Source: Eutreptiella sp. 'Long Island Sound 2002' (taxonomy: Eukaryota; Protista; Euglenida). From it: DNA of 64,000 nucleotides. Where the stretch lies: assembly GCA_964036045.1 (NCBI GenBank), contig OZ038379.1, positions 9,796,001 to 9,860,000 of the forward strand, in the 5' to 3' direction. The first letter of the stretch is position 1. Each line of letters starts with the position of its first letter. Of the stretch, positions 1-64,000 are shown piece after piece. The notes under the pieces are model-generated. The model was not told the DNA's origin. It did not search any database and was given only the letters and a program-made list of their open reading frames with translations. A program made the position numbers and the translations under genes.

Positions 1-396
1 ATTGGGACCCCCCCCTTGGGCACTGTACATATTGTACATTGGGACCCCCCCCCCTTGGGCACTGTACATATCGTACATTGGGACCCCTCCCCTTGGGCAC
101 TGTACATATTGTACATTGGGACCCCCCCCCCTTGGGCATTGTACATATTGTACATTGGGACCCCCCCCCCTTGGGCATTGTACATATTGTACATGCCCCC
201 CCCCTTTGGGCACTGTACATATCGTACATTGGGACCCCCCCCTTGGGCACTGTACATATCGTACATTGGGACTCCTCCCCTTGGGCACTGTACATATCTT
301 ACATTGGGACCCCCCCCCCCTTGGGCACTGTACATATCGTACAGTGCCCAAGGGGGGTGTCCCATTGTACAATATTTGTAGTGCCCAAGGGGGCAT
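1..396. repeat. Minisatellite, ~39-40 bp unit (TTGGGACCCCCCCCTTGGGCACTGTACATATCGTACA), about 8-9 copies, followed by an inverted copy at ~340-396
   Basis: Direct reading; the poly-C tract length varies between units; the reverse complement GTACAGTGCCCAAGGGGGG starts near 339. ORFs 2..505, 16..381 and 39..419 are translations of this repeat. Confidence 0.9.
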
Positions 397-2743
397 TTTC
401 CGATATATATTCCCAATGAACCTTTGGGTTTTGCTAAGCCCCCCCCCCCCCCCAGCCCCCGCCCATCCACCCACCCACCCTTTCCAGCTGGATGCTTCTT
501 TTTAAAATCGGGGTTGAAACTTGGTTCGCCCGTTGCATCCACTATGCGTCGATCCAGACCCAGGTCCCATTCAACTTTTTCTTCTTTCTGGCCCCTACCC
601 GATGGCGAGATCCAGGGTTCTATCTTCCAATACTCAAGGACAGCCCCTCTTTGGGCCCCACCAATGAGGACTTACTTACTGGCTTTCAAGCTGGCATGGG
701 TTGGCTGAAAAAAATTTTCTAGTGACCCTGGCGACCCCTGGCGACCCTGGGGACCCTTGGGCCAGGCTTGGGTCATCATTTGGTGACAATGGGAGTGCAT
801 ATAACCCATATACCCCAAAAGGATATAGCCCATGCATGTAACCCATAGTTAGGCCCACCTATTGGTGCCCATCGGCCCTTGAAAGGACCGATTTGGGTTG
901 GAGGCTCCCCAAGGGAATGGTACACAGCTTGCTCCTGCAGTTTTCCGTCCCAAACAGCTCAAAAATACAACATCCCCACACCGATTATTCCACTTAATGA
1001 TCAAATATTAGAATTATTGCAGCATGTTCGAGGTCTCCTTTGTGTGTTTCTTACCTCACTTGGCCATTGGGTGGTTGGGTTGGTGGGTGGCGGCTTCCCA
1101 AGGGACTGGTACAATCCTGCCAAATCAATTTTTGACCCTGCCCAGCTCAAAAATCAAAAATCACTGTGCAGAAGTTGTTACATTAAAGCCAGACAGGCCT
1201 GCATACATGGGAACACACCACATACCTCTCTTTTTAGGCCTATTTTGTGTGCCAGCCGCGAGGGGTTAAATTAGTGGTTGAGCCCCTTGTAAAATCCTTA
1301 TTTTGTCCAATAACAGTATCCCCCACAATGTTCCATGTCCCTATGTGCTCCCCACCCCTCTTCAAGATGCATTGCCAAAGACAATATCATTGGGTTGCAA
1401 CCCCAACAATTTGTCGGGCAGTGCTGTGTTTGCACACACAACGGCATGCAATCCCCCACCGCTTGTATGCCATATTTATTTGTGATTTTTGCACTCGTAT
1501 ATTTCATATGTAATGTTTCAGTTGCCAGCTTTAAACCGCAACACCTGCTGTGCCATTCTTCTGTGTGTAATTCTGCATGCACTGTGCACAAAAGATGGCC
1601 ATCTTTGTCCATTGCTCACAGAAACCGACGGCAAGACCAGAAGCCATGTCCTGCCCCCAAGAGACCATGCAGATGCCCCCGCGCATCCCAATCCCCAAGC
1701 GTGTGGTGGCCTTTCCCAGGTCTGCCTGCAGTTCGGTAAGGCAGGGGGTGGGGATGCGGGGTAACCTAATTAAAATGAGCCAAGCAAAGGTGCAGGTGGA
1801 ACCTTTTATTTCCCCACCCTCTTTTCCTAAGGCTATGGCTGACCCAACCAAAAGCCTTGCGGGCAGCTGCGCATGCCCACAGAGAGCACAGGAATGGCAA
1901 GGGGTCCCTTTTGTGGCATGGGTCCAGTCAGGTGGGAACTCTTGGTCCCACTGAGCTCACCACCAGAGTCTCTAGCCCCTTTCAGGTCAAGGGTATGACC
2001 ATTGCTCACGTAATAGGGAGGATAGGTGCAAGGATCATGCAAGGGAAAACCAGCTTGCCACACAGCTAGGAAGAAGACAACCCTCGATACTTCTCCCCCT
2101 CCCCCACTCACCCACCCCAGACCCCCTACTCCAAGGTGTCTGTTGGGAGTGAGATTTGCCAAAGGCTGAGTAAGTGTCGCCGGTTGGTACCCTTCCACCC
2201 CCTTGCAATCACCCAGTGCCCGTCATGCAAACTGAACATTTGCAGCAGTTCAAAGTGTGCTATTCTCGTACCTAGAATTTCTTTACCGTTCCTGTGGATC
2301 CGCAATAGCATGGGTTTTGCATGAATGACATTGGCACCGCAACAATGCAAAAGTTGCTTCACCTGTGTTTTGTTTGCTTGCATCACTCGAGGGTACTGCA
2401 GTTTGCCTTGAGATACCCTTGCCCCCCCCCCCCCCCTCCGGGAGACTGTCATTTGGCGACCCCCCCCCCCCATGGGAGGCCATCGCGTGCTACAGGGGGG
2501 AGATTTTAAGGGGGGGCAAGGTGATCGCAGGCGCACACACCAGTTTGGGTCTTTAGGAATGGATTGTCTGCATTGCTTGTCCCAAGCCACTGGGGGACAC
2601 CATTTTTCGTAGGTGAGAGTGGGACAGTTGTCCCTCTGCTCACAAGTGCTGTGCCTACCCATTGCTGTCCCTCTGGGGTGAGGGGGGGCTGGCACATGTG
2701 CTGTGTTGATTTCTTGTGGAGTCCTATCCTGCCCTCTTCATGC

Positions 2744-3429
2744 AGTCAAATGAAGGCCAAGACCACCGTGTGCAAGGCTGAGGACACGGCTGAAAGTACC
2801 AGTGGTGATGCTCCCTGTCTCTCCTCCCTACATCCTTCTCGTCCCTACGTCCCTACGTCTCCTCACGACGCGGCCAGTGGCACCGTCCCCAAGAAGCGCC
2901 CAATGCCTAATCAAAGCCACCCTCTTGCAAAGCGACTTTGTACAGCAATGGCCACACTGCCCTCGAAGGGTGCCCCTGAGTCTGAGTCTGGTGGTGGAGC
3001 CTCGGCAGCACTCGCCCTTCAGCCCGCTGCCAAGCAAGTGTCCCAGGCCGAACCCACGGCTCTGGAGCACAGCCACACAGAAGGCCGGCCGGATGGCCCA
3101 CCCCCTCCTCGAAGTGTCCCATCTTCAAAGCCAAGCCCCGGTGAGACCGTCACTGCAACGCCATCAGGCGGTGTTCTTGAGGATGCTGGCGATGCTGCCA
3201 AGGGGAAGCGCTTGGACCCAATCTGCCACTCGAGTGGACCTCCAGTGGGGGGCGTGGCGACCTCTCCAACCTCGGCTGATGGTGCAGACAAATGCAATGG
3301 CATCACGGCAGCGCCGATGGACCATCACACACGTCGCAAGCGACTTCCGACGGCCGCCCGAGCCCCGCCGCCAAAACAGAAGCGAGGCTGCAAGCAACCG
3401 CGTCCGGTGGTCACTGGAGGGCGGAAGGC
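2744..3429 (+). CDS. Possible low-complexity Pro/Ser/Ala-rich exon of an unidentified gene
   Basis: Long open frame (ORF 2564..3475) with a pyrimidine-tract CAG acceptor near 2743 and a GTAGGT donor near 3430; no recognisable domain. Confidence 0.3.
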
Positions 3430-4351
3430 AGTAGGTTTGACAGTGTGCCCCTACCTTTCTTTACTGTGCCTCTGAGGTGAAACGAGGGGAACTGGGCGTA
3501 CAGGTACGACACACAATCAGTCAAGTCAGCCGGCAGACAAACATTGTGGACGAAAGGCATTGCAGGCCAGATATCGCATGAAGTCCATCCCCCCAAAGGC
3601 CTTGGAGGTGTGGGGTCGGGGAGGGGGGTGCCCACACTGACTGTGGCCCGCAGACATAATCTGCTACTGCTGCCATGTGTGAACCAATCGCTTATGCTAT
3701 TGGTTGCGCCATTGCTTGTGCTATTACTAAGGCACTTCAGTCACAGGTTGGACTTGATTGAATGAATGGGTTTACTTGTGCACAGCACTAAAACCACCCG
3801 TTCCTCAAGCGGTTGTGGAACGATGTTTTTTTTTAAAACAAAGTCCTCATCATTACTTGCTGCCCCCCAACTCACTCCATCCTCCTTGAAACCTGGTTGG
3901 CTGCCGCCCCCCCTCTGCCCATGTCCCTGCCCCAGATCCAATCCCTCGCAACCGCACGTGGAGACCACTTCTCCCGCCATGTCCCCCGATAGCGACTGCG
4001 GAACGCGCTCAGACCACCGCCACGTCATCAACGTCTGCGCCGACCCCCGGGCTCTCAGCCCCCGCTGTGCGGCCACCAGCCCCCGTCCCGCAAGCTCCCA
4101 TCACTACCCCTCCAGCTCCTACACCCGCCGTTGCCAAGCAACCTCCTCCTCCTCTCGGACCACCAATGCCTGTTGTGCCACCCGCTGTGGGCGTGCCGTC
4201 CGCCAACCCGTCCGCCTCCGTCCCACAAGGCCCTCCCGCTCCTGCCAGTCAGTTCCTCTCTATTCTGATCTTCGTCTTTTTGGTGTTGTTTTGACATGTC
4301 AAGTCCTGAAGGATACTCAAAATACCAAGGCATCACAGGTTAGGGTTTGCA

Positions 4352-4822
4352 GTGGGCCATTGGGGAAGGTATTGGGGACCACATCAGGTGGATAATCTGC
4401 ATGCAAAGACTATCAAAGGGCAAGGCAAGACTCAGGCGGCAGTTAATTGTTTCAACCCAGAACTGCTGCAGACCAAAGAAATGATGTCTTATTCTGAGTT
4501 GTGTAAGCACATACCCAATGTGCCACAATCTGAGTGGGTCCGGTATATTGCTCTGCCAGCCCCGAGCCCTCTGCCGGATTCTACTGCAGCCAGAGTGGCA
4601 TGGTGGCATGCCAAAAAAGACGATTTTCCTGTGTTGAGTAGCATTGCTGTTTTCTTTGTCCGACGACCACGCTCTGCTTGCCATGTCGAGCGAACGTTCA
4701 GTTTGATGGGCCACATCCAGACAAAGGACCGTTTGCATATGGGCAACGACACTTTGCGCCATTTGGCTATGATGTATGTCAACAAACCCACTACAGACGA
4801 TCCGGATGGTGAAAGTGATTAA
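4352..4822 (+). pseudogene. hAT transposase C-terminal dimerization domain (fragment)
   Basis: VAWWHAKKDDFPVLSSIAVFFVRRPRSACHVERTFSLMGHIQTKDRLHMGNDTLRHL matches the hAT dimerization pattern WW...FPxLxxIA...PxSxxxVERxFS...RxxL; the upstream catalytic core is not seen. Confidence 0.85.
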
Positions 4823-4910
4823 TTTGGCCCAACAGTGTTGTGCATGTTGTCTCTTGCATGTGAGTTCAACTTGACACAGAAGCGTAGGTACCCACAAGTG
4901 CAGGCTGAAG

Positions 4911-4980
4911 CATGCCGCAGCATGCCGCAGCATGCCGCAGCATGCCGCAGCACAAGAAATTTTTCCGAGGGACCGCACTA
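4911..4980 (+). mobile_element. Probable right end of the hAT element: (CATGCCGCAG)x4 subterminal repeats and terminus ...GGGACCGCACTA
   Basis: Four exact 10-mers at 4911-4950. The terminus reads TAGTGCGGTCCC on the minus strand, in line with YAG-starting hAT TIRs; no matching left TIR found upstream. Confidence 0.55.
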
Positions 4981-5455
4981 GCTTGCCTAGGGCCCATTTT
5001 TGGCATGCGCGACACTAGGCAGATAATTTGTTTGATGGGGCACGAAATGGCTTGTATGGTGCCTACAAGGGAGGGCTGCCTGTCTTACCTCCCCAACACA
5101 CACCGATGGTCTGTGGTCAACACTTGCTACGCACACTCACGTGTCGCCAAAAAATGCGCAAAAACTAATGGGGAACCACACCTGCCCGAAGAAACAACCG
5201 ATATTATTATTCCCCTGCTCACCCCTCCAGCCCCCCATATCCCCAAACCTCCTCACGCCACAGGTGTTGGGGTCGTGAACATCCCCTCCCCCCCCTGCCC
5301 CCCATGCCTGTGACACCCTTCATGGAGTTGTGGATTTGGGTTTGGGGCCTCCCTGAACCAGAAGACGGCAGTCTGGTCATGTGTCACAATTGTGTGCGAA
5401 GCAAACGTTGGAGAGGAGTGGATCACAACTGCCTTTCTGCCCGCTGTTCTGCAGG

Positions 5456-5722
5456 TGCATGGCACCGCCCCGTCGCCGAACCTGCTGCCCTTCAACCTGC
5501 GCGATCCGGATGGCCGCGGTCGTCGTTGACTGCGACAACGACAGCGGCCGCAGCAGCTGCGCCACGTCCAGTACCGCCAAGAGCGGCACGTCGGGCAGCA
5601 ACGCGGAGGCACGGGCCGGCGAGGGGGGGCGCTCCGGGCCCGGTTGCCCTTCAACCTGCGCGACCCGGAACGCCGCGGTTGTCGTTGGCTGCGACAGCGA
5701 CAGCGACCGCAGCAGCTTGTAG
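5456..5722 (+). CDS. Probable Ser/Gly/Asp-rich exon containing an internal ~80-bp duplication
   Basis: CTGCAG acceptor at 5455; the frame of ORF 5381..5722 is rich in C/G-ending codons; CPSTCAxRxAAVVVxCDxDSxRSS occurs twice. Confidence 0.3.
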   Translation, partial: CMAPPRRRTCCPSTCAIRMAAVVVDCDNDSGRSSCATSSTAKSGTSGSNAEARAGEGGRSGPGCPSTCATRNAAVVVGCDSDSDRSSL

Positions 5723-7289
5723 TTGGTTCCACCACCAGCGTTTGGGGTGGGGACAGGCAGCTGGAACGGCCCGTGGTTGCAGCTGTGAATCATGATTGCG
5801 TCAATCCGTGCAATTTTGCCCCTTGGAATGTCTTTTTGGTGCGGCATTGTCCACCAGGATCACCTCATGGGGTAATTGCAGCCCGGAAGGAAGCACAACA
5901 GACGCAAACATTTTGCAGGAAGCATCACAGTTCCAGATTTTGTGTTTTTGGGGGACACCCCCCCCTGTATCCTTTTGTTTACATATGATGTGGCTGCTTT
6001 CATGGCTGCCTCACACAGCCAGCACTGCAATGCGAACGGCATTTACTAGGGTGCTGCTTTGGAATAGCTCTGTTTACAGCTGGAGGTGCAGCTTTGGTAT
6101 GAATGCGTAGCTTACCACCGGCTATTGAACAGCAGCCGCTTGGCTGTGTCGTCAGGATGGACACCATCATAAGGGACATAGGGAACATGGACCTGGCTTT
6201 TTAGGAATACATACGGGGCTGGTTACGGGGGTACAGAGGGCTGGCGTGTCTTCCAAATGACAGCAGGCTCTTGCTTCTCCCTCTTCTCTTACTCCATTTG
6301 CGATGCCCTGCTGCCAACAAAGCAGGGCTGGCCACAGAGTGCCAGCAGTGATGCGAAGCCTTGTGTGCCATACAACTAGAGCACAGTAGTCAAAGTAGTG
6401 CAAGCAGCTTTTTGACCAAAAAAGTAAGCGGGAGAATTATCCCAACAATTTGGAGCATATACACAGGTCTGGCTCAGTTCTACCTGTCTGAGCCCATGTA
6501 GATGTCTGGGAGCAAAGACTCTGACAGGACTGAGCACCTACGGGTTGCCTGCTGTCGTCCCGCTGAATTTGTTGAAAGTATTTTGCGGTCAATCCTGGTC
6601 ACCTACATACACTACACATTTGGCGGGAATGTCCCTTGGGTCTTGGCACTTTGAGGCATTTCTGCTGGAGGTCGTGCACAGAGAATCAGGAGAACTGTCT
6701 GGATCAGGCCTGTTCATTTGCTTTCAACGCTGGCATGTGCGGTTTCTCGTTGGTTTTATTCTTATTTATCTTGCCCCCCAGCCCTTCTTGCGCCTAGTCA
6801 TCGGTTAAGATGTGTTTTTCGCGGCAGGAATATAAATGGGAAGTTGGATTCCCTGTGTGTGTGACTGAGGACATCTGATCTGCAGCTCAGAGGTAAAATG
6901 CTTCCGTCCTTCAATGGTTGTTGTGAGTGCGAACCTTTGGTGCATACAGATGGGGTCATCTCGGGTCATCTCAGCGGTAGGCAACAATGAGGGGTGGCCG
7001 GAATCAAGGTGGGTAAGTTTATAGTTCCCACTGTATCCTGTTGTCCTACCCTTGTCCAAGCACCCACTGGGTGAATATGTTCAAATTTGGACCGAATGCT
7101 TGTGCGGTTCGTTGTGACAAAGGAATTCGCCGGGGTGCTCCACCTTTTGGTTCGGGGAGGACCATAAAGCGGATGCTATGGTGAGTCTCGAATATATCTT
7201 TGGTGTGAGGCTACGGGCTGTGGGAGGACAGCTGTGTCGTTGCAGGAAAGTTACCACGCTTGTTTTAGCCGACGGCACAATAGCGACAA

Positions 7290-7545
7290 GCTCCCTGCTG
7301 CTGCGCATGTGCCGAGCGCCACGCTGCTGCCCATGTGCATGATTCTGTGCAGCTGCCCATGTGTGCGGCCCCCTGGTGCTGCCCATAGGCACTGCTCCCT
7401 GTTACCCCCCCCATGCACATTGCTCTGCTGCTGCCCGTTTGCAAAGCTCTTTGCTGCTGCCCTGTTGCACAGCTCCTTGTTGCTGCCTGCATGAACGCGT
7501 TGCCATGCTGCCCATGTGCACAGCTGCCCATGTGCACAACTCCCG
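7290..7545. repeat. Degenerate tandem repeat built on GCTGCCCATGTGC / CTGCTGC motifs
   Basis: Multiple imperfect copies visible by eye. Confidence 0.6.
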
Positions 7546-7848
7546 CTCTGATGTGCGGACCCCTGTGTTGCCGGCCGAGTTCACTGCTCCCTCCTGCAAC
7601 ACTATACATGTGCTTTTGAGCATAGTTTTGGTGGCATCCCAAAGTCAGTAACAAGGCCCCAGAAGTAGTGTGCGGCGTCTGGGGAAGTGGCGAGCAGGTC
7701 ATGGTATTCAACCCCCCAAATTTTCTTTTTACTCCTGCGTAATGAGTACAATAGGGGCACTCTGTATGCATGATGTGCTTAATCTCTGCCATCATTGTCT
7801 CCCACCCAGGGCACGGCTTAGTGTCAAATTTTACCTGTAATGGTGTGG

Positions 7849-7975
7849 GCGGGCCAGAGGCCAAAAATGTTTTTGTGTACCTAAAATCGGCCTCCAATTT
7901 CGGGCCCCTTTGATAGATTTCTTTTTTTTTCCTTTCCGGAGGAAACATTTTTGATGTGGGTGGGGGGTAGGTCAG
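7849..7975 (+). repeat. Dispersed short repeat family (core TTTGTGTACC/GxAAAATxGxCC); related copies at ~9135-9210 (+), ~43590-43725 (-), ~51905-52030 (+)
   Basis: 7849-7975 and 51905-52030 share CAGAGGCCA...TTTGTGTACxTAAAATCGGCCTC...TTTCGxGCCCCTT; 9135-9210 and the reverse complement of 43590-43725 share GGTCTGGxACCCxAAxTTTGTGTACCAAxAATGGCCC. Confidence 0.7.
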
Positions 7976-10315
7976 GCAGAGGAGCCCCAGACCGCCATTC
8001 CGCCCCTCCCCCACCCCCCAGTAACAGTGATGCCACCTGTCACATTCTTCTTCTGCACACTGTTGCGTTTGATGTTTTTTCCTTCCTGCACAACATCACC
8101 AAGGCACCCTGTCCTGTAGCATGTGTGGGTCTTGATCCTGGGTGCCCTGCCGCATGGTTGTTTGTTGTTGTTGTTCTGGTTAGTGGTTTTGCAGCTTACA
8201 AGTGAGGAGCCGTCACTCTATCCAGGAGGTTGGGCGCGCGCTTGGCCGATTGCCTGGCAGCTCTGGCTGGGACCCCAAAGAGGGGCCGACATTTGCGAAG
8301 GTAAGGGCAAGTGGGATATGGCAGGGAGCACATGACCAGCCAATTTTAAACAAACCACATGTCTGGTTTCAGATTTGCATTATGTGGCTTGACTGTCATT
8401 GTGTGTGCTGGCAATTACAAGGGGGAAATAATACGCCCGGCGTCTCGGATGTGAACACTGGAAAAAAAAAATAACCACTGTCAATTGCCCACCCGAGTGT
8501 TTCACGCTTACAGAATGTCAGGAACATCCTATCTGATTCAAGTGAGACAGAAATAATTGTGGCTCAGAGTTTCTCTCATTGTCACCGTGGTATGGAATGT
8601 GGTCAGATCTGTCAATGTCTGTCTTTCAGCAAAGCACAACGTCATGGGGTTGTCTTTTTCATACGGCATGGGTTTTGGAAAAAGCTTCGAGCCTCTTTCC
8701 GCGAGTCAAGAATGGCATCCATTTTTAACAACACCCTGAGGGTCGACATAATTTAGATTGCCAATGTGCAACAGCAAGCAGACATGCGGCTGCATTGCGG
8801 GGACAGAATAGGAGCAGTCAACTGCAGCTGCAGCCACACCATTTTGTTCCAGGTGTCATGAACGGGATGCTGTGACTGGGTGGTGGATGTCTGTGGCTTG
8901 GATGACCTGTGCGTTATCTCCCAAGACGACACATCTTATGCCCTAGCTGCAGACCCTGACATCCAGCAGAGAAATATCCTTTTGGAGCTGCAACATGTGA
9001 AAGTAATTCAGGATCCTCAAGTGCAGCAACTTTTCACCCAATGACAATGGGCTGCCACCCACTCTGGTTGCGAGCACAAAGGTTGTACACAGTGGCCCAA
9101 GTCGGGCAGGCCAGCCAAAACTAGAAGAGAGGAGGGGGAGGGTGGTCTGGGACCCCAAATTTGTGTACCAAGAATGGCCCGACCAGATTTTCACCATTGT
9201 GAATCTCTATGGTCACTTTGGTTGGGGCTTTGGGCTTTGGGCTATCCTTCCCACCCCGATGAGGGCCTTATGGGCCCCCGGGTTGCCTCTACAGGGAAGC
9301 CAGGCGCAGGCGCACCACACACACCCCGCAGCCAGGCAGCTGGAGGGCGGGGCACACGCCTCCTAGTGCGGACATGCTTGTGTTGTGCTGGGGTGTGGGT
9401 GTGTCCAATGGGGTGCTTGCTGTCGAGGCGTAGGCGGCGCACTGGCTGGCGCAGTGACCAGCTCGCAAGTGTGGCAAAACAGGAGACTTTGCAAAATCAC
9501 AACCAAGGTGCGATAAAATTCATAAGTTTCGCATGTCTTTCAGCTCCAGCTTCCCGTTGACTATCTGTTTGGTAAAAACTTAGAACTTTTGTTGAATAGA
9601 TTAGAAGAACAACTTGCTGCCACATTTCCCACCCCCTACACAAACCAGCTGCCAATAGTTAAGCAGCAAGTGAACTAGCTGGGGTGGAAATAAAATTGAA
9701 AAGAGAGAGGTGTATCTTATATACTTGTTAACTCATTACACTGCATCTGTGTCGCATCAACACATATAGATATTTGTGGCATACACAGCATTAAAACAAA
9801 GTGTTGGTAGTCAAAAAAAGTACACCCATGAACCCACAGACAACTAAAAGCAGTTCCATTCATCAAGTGGGTAAGACAAGTGACATTGCAAAAAGAGACT
9901 AGCATCTGATGACACTGTGGCCCCAAAGCGCAACCGCATGTACTTGTCACTCCTGCGTTGGCAGCAGCCCTGTACCGGAACAAAACACACTTTTTATATC
10001 AATCAGTACACTATATATATAAACACAAGTCATCGCATCTTTTAGTTCCGCTATATGGCTAGCTATACATGCGGGCATTGTCCCTCCCATTGTATGTAGA
10101 CTTGCCGCTCACTCTGCACGGAGAATGCCGCTTTTTTCTTGCTATTTACTATGCTTCATCCTACCGTGCCACTGCTGAGCCTCAAAGGATTGAAAATTCA
10201 GCACTCCGTCTCTCCACATATCCTGCGGTGGCAGTGCAGTGTGCTGTGCATTGTTGTAGTGTACATATACATCAAATCTGTATTTTTGGTAGAGCAGTTG
10301 TTCGTTGTGTGGTAG

Positions 10316-10474
10316 TGCCAAATACCGTTTCGCCTCAGTGGTGCAGATAAACTCCCGTCACGGACTTTGCGTGAGTGCTCGGGGGAAACCTATGAAAAAG
10401 TCGCGCTGGCCCCTGATTTGCTTGCTGTTGTCCGGAAGACATTATCGTCCCGGAGCCTCTCTGAGTTGCAATAT
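10316..10474 (+). pseudogene. N-terminal part of the tyrosine recombinase ORF, separated from the rest by the TIR transposon
   Basis: Open frame ...LLAVVRKTLSSRSLSELQY joins in frame to KIDSHIKKLGSPKRYQLAF (16606 onward) when 10475-16605 is removed. Confidence 0.75.
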
Positions 10475-10505
10475 GGTGAGCATAACCTGGCATACCAGGA
10501 ATACC
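10475..10505 (+). repeat. Left TIR GGTGAGCATAACCTGGCATACCAGGAATACC
   Basis: Reverse complement of 16573-16603 with one mismatch; weaker similarity continues inward (TGGCATGTAC near 10552 vs GTACATGTGCCA near 16537). Confidence 0.92.
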
Positions 10506-10679
10506 TGGGAATATACGGGTAAAAAAGGGGGTTTTGGGAGAAAGGGGTATGTGGCATGTACAGTTGGGTACGAATGTATAATGCACAATGCATGCATAGG
10601 TGGGTTGGGGAATACCTCTAGTTTGCCAATTGTGATGGTCAATGTTGTGTTTGAAACTACCCCATTTTGGGCTCTTGGG

Positions 10680-10773
10680 GTATACGGCCGTATACTCAAG
10701 GCTCCAATACCTCAGTATACGGCCGTATACTCTGGAGTATACGGCCGTATACTTGGAGTATACGGCCGTATAC
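10680..10773. repeat. Palindrome array 1: 4 x GTATACGGCCGTATAC
   Basis: Copies at 10680, 10715, 10737, 10758; spacers 19, 6, 5 nt. Confidence 0.97.
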
Positions 10774-11002
10774 TGGGGGTATTTGTTTGCACCATGTGGT
10801 TGTTTCAAGTTGAAAAATTCCATTGTTGTGCCTTTTGTGCCCATCTTGTTGCATGCTTTGCCTTTGCCCAACAATTGCACACCACTTGAAACCAATCTAG
10901 GCTCATACTTCACTCAAGATTGCAATGTATGTCTCCATATGTGTCCATTCCAATCCATATTATGTTGCTTCTTGCTCTCCCAGGCCCTCTTTTTCTGCCA
11001 CC

Positions 11003-12079
11003 ATGACTTATGCGGGCACTCATGCCTTGTTGAAGAAGTGGGCCGATGCCGTAGCTCTCCGCACAGTGCACAGAGGTGTTTACAGCCCCGACGGCACACG
11101 CACCGTGTCTTGGCCTTCTCTTGAGATTTGTGCTTGGTCCACCTTGGACATCCCTGTGGCCCTGGTGAAGCTAACGCACCCCGGCGTTGCCCAACCCCAC
11201 AGCCTCACTGACCCTTTGTTGTCGTTGTTTGACAACAACCCTAATATGCAAGCTATTGTGTTGCAGCTCCATGATTCGGATGCCCGCGCTGTCGTGGAGC
11301 ATGTTAAAAAAAGCTGTGGGGGGCCCAATAGGGGGATGAGTTTGTATTTGAGGGAATGGGAGATGCAGGATGGCTCTCCGGGGATTCATATCTCGGGGGA
11401 CGTGGCCGCTGGCTGGCGCAAATGGGAGTGCAAGGCCCAGCAAGTGCAGCGGGGGCATTGGGAGGACACCGCCCCCCTCTACTCCCTCCACTCCCAATCG
11501 CCATGGTCCTGGCATGCCGATTTGGAGGGCCACACCCTCCCCACCTGGTACAAGGGTACTGGGATGCACCCCTCCCTTTTCTTCCCCCTCACCACCACCC
11601 CCCTTTTTGGTGTTGAACACCATCGTGTCTCCATCCCCGTTGACGGCGTCGATCATCGTCATGTCGACGACCTCAAGGATTTCAAGCAATGGGGCCATGC
11701 TTTCCAATCTGGCTTCATTTCTGTCAGTTGGATGGACAAGCTTCAGGATGAGTATGGGGAACTTAGGGCAGATGCGGGGCTCAATATTTTTAATGAGGAT
11801 TGGCCCGCCGAGACTCGTGCAGGGGACAGTGACACCCGCCGCACAATGACTTTACCGGAGGGGGGTGCAATGTACAGTTTCGCAAGGGAGGTCCTCATAC
11901 CCCACTTGGAGACTCATTTGGGTTGGAAGTGTCCGGTCGTGAATGTTACCACCTTTATTGTGGTGAAGGCCGGTACAGTGGATGTGGAAAAAAAACAGTG
12001 TTGGCACCGTGACATTAACCTCAGCTATGTTGCCGGCCCGGACCAACACCATGTTATTTGCTTGTTTCCGATACCTTGT
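11003..12079 (+). CDS. Cargo gene exon 1: unknown N-terminal domain plus first half of a PhyH-like 2OG-Fe(II) dioxygenase domain
   Basis: GCCACCATG at 11003, preceded by a pyrimidine tract and CAG near 10983; IFN...DTRR and KQCWHRD (HxD at 12005-12013) motifs; the frame runs into the palindrome array at a phase-0 GT (12080). Confidence 0.7.
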
Positions 12080-12310
12080 GTATACGGCCGTATACCCACG
12101 GTATACGGCCGTATACCCCCAGTATACGGCCGTATACCGCGAGTATACGGCCGTATACCTGCCCACCCATTTTGAGTATACGGCCGTATACTCCGAGGTA
12201 TACGGCCGTATACTCGGAGGTATACGGCCGTATACTCATAGTATTTGTTGCCAATTTCAATTTATTTTGCCTAGTTCTTTGTTAGAATTACACCCTTTCT
12301 TCCCATTCAG
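12080..12310 (+). other. Predicted 231-nt GT-AG intron containing palindrome array 2 (7 x GTATACGGCCGTATAC, 12080-12235)
   Basis: Copies at 12080, 12101, 12122, 12143, 12176, 12198, 12220; 3' tract CCCTTTCTTCCCATTCAG; removal joins ICLFPIPC to VQYDPWPLRS in frame. Confidence 0.7.
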
Positions 12311-14056
12311 GTCCAGTATGATCCCTGGCCACTGCGGAGCATCACCGATTACGAGGTGGCCGAGCCCGAGGTGTCGGAGTTGGTGGCGCCAAAGGCTGCC
12401 GCGGGACAAGTGATCTCCGGTCGGGAGTACGTGGACCCCATTCCTGTGGGTCGGGGGGATGTTGCCAGTGCGCCCTCCGACCTGGCGTGCACCACTGGCA
12501 AGGACACGGGATACTATTCCCGTTTGAATGTCCGTGCCAGTGGTGCACTTTACGACATTCGCCTGCCCATTAGGGTTGTGGCGAATGTCGCAAAGGGGGG
12601 GGGGGTTGTGGAGGCCATTTGGGGGGCTGCGGTGTGGAGCAAGAGCTCCGGGAAGGTGCGGGTTTTTTTTAGCACCACGGGGGAAAAATGGAGCATTTCG
12701 GACTCCATTATGGTGCTCCAAAGTTTTGGGGGGGAGCCTGTCCCCGGGGAGCACTCCCTCGCCCTCCAGGCCGAGTTGGCCTCGAGGGCGGGGAAACAGC
12801 TTGGGGGGAGGGGGCTGAAGCGGGCTCATGATGAGCCCGCTGAGCCAAGGGCCACCCCTGCACCCACCCCCACCCGGAAGGCCCCCAAGCCTTCCGGGTC
12901 TGCTGCTGCTGCTGTTGCTGTTGTCTCGGGGGGGCTTGAGGGGTTTGGGGGGGTGGGGGGGATTGAAGCAGCTGCCCGCCGTGGCACATGCGAGGCCCTG
13001 GGGGACCTCGATGTGCCCAGCACCGCTGACATTGTCAGCGGTGTTGTGGCGGGCTTGGGGAAGTCCCGGCTGAACATCTCCCGAGAGATCGGGGAGTTCA
13101 GCCGGACTTCCCTGACCTCCTTGAAGGAGGCCAATGCCTCCCTCAAGGAGGAGCTGAAGGTTGCCCATGCTGAGGGTGACGCCAAGGACAAGAGGATTGC
13201 GGACCTGGAGACCAAGTTGGCCGATGCCACCACAAGTGCCCATGACTGGCACCTCAAGGCCAAGGAGTTGGAGACGCAACTCCAAGCGGCCAAGGCCAAC
13301 GAGGAGTGGGCGAGGTCCATTGTGGCCCATAGTGTCACACGGAGTGCACCCCCACCCCAAGGGTCTGGGAGTCAGGGCAGTGGGAGTCAGGGCAGTCGGG
13401 CCGCCTCCCCAGCACGTGGCCTCCCCCCAAAGCCGCAATGACTACCCCCATCCAACCCCGCCCTTGCAGCTTTATGCCGAGAGTTGGTGTACCGCAAGGT
13501 GCACATCTTGGGTGTACAAGTGCACACTGTGCAGTTTGGGGCTACAGGGACACGCAGGCAGGGGAAGGATTGGCGCCGTGCGCGCTTGTGCAGCGGCAAT
13601 GAAAGGCAAAGGGAGCTAATTTGCCTTTCAAACGCACATGCGCATGCGAATTTTCCAAGGTGGTTCCATTGGACCACCATTCAAGTGGTACAATGCGATA
13701 CTTCACAAAGAATGCTGGGCCATCGCCATATGAGGGATCCTTCTCCGCTTTCTGCCATATGTGTTGTCGGGGCGCATAGTGGTGGGGAGGTCTGTGTTGA
13801 AACAGGTGGAGTGCTCCATAGTCCCATGCAAGGGACCCCGATGCGGTTGGATGTACATGGAGGTGGTGTTGTGGATGCGAAGGCCTACAAGGGCTGGCCG
13901 GGTGTGGTTTTCAACTCCAAAGCCCACCACGGGCCTGCCCCATGGAGGGGGGAGCGCTATGCCATTGTTTTCTACAATGGGTGCAACACAGATTACCTCC
14001 CGGATGAGTCTGTTGATGAGTTATTGGCCTATGGCTTTCGTCCTTGGGGCCACTAG
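12311..14056 (+). pseudogene. Cargo gene exon 2: second half of dioxygenase 1, low-complexity linker, coiled coil, then a TET/JBP-like 2OG-Fe(II) dioxygenase; one in-frame TGA at 13439-13441
   Basis: ORFs 12356..13441 and 13484..14056 are in the same frame and the gap is open apart from the TGA. Motifs GDVASAPSDLAC...YSRLNV; heptad-rich LKEANASLKEELK...IADLETKL; TTIQV...GHRHMRD...SAICVVG.HSGGEV...VVFNSKAHHG...GERYAIVFY. Confidence 0.75.
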
Positions 14057-14062
14057 TGAGCA

Positions 14063-14149
14063 CCGTATACTACCAGTATACGGCCGTATACCTCCGAGTA
14101 TACGGCCGTATACCTGGAAGTATACGGCCGTATACTCGAAGTATACGGC
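14063..14149. repeat. Palindrome array 3: 3 full GTATACGGCCGTATAC plus 2 half copies
   Basis: Full copies at 14076, 14098, 14120; spacers 5-6 nt; begins 7 nt after the cargo stop codon. Confidence 0.97.
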
Positions 14150-14272
14150 GAAAGATTTGTGCTGAATCGTACATGCTGTGCGCCTGTTGCATGCGCCTGT
14201 GCGCACGGTTTCACTGGGCAACTGGCCCACATATGCCTGGCACATCTCTCCACAGCAATTATTGTAAGCAAT

Positions 14273-14371
14273 ATGTTTGCAAATGCCCATCAGAAGGAGA
14301 AGGGGCTTTGTTTGGAGAGCATTCAAGATTTTTGTGAAGGAATCAAACGCCGGCATTTGACCCCCTATGCA
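14273..14371 (+). CDS. Transposase exon 1 (predicted)
   Basis: ATG at 14273 after CTCTCCACAG (14255); phase-0 GTATGT donor at 14372; acceptor TTTTTTTTACAATAG ending at 14456 restores the frame of ORF 14490..16082. Confidence 0.6.
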
Positions 14372-14456
14372 GTATGTGCTCTGCATCCACAAACGTCAAC
14401 GCCAGTACCCTATTTTGTTTCACATGTTATGGCCTCCCCTGTTTTTTTTACAATAG

Positions 14457-16082
14457 GATTGCGGGGAAAGAGGGCAACGGCAAAGACGTTTGTGGATGCA
14501 ATCGGTAGTTTCAGCATTGCTTGGTGACGATGTACTTTTGCGACCCCATGCCCAAGGCCTCATGATTATTTTAAAAGATGGTGAGGTGGATGTGGCCGAC
14601 AAGGAGGCAATTAACCTACTCCGATGGATGCGGCGGCACCACCTTTCCATCCGGGCATTGAAGGGTTGCATGAGGACCACATGCACTTGGGACCATGTGA
14701 TGGCAATGCGTAAGACCCTCACACCTTACCTGTCCAAGGGGAGGGTTCTGGAGGTGGCCACTAAAGGGGGTACCCGGACATGTGGGGTGGTGGAATTGCA
14801 TGATATTGTCACCACCATGGTTGCATGTGCCCATGCCGAAGACAGCATTCGGAAGTATGCGGAGAATTCATATTTGGCTGTTGTAATCTGTTCTGATGCC
14901 ACTGTTTTTCATAATGCCAGTGCCACACGTTGTGACGTGTTTGTGGACCTATGGGAGGATAGGGGGGCACACCATGATGGTCAGGCATGGGCCTCATGGT
15001 GGGTTTTTGATGGGGGGGACGATATGGCCCATCTGCAAAGGATGGATGCCGTGGGGAAATTGAATGACCAAGTCAAAAAACTTGAAGCCGAGGGCGGCAT
15101 AGAAATTGGGGGTACTCCCAAAAAATTATTGTGTTTTAAAAGTGGGGATGGGAAAGTCATGATGTCGGGTTCGTGTGGGAAATGTTGGAATTGCAATCTC
15201 AAGTATGACCAATTTCAAGCCCATTTGTTTGCAATTGCAGATTTTCCAGTGCTTCCTCGCATTGGGTCCCTTATGTCTTGCATCCCTCCTGTCCGCAATG
15301 TTGGAGATGTGGCACATTGTTGTGCAAGGGTGGGGACAGGCATTGGGAAACGTCTCAAGGACAGCGCCCGCACATGGGGTTCACCAGGAGCTCTAAGGGC
15401 CGTGTCCCATTTCATTTCTAACCTCCGGCAAGAAGCAAAGCACATCCCTGTGGCTGAGAGAGTGATGCGTGCTCCCTCGAAAGAGAAGGAACACACTCTC
15501 GACATTAACGCCTCCCGTCTTTTTTTCGAAACACCTGAGTTGCACGCCGAGTTGGTGCGCATTGTTGCAATGTATTGTACCCATGTTGTGAAGTGGGAAG
15601 GCAACAGGTGGCTCAAAACTAGTGCCGTCCTGCACCTCATGTTGCAGGCCTGTTACTATATGCAAAAGATTTGGCGCCATGTGGGTCCTGTTCCCATGGA
15701 TCAACGCCAACGTTATGCATCCATGGTTACACAATTCACCAAGGCATGGGGGGCATTGGGGTGGAGTGTTCCGGTTTGGGTGCATTGGGTGGTGTGCCAC
15801 AGTGGGGCACACCTCCAAAGGTGGGGGAATTTTATTAAGTTTTCCTCCATTCCCACGGAATGGAGGAACAAAAGTTTTAAAATGGACATCCGCCATTGTT
15901 TTCAAGGGTGGAAGCTGAGCAAGCCTTATGTCACCCGATGGGGACTAAGGCATGCTCTGCACCTGGATGCCCTTGATTGGGGCATCCGGTTGTGGTTTGG
16001 GGAAAAGGGTTTGGGTAGAGAGGGGATCAAGTTTGGCATGCAACGCATGCGGAAGAAGCATCGTGCACCAAAGCACATGTAG
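14457..16082 (+). CDS. DDE transposase, RAG1/Transib/Chapaev-like fold (exon 2)
   Basis: Ordered motifs VICSD (D 14895), SGDGK (D 15147), CWNC, GDVAH, HWVVCH (Hx4H), SSIPTEWRNK (E 15858). The order parallels RAG1 SCDG / GYDEK / CxxC / DALH / HKTLAH / SEGNESGNK. Confidence 0.8.
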   Translation, partial: DCGERGQRQRRLWMQSVVSALLGDDVLLRPHAQGLMIILKDGEVDVADKEAINLLRWMRRHHLSIRALKGCMRTTCTWDHVMAMRKTLTPYLSKGRVLEVATKGGTRTCGVVELHDIVTTMVACAHAEDSIRKYAENSYLAVVICSDATVFHNASATRCDVFVDLWEDRGAHHDGQAWASWWVFDGGDDMAHLQRMDAVGKLNDQVKKLEAEGGIEIGGTPKKLLCFKSGDGKVMMSGSCGKCWNCNLKYDQFQAHLFAIADFPVLPRIGSLMSCIPPVRNVGDVAHCCARVGTGIGKRLKDSARTWGSPGALRAVSHFISNLRQEAKHIPVAERVMRAPSKEKEHTLDINASRLFFETPELHAELVRIVAMYCTHVVKWEGNRWLKTSAVLHLMLQACYYMQKIWRHVGPVPMDQRQRYASMVTQFTKAWGALGWSVPVWVHWVVCHSGAHLQRWGNFIKFSSIPTEWRNKSFKMDIRHCFQGWKLSKPYVTRWGLRHALHLDALDWGIRLWFGEKGLGREGIKFGMQRMRKKHRAPKHM

Positions 16083-16327
16083 GTATATATCATGTGATGT
16101 GCAATATGCGTAAGTGTGTATATTAGGTATATATAACCTGGGGAAGTGGATCACATTTGACATTTCGGATGGGACATCAAACAAGGTTGCTTCTTGTGGT
16201 CTTCTGCTTTGCTCATATGGTGCTCTTTTGTGTGTACAATGTGTTTGGGGGTTGCAGGGTCATGAGTAAATGCAAGGGGGAGGGGTAGGTGATGAGAATG
16301 GTGGCATGGGTGGAAGGTAGAAAGTCC

Positions 16328-16371
16328 CCGTATACTCCAAGTATACGGCCGTATACTCCGAAGTATACGGC
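16328..16371. repeat. Palindrome array 4: 1 full copy plus 2 half copies
   Basis: CCGTATAC-TCCAA-GTATACGGCCGTATAC-TCCGAA-GTATACGGC. Confidence 0.95.
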
Positions 16372-16572
16372 AAGAATACTTCTCCAATACTTCGAGTATA
16401 CTGACAAATACCTCAAAATGTGTAGATTGCCACACACAGGTGTGGGTGTATGGAATTGGCTTTCCGGTTTTTTGACCCCCCCCCCTATTTTCAGGGTGCT
16501 AAACTCATTTTTTTATATCCCATGGGCACACGGAACGACTAGGTACATGTGCCAAAATGGCTTTTTTGGGGG

Positions 16573-16603
16573 GGTATTCTTGGTATGCCAGGTTATGCTC
16601 ACC
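16573..16603 (-). repeat. Right TIR
   Basis: GGTATTCTTGGTATGCCAGGTTATGCTCACC, the reverse complement of the left TIR (1 mismatch). Confidence 0.92.
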
Positions 16604-16605
16604 AT

Positions 16606-17796
16606 AAAATTGATTCACATATAAAGAAATTGGGATCTCCTAAAAGATACCAGTTGGCTTTCGCCGTTTTGTTCGCCATGGCTTTGCGTGATGGGCTAAC
16701 AATTGATAGCCCTTCTGATTCATTTGCGGGCCTTCTTCTCGAGCTCGATTCCTATTCGTCTTCTACGGCGCGTAATGCTTATTCTGCTTTGTTGTTGATT
16801 CCTGGATTTCAAAGTATACGGTTTCATCCTTTACTTTCCCATGTGCGCAAGTCTTGGAACAAACACACACCGAAGTATGCTGCCTTTTGGGATCCTATCC
16901 CGGTGTTTTGGGCATTCATCAACACTTCGTACGATTTGTCTGTGATTAAGGAGGTGCGCATCAAACTCATTTTGTTGTGGCGCTTCCTCGGGCTGTTTCG
17001 GTCGTTTGATTTGTCACGGACTTTGCGCCAAGTCTCTTCGGTCGGCACCAGACGCTTTGTGGCCGTTAGACGTAACAACAAATCTTCCTATCGCTGGGAG
17101 GAGGTTTTGGTCTTAAAGGACAAGAGTTGGTGTCCTTGGGAGACACTTTTATTGTATGTTAGCCTCACGTCTTCACTCGTGGCGCCTGGGACGCCTTTGC
17201 TCATCACACTCCGTCGCCCATATACCCCGCTTGCGCCCAACACAGTAGGAAGTTTGACCGCTGCCGAGTTGAAGCGGTTTGGCATCGACACGTCCGTTTG
17301 GGGTGCGCACACCACGCGTGGCGCTTTCGTTGAATTTTTTCGCTGGTTGGGGTTGCCGAGTGAGGTTGTTGCCTCCATTGGGCAATGGGAGAATTGGAAT
17401 GCATTTGCAAAACATTATTTGCGCGTTGGCGCGTCCGGTGAAGCCAAGAAAGCACTTGACGACGTTGTACACACTACCTCACACGAGTCTTGTTGCTCTG
17501 GCGACGTGCCGCAAACTCACCAGGAGCCTGTCTTGCAGGTGATGAGGGGAGGAAGTGGCACGGAGCAAAGGCAACAAGACACGGGTGAGCCCACGCCACC
17601 CAGCCCAGTCGTGTCGTCCAGTGCCTCTAAGCGTCCAAGGGGGCGCGCTCCTGAACCTCCACGCAAGTTACCGCGCCTTGAGTCTGTTTCTTCTAGTGGT
17701 AGAGTAAGAAAAAGTCACTGCCTTGTCTTTCTTGGAGGGCTTGATCCAGGCCAAGCCCCCTTTAAAACCCTTTTGTTGATGCTAAGACTAACTTAA
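16606..17796 (+). pseudogene. Tyrosine recombinase of DIRS/Crypton type (main part; interrupted by the TIR transposon)
   Basis: Catalytic set present: R in FRSFDL (16999), CPWETLLLY, H-x-x-R in GAHTTRG (17308-17319), W in GQW, Y in AKHY (17416). The first 19 aa of track ORF 16549 come from the TIR. Confidence 0.88.
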
Positions 17797-18500
17797 GTAT
17801 TTTTGTCACTCTTTTGAAGCTTTTAGTACACTTTCTCAAAGTAACTAGGGTTATAACCCTAGCCCCCCATGAAGTTCACCCCTACCACTCAACTGAGCGG
17901 AGGTATCTTCCTTCATGGAGGATATACCGGAATAAAATAGGCATTTCATGCTTTAGGCCTTGGAGGTTAAGCCTAGTGGTCTCCCACCCCAAGACCCCTA
18001 TACTCAATTGTTACTACCACTTAATGTGGTTCTACTTTTTAACTGTTTCTGAATTCAGTTGCTTGGCCAAGTCATATTCTGTGTCTGGCCTGACACCTAT
18101 GTCCCACATTCCTAACCAGCACCATTTCACCCAAAAGAGTGCACATGAAGTGCTTGATGCTATCTTGGAGGCTAGAATCGGACCAGTTTCCATATAAAAT
18201 CTTTTGTATTATCCTTTTGTGATTGAATCTTTGTGTTTGTACCTGCTTTGTCTATCTGCAGCCCTTCTGTGTTACACTGGATTTCAAACTATTCATTTCA
18301 CTATTCATTTCGCTTCTTGGTCGCAAGTTTCCTCAGACGATTTCGCCGCTTTTCATAAAGAAGCCGCAGATCTGAATGATTGTCTTCCTTACTCGCTGCC
18401 ATTGAGATGTCGACTCACAGGAGGTCTGGAGGAGTTCATTTCGTCTACGCTGCAAACCGATATTGCAATCGGCACATCTGCACTGACAACCCCGCCGGCA

Positions 18501-21500
18501 ATGGCATATTCCCCAATGACGACACAGTGTGTCCCATTCGGGGCCTCCCTAATACCCATAGAGCAATTGCTGCATCCTGAAACGGAACCACACTCGGTCT
18601 TCTTCAGACCAGATGGAGTGCCAAAGCGCAAGCTGGTGAACCTTCTGTCGCTCCTAGACCAAAAATTAAAACACCCAGCCGCTGGCGACAGACCCTTTAC
18701 GTGTGCTGTATTGTACTGCAGAAGCCATTGCAGAGTGGTAAATGAATGGATAGGGCAGCATGAATTCACCAACCGCCTCCACATATGTGCCATATGGAAT
18801 TCCCTTCAAATGAGATCAATGGAAGACCTCAACAAACCCAGATGGATCACGGCGCAAGGCCCGTGGGAGCTGGTATTGATCCAGCAGGGACAAGCGCATA
18901 TCGGATCGCACCTTTCGATAACGTCATACCGGGAAGCTCTGGCCAACCTCTGCAAAACCAGGCACTCAATGGAGCAAAAGGCGCCGTCAAAACGAGCATC
19001 CTGCTAGTTTCCGCTGCCCTGCAACAACACACCCTACCAGTCAACGCAGTCCAAGCTCACTGCATTTTGGAACAGGTGGGACGACATGGCAATGAAGCGT
19101 AAAGAACTCCTCTCCAAAAAACGGATCACCAAAGCACATTGGCGAACCCTGGATGCCAATTACCAGCAAACGAATAGCATGTTATCTGACTGCCCAGTCC
19201 CACGTTTCGCACGTGCTGCACGACTGGCAAAAATTGACGCGTCCAGGAGTCTCCTCTCACCCTCGTGCGCTGCATATGCATTGCTAGGGAAGTTTCCCAC
19301 ATATGTGGGACAGGTAGGCGCGCGTGCAAAACTGCGCAAACGACTTTTTATGGCCAGACTCGTTGGACATTTTCAGAAGGCCAAGGCGCTCAAAGCATCA
19401 TACCACCACAACAAAGTGCGCAAACGCAGAGCAAAACCTTTTTTTGGTACGACCCCGTCACTGCCCCGATTATTGGCCATGCATGGGACCCACCAGGTGA
19501 CCATGAGACCAATGGAAGATGCGCCCCCACATAAGCTGGATTCAGTTGAACACATAATTGAAAAAATGTTGTCACCATGCTGTAATGCAGTACCGCCATA
19601 TGCAGGAACACAGAGAGTGGACTGGCTTTTGGCGGGTGCCTTTAATATCGAAACGGTTCGTAACCTGAAGCAACTTGCTTCAGAAATACTAACCTGCAAG
19701 AGATTGCATCAAAAATACTCTGTACCCCAACTCCTGACAATTCTGTTAGAGTGTAAACGTCCTATGAAGCCTGTCATGTTTCGTGCTTTGTTCCTGAAGA
19801 TCCACAAGCATTTATTGAACAAGTACAACATCTACCTCCCTGAGAGGATACCTGTACGTGTCCCAATCCCAGACAAGCATTTCCTGCTGGCTCTGAGATC
19901 CGAGTTTGCACGCATGCTGGCGCAGAGTAGGCTCCCTGCTCCCCTGACTGCATGGCTGATCGCAAGTTTATCTTGTATGCCGCAAAGGACACCAAAAGTC
20001 CACCAAGCGATACGCGGTGCACGCACACACATTGCCACGGGGGCTGTAGCGGAACAACTACAGCGTGAGGCCGGCACAACCGTCTCACTGAACGGCTTGA
20101 CACTTGGGACCCTAATCCAGAAGACACGACACGTTATACGGAAGGAGGTACGACGCATTGAGCTGCCTCTGGACGCCATATGCCAATGCACACAACTGTC
20201 ACAAAACTATCACATACCCAAGGGGCAGAACCAGCAGCACATTGTGCTCAGATCAACTGAGCAATGGGCCAGTTTCCACACCGAGCCGTCTCTGTTTACA
20301 CAAAATGCACGAAACAGCACCCTCCCTTCTGAGTTGCACCTCACAAAAGAGCTGTGTGTGTTTGAAACTTCCATCAGACCAATACTCCACACCAGACACC
20401 CGGAATCCGACAGCAAGCCAGAGCATGCCGACAATCAGTGTGCTGCCATTTCCACAGAAATCACACAGAGAGCACGTGCGTTCATCGAGTCACACGGTAT
20501 GCAGTACCCCTGTACGGCGGCAAAAAATCTGCACACGGCACATACGAAATTGAAAGCATGGAATCTTGTGGCCACCCCATGGGATAAAAAACTGCACAAA
20601 CTTGGGGGTTTCTGTACAGTGCTGTGCGAGACACATGTACAGAACGGAATCCTGTCTGCCAAGGAGTTCGATATTGTGGGTATTAGCCCATCAGACTGGC
20701 AATGCCAGGCCATGGCATTGTCCCTGATTTTACAATCCGCACACAGGCACAGAATTTTGAAATTGGGTGAAGATCTGAATGTCCTGCACGGTGCATTACA
20801 GGAGCCGCAGTACAGGACAGTGTACATTAGCAGGCACTGCATTCCAGAGACGCTGTGGGACGTCCTACCCTTCCCTGACCTCCTGACACTCACTGCACCC
20901 AAGCGCCGCTCTGCCCCGCCAACCATCTTTGCATTACCGAAATGGAAGTTGCAGGAGATGATCAACTTCTTCCTCTGGAGAAACATCATTTCTTTTGCGA
21001 ACCACCCCATAAAGCCGTTAGCTACAAAGGTTGGGCGATGTTTAACTCTGATGATTCGGGAAGTCAACAGCCTCTACCCTTACATGTCCCTGCCCTCACT
21101 TGTCGGCGTCCGCGACATGTTTCTCTCACTCCTCACCTTGAGCAAAGGGCAGCAATGCACAGTGGTCAGGGAAAGGGATATGGATAATTGTTACCGGGAA
21201 ATTCCCAAACAGAAAGCGCTCCAGGCAGTGGTGTACATAAAATCACTCATTACTGAGCAGGGCACGACAAGAGGAGAGCTGTGGTTCTCAGTGGCACGTG
21301 GAAACGACAGACACAGGGACAGACTAGGGAAGTCTGTTGACGATTTGTTTCACGTGATTTCTTTTGAACAAGTGTATGAATACGTGGTATGGGAGTTATT
21401 GCACAACACCTAGTTCTGCATAGACAACATCCTGATGAGGCAAGGTGCAAAGGGAGTCCCCATAGGGGGCTTCCTTTCAGCACAAATTATGATCCTCTAT

Positions 21501-22535
21501 GCAATTGCGGTTGAGATACCCCTGATGAACCCAGAAGGTATGCAAAAGCACATGCGCACAGTCCAGCAGGTATGCAAGAAACGGCGACTCCCTCCCTTCA
21601 GTTTCACCCCAGGCCCCAGCCTGACCTTCCAAAACCCTCCGGTAGTGCCAAAAAATCTCCATTTCTTCGAGGAGTATGGAATGCGCGGTTGGTTTGATCA
21701 AGAAAACAAAAAACTTGGTACCGTGACATTACAGGGTGTTACTTTTGGAATGCAGATGCTACAACTATGGGACTCACACCCGCAAGGCCGCTTTGGGTAC
21801 ATTGTTAATGCTGCCCCCAAGCGTGCCAGGCCATTGTTGAATACCCACTTCGCTCAGCTTAGCAACAAATCAGTGATGCTTGCTGAGACTCAGTACCTGC
21901 AAGGTTGTTTACCTGGTGGATCCCACACAGGTACCCCCGTGCCAACAGTTCTGTTGTCCAGGTTCATGAATAATGCCTACATAGGGTTAGTGGCTATCCC
22001 CGCAAACATGTGTGATGCTGTAGTACAGTTTGTTGAGGTGTTCCTTAGCAGTTTATATAACATCCCAATGAAGTGGGAACAACACGGGCCTGTAAATGAC
22101 TGGTGTGAGTGCAGGGTAGTGACAGATCCTGAATTGGCCCTGCTTATGAAAGGTATTGCTTTCCAGCTGCCAGAGGAACCCAACCCGTCACCCGATGATG
22201 CCATTTGGGACAGATGGGTAGATGCAGCATCCCCCAACTGCCCATCGGTCGTCCAATCCATGATGCCTGCATTAACTGACAAAGCATTGGTATACGCCTT
22301 CCACAATACCCACCGGCAAATAAACCTGGCGTCCATTGTGAGGGGATGTGGATATAAAGGCTATTGTAAAAGTTGGTGGTGGCCCTCTTTCAGGGCACGC
22401 GTCCATGCTGCACGTCTCAATACACTAATTCCAGCCAGGCTAATCACAAAATGGGTTGGGGAGGGTCGGGGTTTCACGAGGTCTGTCGGGCCGGCTCGTG
22501 CTGCGCACTTCGCACCGGCCCTCCAGACCTCCTGA
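18501..22535 (+). mobile_element. Penelope-like retroelement ORF (N-terminal extension, GIY-YIG, RT), inactivated copy
   Basis: ORFs 18204..19007, 19086..21413 and 21435..22535 are one frame broken only by TAG at 19005 and 21411. GIY-YIG: AAYALLGKFPTYVGQ...RLVGH...E..IEKMLSPCCN. PLE RT: PTIFALPKWK, RNIISFANHP, ERDMDNCY, QGAKGVPIGGFLS, RFMNN (DD replaced). Confidence 0.85.
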
Positions 22536-22845
22536 TTTCTGATTTCTGTGTTTTCTGGTTTTCTGTTTCTTTTCTTTGCTTTTCTATTGTTGCTCTGATG
22601 GTACACGTAGTGCCTGTGCTTGCCCTCAGGACTTTTCAGTGATCTGCACAGTGCCAGCAACTCCTTCCACAGCGCGCGCGACCGCTGGCGCCTGAAAAAA
22701 CCCGCAGGGGCCCGAATCGCCTGTTCAAAAGTGGCCTTTTTGACTGACCAGAGCATTCGGTGCACAAAATGCGAATTTTCAAACAGCAATCTTATTTTTA
22801 AGACTAGTTTGAATTTTGAGCACCTTTAAGTCAGGGTTTCCAGGA

Positions 22846-23263
22846 TGTCCGATGATCGCTGGTTGCGGCGCTGCAACATGTTTCTCCTCTCAGTCAGGTC
22901 AAAGCAGGAATTGGTTGTAAAGTAGGGTATTCAGCCGCCGAGGCCAGAGCCCCACGACAGGACCACCAATCATGCAGTTGAGTGTGAACCAAACACAAGT
23001 AGCAATCCAGTGCTGAGTGAAAGCCAAAACTGTCCACCTGTTACGTTGCCTTTGGACAGGTTTTGTGAGGCATCCCCTGTGTGCGGGCTCTGCCATTCAT
23101 ACACTGACGATCCAGTGCTTGCCTGCTTGTCTGTGTTGAAGGATTGACTAGATTGATTCGATCCACATCCTGTTCTTGCTCTACTTGCTCCTTTGGTTTT
23201 GGGATTTCACCATCAAAAACCTGCAGAATTTCATCAAAATCTATAGGGCACTAATCAAGGACA
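22846..23263 (+). repeat. 5' LTR of the Ty3/gypsy element (TGTCC...GGACA, 418 bp)
   Basis: Perfect 5-bp inverted termini, directly upstream of a PBS-like sequence and gag; no second LTR in the window. Confidence 0.7.
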
Positions 23264-23269
23264 TCTTTC

Positions 23270-23281
23270 CGGTAGCAGAGG
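23270..23281 (+). promoter_or_regulatory. Primer-binding site, initiator tRNA-Met type (CGGTAGCAGAGG)
   Basis: Matches TGGTAGCAGAGG, the complement of the common tRNA-iMet 3' end, at 11/12 positions; 6 nt after the LTR end. Confidence 0.65.
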
Positions 23282-23353
23282 CAAACCCTGAGAACCTTTC
23301 GAACCGACTCTGAGCAGAAGCACAAGAAAAGCACACTGAAAAGCACATTGAAC

Positions 23354-25528
23354 ATGTCCACTCAACTGTCCTCCCGAACCTGGCCGATCAGAAGTGTACA
23401 AGTGCAACATGGCAGTGTAGCCCACCCAAAGAGTGAACCGCCACTCAGAGCAGCATCTGGGTCTCAGGAAGATCCAGAGCACAGAAGGGCGGAACTAAAT
23501 CCGCCCAGAACAATCCCATTAACCATGGAAACCTTAGCGGCCCATGGTGAAGACAGCGTGCAAAGGCTCCGCAGGCGTGTCGAAGCTTCCATCGCCCGGT
23601 CGGCTTGTCCGGCCTCGTCTTCCACCGTACTTGGAGTTGGTCCTGAAGAACAAGAGGACCTACGAAGGAGGATGGACGAGTTCATGCTCCACGAAGAGTA
23701 CCACAAGTCCACCGTAGGAGAAGATGGAGAAATACCTCTTGATGCTCTCGGGTCGCCGCCCCAAACTGAGATGGGCTCCTTCCTCTATTCTGGGCCATCT
23801 ACAGACATGGCGGACACAGTATCACTACCGAGACGACCAAGAGTACACGAACACCCGAGAGCAAGGCATCCAGACCTGCCGATAATGGATCCTCTTCGCC
23901 CAGAGCCCACCCATGGGGCTCTGGATCGTAGGGCCGAACTTTTGGCCAAACTTCTATCCGGATCGGAAGACCCGGATGTGACAGCTCTGTCAGAGGCTGT
24001 CAAGGCTAAATTGGGTATCACTGAACCCTTACCCAAGCCAGCGCTACTCTCACCTTCACCCGGATTGAGCACGTTGGCTGATGATCTCAAAAGATCAAGG
24101 GTGTCCAGGTTACTACCCAAGGTCACTTGCCCCAGCCCTTTTCATCCTCGCGCCAGGACAGTCCTTATTGCTGAACTACAGGACGTGCCGGTGACGGAGA
24201 CTGAGAAAAGAGGGTTGTCAGCCCTGGCACCTCTTGCCGGCGTATCTCCTTCTCCTTCTGGCCTAACCCCGGGGGTTGGGAAGATGGGCAGACCTATTGC
24301 CCAGGCGAACATCCAGCTAGAACTGCCGGAGTTCGACCCGAAAAATCTGCCTGAATGGGCAGAAGAATTTGCTGAGTTTCTTTTGCTCACTGGCCAATCC
24401 CATGTGGATGTGGCCACCAAATGCTCCTTGCTGAAACGCTCCTGCAAAAAGAAATTTTTGCAAAAACAGGTGAAACAGATTGTGAAAACCTGTTCAACCT
24501 GGGTAGAGGTACTCCAGAGATTGGAGAAAACATTCCCAGTCTATGAGACTGACCTCAGTGTGCGCACACAGATAGAGGAGCTACCTATGCTCCCTGAGTT
24601 TCCTTCCTCTGCGCGAGTCTCTGAATACGTGTGCGACCTGGAGTATCTGTTTTCACGGATGAACGTGGGCTCCTACGGAGCCACTGAGCCCCACCTGTGG
24701 CTCATGAGTAAGATTCCCCAACGTACGTGGGATGACTACCGCGCTACCTCTGCGAGGAAAAGCCGGACCCACTCGTACGACGAACTGGTGGACCTGCTGA
24801 TTGAGCTAGCTCTTGAGAGGGAGAATGACTCCCACATGGAGAAATTCCTCAAGAAGCACTTGGGTCGAGGTGGTACCCCTACCCCCGAACGTGGCGAAGG
24901 GAAAGGGCCTAAAAATCCCACTAACACCAACCAGGGAGGTGGGAAAGGGAGGGGTAACCTACGTGCCATGAATGAGGTTAAACCTGATGCAGGTACACCC
25001 CCTCTGTTCTACTGCAAACCTGTCAATGACAAGGGGGGGCCTTGTCATGCCCCTGACTGCGATCACCGCAGTAGCTGTATGCTGCAGATGAAACGACAGC
25101 AGCATACCAAGGATGGGAAACCTGTGACCCATCAGGATCATTTCAGGTGTACCATCACCTGTGGCTATTGTGGCAAACGTCGTCACTACGAAGACGAATG
25201 TCACATAAAGAAACGCGAGAGTGATAAACTCAAGCGACAGGAGGCTGAATGCCAGAAGACCCAAACACCCACCAGAAGTCCCCCGAATGGGGATAAAGGT
25301 GGTAAAGGAGGTGGCAAGGGGGGTGGCAAAGTTGGACCCCCTAACCCCCAGAGACGCTCATCAACGCCCGCTGCTACTCCCCCTCCTGCCGCAGGTGACC
25401 CCAAGAAGCGCCCACAGGGGGATAACGCTTCCCCTGAGGGGAATAACTCCAAGAAGAGGCGACTGGCCTGGATGGCCAAGTCCCTCATGGCTGCAGGGGT
25501 GGATGTCAAGTTCCCTGATGAGGAGTAG
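23354..25528 (+). CDS. gag: Ty3/gypsy Gag with CCHC zinc knuckle
   Basis: Capsid-like LPEFDPKNLPEWAEEF...; CGYCGKRRHYEDEC (Cx2Cx4Hx4C); extra Cys/His cluster just upstream; ends in TAG in frame with pol. Confidence 0.85.
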   Translation: MSTQLSSRTWPIRSVQVQHGSVAHPKSEPPLRAASGSQEDPEHRRAELNPPRTIPLTMETLAAHGEDSVQRLRRRVEASIARSACPASSSTVLGVGPEEQEDLRRRMDEFMLHEEYHKSTVGEDGEIPLDALGSPPQTEMGSFLYSGPSTDMADTVSLPRRPRVHEHPRARHPDLPIMDPLRPEPTHGALDRRAELLAKLLSGSEDPDVTALSEAVKAKLGITEPLPKPALLSPSPGLSTLADDLKRSRVSRLLPKVTCPSPFHPRARTVLIAELQDVPVTETEKRGLSALAPLAGVSPSPSGLTPGVGKMGRPIAQANIQLELPEFDPKNLPEWAEEFAEFLLLTGQSHVDVATKCSLLKRSCKKKFLQKQVKQIVKTCSTWVEVLQRLEKTFPVYETDLSVRTQIEELPMLPEFPSSARVSEYVCDLEYLFSRMNVGSYGATEPHLWLMSKIPQRTWDDYRATSARKSRTHSYDELVDLLIELALERENDSHMEKFLKKHLGRGGTPTPERGEGKGPKNPTNTNQGGGKGRGNLRAMNEVKPDAGTPPLFYCKPVNDKGGPCHAPDCDHRSSCMLQMKRQQHTKDGKPVTHQDHFRCTITCGYCGKRRHYEDECHIKKRESDKLKRQEAECQKTQTPTRSPPNGDKGGKGGGKGGGKVGPPNPQRRSSTPAATPPPAAGDPKKRPQGDNASPEGNNSKKRRLAWMAKSLMAAGVDVKFPDEE

Positions 25529-28500
25529 GGGGGCGGCTCCGAAGAGGAGGACTTGGTTTTCTGGATCCTCGTGAAAATTGGGGATCAAGTTTTTCAAGCG
25601 GTGCTTGACACCGGTGCAACACTTTCCATAGTGGCCCGGCGCCTGCTAAGGACTTTCAAGAAAACTAAGACCGTGGCCATAAGAGTAGGGGATGGGCGTA
25701 CCATCCATTCCTTGGGGGGAGTCGATGTGACTATATGCTTGGGCGACGAAACTGTGACCCAGCACTGCAGAGTGCTGGACACCGACGCCTTTGACATCGT
25801 CATTGGTACCGACTTCCTACGAAGAAACCCCCAGGTAAAAATGCTGTCTCTCCAGCGCCCCTATTCTTTGCACTGCGACTTTGGCAGTGGGCTTTTCTCC
25901 GTACCTTTGGAGCTGTCAGGACGAAAAGAGTCTAGGCTGCGCTGCGCATCCAAGGCTAACTATCGTACTGAAAACTACCAATTGGCCCGTCACGTTCTTG
26001 AAAATGGACTGGCGGCCCTTCAGGTAAACCTGGATGAGATCCAGGTCGAATTGTTTGCGAGCCGGCAACAGCACATTATGCAGTTGTACTGCTCGAAACA
26101 TTTAAACAACGCTTTCCGTTTCTTCTGGAAAGCAATGGGCCTAGCGTATGCTAACCCTCCCTTCTCCCTGCTCGCGAAGGTTCTAACCAAAATCGCTTAT
26201 GAGGGAGGAAGGGTTGTCATGTGCACCCCTGATTGGGGCTGCTCTGGTGAACACGCTTACTGGCGCCGTATGCTAGATCGAATGACCGTGGGAAGAGTGC
26301 AAATCCCCGACGGTCCCATCTATGTGCCTGAGGACTCAGACACAGCTATGCAGGCCCCTGAGTGGGCTAGTTTCTTATCCATCGTTGATGGATCTCTCAA
26401 TCCTGTACCCCTGTGTGACCTAGACCAGGTGCTACTGAAAGAGGTCATGGCCGAAAATCGTGGCCTGACCCTTTGTGATCTCAAAAACCGATCTCCTGAG
26501 CACCTATCTGCCACACTTACAGGGTGTGAATCTCCCGATGGCTATCTGGAACCTGCAGCTATTAAGGAGGATGCTGACGACCAACTGTCTGAGATCGCCA
26601 GCACTATCCCTCCTGTTGATCCCAGCTGTGTTGACCTAAAACACAGTGCCTTCCTAGCCCAGCTGTTGCTGGAGGAGGTAGATCTAGAGTCGACCTCAGA
26701 ACCCGCTCCCCCTGTTGGGAAGCCAGTGCTACACATGCAGCCTATGCACACAGGTGAACCCGTGGCCCGGAGTCCTGATGCTCTGGCGCGGCCTGCTTCT
26801 AATAACATGCCACTGTCTGAGCATGACACTCAGGAACTCCGGCGGCTGTTGTACCTGAAGGCCGAAGGTATTGAGCGCCAAGAGCGGCTGCAATACCTCA
26901 GACAGACCTGGAAATCCTCCATCTGGTCTGAGGAGGACGATGATTCCTATACGCTGCCTGATCCTGAGATACCGCTAGTGTATTCTCTGCACTATGGGCA
27001 GCAATGTCCCCCTGAGTGGGACGATGGTTCTGTGCCTGCCGAAACTGCGGATCGGCAGAAAAAGAAAGAACATGGAAAGAGCAACCTCCATGCTGAGGAG
27101 GATTTCCTGCAGAAACTCGAGAGTCTTAACCTTGACCCCCGACTGAAGAAACTGCTGATAACCTATGAGGAGGTGTTCGGCGCCTTGCCGCCCCCCCTCT
27201 CTTGTAAAAATTTGGTCCAGATGGACCTGAAACTGAAACCTGAATTTGAAAAGACGCGAGTGAGGCGTCGTCCCTATCCCGCTCCACAGGAACAGGTTGA
27301 AGAAATCGAGCGCCAGATCCAGGACTGTATTGATGCTGGCCTCGTTGAAGAATATAAGAAGGGGGACTACCCCCATCACCGCAGTCCCTGTTTCCTGGTT
27401 GCTAAACCAGGGTCGACTGCCCTACGACTGGTTGTTGACTATGGTGAGGTCAACAAGAAAACCCAGAACCACTCAGGGAGTATTCCTAACATGGAAAATA
27501 CCCTGGAGCGTATTGCCAAATGCAGGTACAAGACCAAAATGGACAAACGCTCTGGTTTCTGGCAGGTGGACCTAACCGCCGCAGCTCAGGAGCTGCTCGC
27601 TTTTATAACCCCTAAGGGTCGTGTCTTTAAGTGGAAGGTCATGCCTTTCGGGGTGGCTAATGCCCCAGCGCTCTTCCAGGAGCTAATGAACAAAATTTTG
27701 TACATACTGAGGCGCAAGCCTCTAGTACAGGAGTTGATTTCTCGGGGTGCAGAAATGGAGGCCCACATCGACGACGTGAGTTTGGGTACTAATACTCAAG
27801 AGGACCATGTCCTTCTCCTCCGTGAATTTTTCATTGTTTGTCAAGAAAACCATCTCCGAATCAAACTCGAAAAATGTGAGTTTATGAAAGAGGAGATGGA
27901 ATATTTGGGTTTCGACGTGGGGTATGGCTGGTGGAAACCAGCCGCGTCTAAGATGCAGCCCCTACAGGACATGCAGATTCGCGATGACCCTAAGAAGGGT
28001 CTACACGATGTGAGGAGTTTTGTGGGCGCCTGTAATTTCTATCGGCGTCACATCCACAATTTTACCTACTCCTCTGCCCCCCTCACTGACCTAATCAAGA
28101 AAACTACTCCCTGGAGGTGGACCGCCAGAGAGGAGGAGTGTTTCCAGGAGTTGAAGAAGAAAATTGCCTCCTCCAACTGCCTGGGAGTGCCCCGCCCTAA
28201 GGGCGAGATAGTCCTGATCACTGATGCCAGTGATGTAGGGGGGGGTGGAACGATCTACCAATGGCAAGAGCTTAACCCCGCTGAACTAACCCACTGCCAT
28301 TATCGTACTAGTGGACTGAACCGTGATGGCTCGCTGAAACATGACTATCCTACCAGTGAGTGGCGGCTGGTGCCACTAGGACACTGGAATTGGAAATGGA
28401 ACCAAGCGCGTTCCAATTACAGCACCTATGACCAGGAACTCCTGGCCGGTATGTTGGTGCTTTCGTCACAATCCCGACTCCTGGGATCTAATCCTATTGT

Positions 28501-28585
28501 CTGGCTATGTGACCAGGAACCTGTGAAGTCTTTTCAGAAGGGTCCACCGCCAGAGAAAGCAAAATTAAAGCGGTGGTGGACTTAG
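25529..28585 (+). CDS. pol: Ty3/gypsy Pol: aspartic protease, Dam-like methyltransferase, RT, truncated RNase H; integrase missing
   Basis: VLDTGAT; VELFAS...YANPPFSLLAKVL; KMDKRSGFWQ, PFGVANAPALFQ, HIDDV; TDASDVG, YDQELLA. The sequence breaks at KRWWT where RNase H should continue. Confidence 0.9.
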   Translation, partial: GGGSEEEDLVFWILVKIGDQVFQAVLDTGATLSIVARRLLRTFKKTKTVAIRVGDGRTIHSLGGVDVTICLGDETVTQHCRVLDTDAFDIVIGTDFLRRNPQVKMLSLQRPYSLHCDFGSGLFSVPLELSGRKESRLRCASKANYRTENYQLARHVLENGLAALQVNLDEIQVELFASRQQHIMQLYCSKHLNNAFRFFWKAMGLAYANPPFSLLAKVLTKIAYEGGRVVMCTPDWGCSGEHAYWRRMLDRMTVGRVQIPDGPIYVPEDSDTAMQAPEWASFLSIVDGSLNPVPLCDLDQVLLKEVMAENRGLTLCDLKNRSPEHLSATLTGCESPDGYLEPAAIKEDADDQLSEIASTIPPVDPSCVDLKHSAFLAQLLLEEVDLESTSEPAPPVGKPVLHMQPMHTGEPVARSPDALARPASNNMPLSEHDTQELRRLLYLKAEGIERQERLQYLRQTWKSSIWSEEDDDSYTLPDPEIPLVYSLHYGQQCPPEWDDGSVPAETADRQKKKEHGKSNLHAEEDFLQKLESLNLDPRLKKLLITYEEVFGALPPPLSCKNLVQMDLKLKPEFEKTRVRRRPYPAPQEQVEEIERQIQDCIDAGLVEEYKKGDYPHHRSPCFLVAKPGSTALRLVVDYGEVNKKTQNHSGSIPNMENTLERIAKCRYKTKMDKRSGFWQVDLTAAAQELLAFITPKGRVFKWKVMPFGVANAPALFQELMNKILYILRRKPLVQELISRGAEMEAHIDDVSLGTNTQEDHVLLLREFFIVCQENHLRIKLEKCEFMKEEMEYLGFDVGYGWWKPAASKMQPLQDMQIRDDPKKGLHDVRSFVGACNFYRRHIHNFTYSSAPLTDLIKKTTPWRWTAREEECFQELKKKIASSNCLGVPRPKGEIVLITDASDVGGGGTIYQWQELNPAELTHCHYRTSGLNRDGSLKHDYPTSEWRLVPLGHWNWKWNQARSNYSTYDQELLAGMLVLSSQSRLLGSNPIVWLCDQEPVKSFQKGPPPEKAKLKRWWT

Positions 28586-30777
28586 TGCCACGGCCGCTAT
28601 TGGTAGTGTTATCAGTGTTTCTGTGTTATGGCCGCTGTTGACAGTGAGTGGTGTCATGTCTCTTGAGGCCACAGTCCCAGTGTTGCTGCCGCCATTCACA
28701 GTCTCATTTGTACTGCGGATGGAGATGATGCTTTCCATGGAGAAAAGAGGGCAACCATCGCTGTCACGGGAGCATTGCAAGCGCTGCGGACGCCAACGTG
28801 GAGAGCAGCACGTGGAGAGGCACTGCAGGACAGCGTGAGCTAAAGGTTGTGGGTTTGTGTGTAGGTGTGTTTGTGCGCGCTTGATGGCTGTGCAGTGCAG
28901 TCATTTTCAGTCAGCGTTGCTGGCCGGTACGAACCTTTGGTCCAGCAGCCGAGTTTTGGATACTGTCACGCTTCGGTGGTAGGATTGCGATTGCATGTCT
29001 TTTGTTGTGGTTTTGCCAGTTTGAAAATGGATTGAGGCTGATTCCAACTCAAAAGACTTAGATGCGAAAACTGGGTTTGAAGGGTTTTGATACGTAAGCA
29101 AAGTAAGTTACCATTCATCCCAACCGTAACTCAGACACACTGGTAACACAATTTTGAGCCCATCCGTAACTCACACCCATTCGTAACTCACAATGGAGCC
29201 CATCCGTGTGGCTGAATGTTTCTACCGTGAAATAATGGCGCACCTGCAGAATTATGTCCAATTTCTTTTGCATGCGGCAGGTGACGCGCAGCGTTTTGCG
29301 CAATTATTGTATGTCTTCAGCAGGGTGGGAGCAATTGCCACCGTCATTGTTGCCATGGTTTCCCATGCTGGCATTGTGACCATTGTACTGTCACGCTTGC
29401 AGTTTTTTGTCGTCACCTTTTGCATGGAAAACCCCTCATTTCAAGTCATTTTCCCACTTGCGATTCCTGTTTTTGCTATATTTCGCATCGTGTTTTCACT
29501 GGTCAACCACTGTCATATTGGCGAGGGGACGCATTCCATTTGGGGATGGGTGTATGCAACAATGCTCATGGAAGGGTCAACCACAAAGGCATGATATCAT
29601 GCTTGCACCAGTGTGTGTGCGCCTGTGTGTCTGATGCAATGTGTCTGATCCAAATTCCCTCCATCATTGTTGCACCAGTTGAGTAGAAAAAATGTTTTTG
29701 TTATTTTGCAGCGCAAACACAGAGGCTACGGAAACTGAATTGAATCAGTGGTATCTGCACAAATAAAGTCGATTTTTTGGATGTTTTTTTCCTATTTTGG
29801 TGCTACATTGCCTCGATAATAAGTTTCATGTTTAGTAGTAAGAATCCATCGTTGGCGAATCTAGGTTGCCCAGACAAGGTACCACCAATGGTGGCAAGGG
29901 ATGTTTTGTAGCCTCAGCCCCGCCGCCGTCAAAGATGCAATACAAAATTCTGCTGTCACACGGCGAATGCAGAGGAAGGATCAGAATTGTTTCCACGTGG
30001 CATGGCGGCTTTCATTAATGGTGGTGAAGGTTTTCTGCGCCCGGGTAACGTTGGCAATCTCAATGGTGGGATCACTGCAGATGGTGAACAATTTGGTCTC
30101 ACAAATATGCAGCATTACCCATGAATGTGACAGGTTCTAGATGATACTGCACAACAAAAATATTTGTACATCACTCTATGATTGCAATGATGCGGCGCTG
30201 TTCACCGTTAACCTTTGTCAGTGTGTGTTTAACAAAGGACACTTGCATGTTGATGTTGCCGCACCCGGTTAAAAGGAAACAAATATTCCAATTGGAAATC
30301 ACAAAATTAGGTAACGGTAATAGGGGTGTAAGCTCAGCGGCTTTTCGGTGAGTACGGTGAGTTCCCATTTTGCCCGTTTTGCAACCGGTGAGTGGCGATG
30401 TGTAGTTTTTAATAACAGTGTGGGAAGGGGATTTCTTTCGCGTGTTTTGTAGTGCTTGCATGGTTGGCGTTGTATTCAGGCTAAGACTCAGACTCTTGCA
30501 AATGCTCAACGGTGCAGTGTTTTCATGTTTTTCTTTTTTGTGTAGTGCTATGGAATCCCCAAGTTTTTGTGCACACAATGGTTCAGTTTTTGTGAACAAC
30601 AGTTGGGCAGTGAAGTAGGAGTGGTGGACTAGTTATGATGCTTTAAGGAAGTTGACACGTTTCAAAGCAAAGGATGTGTGCATCACGGGATTGAAAGCAG
30701 GTGTAGTGCCGTCTTTTAACAACGCCCAAACATGCTAAAAATAGCATTTTCGTGTTGCACTGTGTTTCATTCAACAG

Positions 30778-30941
30778 AGTATTTTGGGGCAAGGACCCCT
30801 AGCTATGTGAAAGTGGAGGCCAAAACCGTTGGAGTTTTGCGCGTTGGCATGAGGGATCAGGCCAAAAAGATAATAAATTTTTCTGCTTTTACATTGGACA
30901 AACAGAGAGTGGACTTTGCCGAGCTTCGCTCGGAACCACAG
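30778..30941 (+). CDS. Possible upstream exon (may or may not belong to the MORN gene)
   Basis: CAACAG acceptor, single open frame EYFGARTPSYVKVEAKTVGVLRVG..., GT donor at 30942; linkage not established. Confidence 0.25.
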
Positions 30942-31972
30942 GTTGACCAACGGTGACCATCTGCTAGGTGTAAGTCCAGGACACGGTCAGTCCTGGCACT
31001 CGTATCATTAGTGAGAAAAGGGGGTTCAGACACGCAATTGGTTTCTCAAACGTTGTTATGTGCGCAGCGGGTGCAGTGGGCTTTGTCCCGGTGTGGCACC
31101 ATCAAAGGGTGGCCAGACCCAGGTTGTTGCCAGGGTACCCCTTGCCTGTGTGAAGAATTTCATGAGCATACTATGTGGTGGTGTCCGGTCGAGGGAAACC
31201 AGCCCACGGAGTTGGAGATGGACTGTGACGAATATCGAATCAACCAAGCCACAACTCCATTAAGGTCTAATCACTGCTGTGAAACGCGCTATCTGCAGAG
31301 TCCAGGAGCAGGTTACCACCAACTCCCTACCTGCACTATCCCTGCGACACAGGGTATGTGATATGCCCACCTGTGGGACTATCTGCCATGGTACATCTGC
31401 ACTGAAGGAGCGCGCCGTGAGGTGGTGTCATTCTGTAAGTGCCAAGGAACGACCGAGCAGTCTACCTCCCTCCCGCAAGTGCACACAGCAGACAAGAAAT
31501 CAGACTGGCAGTAATGTTCCAGACAGCGTTCCTCTGTAGTATCGGAAGAAGCGGGCTGTGCAGCACTCTGCAAGGAGGTAGGGTTGCCCTGAGAGATGCG
31601 ATAGTGTATGCTGTAGTTGCGTTTACAACAAAAAAAAAACATTCTCACAATACAATTTTTTTTGTATTACAGTTGCACTTTCCCTGATGCTATGTGCTCC
31701 TGGAAAAATGTGGAAACCCCCAGCATGCACATAGGCTGAACTCTTGGTCAGGCCAACCATCCCACCCTGCCTGGACCTCTGTACTGAAAAAAACAATTCA
31801 GACGGCAGTGATGCTCCGGGTATGTGTCCGCTCTGAAGTAGATATACTGAAGTGCAGTAAGATGCCTTTCAAGTGGGAACTAAAATCCAAATGCATTGCA
31901 CTGCTTCAGTTTTCATTGCCACTTGCATGCGCGTCGTGCACACCAGTCGATGTAACCTTTTTTTTTTTTCAG

Positions 31973-34900
31973 GAGGCCTTTTGAACAATGTCAATGTGTT
32001 GCTTATGAGCGACTCACCGAGAACGGTCTTCCGCACGTATGTATATCCTAGCGGTGATCTGTACTCCGGTGAGTGGCGGGACAACCAGAAGCATGGCCAT
32101 GGCGTTGCGCAGTATGCCACAGGCCATCGGTACGATGGCGAATGGTTCAATGACAAGAAGGTGTGCCGATGCGTCGTGATTGTCCATTACCAAAGTCCCC
32201 ATGCTCCTGCCGTTGTGACTTCACTTTCCGTTGCTGTCGAGGGTGCAAGCAGCGCTCTGGTCCTACTTTCCAACGGAAGTGTGTTCGCTGTGCCAGCGCA
32301 ACTGCACTCCCCTTTGTTTGTGCAGCATGGCCAAGGCACCTTCGCATACGATCAAGGGACCTCGTACACGGGTATGCGCTGCAGGCGCTGTTGCTCCGCA
32401 CTCATCGTGGCACTGCCGCAGGCGCGTGTTTTGTTGACCTGCGAATGGCTTTGTCATCCGAAGTCACGGACATCCCTCGCCGTAGTCCATCGGCCGTCGT
32501 CTCGTCTCCAGCCCCGCCGGTTTGGCGCATACTCACTATCAGTTTGCATGTGGCTGCGTCGATTGTTCTGTGCCCTTACCAAAAGCAGCAATGTCCACCG
32601 CTCAATTTCGCACAGTACAAGTCGCTTGGGTGTTTGGTCTCATTGTCGTCAGGCCTCGTTTATAAGAATTAGTTTGCAGCGTGGGGGCGGGGGGGTCTGG
32701 GTGGGTGGGTCGCTGCAGGGCTCTGGACCTCACCCCTTTTAGGTTTCCGAGGTGCTCCCAGGTTAGTTCCCTGCCACACATTCTTTGCTTGCGTACGGAA
32801 GCCTCGTCAGGTTGTGTTTGGTGGTCTCATTCCTCCTCTTCGTCGCGCAAGCACCAATCTCTCTGTGGTTCTGGGGCATTTGTTGGTCCGTCGGACGGGG
32901 CTCAGATGGAGTACTTGAAGAGTGACAAGCACAAGAAGTGGGAGAAAGCAAGGAAAAGGATGCGGCCTCTCAAATTTGCCAAGGCGAGCAGTCTCTCGGA
33001 ACTTGATGGGGAGTTCGAATATCCACCCACCCCCAGAACAATAGAAAGCAATGTTGACCCTGCCCCCCGATGCCGTGGGTTTTGGGGTCCAGAACTGCAG
33101 TGAGCCCCCGCCCCCCACACACAAGAGCGTCAAAATGTCACGTGATCACGAGGGTGACCTCAAACGTCGCCTCCTGATCCGCCTGCACGGGCCCGATGCG
33201 TGTCATACCGTCGATAGACATGCTGGAGGACTGGGGCCAAACCGTTGGACGCCACAGTTTGCGACACTGACCTCCATGGACCTTCACGAGGGGCAGGTAT
33301 CGGTCCGGAGGACCGGAGCTTCAGGTGCTGCGTTGCTACTGCTTCTCTTTGCTCTGCAGGTTCGTGGGTGGACGATATGAAGCACGGATTCGGGATGGCC
33401 CTCTTTGCCAGCGGCAATCGTTATGAAGGTAGGCCTTCGGGATGGGTATTGGGTGCTTAATGACGCCCACAGGGTCTGTTATTTTTTTTTGGCACTTAGG
33501 ACCTCCCCCAGGGACCGGTCTAGGTACCATCAAATTGCCGTCGATTCCCCCGCCAACCGCCGTCGGAGGCATTTTGAGATGTTTGAAATCAAGGAACATG
33601 GCAGGGCAAGAAACTGCATTCAGTAGGCCTCACTACAGCACATAGCACACACCACACACAGGACGCTGTAGCATGTTCGCTGTACACTACGGACACGAAC
33701 TGTGGAAACCGACCAGTCGACGTGTCCACGGGTAGCCAGTACCCTCCCCCCCCCCCCAAACCCCCCCGCGGGAACGCACGCAGGAACCACACACACCTGC
33801 AGCAGTGCGCGCCGCCACCTGTACTCGAACAGGTCGACAGGAGGTCCCGTCCGGTATTCGAAGGGATCGGTGGGAGACCACCGATCCCGGGACTCGAACC
33901 ACCTCCCTCACGGCAAACGCCGGGTGCGCTGCCACTTGAGCGGCCGCCTTCTGAGAAGTGCTGGAACTTGGCACAGGGAACAACCGCACACGCAAACACA
34001 CACACCACACATGCAGGCGCCTCGGCGCCGCCCAGCCTTCCCACCCTCTGTATGGCTGTATGTTGACCTCCAAAAAGCCAGTACCCACTGGGGTTTTTAA
34101 ATCCTAAGGACCTAAATAGCCCAGGGCCGGTGGCAGTGGCCCACAAGGGTGACCTCTGACCGCCCCACCCCCCACGACCAGGTGACCCGGAAACACAGGT
34201 GTGTGGCCGAGAGGGGCCAGCGCAAGCGAGCATGCCAGTGCGACGGTAGGAGCCAAAGTGGGACACAACAAACGCTACGCCCCAAACTCAGTCCGAAGGC
34301 GACAATGCCCTGAACCCTGTAGAAGCAGCCCGACTCTTACCCCATCCAGGGACGAGGGACGGGACGAACTGCAAAGCACTGTCTGCGTGACACGGACAAT
34401 CATGGAACTGAGATGGCGATGAAGGTCGTGAGGCAGGCGCGGCTGGAGCTAAGTGGCGGGTCCACACCTGACCAATTGAGGCCCCCAAACCCCCCCGGAA
34501 AAATTGCCCAATCTTAATCGCAACCCCGTCCTGGAGTTGGCCTTGCATCTGTCAAATACACAAGGTCCGCTGGCGATGCAGCTTGTGACGGACTATTTCT
34601 TGGCTGCAAATCATAATGAGACACCAAAGCGCCTTCTTGCGTACCTTGCCGTGCCTTTGCAGACTGCGTGAGCGGCCCAAACTACGTTTCTTGGCTGGGG
34701 AACCCGGAAAGCAGGAGTTCAATTGCAATTCCTTGCCAAGTGGTCATGGTCAGGCTGCCCATCCCCATACCAGCGAGGCCCCAAACGCAAAAAAAGGGGA
34801 AACCTGCTGGCGTGCGCCAAACGCAGCTCGACGGTTGGATGGTAACCGTCGGCAGTAGGAGGGTAACCGACGGCAGTAGAAGGGTAACCGATGGCCGTTG

Positions 34901-37900
34901 GAGGGTAGCCTCTTGTTGGTGTTGAGTCTGCCCATGTCACGTCATGTGCCCCATGACACGTGTTTGACATGGGGTCCGGGGGTCCGGCGCAGGCCTGACT
35001 GTGCATACCATGACCCCAGTCCCACACTGGTCCGCTGGCTATCCGTGGACCAGTGTACGCGGACAGGAGAGGTTGGAGGGGGGGGGGTGGGGCTGGCGGG
35101 GGGGATCAGCCCCCCGCCTCCCCCCATCTTCTCTGCTACTATGCCCCAGGGGTCGTCCATTCAACTGTTCCCTCTGAGCGTGACCTCTAGAGGCCCTGTC
35201 AGAGTTTCACTCCAGGGGTTGTTGGGGGTTGTTGGGGGTGGTGGGTGGGAGGGAGGGGCTCGGGCTGCCGGTCATTAAACCATGCCCTCGTGGTCTGCCC
35301 GTTGCGTGTTGCAGGCGAGTGGCACAACGACAACATGCACGGCAACGGCACGTTCATCTACGGCACCTCCGGGGGTGACACGTACGAGGGCGCGTGGTCC
35401 CATGGTAAGATGTCCGGCAGAGGCACCTGGGTATGTGGGGGCGGGACAGGCCGGTGGGCGCGCGTCGCGGGGGGTGCGCGAGCCATGGGTCGTCACATGC
35501 ACCCGACGAAGTCCGGTCATGCGATGGGGTGCCGGATGGGGCACCGCTGTGCACACGACACGACTCAGAGACGGAATGTCGTCAAGGGGATGGGGCGGGA
35601 GTCCGCCTGTTTGGGACTGCACAGGGCCCTGGACGGACGGTGGCTGGCAGTCAGCCGACGGCGTCGACGGCGGTCGATGGTGAACCGACAGTGCTTGGCG
35701 TGGTCTGCCCGCCGTTGCTGTGTCTTCAGAGATGGCAGTGGCACGAGCGCTGTTCCTACGCTGCTCCTACAATTTCGTCCGCCGTTCCTACCGGGGAGGG
35801 GACATTGGGAATGGGCGAAGTTTGGAATGGCACAATTTGGCACAACAAAACACAACAAAAGTGTGCCAGATGATGCCGTGGTATTCTGAAGGTTCGTAGC
35901 CATTCTTCTGGGTGTCATTGCTAGCGCTCTCGGCATGCGCAATCCCATTGTGCCCAATAGCCTCCAACCAACCAAAGGCCCATAGCAAAAAGCAACCACC
36001 ATTCACGGTCTGAGCTTGTTGTTGTGCCACAATCTGGGAATTGGTACCAAGTTTTGCAGCGATGTTTTGAGAATTGGGTGTTTTTCTTTCCACTTTTTGG
36101 GATGGTCATGGGGGACATGGAGCTGGAACCTGCTGCACGCTTCCACGTCCCGGGGCCTTCAGGCGCTGCGTTGTGCTGTTATTCAGATGGCTGCCGACAG
36201 CACCGCACGATACGAAGGGGAATGGCTGGACGGGGTCAGGCATGGGAAGGGGCTGTTGCTGTCGCATGGCCGGACGATGGACATCGTGTACAAAAACGGG
36301 CACGTCGTCGAGCAGACGCCCGCTGCAGTCCCGCTGGACATCGGTGCAGGTGCGGGTGTTACCGTGCCGTGGGGCCCGTCCGTGCGTTCTGAGCGCCGCT
36401 TTCGTCCGTGCTCCGTCGCTCTGCCCCCCTCTGCGCGTGCAAACCCCTTGGCATGGACCCAACAGCCCCGAGCACCATTCCAGGGAAATTGGATGCTGCT
36501 CCTAGCCTGGGAGCACCATTCTGGAAGAAATATAGCTTCTCCCAAGTTAGAAGGGCAGTTCACAAACTTTTGCAACGGTGGAACTCCTCTTCCCAGGCTA
36601 CAGGCTGGTTGGTGACTGTGTGGCACAAGCGGAGGCTCCCAACTTTTAGAGTACGGCTTCCAGCCTTGGAATAGCAGCTCCACCGTTGCAAAAGTCTGTG
36701 AACTGCCCTTCTAGCTCGGGAGAAAAGCTTGCTGATATTAGAATAGCGCTCCTCAGCTGCAAGAAGTATCAGATTGCCTTGGATTGGTGCTCCTGCCCGT
36801 GGTGGAACCATCCTTGGGTCCATGAAAACGTGTCCCAGCCTTTTGAAGTACCCTTTCTATCCTGAGATAAAACGCACAAACTTTTGCAATGGTACTTTAA
36901 AGATTGGGACGTGCGCCACAGCCCCGTCGGACCCCTCTGCCCTTGGGGGCCCTTCCGGCGGACCACAGGCGTGTGTGCCAACGTGTGGCAAAATGTGTCA
37001 ACACAAACATATGAATGTACTGCATGGGCCCCGTGATGGGAAAGGATGAGGGGACAGGGGCATGTGCTTCGCAGTCCATGCACCCAGGGATGGTTTTGCC
37101 TCAGCCTGGAGCACCAATCCTGGGCAATTTAATGCTTCGTCGAGCTTGGAAGCACCATTCAAATGGAAGTAAAGTTTCCTCCTCAGCTAGACGCGCGGGT
37201 CACACAATTTTGCAGCCGAGGAATTTCTGTTCCGAGGCTAGAAAAGGTATTTGAAAGGTTGGGACACATATTCATGGACCCGAGGATGGGTTCACCTTGG
37301 CCTCTAGCACACCTTCGGATATGAGGCTCCCGCCACCATTAACCCCTTGCCCCCCCCTCCCCCCTCTAGGGGGCCTCCTGCCATCGCCCCATCCCCTCTT
37401 TCATCTGGGTCCTTCCGTCTCGTCTGTTCAAATGTGTGATTGCATCTGGACATTGTGTCGGAGCAGTGCACGCAGCAGCAACACCGCCACCACAACAGCA
37501 GCACCCACAGCCTCCAAGGGACTGTGACTAGCCGAATGGTGACGCCCCAAAGGCCAGTGCGGCACGGAAGTGCGCGGGGACACTCGTGCTGGTGGGGGAA
37601 TTGCACACGCAGCGATGAAGGGGGGAAGACAAGCTGCACTTGGAAACAAGAGGCCGAAGGAGACAAAAGGCATTTGTGTGCAGTGGGACAGACATTCCAC
37701 CCTCACCCCCAACACTGCACTCGCCCCCGCCCCCCCCCCCCCCCCACATGACCTCCATGAACAAAAGCAGGTGATACAAAGGACAGGGCTGCCAGTGGCG
37801 TCCGCCAGGTGCGTCCTACTGAGTCCGACACCACACGCAGCTCTTTCCTGCCGCGTACGGGGGCGGATATTACTGAGTGGCAGATGGTACGGGGCTGTGA

Positions 37901-40900
37901 GTGTAATTTGCGGTGGATTGGTCGGTCTGAATGTTCCTTTGCCGTCTGCAGTGCAATCCCCCAAGCATTTGGTAGCGGACCTGCAGTGCGCAGGGACGGA
38001 GGTGTGCTTCATCGGCAACACCATCGCTATGTCCAACGGGGCTCGTGTGGCCTGCGACAGTGTGGTCACCGCGGACAGCACCCACCAGGGGACTATGGAG
38101 CGCATCGTCAAGGAGATGTTTGCAGGCTACAACGTGGCGTATGTGCCGCGCCCTCATCTGCTGAACCGCCAACTGCTGTCAGTTGCATGGCAACTGCTGT
38201 CTATGAGCGGTCACGTGTTCCGTGTACCAACCGTTTGGCAACCGCCGGATTGTGTGACTCAAGCTGTCTGTGCAATCCCTTTTGACACCTTCTGCATCCC
38301 TGCCCCTTGAGAGCATCCCTGTGGGCGGCTTGAGGCTCGAGATGCGGGTATCAGTGGAACTCCCCGCCCCAGAAAGCAAGAGCTGAGCCTTGTGTTGCAC
38401 CCTTCCGACCCTTCGGTATCTCTGATGCGAGTCCCTGTCGTTGTCGCACCTCTCGCCCGGACCGGTCCGGGCACACAGTCCTGTGCCATATGATGCCCCG
38501 GGACAAACTACAATGGGGTTCACAGGAGCACGGGGCAGCAGAAGCCAGGGCATTGGCTGTGGTGTGGCCAATTGGGGGCCGGAGATTCGGCCCGTTGGAG
38601 ACGTTGGCCCGCCGAATCTCTGGCATGCGATTGCAACTGAAGCACAAAGGCAATTTGCTCGGACCCTCCGACTGTGTGGAGCTGTCTGCACAAGTTGGGG
38701 GTCTGCAGGGCGGGACCTGGCGGTCTAAGCATGTGGCGGTGCTTCGTGGCTTTTTCGCCTGGTCCGCTTCCCTTCTCCACCAGGCGGATGTGAGGTGTAG
38801 TCGACGGACGACAAGGGCAGCACTTGTGAGCAGAGGCAGAGTCCCACTCTCACCTCCCAAAGATATTTTTCCCCCATCGTCCCTGGACCAGTGCTGTGGA
38901 CAATTTCCTCCTGCAAACCCAAACCAGCGCGTACAATCGGAAGTACCAACTGGCACATTTACTCAGCCTTTATGGCACCCCCCCCCCCCCCAGCCGAGGC
39001 CTTGTGCCAAGCCCCCCCCCCCCCCCCTCCCCAAGCTTCCCCTCGTGCCCTTGTGGGTTTGCCCCCTGCCCCCCCCCCAAAAAAAAACCTCATCACCGCA
39101 AACAACATTGGTCTTGAACACCCCCCTCCGTCCCACGCAGTAACTCTAATTGTCTCTGCTGAGCCAATCGTCCCACGCCCATGCCTGTGCCGCATTCAGC
39201 CTCGTGGCGTACTCGGAGACCGCCAACTTTTTGACCGCCGTGTCTTCGAAAATCGCCACCGGCTTCGTGGCGTTGCTGTTCAATGCACTGAACAGACAAG
39301 GTCCGCTCGTGTGTGCTTCTGTTGGTGGTGTCGTTGGTGCGGGCCCTGTTCCTGCTCATGCCCAAAGGGGGCAGGCAAAGAACTGCACGGTGGGCAAGTG
39401 GTTGCAGGGGTTTGGGGGGCGAAGTCGGTGTCTAGAAATACTTGCAGGGCACCCTGAGAGAAAGACGCACATGCGGTGCAACGCGCGTTGTGTGCCTTTT
39501 TGACGTGTGCGGACAACATGTTCTTTCCCCTTGTGCTTTTTTCTGCACCTCACCACCATCCTCCCCTCTCATGTGGTGAGCCTGTGTGCCATGGCTGCGG
39601 AATAGGGCGCCAAGCCAGATTGCAATGGCTGTCGCGATGGTTGACAATGTGCGGAATGTGCGCTGAGCCCTATGGCCGATGGGACCATTTCCCACGTGGC
39701 ACCTATGGGCAGCCCAAGGCCACAAGGCATTGTGCCTCTGATTCGGATGCCTCAGATTCCTCATCATCTTTCTTCGGCTCGTCGCTTACGTCTGCTGAGG
39801 AGGAGGAAGACCACTCCTCATAGCTGATGATGTGAACATCGAAATGCAAAACAGTACAATATGGTTGCATCATGGGAATGGGCACCCTGTTGAGCAACAT
39901 TGCAAAACGTGAAATGAGTGCCTCACTGAATTGGGCACACTGAAACGAAATGTCCGAATCAGCCTCACAGGCTTGGGCACCCTGTGGAGCACTGGACTCT
40001 TCGGTCAAAGATGGGCTGGTAAAAACGCACGCACGGTGCGATGCATGTGTTTTTCTCTGAGTGTGCACCGTGTGCTCTGCGCACGCTGTGCGAAAATTAG
40101 GCCATTTTAGACCCGCTTTCCCCGATGGCCAAGGTGACCGCGGTAACTACTGGGCAGTCCCATACACAGGACTGCCCAGATTCCTACTCAATCCAAAAAC
40201 TCAGAGAATGAGTATGTTTCACACTCTGTTTCAAACTGAAACATATTGTGAAACAAACTGTGTTTCACACTGAAAATGCCACATTGCTGTCTGAATCTGC
40301 TGTTTTTTCTTTGTGGACATGTGCTTCCCCGCTGGTGGGTGGTTTTCAGGGTGGTCATGGGACAGCGAGCTAAGTATGGGGCCCTGTGCCCGCGCTGTGC
40401 AGAAACCCCCCCGACCAAGGCCAAAGATTTGTAGGGCCGTACGCTAGACAGTTTGAACAAGGCAAATCCATCTGCAGTTGACAAGAATCGCGCTTCTCTT
40501 CAGTTGCCCTTCTTTTGCACACAAGGGGGTGTCTGTGTGTCAATCATCAGCCTCCTTCTGAGGCCACCGAAATCCAATCTCAGTGTCGGTTGTGCGACAC
40601 GGAAACAGGTGATGCACACCCGTCGCCAGATGTTGCACCGCCGCAGCAACACCACTGTGAACAATCCCGGGGGGGGGGGGGCGAATAGTTGCGGGGGTCC
40701 ATGGAATCTGTTGTTTTACAACGCGCTGCATCATTGCACACACCCTTTGCGCAATCATACCCCCCTCCCTTTACATTCCATTCCACCCGCACGAGAGGCT
40801 TGCGCGCTCAGGATTTCTTTGCGCAGTTTTGAGCGCGCCACAAATGTGTTGCCTGAGCGCATTTTTGCATTGTTGCACGTGACGCTTCGGTTCAATGTCG

Positions 40901-43900
40901 CACGTGCTCCTCGTTGGCGGCCATATTGTGAATGGACCGCCCATCAATTCACACCCACACAGCGTCCTCGGGCAAGCACAGCACGCACACGCACGAAGGC
41001 AGCCTGTCGATGGAGATTGCCGAGATCGCCCCGGATGGGACGCTGCGGGACCTGCTGAATCCTTCACAGTATGACCCGTTGCCCGTGTTCTGTGAGGGCC
41101 GGCCCGAAGCTTGAGTGGTAGATGGCTGTGGTAGGGGGTGCAGAGGATTGTAGTGGGAGAGGGCTGCGGGGGTTGAGGAGGGTCACAGGGGCGGCTGCTG
41201 TTGTGGATTCGACAAGGGGGTTGTCCCAGTAATGGCACAAGCCGAGTGCACCCTCATTTTGGCAAGTGCCGTCCTCAGTTTCAATTCCAATATTGACACA
41301 TATATTTGAGGTCCTCCTGATAAAACAATCATTCGGGTGCAGGCAACTGGCAAACTGCGTCAGGGGCCAGCGTGTTGAGGGCTTTGTTGTTCATCCGTCT
41401 CAAACGGCGACATTGCCGCCAATTGAATCGATTGGCTTTTGGGCCGAACTCCTGCCCCGAAAGTAAGGCCAGGGGTGTGCATTGCAGGTCTGTGGTCCTG
41501 GGTCCCAAGGCGGTGAGGGGGTCTTACTTTCAGGGCAGCCCATTTTGCTTCCACGGTGCTTTGCCCGCAACAGCAAAGTGCCCAAGCCAAGGAGGCACCG
41601 GCTGCTCCCCGAGCGGTCCCTGCTGTTTTGCTCTCCTTCAGAGCAAAGCAAAGCCCCACCTTATGGTTCACGTCTCAGTGGAGTCATTCTGGACCGGTAA
41701 GAGTTGCCTGGCTCTCTCACTGTGCGCCACAAGGGAAGGGGTATTGCTCTCAGGCTGTTGCGTTCCGCGGCCGGGGGGGAGGGTTTATTTTGCGGGGCGC
41801 GCCCCACTTTCCGGGAGGGGGCAGGGGGTGCCCGCCACGGGGGTGGCAACAGGGCCGTGAACAGCCAACCGGGCACGGGGCAGTCCATGTTGTATGGAGA
41901 TGTGAAATCCTCGTATGGGGGGGCAGGCGGGTGGGACAGGAGGGGGTGCGCGACATGGGCACCCAGGAGCGCCACCAGACAGGGGGAGGAGCAACACAGA
42001 CACACAGAACGCGGGAGCCACACCAGGTGGGACAAGGGCGGGCACAACAGACAAGGAGGAGGGGCACAGCAAGGCGGGAGAGGCAACTGGAACAGCGGGA
42101 ACAGAGAGCCAGAATGGAGCGGATAGCAGAGCGTGCGCATGGGAGGCAGCGACAATAAAGGGGATGGCTTGGCCAGCCAACCCCGTCGCTACCGGGTGCC
42201 AGGGCAACCCCTGCTCAACCGGCATCAGGTGGGGGGTGTCTCCCGCAGCCCAGATGGGCTGTTTGCGCAACAGGAGTGGGAGCCCATCAGGGGCAGACCA
42301 GCCGTGAGGGGGAAAGGGGCATATGGTGGACGGCCCGGACAGCGCGTGGAGGAAGGCACCTGGGCCGCACAGAAACACAGCGAGGCAGGCGATGGACGGC
42401 CTGTGGACAGAGGCGCGTGGACAGCCAAAACAGTCAAACGACCCCGGCAACAACCAGCACATCCTCAATACGCCAACTATTGGGCGCCGCTGACACGCAA
42501 ACGGCACACCATGCCACATCCAGCACAGCCCCAACACGCCAACTACTGGGCTCCGCGAACGCGGAAACGACACCAGCTAGAGCACCGGCCACAGCGGCCG
42601 ACAGAAAGTAGCAACCCGACGCAACATGCGAAGGGAAGAACGGGTGACCGTCCAGGGCCCCGTAAAGGAGCAACAACCAGACGGAATGTCACACAGGGGG
42701 GGCTTATTTCAGGAGCGGTCTTGTTTTCCGAGAGGGCGCTTACACAAAGTGAAGCCAAACATGAATTCCGATTGAGGGTTCAGTGCGATGGTCCGTTGAT
42801 GCTCGAGGCTGCTCGCCCCTCACCGAATGTTGATGGAGGGAGACGACCCGTTGGTTTGGCCAAAGACAAGGCGGTGGGGGCCCTAGTGGAAGGCACAGGC
42901 TGGGGCCTGCGCTTGGATGCCTCTTGTGCCGTCGTTTGGGGACAGGGATGCATCGCCGCCCGCACAGGACGAGTGCCGTGAAGATGGAGAAGAATGCAGA
43001 TGGCGTGTATGATATCACCGGACTGCATCGGGAGGTGTGCGCTTGGGTGGTGCTGGACCGGAACGGGCAGGGGAGGCCTGGGGCTCGCTCCGATTGGTTG
43101 CGTGGCGTGGGGTTGTATCGTTTTGACTGTGGGCATACCGCTGGACCAGCACGAGGGGGTTGCATCCCCTCGTGCCACGGAGCACCCACCAGGATGCAGA
43201 CCACCCTGGGCCCCACCCGAGGGGGCTTTGAGTTCACGGGGATGCCCTCGCACATCAGGCAGGCACGCGCATCCGAACGCGCACGCAGACACACACCGGC
43301 CAGGCCAGATCTGAGTGCCCAGCGGCAGGGCTTGTGTTCGTGGCTTGCTGCCATTGTGTAGGACATAGGGGCCGGGTCCCCGCAGTTCCCCACACAAACA
43401 CACACTCTGCCCCCACTCACATGTGCGTGCGTGCGTGTGGATGTATGTTGGTGGGTGGGTGTGTGTGCTCGGTGCTCGAAAACGGGCGACCCATGTGCAG
43501 CTGTGAGGCAGCATGGTACTGCGGAGGCATGACCGCTTTATGGCTGTGGCCAGCCCCAGGGATGTATTAGGACGGCTGACAACCGTGGGAGGAGGGGGGT
43601 ACCCCCGCCCCCCTGGGCCCAGATTGCACAGCGGGAAACAATGAAATTTACAAAAGGAAATATTGACTTGGGCCATTTTTGGTACACAAACTTTTGGGTT
43701 CCAGACCTTCCCCCCCCTTCCTCTCTTCTAATACATCCCTGACCACTGGGCCAATGAGTGCGTGTGTACATGCATGAATGAGTGACTGTGTGGATGAGTG
43801 TGTGCGTGGAAGTGGAACATCGCAGTCCGTGCATGATTGGACGCACGCGCGCACAGACACTCACTACGGCTCAATGTTTAGCAGTCCTGCATGTGAGCCA

Positions 43901-46900
43901 GTGCCTCATGTGCCGTGCATACAAAGCAGACACACTGCGTGCCACAGCTCTGCAGACACCCCCTAGACACCACAACTCTGTGCTGGACCACATGGCAGAT
44001 GGGGCAGGCCCCTGCCTAGTGCTGGGCACACTGTGTACAAGTACAAGTACTCCACGCAACCACTCTCTCGTGTTGTACTGTACTGTACTGTACTGTACTG
44101 TACTGTACTGTACTGTACTGTACTGTACTGTACTGTACTGTACTGTACTGTACTGTACTGTACTGTACTGTACTGTACTGTACTGTACTGTACTGTACTG
44201 TACTGTACTGTACTGTACTGTACTGTACTGTACTGTACTGTACTGTACTGTACTGTACTGTACTGTACTGTACTGTACTGTACTGTACTGTACTGTACTG
44301 TACTGTACCTGTACTGTACTGTACCTGTACTGTACTGTACCTGTACTGTACCTGTACCTGTACTGTACTGTAGTGTGTTGTGTTGTATTGTGGTGTGGTG
44401 TGTTGTATTGTGTTCTGTCGTATCGTGTCGTTTCGTGTCGTGTCGTGTCGCGTCGTGTCGTGTCGTGTCGTTTCGTGTCGTGTCGTGTCGTGTTGTATTG
44501 CATTGCATTGCATTGCATTGCATTGCATTGCATTGTATTGTATTGTATTGTATTGTATTGTATTGTATTGTATTGTATTGTATTGTATTGTATTGTATTG
44601 TATTGTATTGTATTGTATTGTATTGTATTGTACTGTATTGTATTTTAGTGTTGCAGCCCCTGAAAATGTTGGAAGGGGGTTCCGGCCCTGGAGCTCGATT
44701 AACGGGGCCCATTGTCTGCACCGCCCTCGAACAAGTGCGTTATACCGGAAATGTCAGGCCGTCCATTTGTCTGGACTTTTATGTTTGAGCCCCTCCCCCT
44801 TTTGCCGGACAGCACTATTCTCACCGCTTGTCACTCAGTTCTTTCACCAGCCGCACTGGGTTCCCCACAGCCCACGCAGGTTTGTGTTCTCGTTGCAGAC
44901 CATCCAAACGCCGATGGGCCTCCAGACGTTCTTGGTAAGGGCCAGCAACGCTCGGTCTGGGCCCGAAAGCTTTTACCGCATGACCATCAATCTGGAGCGG
45001 AAACTGCTGCTGAAGGCCCCGGCAGGTCTCATGAGGGCAGTGGCGGCGGGGGGGGCGACGGGCGCTGACTGGGGGGTGCTGGTGTGGGAAACCGAAGAGC
45101 ACTTGAGGTTGTTAGCATCCCCTGCAGCAGCAACGCGGAGCAGAGGTACCACCGGAAGCGTTGCAGAGTCAAACCAGCAGTAGCGTCCGGCCAGCGGAAC
45201 AGGATGCTGTTGCTGAGAGAGAGCCCAAAGGGGGAATGGTGGTGTCCTGGAGGGACCCCGGAGGGGAGCGGGGTGTTGCCAGAAAGGCTTCTTAGTGGCG
45301 CCTTGAGCACAGCGCGAAGTGCAACTATTTGGCCATTTTGGAAGGCCAAGCACCCGATGTGCGATGTCGCGTAAGGGGTGCCCATGATGTGTCGTTTGTC
45401 ATCCATTTTGCATGTTATCTTGGCCTGAGGGAAGATAGGAAACAATATTGCAGTACATTTGGGCCGCTTGGGGTCTTGTCTTGGGGGGGGAGGGGGCAGG
45501 CGAGGTCGGGAGCTTCTTCAGGCACTATGTCCAAAAGGTAGCGCGCAGTGCAAGGATGGCTCCGAAGTGTGCCGGTGGAGGGGGGAAGGGGGGGGCAGCC
45601 GGGCCCAGTCGATTTTCACTTTTACAACTTATTGTAGTTTCTTGTAATAAATGTCTAATCCTTTGAAACCAATTTCTTTTTGATAAATGAAAGCCTCACT
45701 TTTCCAAAACAGACCATTTTGTGAACAGTATTTAGCATTGCCAACCAAACCATTTTCACGCTCCCAATCCAACCAAGCCCGGCCCTGTCGGTTCGTTGCT
45801 GCATCGTGCGATATTGTTGGGTGGGGCGTGACGGAACATTTCAGTTGCATTCAGGACGGCCCTGGCGACAGCTTCCCCAGGGTATCGGGCCCCAACTCCT
45901 GCCCCCTTGTTGTCCTGGGTTGTTGCGGGCTCCAGCCGCCAGTCGTGACGTGCAGCTAACCCCCGAAGGGGCCAGGACCACGGACCAAGGGCATCGGGCC
46001 ACAGACCCCGACCGCACGATGGCGGTTGGTGGTTGGTGGCGGTTGGCGGTTGGCGGTTGGTCGCCGCTGGCGGTTGGCGGTTGGCGGTTGGTGGCGGTTG
46101 GTGGTTGGCGGTTGGTGGTCCCTCAGGGTGGTCCTTAAGAGCGGTCCTTAACAAAAAAAATCTAGTTTCTGAAGGAACCCCCTGGAGCAGCTCAGCAATG
46201 GCCATCATGTCAACCAGCAGACTGACCAGACATTAACCGCCACCAACCGCCAACCACCAACCGCCAGCGGCGACCAACCGCCAACCGCCAACCGCCACCA
46301 ACTACCAACCGCCATTAACCGCCACCAACCGCCAACCGCCAACCACCAATCGTCACCAACCGCCAACCGCCAATCGCCGCCAACCATGGTGGAACATATG
46401 AGCTACACGCGGTCTTTTTGCAAAACTGCCGTTTCGGAACACTTTTCTTTCCCGTCAAGGACCCTTCTAAGATGCCCACTCTATCTGCGATGCACGCCGG
46501 CCCAAAGTGCGTTCGAAGTTTGCCCCCCATATCACCTACCTCTTGCGCGGTACCGTGGGGAATGTAAGGCTGGAGAGGGCGGACAAAGGGGGATGCGAGC
46601 ATGCTTGCAGGCAGGCAAGGTGCACCTGCATTGTTGGGGAGTAGAGTTCGGGGGGGGTTTCTGGCACTGCACTGTGGGATTTGGACGTGGTGTACGACAG
46701 CAACACTGAAAGAGGGAGGGAACACTGGAGGACACGAAGGGAAATCCTGCTCCTTCGCTTCCATGGCAAACTAGCGGTCTGGTGTACTCATTGGCTTTTT
46801 CAATTTGCCCCTGCATAGGGATGTCAAGTAAATCTGGCCGCTGCCCTGCTCGCACAAGTCGTTCAGCTTTAAAAACATTCATCTGAGCCATCAAGGACAC

Positions 46901-49900
46901 TGAGAATAGTCCCCTCCACATAAGTGTGTTTGGCACGACAATTCACCGAGCTGCCTACCCAGTGGGCTCGGGCGATGCCCACGCCGTGGGGTGTGGTTGT
47001 AACCTGGGGAGGTCAATGACGGGGACGGACGGTTCATGACGCTCCCCCTGGTGTCCTACCGGAGGCACATTGGTTCGTGCTTGCTCATTTTGGGTGGCAG
47101 GGTGTGAGGGCAGGAGCGAGGGAAGCAGGCGGGGGGTGGGGAGTGCGAGGGCTGAGGAGGGAGCAAGGGGTGCAAGGAGGGCGAAGGATGCCGGACGGGG
47201 GTTGGGCAGCGAGGGGGAGGAGGGGAGGATTTCCCAAGCGATGCGGACCCAGCCCCTGTCTGGTCCGGCAAACGGAGGCAATGGGGTCTCTCGGTGGCCA
47301 GAAACGTGCTCATGTTCTTTGGCTGAAAAACTGAGCATTCACGACAAGCCCCAGCGCCTCCCGCAGGCGCCTCCCGTATGTGCCGTTCCTTGTTCACGAT
47401 GATCGGACAATGAAATGCATGAAAGTGGATGTTCGAGCAGCCCTGTTTGACGCCACGGGGTCCATTGAGGTCGTGTGCCTCCATCCGCGGGCCATTGGCT
47501 CGTCCCGCCTCCCGCACGTGTCTGCCCGCCCCAAACGCATCGTGGAAGCCCCGCTCCCGCCGTCCTGTCACACAGAGAACCGCGTGACGCACACCTCCCA
47601 CGTGCGGGCGTACTTCATGGACCTGCCCTGCAGACCTTCGGGGTACCTGCCGCTGTGCGGGCCCGTGTACATGGCCGTGCGCTCCTGCCCTCCGATGCCG
47701 CCCAGTCATTTCCCCCAGGGCGCCGCCTACCGCGCCCTCGACGACTTGGGCGGCCGGTTCATCAACGGTACGGTGCGCGCCCTTGACCGCTGTGCAGCCG
47801 CTGCAGATTTGGGCGGTGGTCGGGGGTGTTCTTTCGGAGGCGTTCCTGTCTTTCTTTTGTTTGTTTGCGGACCCTGACCGCCCGGCCGTACCCCTCCACC
47901 GCTTGTGCACCGTACGGCCAGCCCCCGTCGTCTAACTGCCAACCGCCGTGGAGTGGCAGCCAGTCCAGAGACCACAAGAAGCGGACGCAGTTTTGTTTGC
48001 TTGCCCCCCCCCCCCCCCGCCCCGCCGTATTCAGTAGGACACAACTTGGAGTCAACGTCGAGTGTCGGTTGGATTTAGCCGTGTGGATGGCAGAATTCCT
48101 CGGTTAGTTTTGCGCTGTTACTGCCCTGCCGCACCTGCTGCGCTGCACTCGCGTCCGGCACTGTTACATACTGGCAGCCGCTGATACGCTCCTGGGTCCG
48201 TGTAATATATGTTCCCTTCTTTTTTTTTTTTGGCCGCAGACATCTTCAAGTGTGTGCACAGTGTGACCCTTGCAAGCGAATCTCTACGGGTGGCATGGTG
48301 GCAGAACGGTGACATAGTCCTGCCTGGGTCTCGGAAATCGGTACGCGGTGTCTCCATAGTTCGGGACTGTGCCATCAGCTGTTGGATTGGCTTGCCTGAA
48401 TGTGGGTGGGCCTCCGAGTGGCGATTGCAGAGAGTGTTTTGGAACAACAAGGGGGGTTGGTCTCTGGACATACATGGCGTCGTCACTCACAGCAGCGCAA
48501 TGCACCATCACCCTTTGACTTGCTTTGACATGAGGTGATAGTTTGGGTAGATTTCCTTCCCGGTGGCAGGACTGTCTCTGAATCGTCATGTTGCCCCTCC
48601 CTTCTGGAATTCGCGAGTGCGGCTTTGACACTTGCGGTTCCAGGAAAGTGCGCCGCCGGTCGCAGGCGCGACCAGCACCAAAACGGCGCGACCAGCAACA
48701 GGGCACGGCGACCAACAAGCACACCGCGCCGCCCACGCCACAGCAACACAACCAGCACCACAACACCACAACCGACACCAAAGCAACACACCAAGCACCC
48801 TACCAGCACACGCCCCAGCGCCACCAACGCAACCAGCGCCAACACACAGGCGCCGAGTATTAAGCAGCAGCCAGCGACAGCACGCAGCAGCACGCAGCGG
48901 TGGCCGGCAACGACAAACAGCAAGGGGCAGCACGCGGTGGTAAGCAGCAGCAAGCAGCAGCCAACGCCAGGCAGCAGGGAGGGGGCAACACAAGGCAACT
49001 GCAATCGCCACAATCACCACCGTGCGCATGTCATGCAGCCGTTACTCCATCTGATCGCCGGCGCGCGTCATCAAATTGGGCCTTGTTTGGACACAGTTTT
49101 CAGCACCGGACGGCGACCTACTTGCTCAATTTTTTGTAGAGGGGCCCCTGCAACCTGCAGGCGTTTGATGCTGAGCGGTGCAGCGTTTGGGCCTGGTCAC
49201 TGTCCATCAGGGAGGAGGGGCGGGGGAGGGAGTGCTGGTGGCACCGGGATCAATTGGTTCAGTGTTTTGGCCACGGGGGGGGGGGGCTTACGTGTCGACC
49301 CCCCCTTCCCTCAGGAAGCCTCAAACCACACGGAACATTCTTTTTGGCCCTGTGGACCGCAGCACCGAATTCCTTCCCCCAGTCCCCCCCTATCTGCCCC
49401 CGTTCATGGTGAGCGGTCAAAAGGGTATGCTACGCCCCGACTTGTGTACATTCAAAATGCTCCAAATGAAACAGGGAATTCAAAAAGTCCCCGCAAAACA
49501 CGAAAAAATCGACCCTCCCCTCCCTCCTGTGGCGCCCCCTGCCCACGACGTGGGGGTTGGGGACCAGAACTGAACCCCCCCCCCCGCTGTGGTTTTGGCC
49601 TTTATGGTTCCACCCCCCCCCCCCGTCTTGGCGACCGCTGGAGGATAAAGCACAATTTTGTGGGTCAGAGTGAACTCTCTGGCCCACTGCTCACAATTGC
49701 AGCCCAAAGCCCCGATGGCATCCACTCCCCTGCCGGCGCCGATGGGCTTCACAGTCAATTATTCCCAGACCAAAAAATTGCTCTGACATGGCGCTGGACG
49801 CTAGTTGCACTGCACGTCACCTGACTGGCCTGGGCACGTGGATCAAAGGCTTGTCGGGGATGGTGTTCTGGAAGAGGGGCTCTCGCAACAGACTAGTTCT

Positions 49901-52900
49901 TGGTGCCAATGTGGCAGTCTGACAGCCGAGGGGCCGGGCCCCCGTCCGGGGCTGCCACCCCTCACCTCCGCCCCAAGCTCCAACAGATAGCGCCCAGCGG
50001 CCACTGACGGCACCGGAACATCTGTTTTTCCCGACGGCAGGGGTGCCCTGGATGTGATGGCAATACAGTGATCAATACCCCCGGGCTGCCCCTTTGCTTT
50101 TTCAACTTTTTGGTCCTCCTGTTTTGGGACCTTTAACCTTGAAATCCATCTCTTCTCTGGATGAAGCCTGGCAGACTCCTTTATTTACTGCAGCACTTTC
50201 TCCGGGCTCAGTGCCGTGCGGGAGTCTCAAGTTTCATCGGCAGTCCCCTGTTTTTGACTGGTTTCCACCCCGAAGGCCCGCAGGGAATTCAATGAAAGGG
50301 AGTATCCCCCCCCCTCCCTCCCTAGTGCCGGCCCTGTGCCAGGCCCCTCCCTTTGATGTACTCAACCTGAGGCCCTGAAGCCCTCACACGGGCGTATACT
50401 GTTGTATGGATATGTACTGTAGTGTATTGGTGTGCAGTGCTGCGTATGGGTGTGTGTTGTGGTGCATGGACCTGTCTTTCTGTGCCCAGGGGGGGGGGGT
50501 TATGGGTGTGTGCTGTGGTGTAGGGGGATACATTCTTGTACCGGAGGGGGGTTGATCAGGAACAGGGGAAATTCAGAATGGCAGAATTTTGCACAACAAA
50601 AGTGTGCCGAATTTGAACATGGTATTTTAAGGTCCGAGGCCATTTTTCTCGCACATTCCCATTGTGCCCGCGCCTCCAGAAGCCTCCAGAAAAAATAACA
50701 GCAAGCATCAAAAGGCCAAGAAAGAAGACAGAACAGCACCGAGCGTAAATTGCCAAGCGTGGGTAATAATTTATGCTAGGCCATTGACCCACTCAGGAGG
50801 CCTGTAGGGTCCAACATACATTACTAGAGGGGTGGGGTGAGGTCTAATACCTTCTGCTGGACCAGTAGGGGGTAAGCAGCCCGCAGCGGGCCCAACGCCA
50901 ACCCCCCACCAAGTCGGCGAGGGTCCCAACGAGTTGGCGAAATTCGGCGAAATTGCCAAAAACCAAAATTTTGGGTGCAGCACTGATTGAGGAGTGCCAT
51001 GCAAAATGGGATGATAACTACACCGCTAACACCGCATAATGGGCCTTATTTTGTGCCAACCACCAACAATTTGACCCCGCCCTCCAAGTCAGGTAAACCG
51101 CGCCCCGACTCATTGGCCGCCAGGTTTGCCGACTGGGGGTGGGGGGGGGTTGCAACGCCGTAGAAGGTGATGGTGATCTCCCATCACACCACAAAATGAC
51201 CTGATGGACACCTGGCAGCAACGGTGGGGCGACATTAGGGAACACCTTGGGCAGGAGCACCTCGGCGTCACCTGGACCCACCACTGCCTCCACCACCATC
51301 CAATGGGAATAACACGCAACATCCGCGGTCTATGCACCAAATTTCGCAGGGCTATTTAAGAATTGGTGCCAAATTTTCTTCCCACCAAATTTCGCCATTC
51401 CAAATGTCGCACGCTCCTCATGTCTGCCCTCCGGTATTTGGGCATGTAGGGCCCCATGTCCATGTGGCGTGGCCAGGAGGAGAGGTTTGTGACGTGGATA
51501 CCGTTTTGCAGGGAATCTCAGGGTCACTTTCATCGCCGTGCTGACCACGACGCTGACCGTGACGGAGCGTGAGGATCTGCTCAAGTTGATTGCCCAATTG
51601 AAGGATGTTGAAAACTCGGTGTGCCCCTCCACTGCAAGGCCCGCCACTGTGTGCCACATCGGCATCACCAGGGCGGTGGCACTGCTATTTCTGGGGCCCA
51701 CCGCCCAAGGTCCACGGCCACGTTACTCCCGCCGATTTGACTTGGCACCCCATCAGGCCAAGACCCCCGGGGCGGGGGGGGGGTTCTAAGTGTCTGGTTT
51801 TTTTTCGAAAGGTACCTGTGGTCTTCTCAGCCACTGACGAGCCACTTTTCTTCCTGTGCTTTGTGCTCATCGCCTTTTGTGCGCACGTGCAATCGCAGGG
51901 GGGGGGGGGGGGCTCAGAGGCCAGAAACAAGTTTGTGTACGTAAAATCGGCCTCGGATTTCGAGCCCCTTCAGTAGACTGCATTTTTCTCCTGAGGCAAT
52001 CTTTTGTGATGTGGTGGGGGGGGGGGGTCGGTTGGGGTTGGCGAATAAGGCCCCACATCCCCCACCCCCCCCTAATGCTTGTCTGTTGTACCAAGTGTAC
52101 AGAGATCTCTGCACCGTTCCTACGCTGTTCGGAACAGCGCTTACAAGACCGCTGCGGGGGGGGGGGGTTTGTCAACGCGGCTTTGTTTCCCGAAGCATTT
52201 GCTCGCTGCCATTTCCCTGCCTCAGCGATCGTGCCCCATGGCCACGGCCTGCCCCCATCCCGCTGCACTCCGCAGGTCAAGATGCTGCAGTTCGCGGCGG
52301 TGCCCGACGACCAGGCGGCCCCGCCGCGGCGCCCCAGCCCCAGCGCGCCCATCGCCCACGTGCCGCACATCGCGGTCCCTCACGACGCCAGCCCCGGTCC
52401 CCAGGCCCCCGGCAGCCCCGGCCCCAGCCCCGGCCCTGTCGCCGCCACTTCCGCTCAGAAGCAGAGCGACCCGGTCCCGGAGGAGGAGGCGGAGGCCGCG
52501 TCCCCGCTGCAGTCCCCCGCCCGCGCGAGCCCGTCCCCCCCCTCCTCCTCCGCCGGCTCCATCGACGGCGACCGGGCCCGGTCGCTGCCCCCGGCGCGCT
52601 CCCGCCCCTGCCTCGACCCAGAGGCGCTGGAGGGGGGCCCCGTCGCCGGGGTGCTCAAGACGCCAACCCGCACAAACTCCCTGTCGCTGTCGGTGTACCT
52701 GGACCGCATCAGCCCGACGACGCCCACCCCGTCCCAGCGCTGCCGGGCCTGGTCCCTCCCCGTGACCCCGCTGCTGATGCCGCCCTCGGACCTGCTTTCG
52801 CCCGCGTTGCTGTCCCCCATGACCCCGTCGCCGGTGGTGCACACCTCCCCTCTGCCCGGCGCCGCGCCCGCCGCCGGCTTCCGGTTCCCGCCCTCGCCCG

Positions 52901-55900
52901 ATCTTGGGGCTCCGCTCGGCGACGGGGACAGCGAGCCTCCCAAGACCGACGATCCGCCACCGCGCGCCCCAAGGGACCCGTTTTTGGAGCGGCTGGGCGC
53001 CTCGGGCTTTGTGGCACGGCGGTGTGCATTGTGGGAGGGCAGGGCAGGGCAGGAGGGAGGGAGGGAAAACAGACAAGATAGAGGAGAAAATATAGGGATA
53101 GAGACAGGGACGTTGGCATAGGACAGACAGACAAGAACTAAGGCAGGAGAGACAGGGATGTGGGGAGAAAGACAATTAAATCCTAAAACCTCACAACCCT
53201 CCCTGCCTCCCTGCCTCGCCCATTTCCCCGTCCACACCCAAGTTGTACAGTTGCTTCTCAACCAGCACGGCCAGGGGTAGTCGTCTCACTATTTCTTGCT
53301 GGCAAATGAGAAGAATTTTGGCCACTGCATGGTGCAAATAGAGGCATCATCATGGTCATGAATGCTGTCAAGTCTACAACGATGTCTGCCTCACGGCCTT
53401 CTTTGCGTGCAATGGACAACGGGATTATGTTGGGTACATGCCCGAGCACCGTGGGCGCGTGCGAGCGGGCTTCCCCAGAGCACGGCACGCAGTGTAATAT
53501 TCATACACGGGTCCCTTGGGACACCTGTGCGTTCCAATATGCAAAGAACCCATAGAACAAAGGATGATCGCTGAGGGACAAAACGGAGGGGCAGTGCCAC
53601 AATTTTAGAACAGAATTCTTTTGGCGTGTTTTCTTGTTGCAAAGGCCCTTCAACCTTTTTCAACATTTTGTTGGCAAAGTGCAGCCAGGCCTTGGCCTGA
53701 CATGACCAGTTGCACCAGAGCTGCCGGAACGGAAATTTTTTTCCTGTATTGGCCTACCTGCTTGGTGTTGAGGGGGCCTGCCCCCGCAACACCCTAATTT
53801 TTTGCCCCATTATATGATACCTTAGATGAGCAACGCGATGTGTTGATCATTTTGAGGTGCATATTCTGGAGCCCCCCCGTCCCTCGCCGCCGCCCCCCCC
53901 CTCTCTGTGTATGTCCCGGGCCCCTGTGGTGGGGGGGGGGGGGGTGAGGTAGGTGGTAACCCGTAAGTTCACCGTTTCATCCGATGTGCAGCGGCAGTGG
54001 GACGAGCGCTTATGCAGTTTATGCAGTTTTCAGCCACATTGCTATGTGGGCATTTTTGGCGACCTTAGTGACTCCCTGGTGCCTAGTCTCAAGGGGTGCA
54101 ACTGGGGATGTTGTGACAGTATCACATACTAGGATATAAAAGGGCATTTTGTGCAGCCTCTAGCTTTGCCCAAGGCCGTTCATGGCCCGTGTGGAAAGAC
54201 ATGACATGACCGCTTCCGCAGTACAACATGGTACAGTTGACGGGCGGGTACACCTGAAGAATTGAACACGTCAACAAGTGAATGAAATTAACGGAGGCAC
54301 AACCAATAAGTATTTAGACTCCTGTTTTGCAATGGCATGGGTGAATGGGTCAACGGCCTTCACCAAAAATGGCATTGCAAACATAGGAAACAAACAATTT
54401 CCAAAATGGGCGCTTCAAGAATAGCTGTTCAATAGCATATTAAGAGGTATGACATGCAAAGGCAAAGCGAGACAAGGTCTAGTCGGCCAAAGGATTAACA
54501 AGAGGAGGAGACCCCCCCCCTTGTGGTCACCATCGGTCCCATGTGTATGTTTGCTACGAACCCTTTCCTTTGTAAATAAATGTGACTAGATGCATCATGA
54601 AGCAAACACCCTTCACCCCACTGAACATGCGTCCCGCTGTCCTTAAAGCAGGACAGGAGTACAATGGATTCTGAACCTATCACAGACGAACCACCAACCG
54701 CGGATTCTGAGGTTACATCCAACCGCTGTACCGAGGGGGCAGAAGTCTTGGAAAAGTTCGCCTACCAAAGTTTTGTTTTGACGTGAGGTGGGTGACAAAT
54801 GCACTTTCTCCTGCAACGCATACGGTCCTCAGGGACACTTGGGTTGTTGTTGGGTGATCATTTGGTAACAATGGGAGTACGTGCAAACCCATAGGGAGCC
54901 ATGTAGCACCAACTAGGCCCTCTTAGTGGGGCTCATTGGCCCCCAAAGGCGGTGTTTTGGGCGTCGTTGCATTAGTGGGCAAAATTTGGTTGCCCTAGAG
55001 CTGCCACTGTGCATTGATGCAGACCCAGGCGCCATTCGACTGTTTTCTTCCACATGGACCCCCTAACCGATGACAGGGGTCTCAGATGCTGTCTTCAAGT
55101 TTTCCAGCCATCGGCCACTTGGGGGTTCATTGTTCGTGCAGATTTCCTGCGAGGTGAAGGCAATAGAATTTTTGCTCAAAAATCTCAAGTTTTTTTTATT
55201 TTTTGAATTTAATGCGACAAAATTTCTGTACCCTCCTTTGTATGGGCGGTGGGGGCTTTGGGCGCTCATGCAGTTTTCAGTCTGTTGCTCAGTGGCATTT
55301 GAAAACAGGTCATCACATAATGACAACATGGGTACTCTAGCACGAATGGGGACACACGTAGTGGCAGCTAGACCCATGTGGCTAGGGCCCTGGCCTCTGC
55401 GCAAACCGCCTCAGTTGCTGCTCTGTGGCACTTGGAACTTTATGAAATTCTGCTGCAGGGGTTGAGGGTCCTCCTCTTTGAGGTGTCTTGCCGAAGGCAA
55501 TAGAATGTCTTTCCATTGTCATTTGAGTGTGATGTTTTGCTGTGTGATGCAATGGTGGGTGCAGGGTTTTGTGCTTGCTCGCTTGCTGGCTGTGGGGCAG
55601 GGGATGCAGAATGTTTGATTTGACGGGGAGCGGCTGGCGAAGGGGCCGGGGGCATCGCTTGTGGGGCTGGAGGGCGTCTGTCTGTGCCTGCAGGATATTG
55701 GAGCACGAGCGCATTGCGCCCCAGGACAACTCCGAGGCCCGGGACGCACCATTCGACACGTGCCTGGGCCAGCCTCGCATCGCAGGGGCCCTTTCAGGTT
55801 CTTTCCTTTCAGCCCCACTGCCCCAGCCATGGCCACTGCCCCAGCCGTGAGCGCTGCTCCAGCCATGGACATTCTGGGTACCTCAGCCCCATGGTCCCGC

Positions 55901-58900
55901 CCCTGGTCCCCAGGTCCCAGACAACAATATGCCACAGTTATGTGCCTCCGAGTGAAGTGATTCCTGAAGCTCTTGGGGTACCGCTTTTGTTGAACAGGGT
56001 CAGCATTCCGCAGGTTCCGGCCACACTGCGCGGGCCAGCTGGGAGTGTTGCAGCGACTGTACGATAGTCTTATCTTAGTTTTGTGTGCGAGCCGGACATA
56101 TCAGCCCTGACCTGATACCGGTGCTTGAACTGGGTGTGTATACCAGCTCCTTCTTATGCCCCTGTGGATTCCTCCTCCACACACAACACACACACAGCGC
56201 GCGCGCAAACACAGACACGCACACCACCACCACCACCACCACCACCACCACCACACAATAGTCCAGCAAGGGTGTTGACTTCATTTGGGGCGGTAGTCTG
56301 CAGATCTGAGCTGTGGTACTGTCATTCTCCCACAAACCTTCACACCACCGGTCCAGACTGCAAAATGGGGCAGCCCACAGGCTGCCTGGCACAGCGGAAG
56401 GCTTCCTCCACAACACGCAACCAATCGGGATGTTTTCACTGGCCATTGCCTTCACCTTCATTCGCCTCTTCCACACACGTGCGCATCCACGCACTGGGTT
56501 CTAACCAAGGGAAGGGAGGCAGGGGCGGAAGTGACTGCCAGCCACCAGCCACTGGCTGGTGAGCCGTGGCATGACCCACCCCCGTTTCTCGCCCACCCAC
56601 ACTGGTGTCCCTCCATCAAATGACTCTCCCCTCACCGGCCAATGCAAAAGCCTCTTGGATCTTTAGACTCGTGCCCTCCATAAAATGCCGTCCTGGACCT
56701 TAGACTGCACATGCCTTCCATAAAAATGTTGCAGCCCCCCGCGCGCACCCACGGGCATACAGACGCATACGCACAAGCGCACGCCCACGAGCGCGCGTGC
56801 ACACACGCAAGCACGCACACGCGCCTGCGCGCGCACACACACCTCTGATCATCTCCGCCCGTTGCCGCCCCTCCGCAGGCCCCGTGCCCACCGACCCGGC
56901 CTCCACTGCATACGTCTCTGATTTGCAAAACAAAGTTGTGGAGCTTCAGCAGTACATCGTTCGCATGCGGCTGCAGCACGAGGCCAGGCAGACCCAGCTG
57001 CTCCACGACCTCCAGGTCGTCCTGGCGTGCCTCTCCCCGGCGCAGGCCGACCGGCTGCTGGCCTCCGGCTCGCCCCTGTCCTGCGCCCCATTCCTGGCGC
57101 GGAGCACCGCGCGCACCAGCGCCAACGGCCCGGCCCACGCCACCGCTCTGGACAGAGGGTGCGGGCCTGCCACACGGGCCTGTGCGGACCTCTTCTGCCC
57201 CTGCGGCTCCGCGAACGGGGGCACGCCGCAGCCGAACAGTGCACCGGGATGCCCGGCACGGACTGCCTACAGCCCCGGCACCGGCAGCAGCAGCGGCGGC
57301 GGCGGCGGCAACGGCCGTGACGAGTGCCGCAGCACCGGGGGCAATGCCGGCAGCGACAAGCCCCCGACAGGCGGCAGTGAGGGGCCGGACGGCAGTGCGG
57401 CCCAGGACCCGTTTCTGCGCACGCTGCTGGAGATGGGGTTCGCGCAGTTCGCGGTGGACGCGCTGCTCCAGCAGGGCCCTGCGCTCAGCGACACGGACGC
57501 GGTCTTCGAGTGGCTGCAGCGCTTCAACTTCAGTGCGGCCGGGGCCGGACAGCAGGACGCGCCACTGGCGGCGGTCCTGGAGCCGGCCCCGGAGCCGCCC
57601 GCGACGGGGGTGAGCCACCTCCAGCAGGTGCTGCTTTCGTACAAGGAGCTCACCAGGTATGGACTGTGGAGGAGGGGGGCAGGGCTTGTGAGGGGGACGG
57701 AGCAGGGAGTGGTATGGCGTGTGCACGGGACCATGGTCTCAGTCAGGCCCTAGTGCCTCACCCCCCCCGCCCCCATCCTCACGGGGGTGCTACGGCCCCA
57801 TGATAAAGAAACAAGTACAGTGACGGAGGGAAGGAGGCACGGCCCCGGACGTGGCCCCGGACCCAACTGCGGGGACGCGTACAAAGGGGATACCATTGCC
57901 GCTCCAGCTAAGGCTTCAACACCGGTGCCAGCATGATTACGCACCCGGAACAGCCCAGGATATCTCGGCCAGCAGAAGCAAGTGGCCAAACCCATGTCCG
58001 CCCGTCAGTCTGCACCAACCTCTACCCACCATCATACATACAGCACGTCGGAAATAGTGGGCCAGTAGGCGCACTTGGCCCAGCCCGCAACCCCCACTAC
58101 AACACCCACGCCCACTCATCACCCTACGTCAACCTTGTGGAATGGCGGCCGCTAGAGCAAGGAACTCCTCATACACGGAGGAGCCCTGTTGTATCCCACC
58201 GCGATGAGGTGGACGAACAGATGAAAGTGGCCCAACCCGCAACTCCTACTACAGCACAAATGCCCACCTATTACTCCACGCCACCCACCACCCACCACCC
58301 CGGGTGGCACCAATGCTACGCGAGGGAATGGACGCACAATACACGCACCAGGGACACAAGTGGGGGGGTGAGGGGGCACATGATGCGCTCGCCACAAGGA
58401 GGACTGAGCGCGGGAACGGACAGGCGGAAAGGAAGGGTGAGTAGAGAGGTCTGGATAGGCCAAGGAGGAGAGGTAGGGCACAAGGTGGTGAGAGGCCGAT
58501 GGGCACTGCCGCCTATGGAGGCAAAGGGTTCAAGGGAAGGGCAGCAGTAATTGGGGAGAGGCCAATTGGCGCCGCCCGCTGCAGACAGCAACCCAACCAG
58601 GTGTCATGCCAAACCCCCCATCCGGGCCCTTAGGGCCCAAGATAGTGCGGGTGAGTCAAAGCCTCGAGCCCACATTGAGGGTTGGCGCCGAAGCCGCTGG
58701 AAGAACAATGTGACAATTTTCAATTCTCTGCACTCTGGGGAGTGGGTGCAGGACCACGCCCTGGTCCACAGAACCTGCTGCACTGTCACCTGTCCCTGCG
58801 CAAAGGGAGGTGGTGCATGATGAATGGTTTGGGCAACGCACAGGGTTGGCCGGCGTGCGAATTCCTTTTGGCGCTGAGTGTTAGTGTTAAGATCAGTGTT

Positions 58901-61900
58901 AAGGACCACAAATCTTCGATTATCTTGCGGTGGGCCACAGAGACCCAGGAATGCACTGCATCAGTCATTACATGAGCACCATGCAGTACTCTCACAACTG
59001 CTGTCACACCTCCCGAGTGCAGCAGCGACCTATCGGACCCCCTGCGGGTGTCCCACGCACCCAGTGGGTTGGTGGGCGCATGTGCATGTGCGTGGATGTG
59101 CGTCCGCATGAGCATGGCGTAGCAGTAGCATGTGTGCGCGCGTTTATGTTCATGTGCATGCGCAGTATTGCATCTCCGTCGATTCACCTGATACAAGCAA
59201 CATGGCATACGTTACATCCATATGCCGTTGTGCCGGTACGAGGATTGTACGTCTGCCCATGCGCCGCCCCCCCCCCCCCCCCCCACCACCACCACCCCAC
59301 GTCAAACACCGCGCATGCCCTCATTTTCCCGCAGCAACCCATACCACAAGGGCGTGGACATCCCCAACGATCCGCAGGCCGCGTCGGCGGCGCCCAGCCG
59401 CAGCAGCCGCTCCCAGCCCGCCTCCCCGGAGCCGCCGTCGGAGGAGGAGGCGAAGGACGAACTCTCGGGCGGCAGCAGCAACCACGACGGGCTGCCCGTG
59501 TGCGGCGTGTGCTTCGACACTTTCCGCATGCGGGGGTTCATTTTGTGCTGCGACCACCAGTTCTGTTACCCCTGCATCCAGAAGTGGGCCTTGAGCAAGA
59601 AGACCTGCCCGCACTGCTCACGGACCTTCACGGAGGTCCTCTCAGGGTTGTGGGTGGTTCCGGAGCTGTGGCAGTGCCCCACCCTGCTCTCCACTCGCCT
59701 GCTTGTCCCCTCCTGCCAACCCCCCCCCCCCCCTTGCCTCCCTAAGGCGGCTCGTCACTGGCATAGCTGGGTGTATGGCCACAGTGAACAGCTGAGCAAA
59801 TGCCGGTGGTGCAGGGGGTGGTCCGCTCCCAGGAGAAGGAATGGCAGCTACCATTAATGCTGCACCTGGTGACCGCTCTGAAGATTATTGCTGTGTGGAC
59901 CCTCAATGTTGGTGCCACGGCTCGGTGCGATGGAGAAACAGGTACGGTGGGCCAACACAGCGGCTTGGTGGATGTTCATGAGTGGTGAGAAGTCGATTGA
60001 CAGTGCCAGGAGAGCAGCAACATCTCATGGCTTTGTCCCAACGACCCCCCGCCCGCATCCCCCCCTCCCAACCCGGGCTACATTTCCCACATCGCGTGCA
60101 CAATGATACGGGTGTTGGGCGTGTGTGTGGGTATGCACGTGTGGGCAGTGGTGCGGCTGCATCATCCATGTGGCCATGTGTTTCAGGTGTACGAGTGCCC
60201 AGTGCAGGTCGGTGAGTACACCCAAGAGCAGCTCGTGTTCCTGGATGCGCTGCTCGAGATGGGGTACAAAGAAGAGGACGTCAATGCTTTGAAGGAGTGC
60301 GGGCCCCATTTGAGTAGCCAAGAGTTGGTGTTTAGGTATGCCCTGGCCCTGCTGATGCTTTGGAATGGAATAGAATGGAATTAGAATGGCATTGGAAAGG
60401 AATTAGAATGGAATTAGAATGGCATTGGAAAGGAATTAGAATGGAATTAGAATGGCATTGGAAAGGAATTAGAATGGAATTAGAATGGCATTGGAAAGGA
60501 ATTAGAATGGAATTAGAATGGCATTGGAAAGGAATTAGAATGGAATTAGAATGGAGTTAGGATGGAATGATACACACACGCGCACACACTGCCCTGCTGA
60601 TCATTGCAATTGCGCAATTGTGATGCTCAGCAGGGCGGCGAAATGGCGAGGTTTTACCGGCGCCGGTCACGCCAAGGTGCTGCTCGCCGGTGCCCTTGGG
60701 CGCGAACATGGTGGTAGGAGTGCCTGCTAGACCGTATTTCACGCAACTGCACGAAATGAAGACCCGGCTGTGCAGGCTACGCGAGTACTGCAAATGGTGC
60801 CGGCAGCAGGTCAAGCGAGCGGCCCAAGGCAAGGCCAGGGCCTGGCGGGCACTCCAGCGTCCAGGGGGCCCGCGGGCAGAAGTGGCGCTTATGGCAGGAC
60901 GGAGTGTGCTGGTGGCGGCATGTTCATACATGGGGAAGGGTGTGGCGAGTCGCCATTCCAACGTCTTTGGAAATGTCTTTTCCTGCCGGTCCCCACCTCC
61001 AGCGGGGAAGGAGAGTAAACGCCCAGCAGCCTTCCCAGCGGCCAGAAACGCGGCCCCGGCTAAAACGCATCTGGTTTTCTGAAACCCATGAGCAACCGGC
61101 CCACCAAATATGCCAACGCACACACCGAGGAGTGCACCACTGCTGCTGCAGGGGGGGCAGAATGGGACATTATGGGACATCCACGCGTGCAGCCAGCAAA
61201 ACGAACAGACCCTGCAGTCACCCACCAGTAGGCCTACCCCAAACCAAGGGGCGGCACCAGGTACAGCGAGCGGCCAGCAATTAGCTTGCCAGCGGCGATG
61301 GTTGGGGCGTACGGAGGACAGCACTCCCTGGAAACGCTGCGGGCCTGCCTTGATGCCAGCGATGACCTATCGGCCAAGCGGCCCCGCAAGAGCCCCCAGG
61401 TGCATGGGCAGGCCGCCCTGGTACGCGCACGCCTGAAGGTTCTGACCAAAGGTAGGGGAGCGGACGCGGTGCGGGTGGCTGGCTGCTGCCAGTAGGCAAG
61501 CCAGCCGTGATGCGGCCCCCTGTCGTCATCCCCAATCCCTCAAACAAGCCAATCGTAGTCTGCCTCCCAAGTACGATAGGTCAGACCCTCCCTTCGCTCC
61601 GAGTCCGCAGTTAACCCCCAGGCGCACCAGCGTCCTGGACCTTGATAGGCTTGCGCCCTACTGAATATGAGCACCACGCCCCGTGCGCCCTGTGCCGCCG
61701 TTGGCAGCAAAACCGCACTCCCCTTCGTCTTGCGCACTTGCCCCGTGGCCGGCGCAGGTGGCTCGCGGAATATCGCCAAAACGCCGAGCGCAAGGCGGCC
61801 CGTGAGGCGGCCAAGAGTCAGCAGCTCAAGGCCGGGCAGGCCAGTCGGCTGCCCTTCCGGACCGGGGTCGGGGGCGACAGCAAGAGCCCGAAGTACGTGC

Positions 61901-63335
61901 GGAAGGCCTTTGAAGACGAGCTGGAGAACATTTTCCATATGGAGATCGGCACCCAGGTGTTGTGTGGGAAGGGGCAAGGGGAGCAGGCGGGAGAAGGGGC
62001 TCTGATCAGCACATGTATCACCACCCTGCACCGCCATTCCTTCTTTCATGATGGGACAACCGCCCCTCATAAGGGGGTGATCAGGGATGTATTAGAACAG
62101 GTGATGTCCATTCCATAAAGTAGGTGAGCTTGTACGTACACTGCTGTGTGCCAGTGCACTTGGATCTTTGCATCTAAGTGTGCTCAAGTATTGTGAAGTG
62201 CAAACCTCTTGCTTCAATATGCTTCGGTATATTTGGGTGTGCATTTGAGTGTACCGAGTATACTTCAGTGCATTTCAGTGTACTTGAGTCCAAAGTAATT
62301 TGGGTATGAGAGCTCGGGTACCCACCTCGCCCATTCATGGCAATCATTGTGACATGCACTGTATGAAAATGTGTTTATATTGTACACGGCCCGCAATGTG
62401 TGGAACAGGGGGCTGTGCATGCAAGCGTGGGGGTTGGCATGCCGTCCTGGGGGAAGAGGAGCTCCTGCTTGCCCCTCTTCTTCTAATGCATCCTCTCTGG
62501 GTCATGATGGTTGCAAATGACATTTTTTCTCTCCTGCTGGGCTGATGCCGGGAATGGGAAGCTCAGGGGTAGGGAGTGCGAAACCAAGTACGATTCCAGT
62601 AACCTGAACCTCCGCCCCGGCGGGTAGAGGAGGCGCTCAGACAACCGTGAGCGAGCACGGGGGCTGCCATCGCAACACCGCCTGCTCCGAGGAGCGGGAT
62701 GCGAGTCTTGTGCCCCTACCATCCAGGGCTGTATTGGAAGAGGGGGTGGGGGGGTGCACTGTGAGCCCCAGGAGGCAAGTGGGGGCGGCACCACCGCCTG
62801 CCGAGGAGGGCTGGTGCACAGGGGCAATGAGGCAGAGAATTTGGCAGCCAACGCGGATCGCAAAGCGAAAGACGGAGAAAGAGGCGACGCTCAGGCCATG
62901 GGGGGCCGCAGGGGGCAAACCTGGGGTCCAGTGGCAGAATTGATGAGGGAACCCAAAGCCCATCAAAGAAGGTCACGTGGCTCAGTCGTCGCAGCACAGA
63001 ACAACTGGCCAAGAGGCCCTGGGTTCGGTCGCCAGGTGGGGCATCAAAAAGGACGCTGCGGGGCACCAGGGGCAACATGCAGCCGGCGTCCGGAGATGGC
63101 CCTGGCATTTCACCTTCATACCAAGATCCATCAGCGCATGAGTCACAGCCAAGTGCTGCACGCAAGGCGTGGGGCGAAGCAGGAACATATGGGCATGGAC
63201 ATCGCTTTTATGCCCATGCCCATGCCCATGCCCATGCCCGTGCCTATCACACACATGCCCATGCCCCCGTTCATGCCCATGTCCATGCGTCAGTACGCAC
63301 GTGCCCATGCGTCCACCCATGCACATGCACCCGCT

Positions 63336-63372
<37 letters not shown>

Positions 63373-63471
63373 CTCTCTCACATTCCACGTTCCCAGCAAT
63401 TTCTGAACGGAATGAATCAGATGGTGGAGTGGCTGAATGCAAAGTCCTTCACGGCGAAGGATGCCCTCAAG
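31973..63471 (+). CDS. Large multi-exon host gene: MORN x6, pseudo-kinesin motor, Pro/Ser-rich region, coiled coil, UBA, RING, UBA (continues beyond the window)
   Basis: 19 GT-AG exons chain with consistent phases, 3732 nt = 1244 codons from ATG 32005, with no internal stop. Confidence 0.7.
32005..32160 (+). CDS. Exon: MORN repeats 1-2 (exon starts at 31973)
   Basis: YVYPSGDLYSGEWRDNQKHGHG, YATGHRYDGEWFNDKK; T-tract CAG at 31972; donor GTGTGC at 32161. Confidence 0.9.
32326..32371 (+). CDS. Exon: MORN
   Basis: HGQGTFAYDQGTSYT; GTGCAG acceptor, GTATGC donor. Confidence 0.88.
33360..33428 (+). CDS. Exon: MORN
   Basis: GSWVDDMKHGFGMALFASGNRYE; CTGCAG / GTAGGC. Confidence 0.9.
33670..33950 (-). 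mobile_element. tRNA-derived SINE-like repeat
   Basis: Minus strand GCTCAAGTGG (A-box-like) and GGTTCGAGTCC (B box, 33890-33900); perfect 11-bp hairpin at 33863-33888. Confidence 0.5.
35315..35430 (+). CDS. Exon: MORN
   Basis: GEWHNDNMHGNGTFIYGTSGGDTYEGAWSHGKMSGRGTW; TTGCAG / GTATGT. Confidence 0.9.
36187..36349 (+). CDS. Exon: last MORN and linker
   Basis: ARYEGEWLDGVRHGKGLLL; TTCAG / GTGCGG. Confidence 0.85.
36455..37300. repeat. Three diverged copies of a ~200-bp unit in +, -, + orientation
   Basis: TTCTCCCAAGTTAGAAGGGCAGTTCACAAACTTTTGCAACGGTGGA (~36537) vs its near-exact reverse complement (~36680-36727); GGGACAC...CATGGACCC at ~37260 vs the reverse complement at ~36808. Confidence 0.7.
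37952..38138 (+). CDS. Exon: kinesin motor N-terminus
   Basis: VACDSVVTADSTHQGTMERIVKEMFAGYNVA resembles FxFDxVFxxxSTQ...V..vleGYN; donor GTATGT. Confidence 0.75.
39200..39300 (+). CDS. Exon: degenerate kinesin P-loop region
   Basis: LVAYSETANFLTAVSSKIATGFVALLFNAL occupies the position of IFAYGQTGSGKT...G...LF. Confidence 0.7.
40963..41068 (+). CDS. Exon: kinesin EIYNE-RDLL region
   Basis: SLSMEIAEIAPDGTLRDLLNPS; donor GTATGA. Confidence 0.75.
42430..42710 (+). repeat. Probable dispersed repeat with an internal duplicated motif (ACGCCAACTAYTGGGC x2)
   Basis: Two copies of CAGCA...ACGCCAACTAYTGGGC...CGxAAACGxCACxA inside an intron; no coding support. Confidence 0.4.
42968..43034 (+). CDS. 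Exon: kinesin loop 8 region
   Basis: VKMEKNADGVYDITGLHRE resembles L.IRED..GVYV.GL. Confidence 0.75.
44075..44645. repeat. Compound pentanucleotide microsatellite (GTACT)46, then mixed GTGTT/GTGGT, (GTCGT)n, (GCATT)7, (GTATT)n
   Basis: Direct reading; lies in the intron 43035-44898. Confidence 0.98.
44899..45025 (+). CDS. Exon: kinesin switch I region (degenerate)
   Basis: TIQTPMGLQTFLVRASNARSGPESFYRMTINLE; TTGCAG acceptor. Confidence 0.65.
46021..46385. mobile_element. Foldback/MITE-like element with (GGCGGTT)n and (AACCGCC)n arms
   Basis: Inverted heptamer arrays at ~46021-46110 and ~46236-46385 around a unique core; flanked by AT on both sides. Confidence 0.6.
47576..47767 (+). CDS. Exon: kinesin switch II to LGG region (degenerate)
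   Basis: RAYFMDLPCRPS (cf. LVDLAGSE) and SHFPQGAAYRALDDLGG (cf. HIPYRDSKLTRLLQDSLGG). Confidence 0.65.
48240..48289 (+). CDS. Exon: kinesin beta8 region
   Basis: DIFKCVHSVTLASESLR; long T tract acceptor; joins VKMLQFAA (cf. CVSP...ETLSTLRFA). Confidence 0.6.
52276..53021 (+). CDS. Exon: kinesin alpha6 followed by a Pro/Ser-rich region
   Basis: VKMLQFAAV then SP/TP-rich sequence with strong C/G-ending codon use; CCGCAG / GTGTGC. Confidence 0.8.
54850..55060 (+). repeat. Dispersed repeat shared with ~500-900
   Basis: GGTxATCATTTGGTxACAATGGGAGT (~772 and ~54853) and GATxCAGACCCAGGxxCCATTCxACT (~550 and ~55015). Confidence 0.6.
55694..55797 (+). CDS. Exon: linker (3' boundary uncertain)
   Basis: CTGCAG acceptor in phase 2; ILEHERIAPQDNSEARDAPF; the phase-1 donor at 55798 fits the next exon. 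Confidence 0.5.
56879..57656 (+). CDS. Exon: coiled coil and UBA domain
   Basis: VSDLQNKVVELQQYIVRMRLQHE; FLRTLLEMGFAQFAVDALL...AVFEWL (UBA MGF motif); donor GTATGG. Confidence 0.85.
59335..59635 (+). CDS. Exon: C3HC4 RING finger
   Basis: CGVC...CDHQFCYPC...CPHC. Confidence 0.9.
60187..60335 (+). CDS. Exon: second UBA-like domain
   Basis: FLDALLEMGYKEEDVNAL; TTTCAG / GTATGC. Confidence 0.8.
60362..60566. repeat. 33-bp tandem repeat (GGAATTAGAATGGCATTGGAAAGGAATTAGAAT) x ~5, GGAAT-rich
   Basis: Direct reading; ORF 60360..60560 is its translation. Confidence 0.95.
61758..61956 (+). CDS. Exon: helical region
   Basis: WLAEYRQNAERKAAREAAK...FEDELENIFHMEIGTQ; phases match both neighbours. Confidence 0.75.
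62970..63042 (+). mobile_element. tRNA-like SINE head, copy 1
   Basis: GGTCACGTGGCTCAGTCG (A-box-like) ... GGGTTCGGTCGCCAGGTGGGG (B-box-like). Confidence 0.45.
63211..63372. repeat. (ATGCCC)n hexamer microsatellite region
   Basis: Runs at ~63211-63240 and ~63337-63372. Confidence 0.9.
63397..63471 (+). CDS. Exon: last visible
   Basis: QFLNGMNQMVEWLNAKSFTAKDALK; TCCCAG / GTGCGT; 75 nt, phase 0. Confidence 0.7.
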
Positions 63472-63637
63472 GTGCGTTGGAGCAGGGTATCCAGGGTGGT
63501 GCTCTTCCGGGGCCCCGTGAGGCGTTTGGGTCTGGCGGGTTTGAGGAATTGAAGCCCCGGGATGACGTGGGCTGCACGTTTGCAGCAGTGCTGGGGCCAC
63601 GAAGGATACCAGTTGCCGAGTGAGATCTTGGAGTAGG

Positions 63638-63710
63638 AGGTCATGTGACTCGGCTGTTACACAACATGGCGCCCGAAGCATAGGTCCCAGGTTCGATCCC
63701 CAGCTGGGGG
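63638..63710 (+). mobile_element. tRNA-like SINE head, copy 2
   Basis: GGTCATGTGACTCGG ... AGGTTCGATCCCCAGCTGGGG; colinear with 62970-63042. Confidence 0.45.
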
Positions 63711-64000
63711 ATGAGGTAGTGTGCTCCCGTTTCTCAACAGACAACGGTGCCAAAGCTGTGGCGTTTTTGATCCTCTGAAAGAACGGATGCACAGTGCACG
63801 CCCGCTGCACACCCGGCGCTTTGGACTTCCATTTCTTGATGATTTGAGTGAGCGCCCCCCCCCCCCCCACACACACACACAAGTTCCCCAAATGCACAAT
63901 TACATCTGCACAAACACAGGCCTCAGAAACACCCGTGTCCGGAACGTTACCGTGCACTTATCCGAAATGGGCTGATTTAGGGAAAATGGGGGGAAATGGG

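Follow-up and report, generated by a model that had tools for sequence, protein, structure and literature searches.

A deleted copy of an active transposon family with a predicted RAG1-type fold, palindrome arrays and putative oxygenase cargo in Eutreptiella

At positions 10472-16606 of the window, a 64-kb stretch of DNA, lies a 6,135-bp DNA transposon. It belongs to a cut-and-paste family that is present in many copies and still active in its host, an estuarine protist. This copy is an internally deleted member of the family whose transposase gene remains intact (Table 1). The intact (master) form measures 7,467 bp, and six copies of this length lie at six different loci with 0-4 nt differing between them; the family is therefore active. 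In 90% clusters, its transposase ORFs number more than 100 and its cargo ORFs more than 150; environmental data contain 908 representative clusters of the family, which has also inserted into its own copies (loci L001 and L002). An earlier note on this DNA had asked whether other copies lack the cargo, and the cargo proved constant: all 12 complete copies have it, in the same order. We consider it probable that the observations belong to a joint account, in which the window holds a deleted copy of an active RAG1-fold family, the palindromes are candidate binding sites and the cargo serves against silencing.

Table 1. Features of the transposon copy and its flanks, in window coordinates
Feature	Position	Strand	Description
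Left TSD copy	10470..10471		AA, same as 16607-16608
Left TIR	10472..10505	+	34-nt arm, begins TATGGTGAGCATAACC; 97% complementary to 16573-16606
Array 1	10680..10773		Four exact palindromes; left subterminal, 209-302 bp from end
Cargo ORF 1, truncated	10925..12071	+	Likely ATG 11003; N-terminal region and first half of PhyH-like double-stranded beta-helix (by motif), to WHRD
Deletion junction	12071..12072		1.31 kb absent, in this copy only; master positions 1601 to 2915
Array 2	12080..12235		Seven exact palindromes; internal
Cargo ORF 2	12311..13441	+	Beta-rich N-terminal part, low-complexity linker, coiled coil; possibly cargo exon 2
Cargo ORF 3	13484..14056	+	Small Fe(II)/2OG-dioxygenase-like domain (putative)
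Array 3	14076..14149		Three exact palindromes and a half-site; between cargo and transposase gene
Transposase exon 1	14273..14371	+	33 codons; ATG, then GTATGT donor
Transposase intron	14372..14456	+	85 nt, GT..AG, phase 0; homology support only
Transposase exon 2	14457..16082	+	RAG1/Transib-like core (predicted)
Array 4	16328..16413		One exact palindrome, half-sites and AGTAT/ATAC motifs; right subterminal, ~195-275 bp from end
Right TIR	16573..16606	-	Ends ...GGTTATGCTCACCATA
Right TSD copy	16607..16608		AA

The limits of the element follow from a comparison of its copies. TAT is constant at the left end and ATA at the right end of all 12 complete copies, within termini of the form TATGGTGAGC...GCTCACCATA that are found in every copy, and directly outside them lies a 2-bp target-site duplication (TSD) that is perfect in 11 of the 12, the remaining pair being imperfect. 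Since TAT and ATA are constant parts of the element and the TSD lies outside them, the element must extend from 10472 to 16606. A 3-bp TSD was never found among the complete copies, and two nested insertions into known sequence are concordant with a duplication of 2 bp. The duplicated sequence can be any dinucleotide and varies between loci (AA, TA, CG, GA, AT, CC, TA, TT, TG, TA and CA). The AT duplication described earlier belongs instead to the constant termini, and was not upheld in the other copies. The terminal inverted repeats (TIRs) themselves are genuine, with arms that measure 34 nt rather than the 31 bp first given; the window contains exactly two occurrences of their 22-nt core, versus 0 expected, and two ATACC motifs lie inside the left arm.

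The transposase is a protein of 574 aa encoded by two exons, most of it within a 530-aa ORF at 14490-16082. The spliced junction (...HLTPYA joined to DCG...) corresponds to the L-x-P-Y-A-D conserved in homologues, and the exon-intron position is the same in L006, a relative with 43% identity that comes from a different metagenome; splicing of the intron was not seen in RNA-library contigs. Residues D136, D220, C232-x2-C235, H276, H432-x4-H437 and E457 (numbered on the 530-aa ORF) are invariant in 15 homologues, and these conserved acidic and zinc-ligand residues confirm the earlier identification of a DDE transposase. The predicted structure matches the RAG1/Transib core over its full length: the dimerisation/DNA-binding domain, the pre-RNase H, RNase H and ZnC2/ZnH2 parts and the C-terminal domain all superpose. 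Pfam returned no match for 25 family members at E<=1 (RAG1, Transposase_21, Plavaka, KDZ and DUF1280 included), and phmmer together with a 15-sequence profile recovered neither RAG1 nor HzTransib from all PDB sequences at E<=10. As judged from these comparisons, the transposase is without a sequence-level match to any catalogued family. The order and spacing of its motifs suggest that D136, D220 and E457 are the counterparts of RAG1 D600, D708 and E962, and the spacing of 20 residues between H437 and E457 equals that between H942 and E962 of RAG1. Excision and integration, we infer, would follow RAG1/Transib-type chemistry, proceeding by nicking, transesterification and integration with a 2-bp stagger. 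A DUF1280-containing cluster was found among the structural and feature neighbors of the transposase, with Plavaka and Transposase_21 as weaker neighbors only. A protein closest to RAG1/Transib among solved structures is not by that token inside Transib, because for EnSpm, Mirage, Chapaev and Plavaka we know of no solved structure.

RAG1/Transib is the textbook example of a transposase that became an enzyme of immunity, and sampling of the fold's deep relatives is sparse. Here, a large family with what is predicted to be the complete RAG1/Transib core, invisible at the sequence level, has been caught transposing, and its differing end and target rules (TA..TA ends, an unspecific 2-bp TSD) offer a natural contrast for RAG1 end recognition and cut spacing. 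In its predicted structure the transposase has the core fold of the Transib and RAG1-like systems (HzTransib, ProtoRAG BbRAGL, vertebrate RAG1). However, Transib/RAG1 systems have 5-bp TSDs and CAC heptamer-like ends, whereas the Eutreptiella element has a 2-bp TSD and TATGG ends, lacks a RAG2-like partner and adds an oxygenase-like cargo and palindrome arrays. The label RAG1/Transib-like thus holds for the predicted fold, and fails for sequence match, 5-bp TSD and CAC termini. The TSD criterion is supportive rather than absolute, because 3-bp and TA TSDs are also reported in Transib (2026 preprint, bioRxiv 10.64898/2026.08.26.747230).

In the CMCT clade, one of the described groups, a D-D-E triad is combined with C(2)C and H(3-4)H motifs (2 conserved Cys and 3 conserved His) placed after the second D and before the E, and TSDs measure 2-5 bp (Kojima 2025, PMC12730594). 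Our element, with its D-D-E, C(2)C, H(4)H and 2-bp TSD, appears to fit this clade, and the previous statement that it matches no recognized family was too strong. The 5'-CA..TG-3' ends found in most of the clade (PMC12730594) are replaced here by 5'-TA..TA-3'. Mirage, of the CMC superfamily, has both the 2-bp TSD and the CMCT motif set (PMC12730594; 10.64898/2026.08.26.747230) in common with the element, which has no sequence match to DUF1280. ESTA, an EnSpm-like element of rust fungi, is likewise RAG1-like only by sensitive comparison, with a 2-bp TSD and a dioxygenase gene inside. Its TSD is nevertheless TA-specific and its ends are CACCAC...GTGGTG, as opposed to any dinucleotide and TAT...ATA in this family; it carries a genuine TET/JBP, of the PU type of fungi, where we find a putative dioxygenase and a second, putatively PhyH-like oxygenase; and its host is a fungus rather than a protist.

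The cargo of the window copy is incomplete. Through its deletion, the first cargo domain has lost its distal His and Arg. Short microhomology (CCGAT / CCGTAT) marks the junction, the breakpoint on the right falls in the first, degenerate unit of array 2, and contig loose ends in other runs continue at 12072 into undeleted sequence. An intron splitting the dioxygenase domain, with a palindrome supplying the GT, had been suggested for this gap and is rejected: intact copies have an unbroken first domain, with array 2 downstream of it, ~330 bp beyond the end of ORF 1 and within a candidate 563-nt intron, and the gap is a deletion scar of the window copy. Intact ORF 1 runs for ~350 codons more (...TVHRGG...RPRVFGF..., a Cys-rich segment, Lys-rich and acidic tails), reaching 724 aa in P0110 and 741 aa in P0113, and the six near-identical master copies keep long ORFs of 724-732 codons. 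Intact copies retain the set WHRD ... TVHRGG ... RPRVFGF, which in the window copy stops after WHRD. By its motifs ORF 1 may be PhyH-like; its Atlas features give a weak pointer to PhyH (score 0.80), while Pfam returned no match and the AF2 model has a pLDDT of 26. ORF 2, which ends at the same stop (13439-13441) in other copies, gave sub-threshold coiled-coil matches only in Pfam. An acceptor-like tract before 12311 matches the phase of the ORF 1 donor in intact copies, and ORFs 1-3 are possibly three exons of one cargo gene. RNA-library contigs cross 12310 unspliced, their cover over the element being even, low and unspliced throughout, and could be DNA carry-over.

Language-model features suggest that ORF 3 resembles small Fe(II)/2OG dioxygenases. 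It has an Atlas score of 0.96, with 209 of 256 features common to the 'Fe2OG dioxygenase domain' cluster (unnamed Fe2OG clusters), against 0.87 for Tet_JBP clusters, and the fold neighbors of its top Atlas match include Tet_JBP, 2OG-FeII_Oxy_3 and ALKBH5-like proteins. Conserved residues include H79, D84, H111 and HH...R-x5-Y, although H79 and D84 are spaced as H-x4-D where H-x-D is expected, and no match was found in Pfam (Tet_JBP included), PHROG, NCBIfam or PDB sequences. Neither cargo dioxygenase domain was confirmed by profile or structure searches. What survives of the earlier ~940-codon cargo with two 2OG-Fe(II) domains is the set of co-oriented ORFs and the language-model support for ORF 3, the first domain being truncated by the 1.31-kb deletion.

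These ORFs may also be viewed as passenger DNA, captured host gene fragments comparable to those of Pack-MULEs and CACTA elements, with no role in transposition and with the dioxygenase readings over-interpreted. The empty Pfam, NCBIfam, PHROG and PDB sequence searches and the poor model of ORF 1 would agree with this, as would a word-indexed search that found no cargo homologues outside this genome and a divergence between copies that is mostly neutral and near-even over codon positions. Derivatives missing parts of the cargo do occur, the window copy among them, and in L006, the sole relative with flanking DNA, the 414 bp that precede the transposase are free of cargo. Against capture without function stand the invariant cargo order, the intact long ORFs of the master copies, the complete WHRD...H...R set retained in ORF 1 and the strong Atlas likeness of ORF 3, the core of which shows an excess of third-position changes relative to an 88%-identical old copy (codon-position substitutions 11/8/24, chi-square p ~0.006). 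We regard a mere passenger as unlikely.

A functional cargo would most likely help the element to escape host silencing, by analogy with fungal transposons. Chemical marking of DNA by the cargo, as suggested in the earlier note, would be a hypothesis. Such transposons carrying TET/JBP were reportedly described by Iyer in 2014. Their cargo is a constant Fe(II)/2OG-type oxygenase, as here, with a proposed escape from methylation-based silencing; they differ in transposase lineage and host kingdom, and our family has two unrelated oxygenase-like domains, both putative. The concept of an oxygenase-carrying transposon is already known, because ESTA, EnSpm and Plavaka of the CMCT clade carry TET/JBP dioxygenases in fungi (PMC12730594); fungal carriers comprise KDZ, Plavaka, hAT7, IS3EU, PHISTA and Helitron (Kojima 2025, PMC12730594). 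The present family would extend this idea from fungi to a protist, with a different and possibly double cargo.

As the earlier note reported, four arrays of the 16-bp palindrome GTATACGGCCGTATAC are present, with 15 exact copies (at 10680-10773, 12080-12235, 14076-14135 and 16341) versus 0.00 expected in the 64-kb window and none elsewhere in the 64 kb. Spacing is mostly 21-22 bp, or about two helical turns, and each unit contains CGGCCG with two CpG. The layout is the same across all copies, array 1 mirroring the right-end array at a position unchanged in all full copies. En/Spm (CACTA) transposons are multi-gene elements in which subterminal blocks of short motifs bind an element-encoded protein. 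Our element has in common with them the multi-gene layout, the subterminal blocks and the clade-level zinc and DDE motifs, but has no CACTA ends, a TSD of 2 bp rather than 3 and no Transposase_21 match, and its repeat, unlike the En/Spm motifs, is a perfect 16-bp palindrome that also occupies internal spacers. In parallel with the En/Spm subterminal repeats, the palindromes are most likely candidate protein-binding sites, at which a dimeric element protein (the N-terminal region of the transposase, or a cargo protein) would bind cooperatively. Such regular arrays provide a simple candidate protein-DNA recognition module that can be tested.

It is possible, if doubtful, that the arrays are instead regulatory or structural DNA (promoters, terminators, insulators, cruciforms) or targets of the cargo enzymes rather than transposase sites. 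Two of the four lie inside the element, in genes or in the spacers that separate them, and binding of the transposase is not needed there; all gene modules are flanked by arrays, the deletion breakpoint falls within an array unit, and every unit offers two CpG. The mirror placement of the outer arrays (209-302 versus ~195-275 bp from the ends), as in En/Spm-type subterminal repeats, speaks for transposase sites, as do related ATACC/TATACGG motifs in the TIR and a similar half-site, GCCGCATATAC / GTATATGCGGC, that recurs in arrays on the downstream side of the transposase in L006, a distant relative in another organism, whose right end is also similar to that of this family. A bolder proposal combines both functions: a new RAG1-fold lineage of superfamily rank, widespread in aquatic protists, with an 'eraser' of chromatin or DNA (one multi-domain protein with two different Fe/2OG oxygenase domains) that the CGGCCG-bearing arrays would recruit to the element, or with arrays that would recruit the transposase. 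We hold this to be quite unlikely; if true, a self-targeted anti-silencing device would be built into the transposon.

The internal arrays could, finally, be relic subterminal regions of a composite, assembled from a transposase-only element and nested elements or array-bounded cassettes. Arrays 2 and 3 pair as an inverted repeat (I1; 81 nt, 90%) around ORFs 2-3, and the self-insertions noted above would supply a route. Internal TIR copies are nevertheless absent, even at 3 mismatches, and a composite in this sense is very improbable. Whatever its origin, the element is now one transposon, its 7,467-bp unit mobile as one piece in six near-identical copies with their own 2-bp TSDs.

The transposon occupies positions 10472-16606 of the window between terminal inverted repeats (TIRs) at 10472-10505 and 16573-16606, with arms of 34 nt that are 97% complementary and a 22-nt core that occurs exactly twice in the window (0 expected), which bears out the terminal repeats first noticed from the sequence alone. 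Exact-sequence look-ups yielded 17 more loci of the same assembly, and both ends are present in 12 copies. TAT directly precedes GGTGAGC in 12/12 of these two-ended copies and ATA directly follows GCTCACC in 11/12, the copy at locus L005 carrying AGA. TAT and ATA are therefore the element's own bases. The 2 bp outside these termini match left and right in 11/12 copies and vary by locus (AA, TA, CG, GA, AT, CC, TA, TT, TG, TA and CA), and a 3-bp duplication is found in none of the 12. The constant ends and matched outer dinucleotides place the window copy at the coordinates adopted here, with an AA duplication. Two nested insertions into older family copies (L001:9130-10320 and L002:9093-9620, with targets equivalent to window 12870/12871 and 10618/10619) expose the target directly and agree with a 2-bp duplication; the AT duplication proposed in the earlier note is thus incorrect. 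Termini of TG..CA with a constant TA duplication were also considered and rejected, as they leave the matching outer dinucleotides unexplained and the two nested insertions disagree with them. The element lies within another repeat (window 16549-17796 and, upstream, 10069-10471), and the suggested "in-frame repair" of the host ORF that it interrupts fails, because the true ends and 2-bp duplication leave the upstream frame-0 and downstream frame-1 ORFs out of frame. Among the fetched loci, none contained an uninterrupted paralogue of this host element. Its downstream ORF, with no Pfam match and no paralogue in the fetched loci, contains a tyrosine-recombinase-like ...WGAHTTRG... stretch, which suggests a Crypton/DIRS-like element.

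Six loci each carry one copy of exactly 7,467 bp; these copies have different duplications and are only 0-4 bases apart pairwise, and the family has therefore moved very recently. Aligned with this intact master form, the window copy shows 97.7-98.9% identity and is missing master positions 1601-2915, with short microhomology at the deletion junction (window 12071/12072) and the right breakpoint inside the first, degenerate unit of array 2, one of the palindrome arrays described below. Contigs from other runs carry undeleted sequence onward from exactly this junction. Internal deletion is the usual origin of non-autonomous DNA transposons, and other internal deletions are seen in the copies L014, L017 and L002-Y. 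Clustering at 90% identity groups 107 members with the transposase ORF and 151 with the cargo ORF. Two further proteins of the same assembly are chimeric: P0019 runs straight from the N-terminal portion of cargo ORF 1 into mid-transposase sequence, and is a deletion derivative by virtue of that join; in P0005, the transposase is fused to some 190 N-terminal residues that are unrelated.

Upstream, the transposase ORF (14490-16082) can be joined across a GT..AG intron of 85 nt to a start codon at 14273 (ATG), for a predicted product of 574 aa. The predicted splice yields ...HLTPYA|DCG..., fitting the L-x-P-Y-A-D conserved in homologues, and in L006, a locus from another metagenome whose transposase is 43% identical, the exon boundary and first intron lie at the same position; a 52-nt tandem duplication was also observed inside the intron of L006. 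An exhaustive profile search recovered 908 representative proteins at E<=1e-3, of which 505 reach E<=1e-10; most are fragments out of environmental assemblies, and none came from viral or prokaryotic collections. A search of JGI metagenomes for relatives with flanking context returned only two contigs, both <2 kb. The transposase and 24 relatives have no match to a Pfam family, to a PDB sequence (phmmer) or in profile-versus-PDB comparison. Residues D136, D220 (in GDGK), C232-x2-C235, H276, H432-x4-H437 and E457 are invariant in 15 aligned homologues (32-95% identity) and comprise the catalytic and zinc residues. The AlphaFold model, a confident one (pLDDT 82, pTM 0.81), contains an RNase H-like sheet with D136 in the first strand and D220 right after the fourth. 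Foldseek with this model ranks RAG1 first (E 1.7e-12, ~580 columns) and BbRAGL and HzTransib next, with the P element far weaker (3.5e-3); Atlas and AlphaFold DB searches return RAG1 and many unnamed eukaryotic proteins of like shape. H437 and E457 are 20 residues apart, as are H942 and E962 of RAG1, a comparison of spacing and not of residue-level superposition. Judged from the model, RAG1 and Transib are the nearest relatives among solved structures. By extension from RAG1/Transib biochemistry, the enzyme would make DDE-catalysed nicks at the TAT/ATA tips, complete double-strand cleavage via a transesterification intermediate and integrate with a 2-bp stagger. In a codon-position selection test, transposase substitutions were mostly neutral.

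The CMCT clade, the transposase grouping of Kojima 2025, is recognized by D-D-E together with C(2)C and H(3-4)H motifs, in all two Cys and three His, by duplications of 2-5 bp and by termini that are mostly CA..TG (PMC12730594). The Eutreptiella family has the motif and a duplication in this range and differs in its termini. It lacks the sequence similarity, 5-bp duplication and CAC ends of Transib, the TA-only duplication and CACCAC ends of ESTA (PMC12730594), and the characteristic Pfam domains of EnSpm, Plavaka and KDZ transposases. Because Transib itself is variable in both duplication length and termini, as shown in a 2026 preprint (10.64898/2026.08.26.747230), these two features alone are not decisive, and the family is kept out of Transib because there is no sequence-level link of any kind. 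We read it as a putative separate, undescribed CMCT lineage. The concept of a CMCT-clade, RAG1-related transposase moving with a dioxygenase gene is already known. No description of this lineage was found in the literature searched, nor of its rules for ends and targets, its palindrome arrays, a host of this group or a non-fungal cargo that is apparently double; the family should interest specialists in transposons and RAG evolution.

The palindrome GTATACGGCCGTATAC occurs in 15 mismatch-free copies, all between the TIRs (shuffle expectation 0.00), in the four groups that the earlier note had described, usually at a spacing of 21-22 bp. GTATAC is ~60x denser within the element than across the remaining 58 kb. 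Both ends are built alike, with a TIR, a spacer of ~170-190 bp and then an array ~195-300 bp from the tip, such that the outer arrays occupy mirror-image subterminal positions; the inner arrays lie in two spacers, one that follows ORF 1 and one that separates ORF 3 from the transposase gene. This layout is common to all copies. The L006 relative has an array of inverted GCCGCATATAC / GTATATGCGGC half-sites downstream of its transposase and CTGCATACCC inverted repeats upstream, and its right end shares GGGGGnGTATTCT...GCTCAC with the window family; this type of motif therefore travels with the transposase family. L006 is not claimed as a complete cargo-less relative, as no left end was found for it. 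The palindromes are putative sites at which a dimeric protein encoded by the element would bind, and the two-turn spacing would set all sites on one helix face, an arrangement that we liken to the subterminal repeat blocks of En/Spm. Their layout would suit cooperative protein binding; alternatively, the arrays could be regulatory, or targets of the cargo enzymes.

Coordinates of arrays, cargo ORFs, deletion derivatives and the L006 relative (arrays and ORFs in window positions, others in locus positions)
Feature	Coordinates	Observation
Array 1	10680-10773	4 copies
Array 2	12080-12235	7 copies
Array 3	14076-14135	3 copies
Array 4	16341	1 copy
ORF 2	12311-13441	beta-rich part and coiled coil
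ORF 3	13484-14056	Fe2OG-dioxygenase-like by Atlas features
L014 deletion derivative	element 7548-12717	5,170 bp; near-identical to master outside deletion; ~99 bp filler at junction
L017 deletion derivative	element 7548-13557	6,010 bp; near-identical to master outside deletion
L006 features	240-300, 529-635, 2637-2803	relative from different metagenome (ERZ27267800)

The cargo belongs to the family as a constant component and is no one-off capture, since its order is identical in 12/12 complete copies and in one transposase-less derivative. In intact copies, ORF 1 encodes 724-741 aa (P0110, P0113), with WHRD followed ~60 residues on by ...GDVWLGNALTVHRGG...RPRVFGF..., then a Cys-rich stretch and Lys-rich and acidic tails; read as motifs, this arrangement would be typical of PhyH-type Fe/2OG oxygenases. 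Atlas features place ORF 1 with PhyH at 0.80 only, and an AF2 model of the full ORF (P0110 with 13 in-genome paralogues) was unusable (pLDDT 26). The window-copy deletion removes all of ORF 1 beyond WHRD and ~25 residues, and by cutting so shortly past WHRD leaves the PhyH-like domain dead in this copy. ORF 3 scores 0.96 (209 shared features) to Atlas clusters named Fe2OG dioxygenase and 0.87 to Tet_JBP clusters, and neighbors of its top match include Tet_JBP, 2OG-FeII_Oxy_3 and ALKBH5-like folds. It conserves H79, D84, H111, a distal HH and R-x5-Y, the first pair being H-x4-D, not H-x-D. Searches of the cargo ORFs against Pfam, PHROGs, NCBIfam and PDB sequences gave sub-threshold coiled-coil matches only, ORF 3 being recognized by no profile library, and homologue searches found copies in the same assembly and none elsewhere. 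Cargo substitutions between copies are near-even across codon positions, except that the ORF 3 core shows a third-position excess against an 88%-identical old copy (11/8/24), pointing weakly to selection. By analogy with fungal transposons that carry TET/JBP genes, the oxygenase cargo may counter host silencing (PMC12730594).

When the open frame of ORF 3 in the master copy is numbered from the ORF 2 stop, its first ATG comes no earlier than residue 77, and ORF 1 of intact copies contains a possible splice donor, CAG|GTATTT. Two candidate cargo introns, of 563 nt (holding array 2) and 54 nt (spanning the conserved stop at window 13439-13441), are both in phase, and the single cargo gene of the earlier note is therefore possible for intact copies, at ~1,260 aa. 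Contigs from RNA libraries read through the first cargo acceptor unspliced. Cover from three estuary metatranscriptome runs is thin, even and unspliced and extends over intergenic DNA, with no splice joints for either intron model; it may be DNA carry-over.

Other mobile elements were observed around the family. A piggyBac-type transposase (PF13843 DDE_Tnp_1_7) at L002:640-1617 adjoins a fragmented family copy, and chromodomain-bearing Ty3/gypsy fragments occur frequently in the DNA that flanks several loci. The window itself encodes a Ty3/gypsy-type Pol (protease, RVT_1, RNase H) at 25553-28585, residues 156-213 of which give a weak, sub-threshold match to Dam N6-adenine methyltransferase (Pfam E 0.031).
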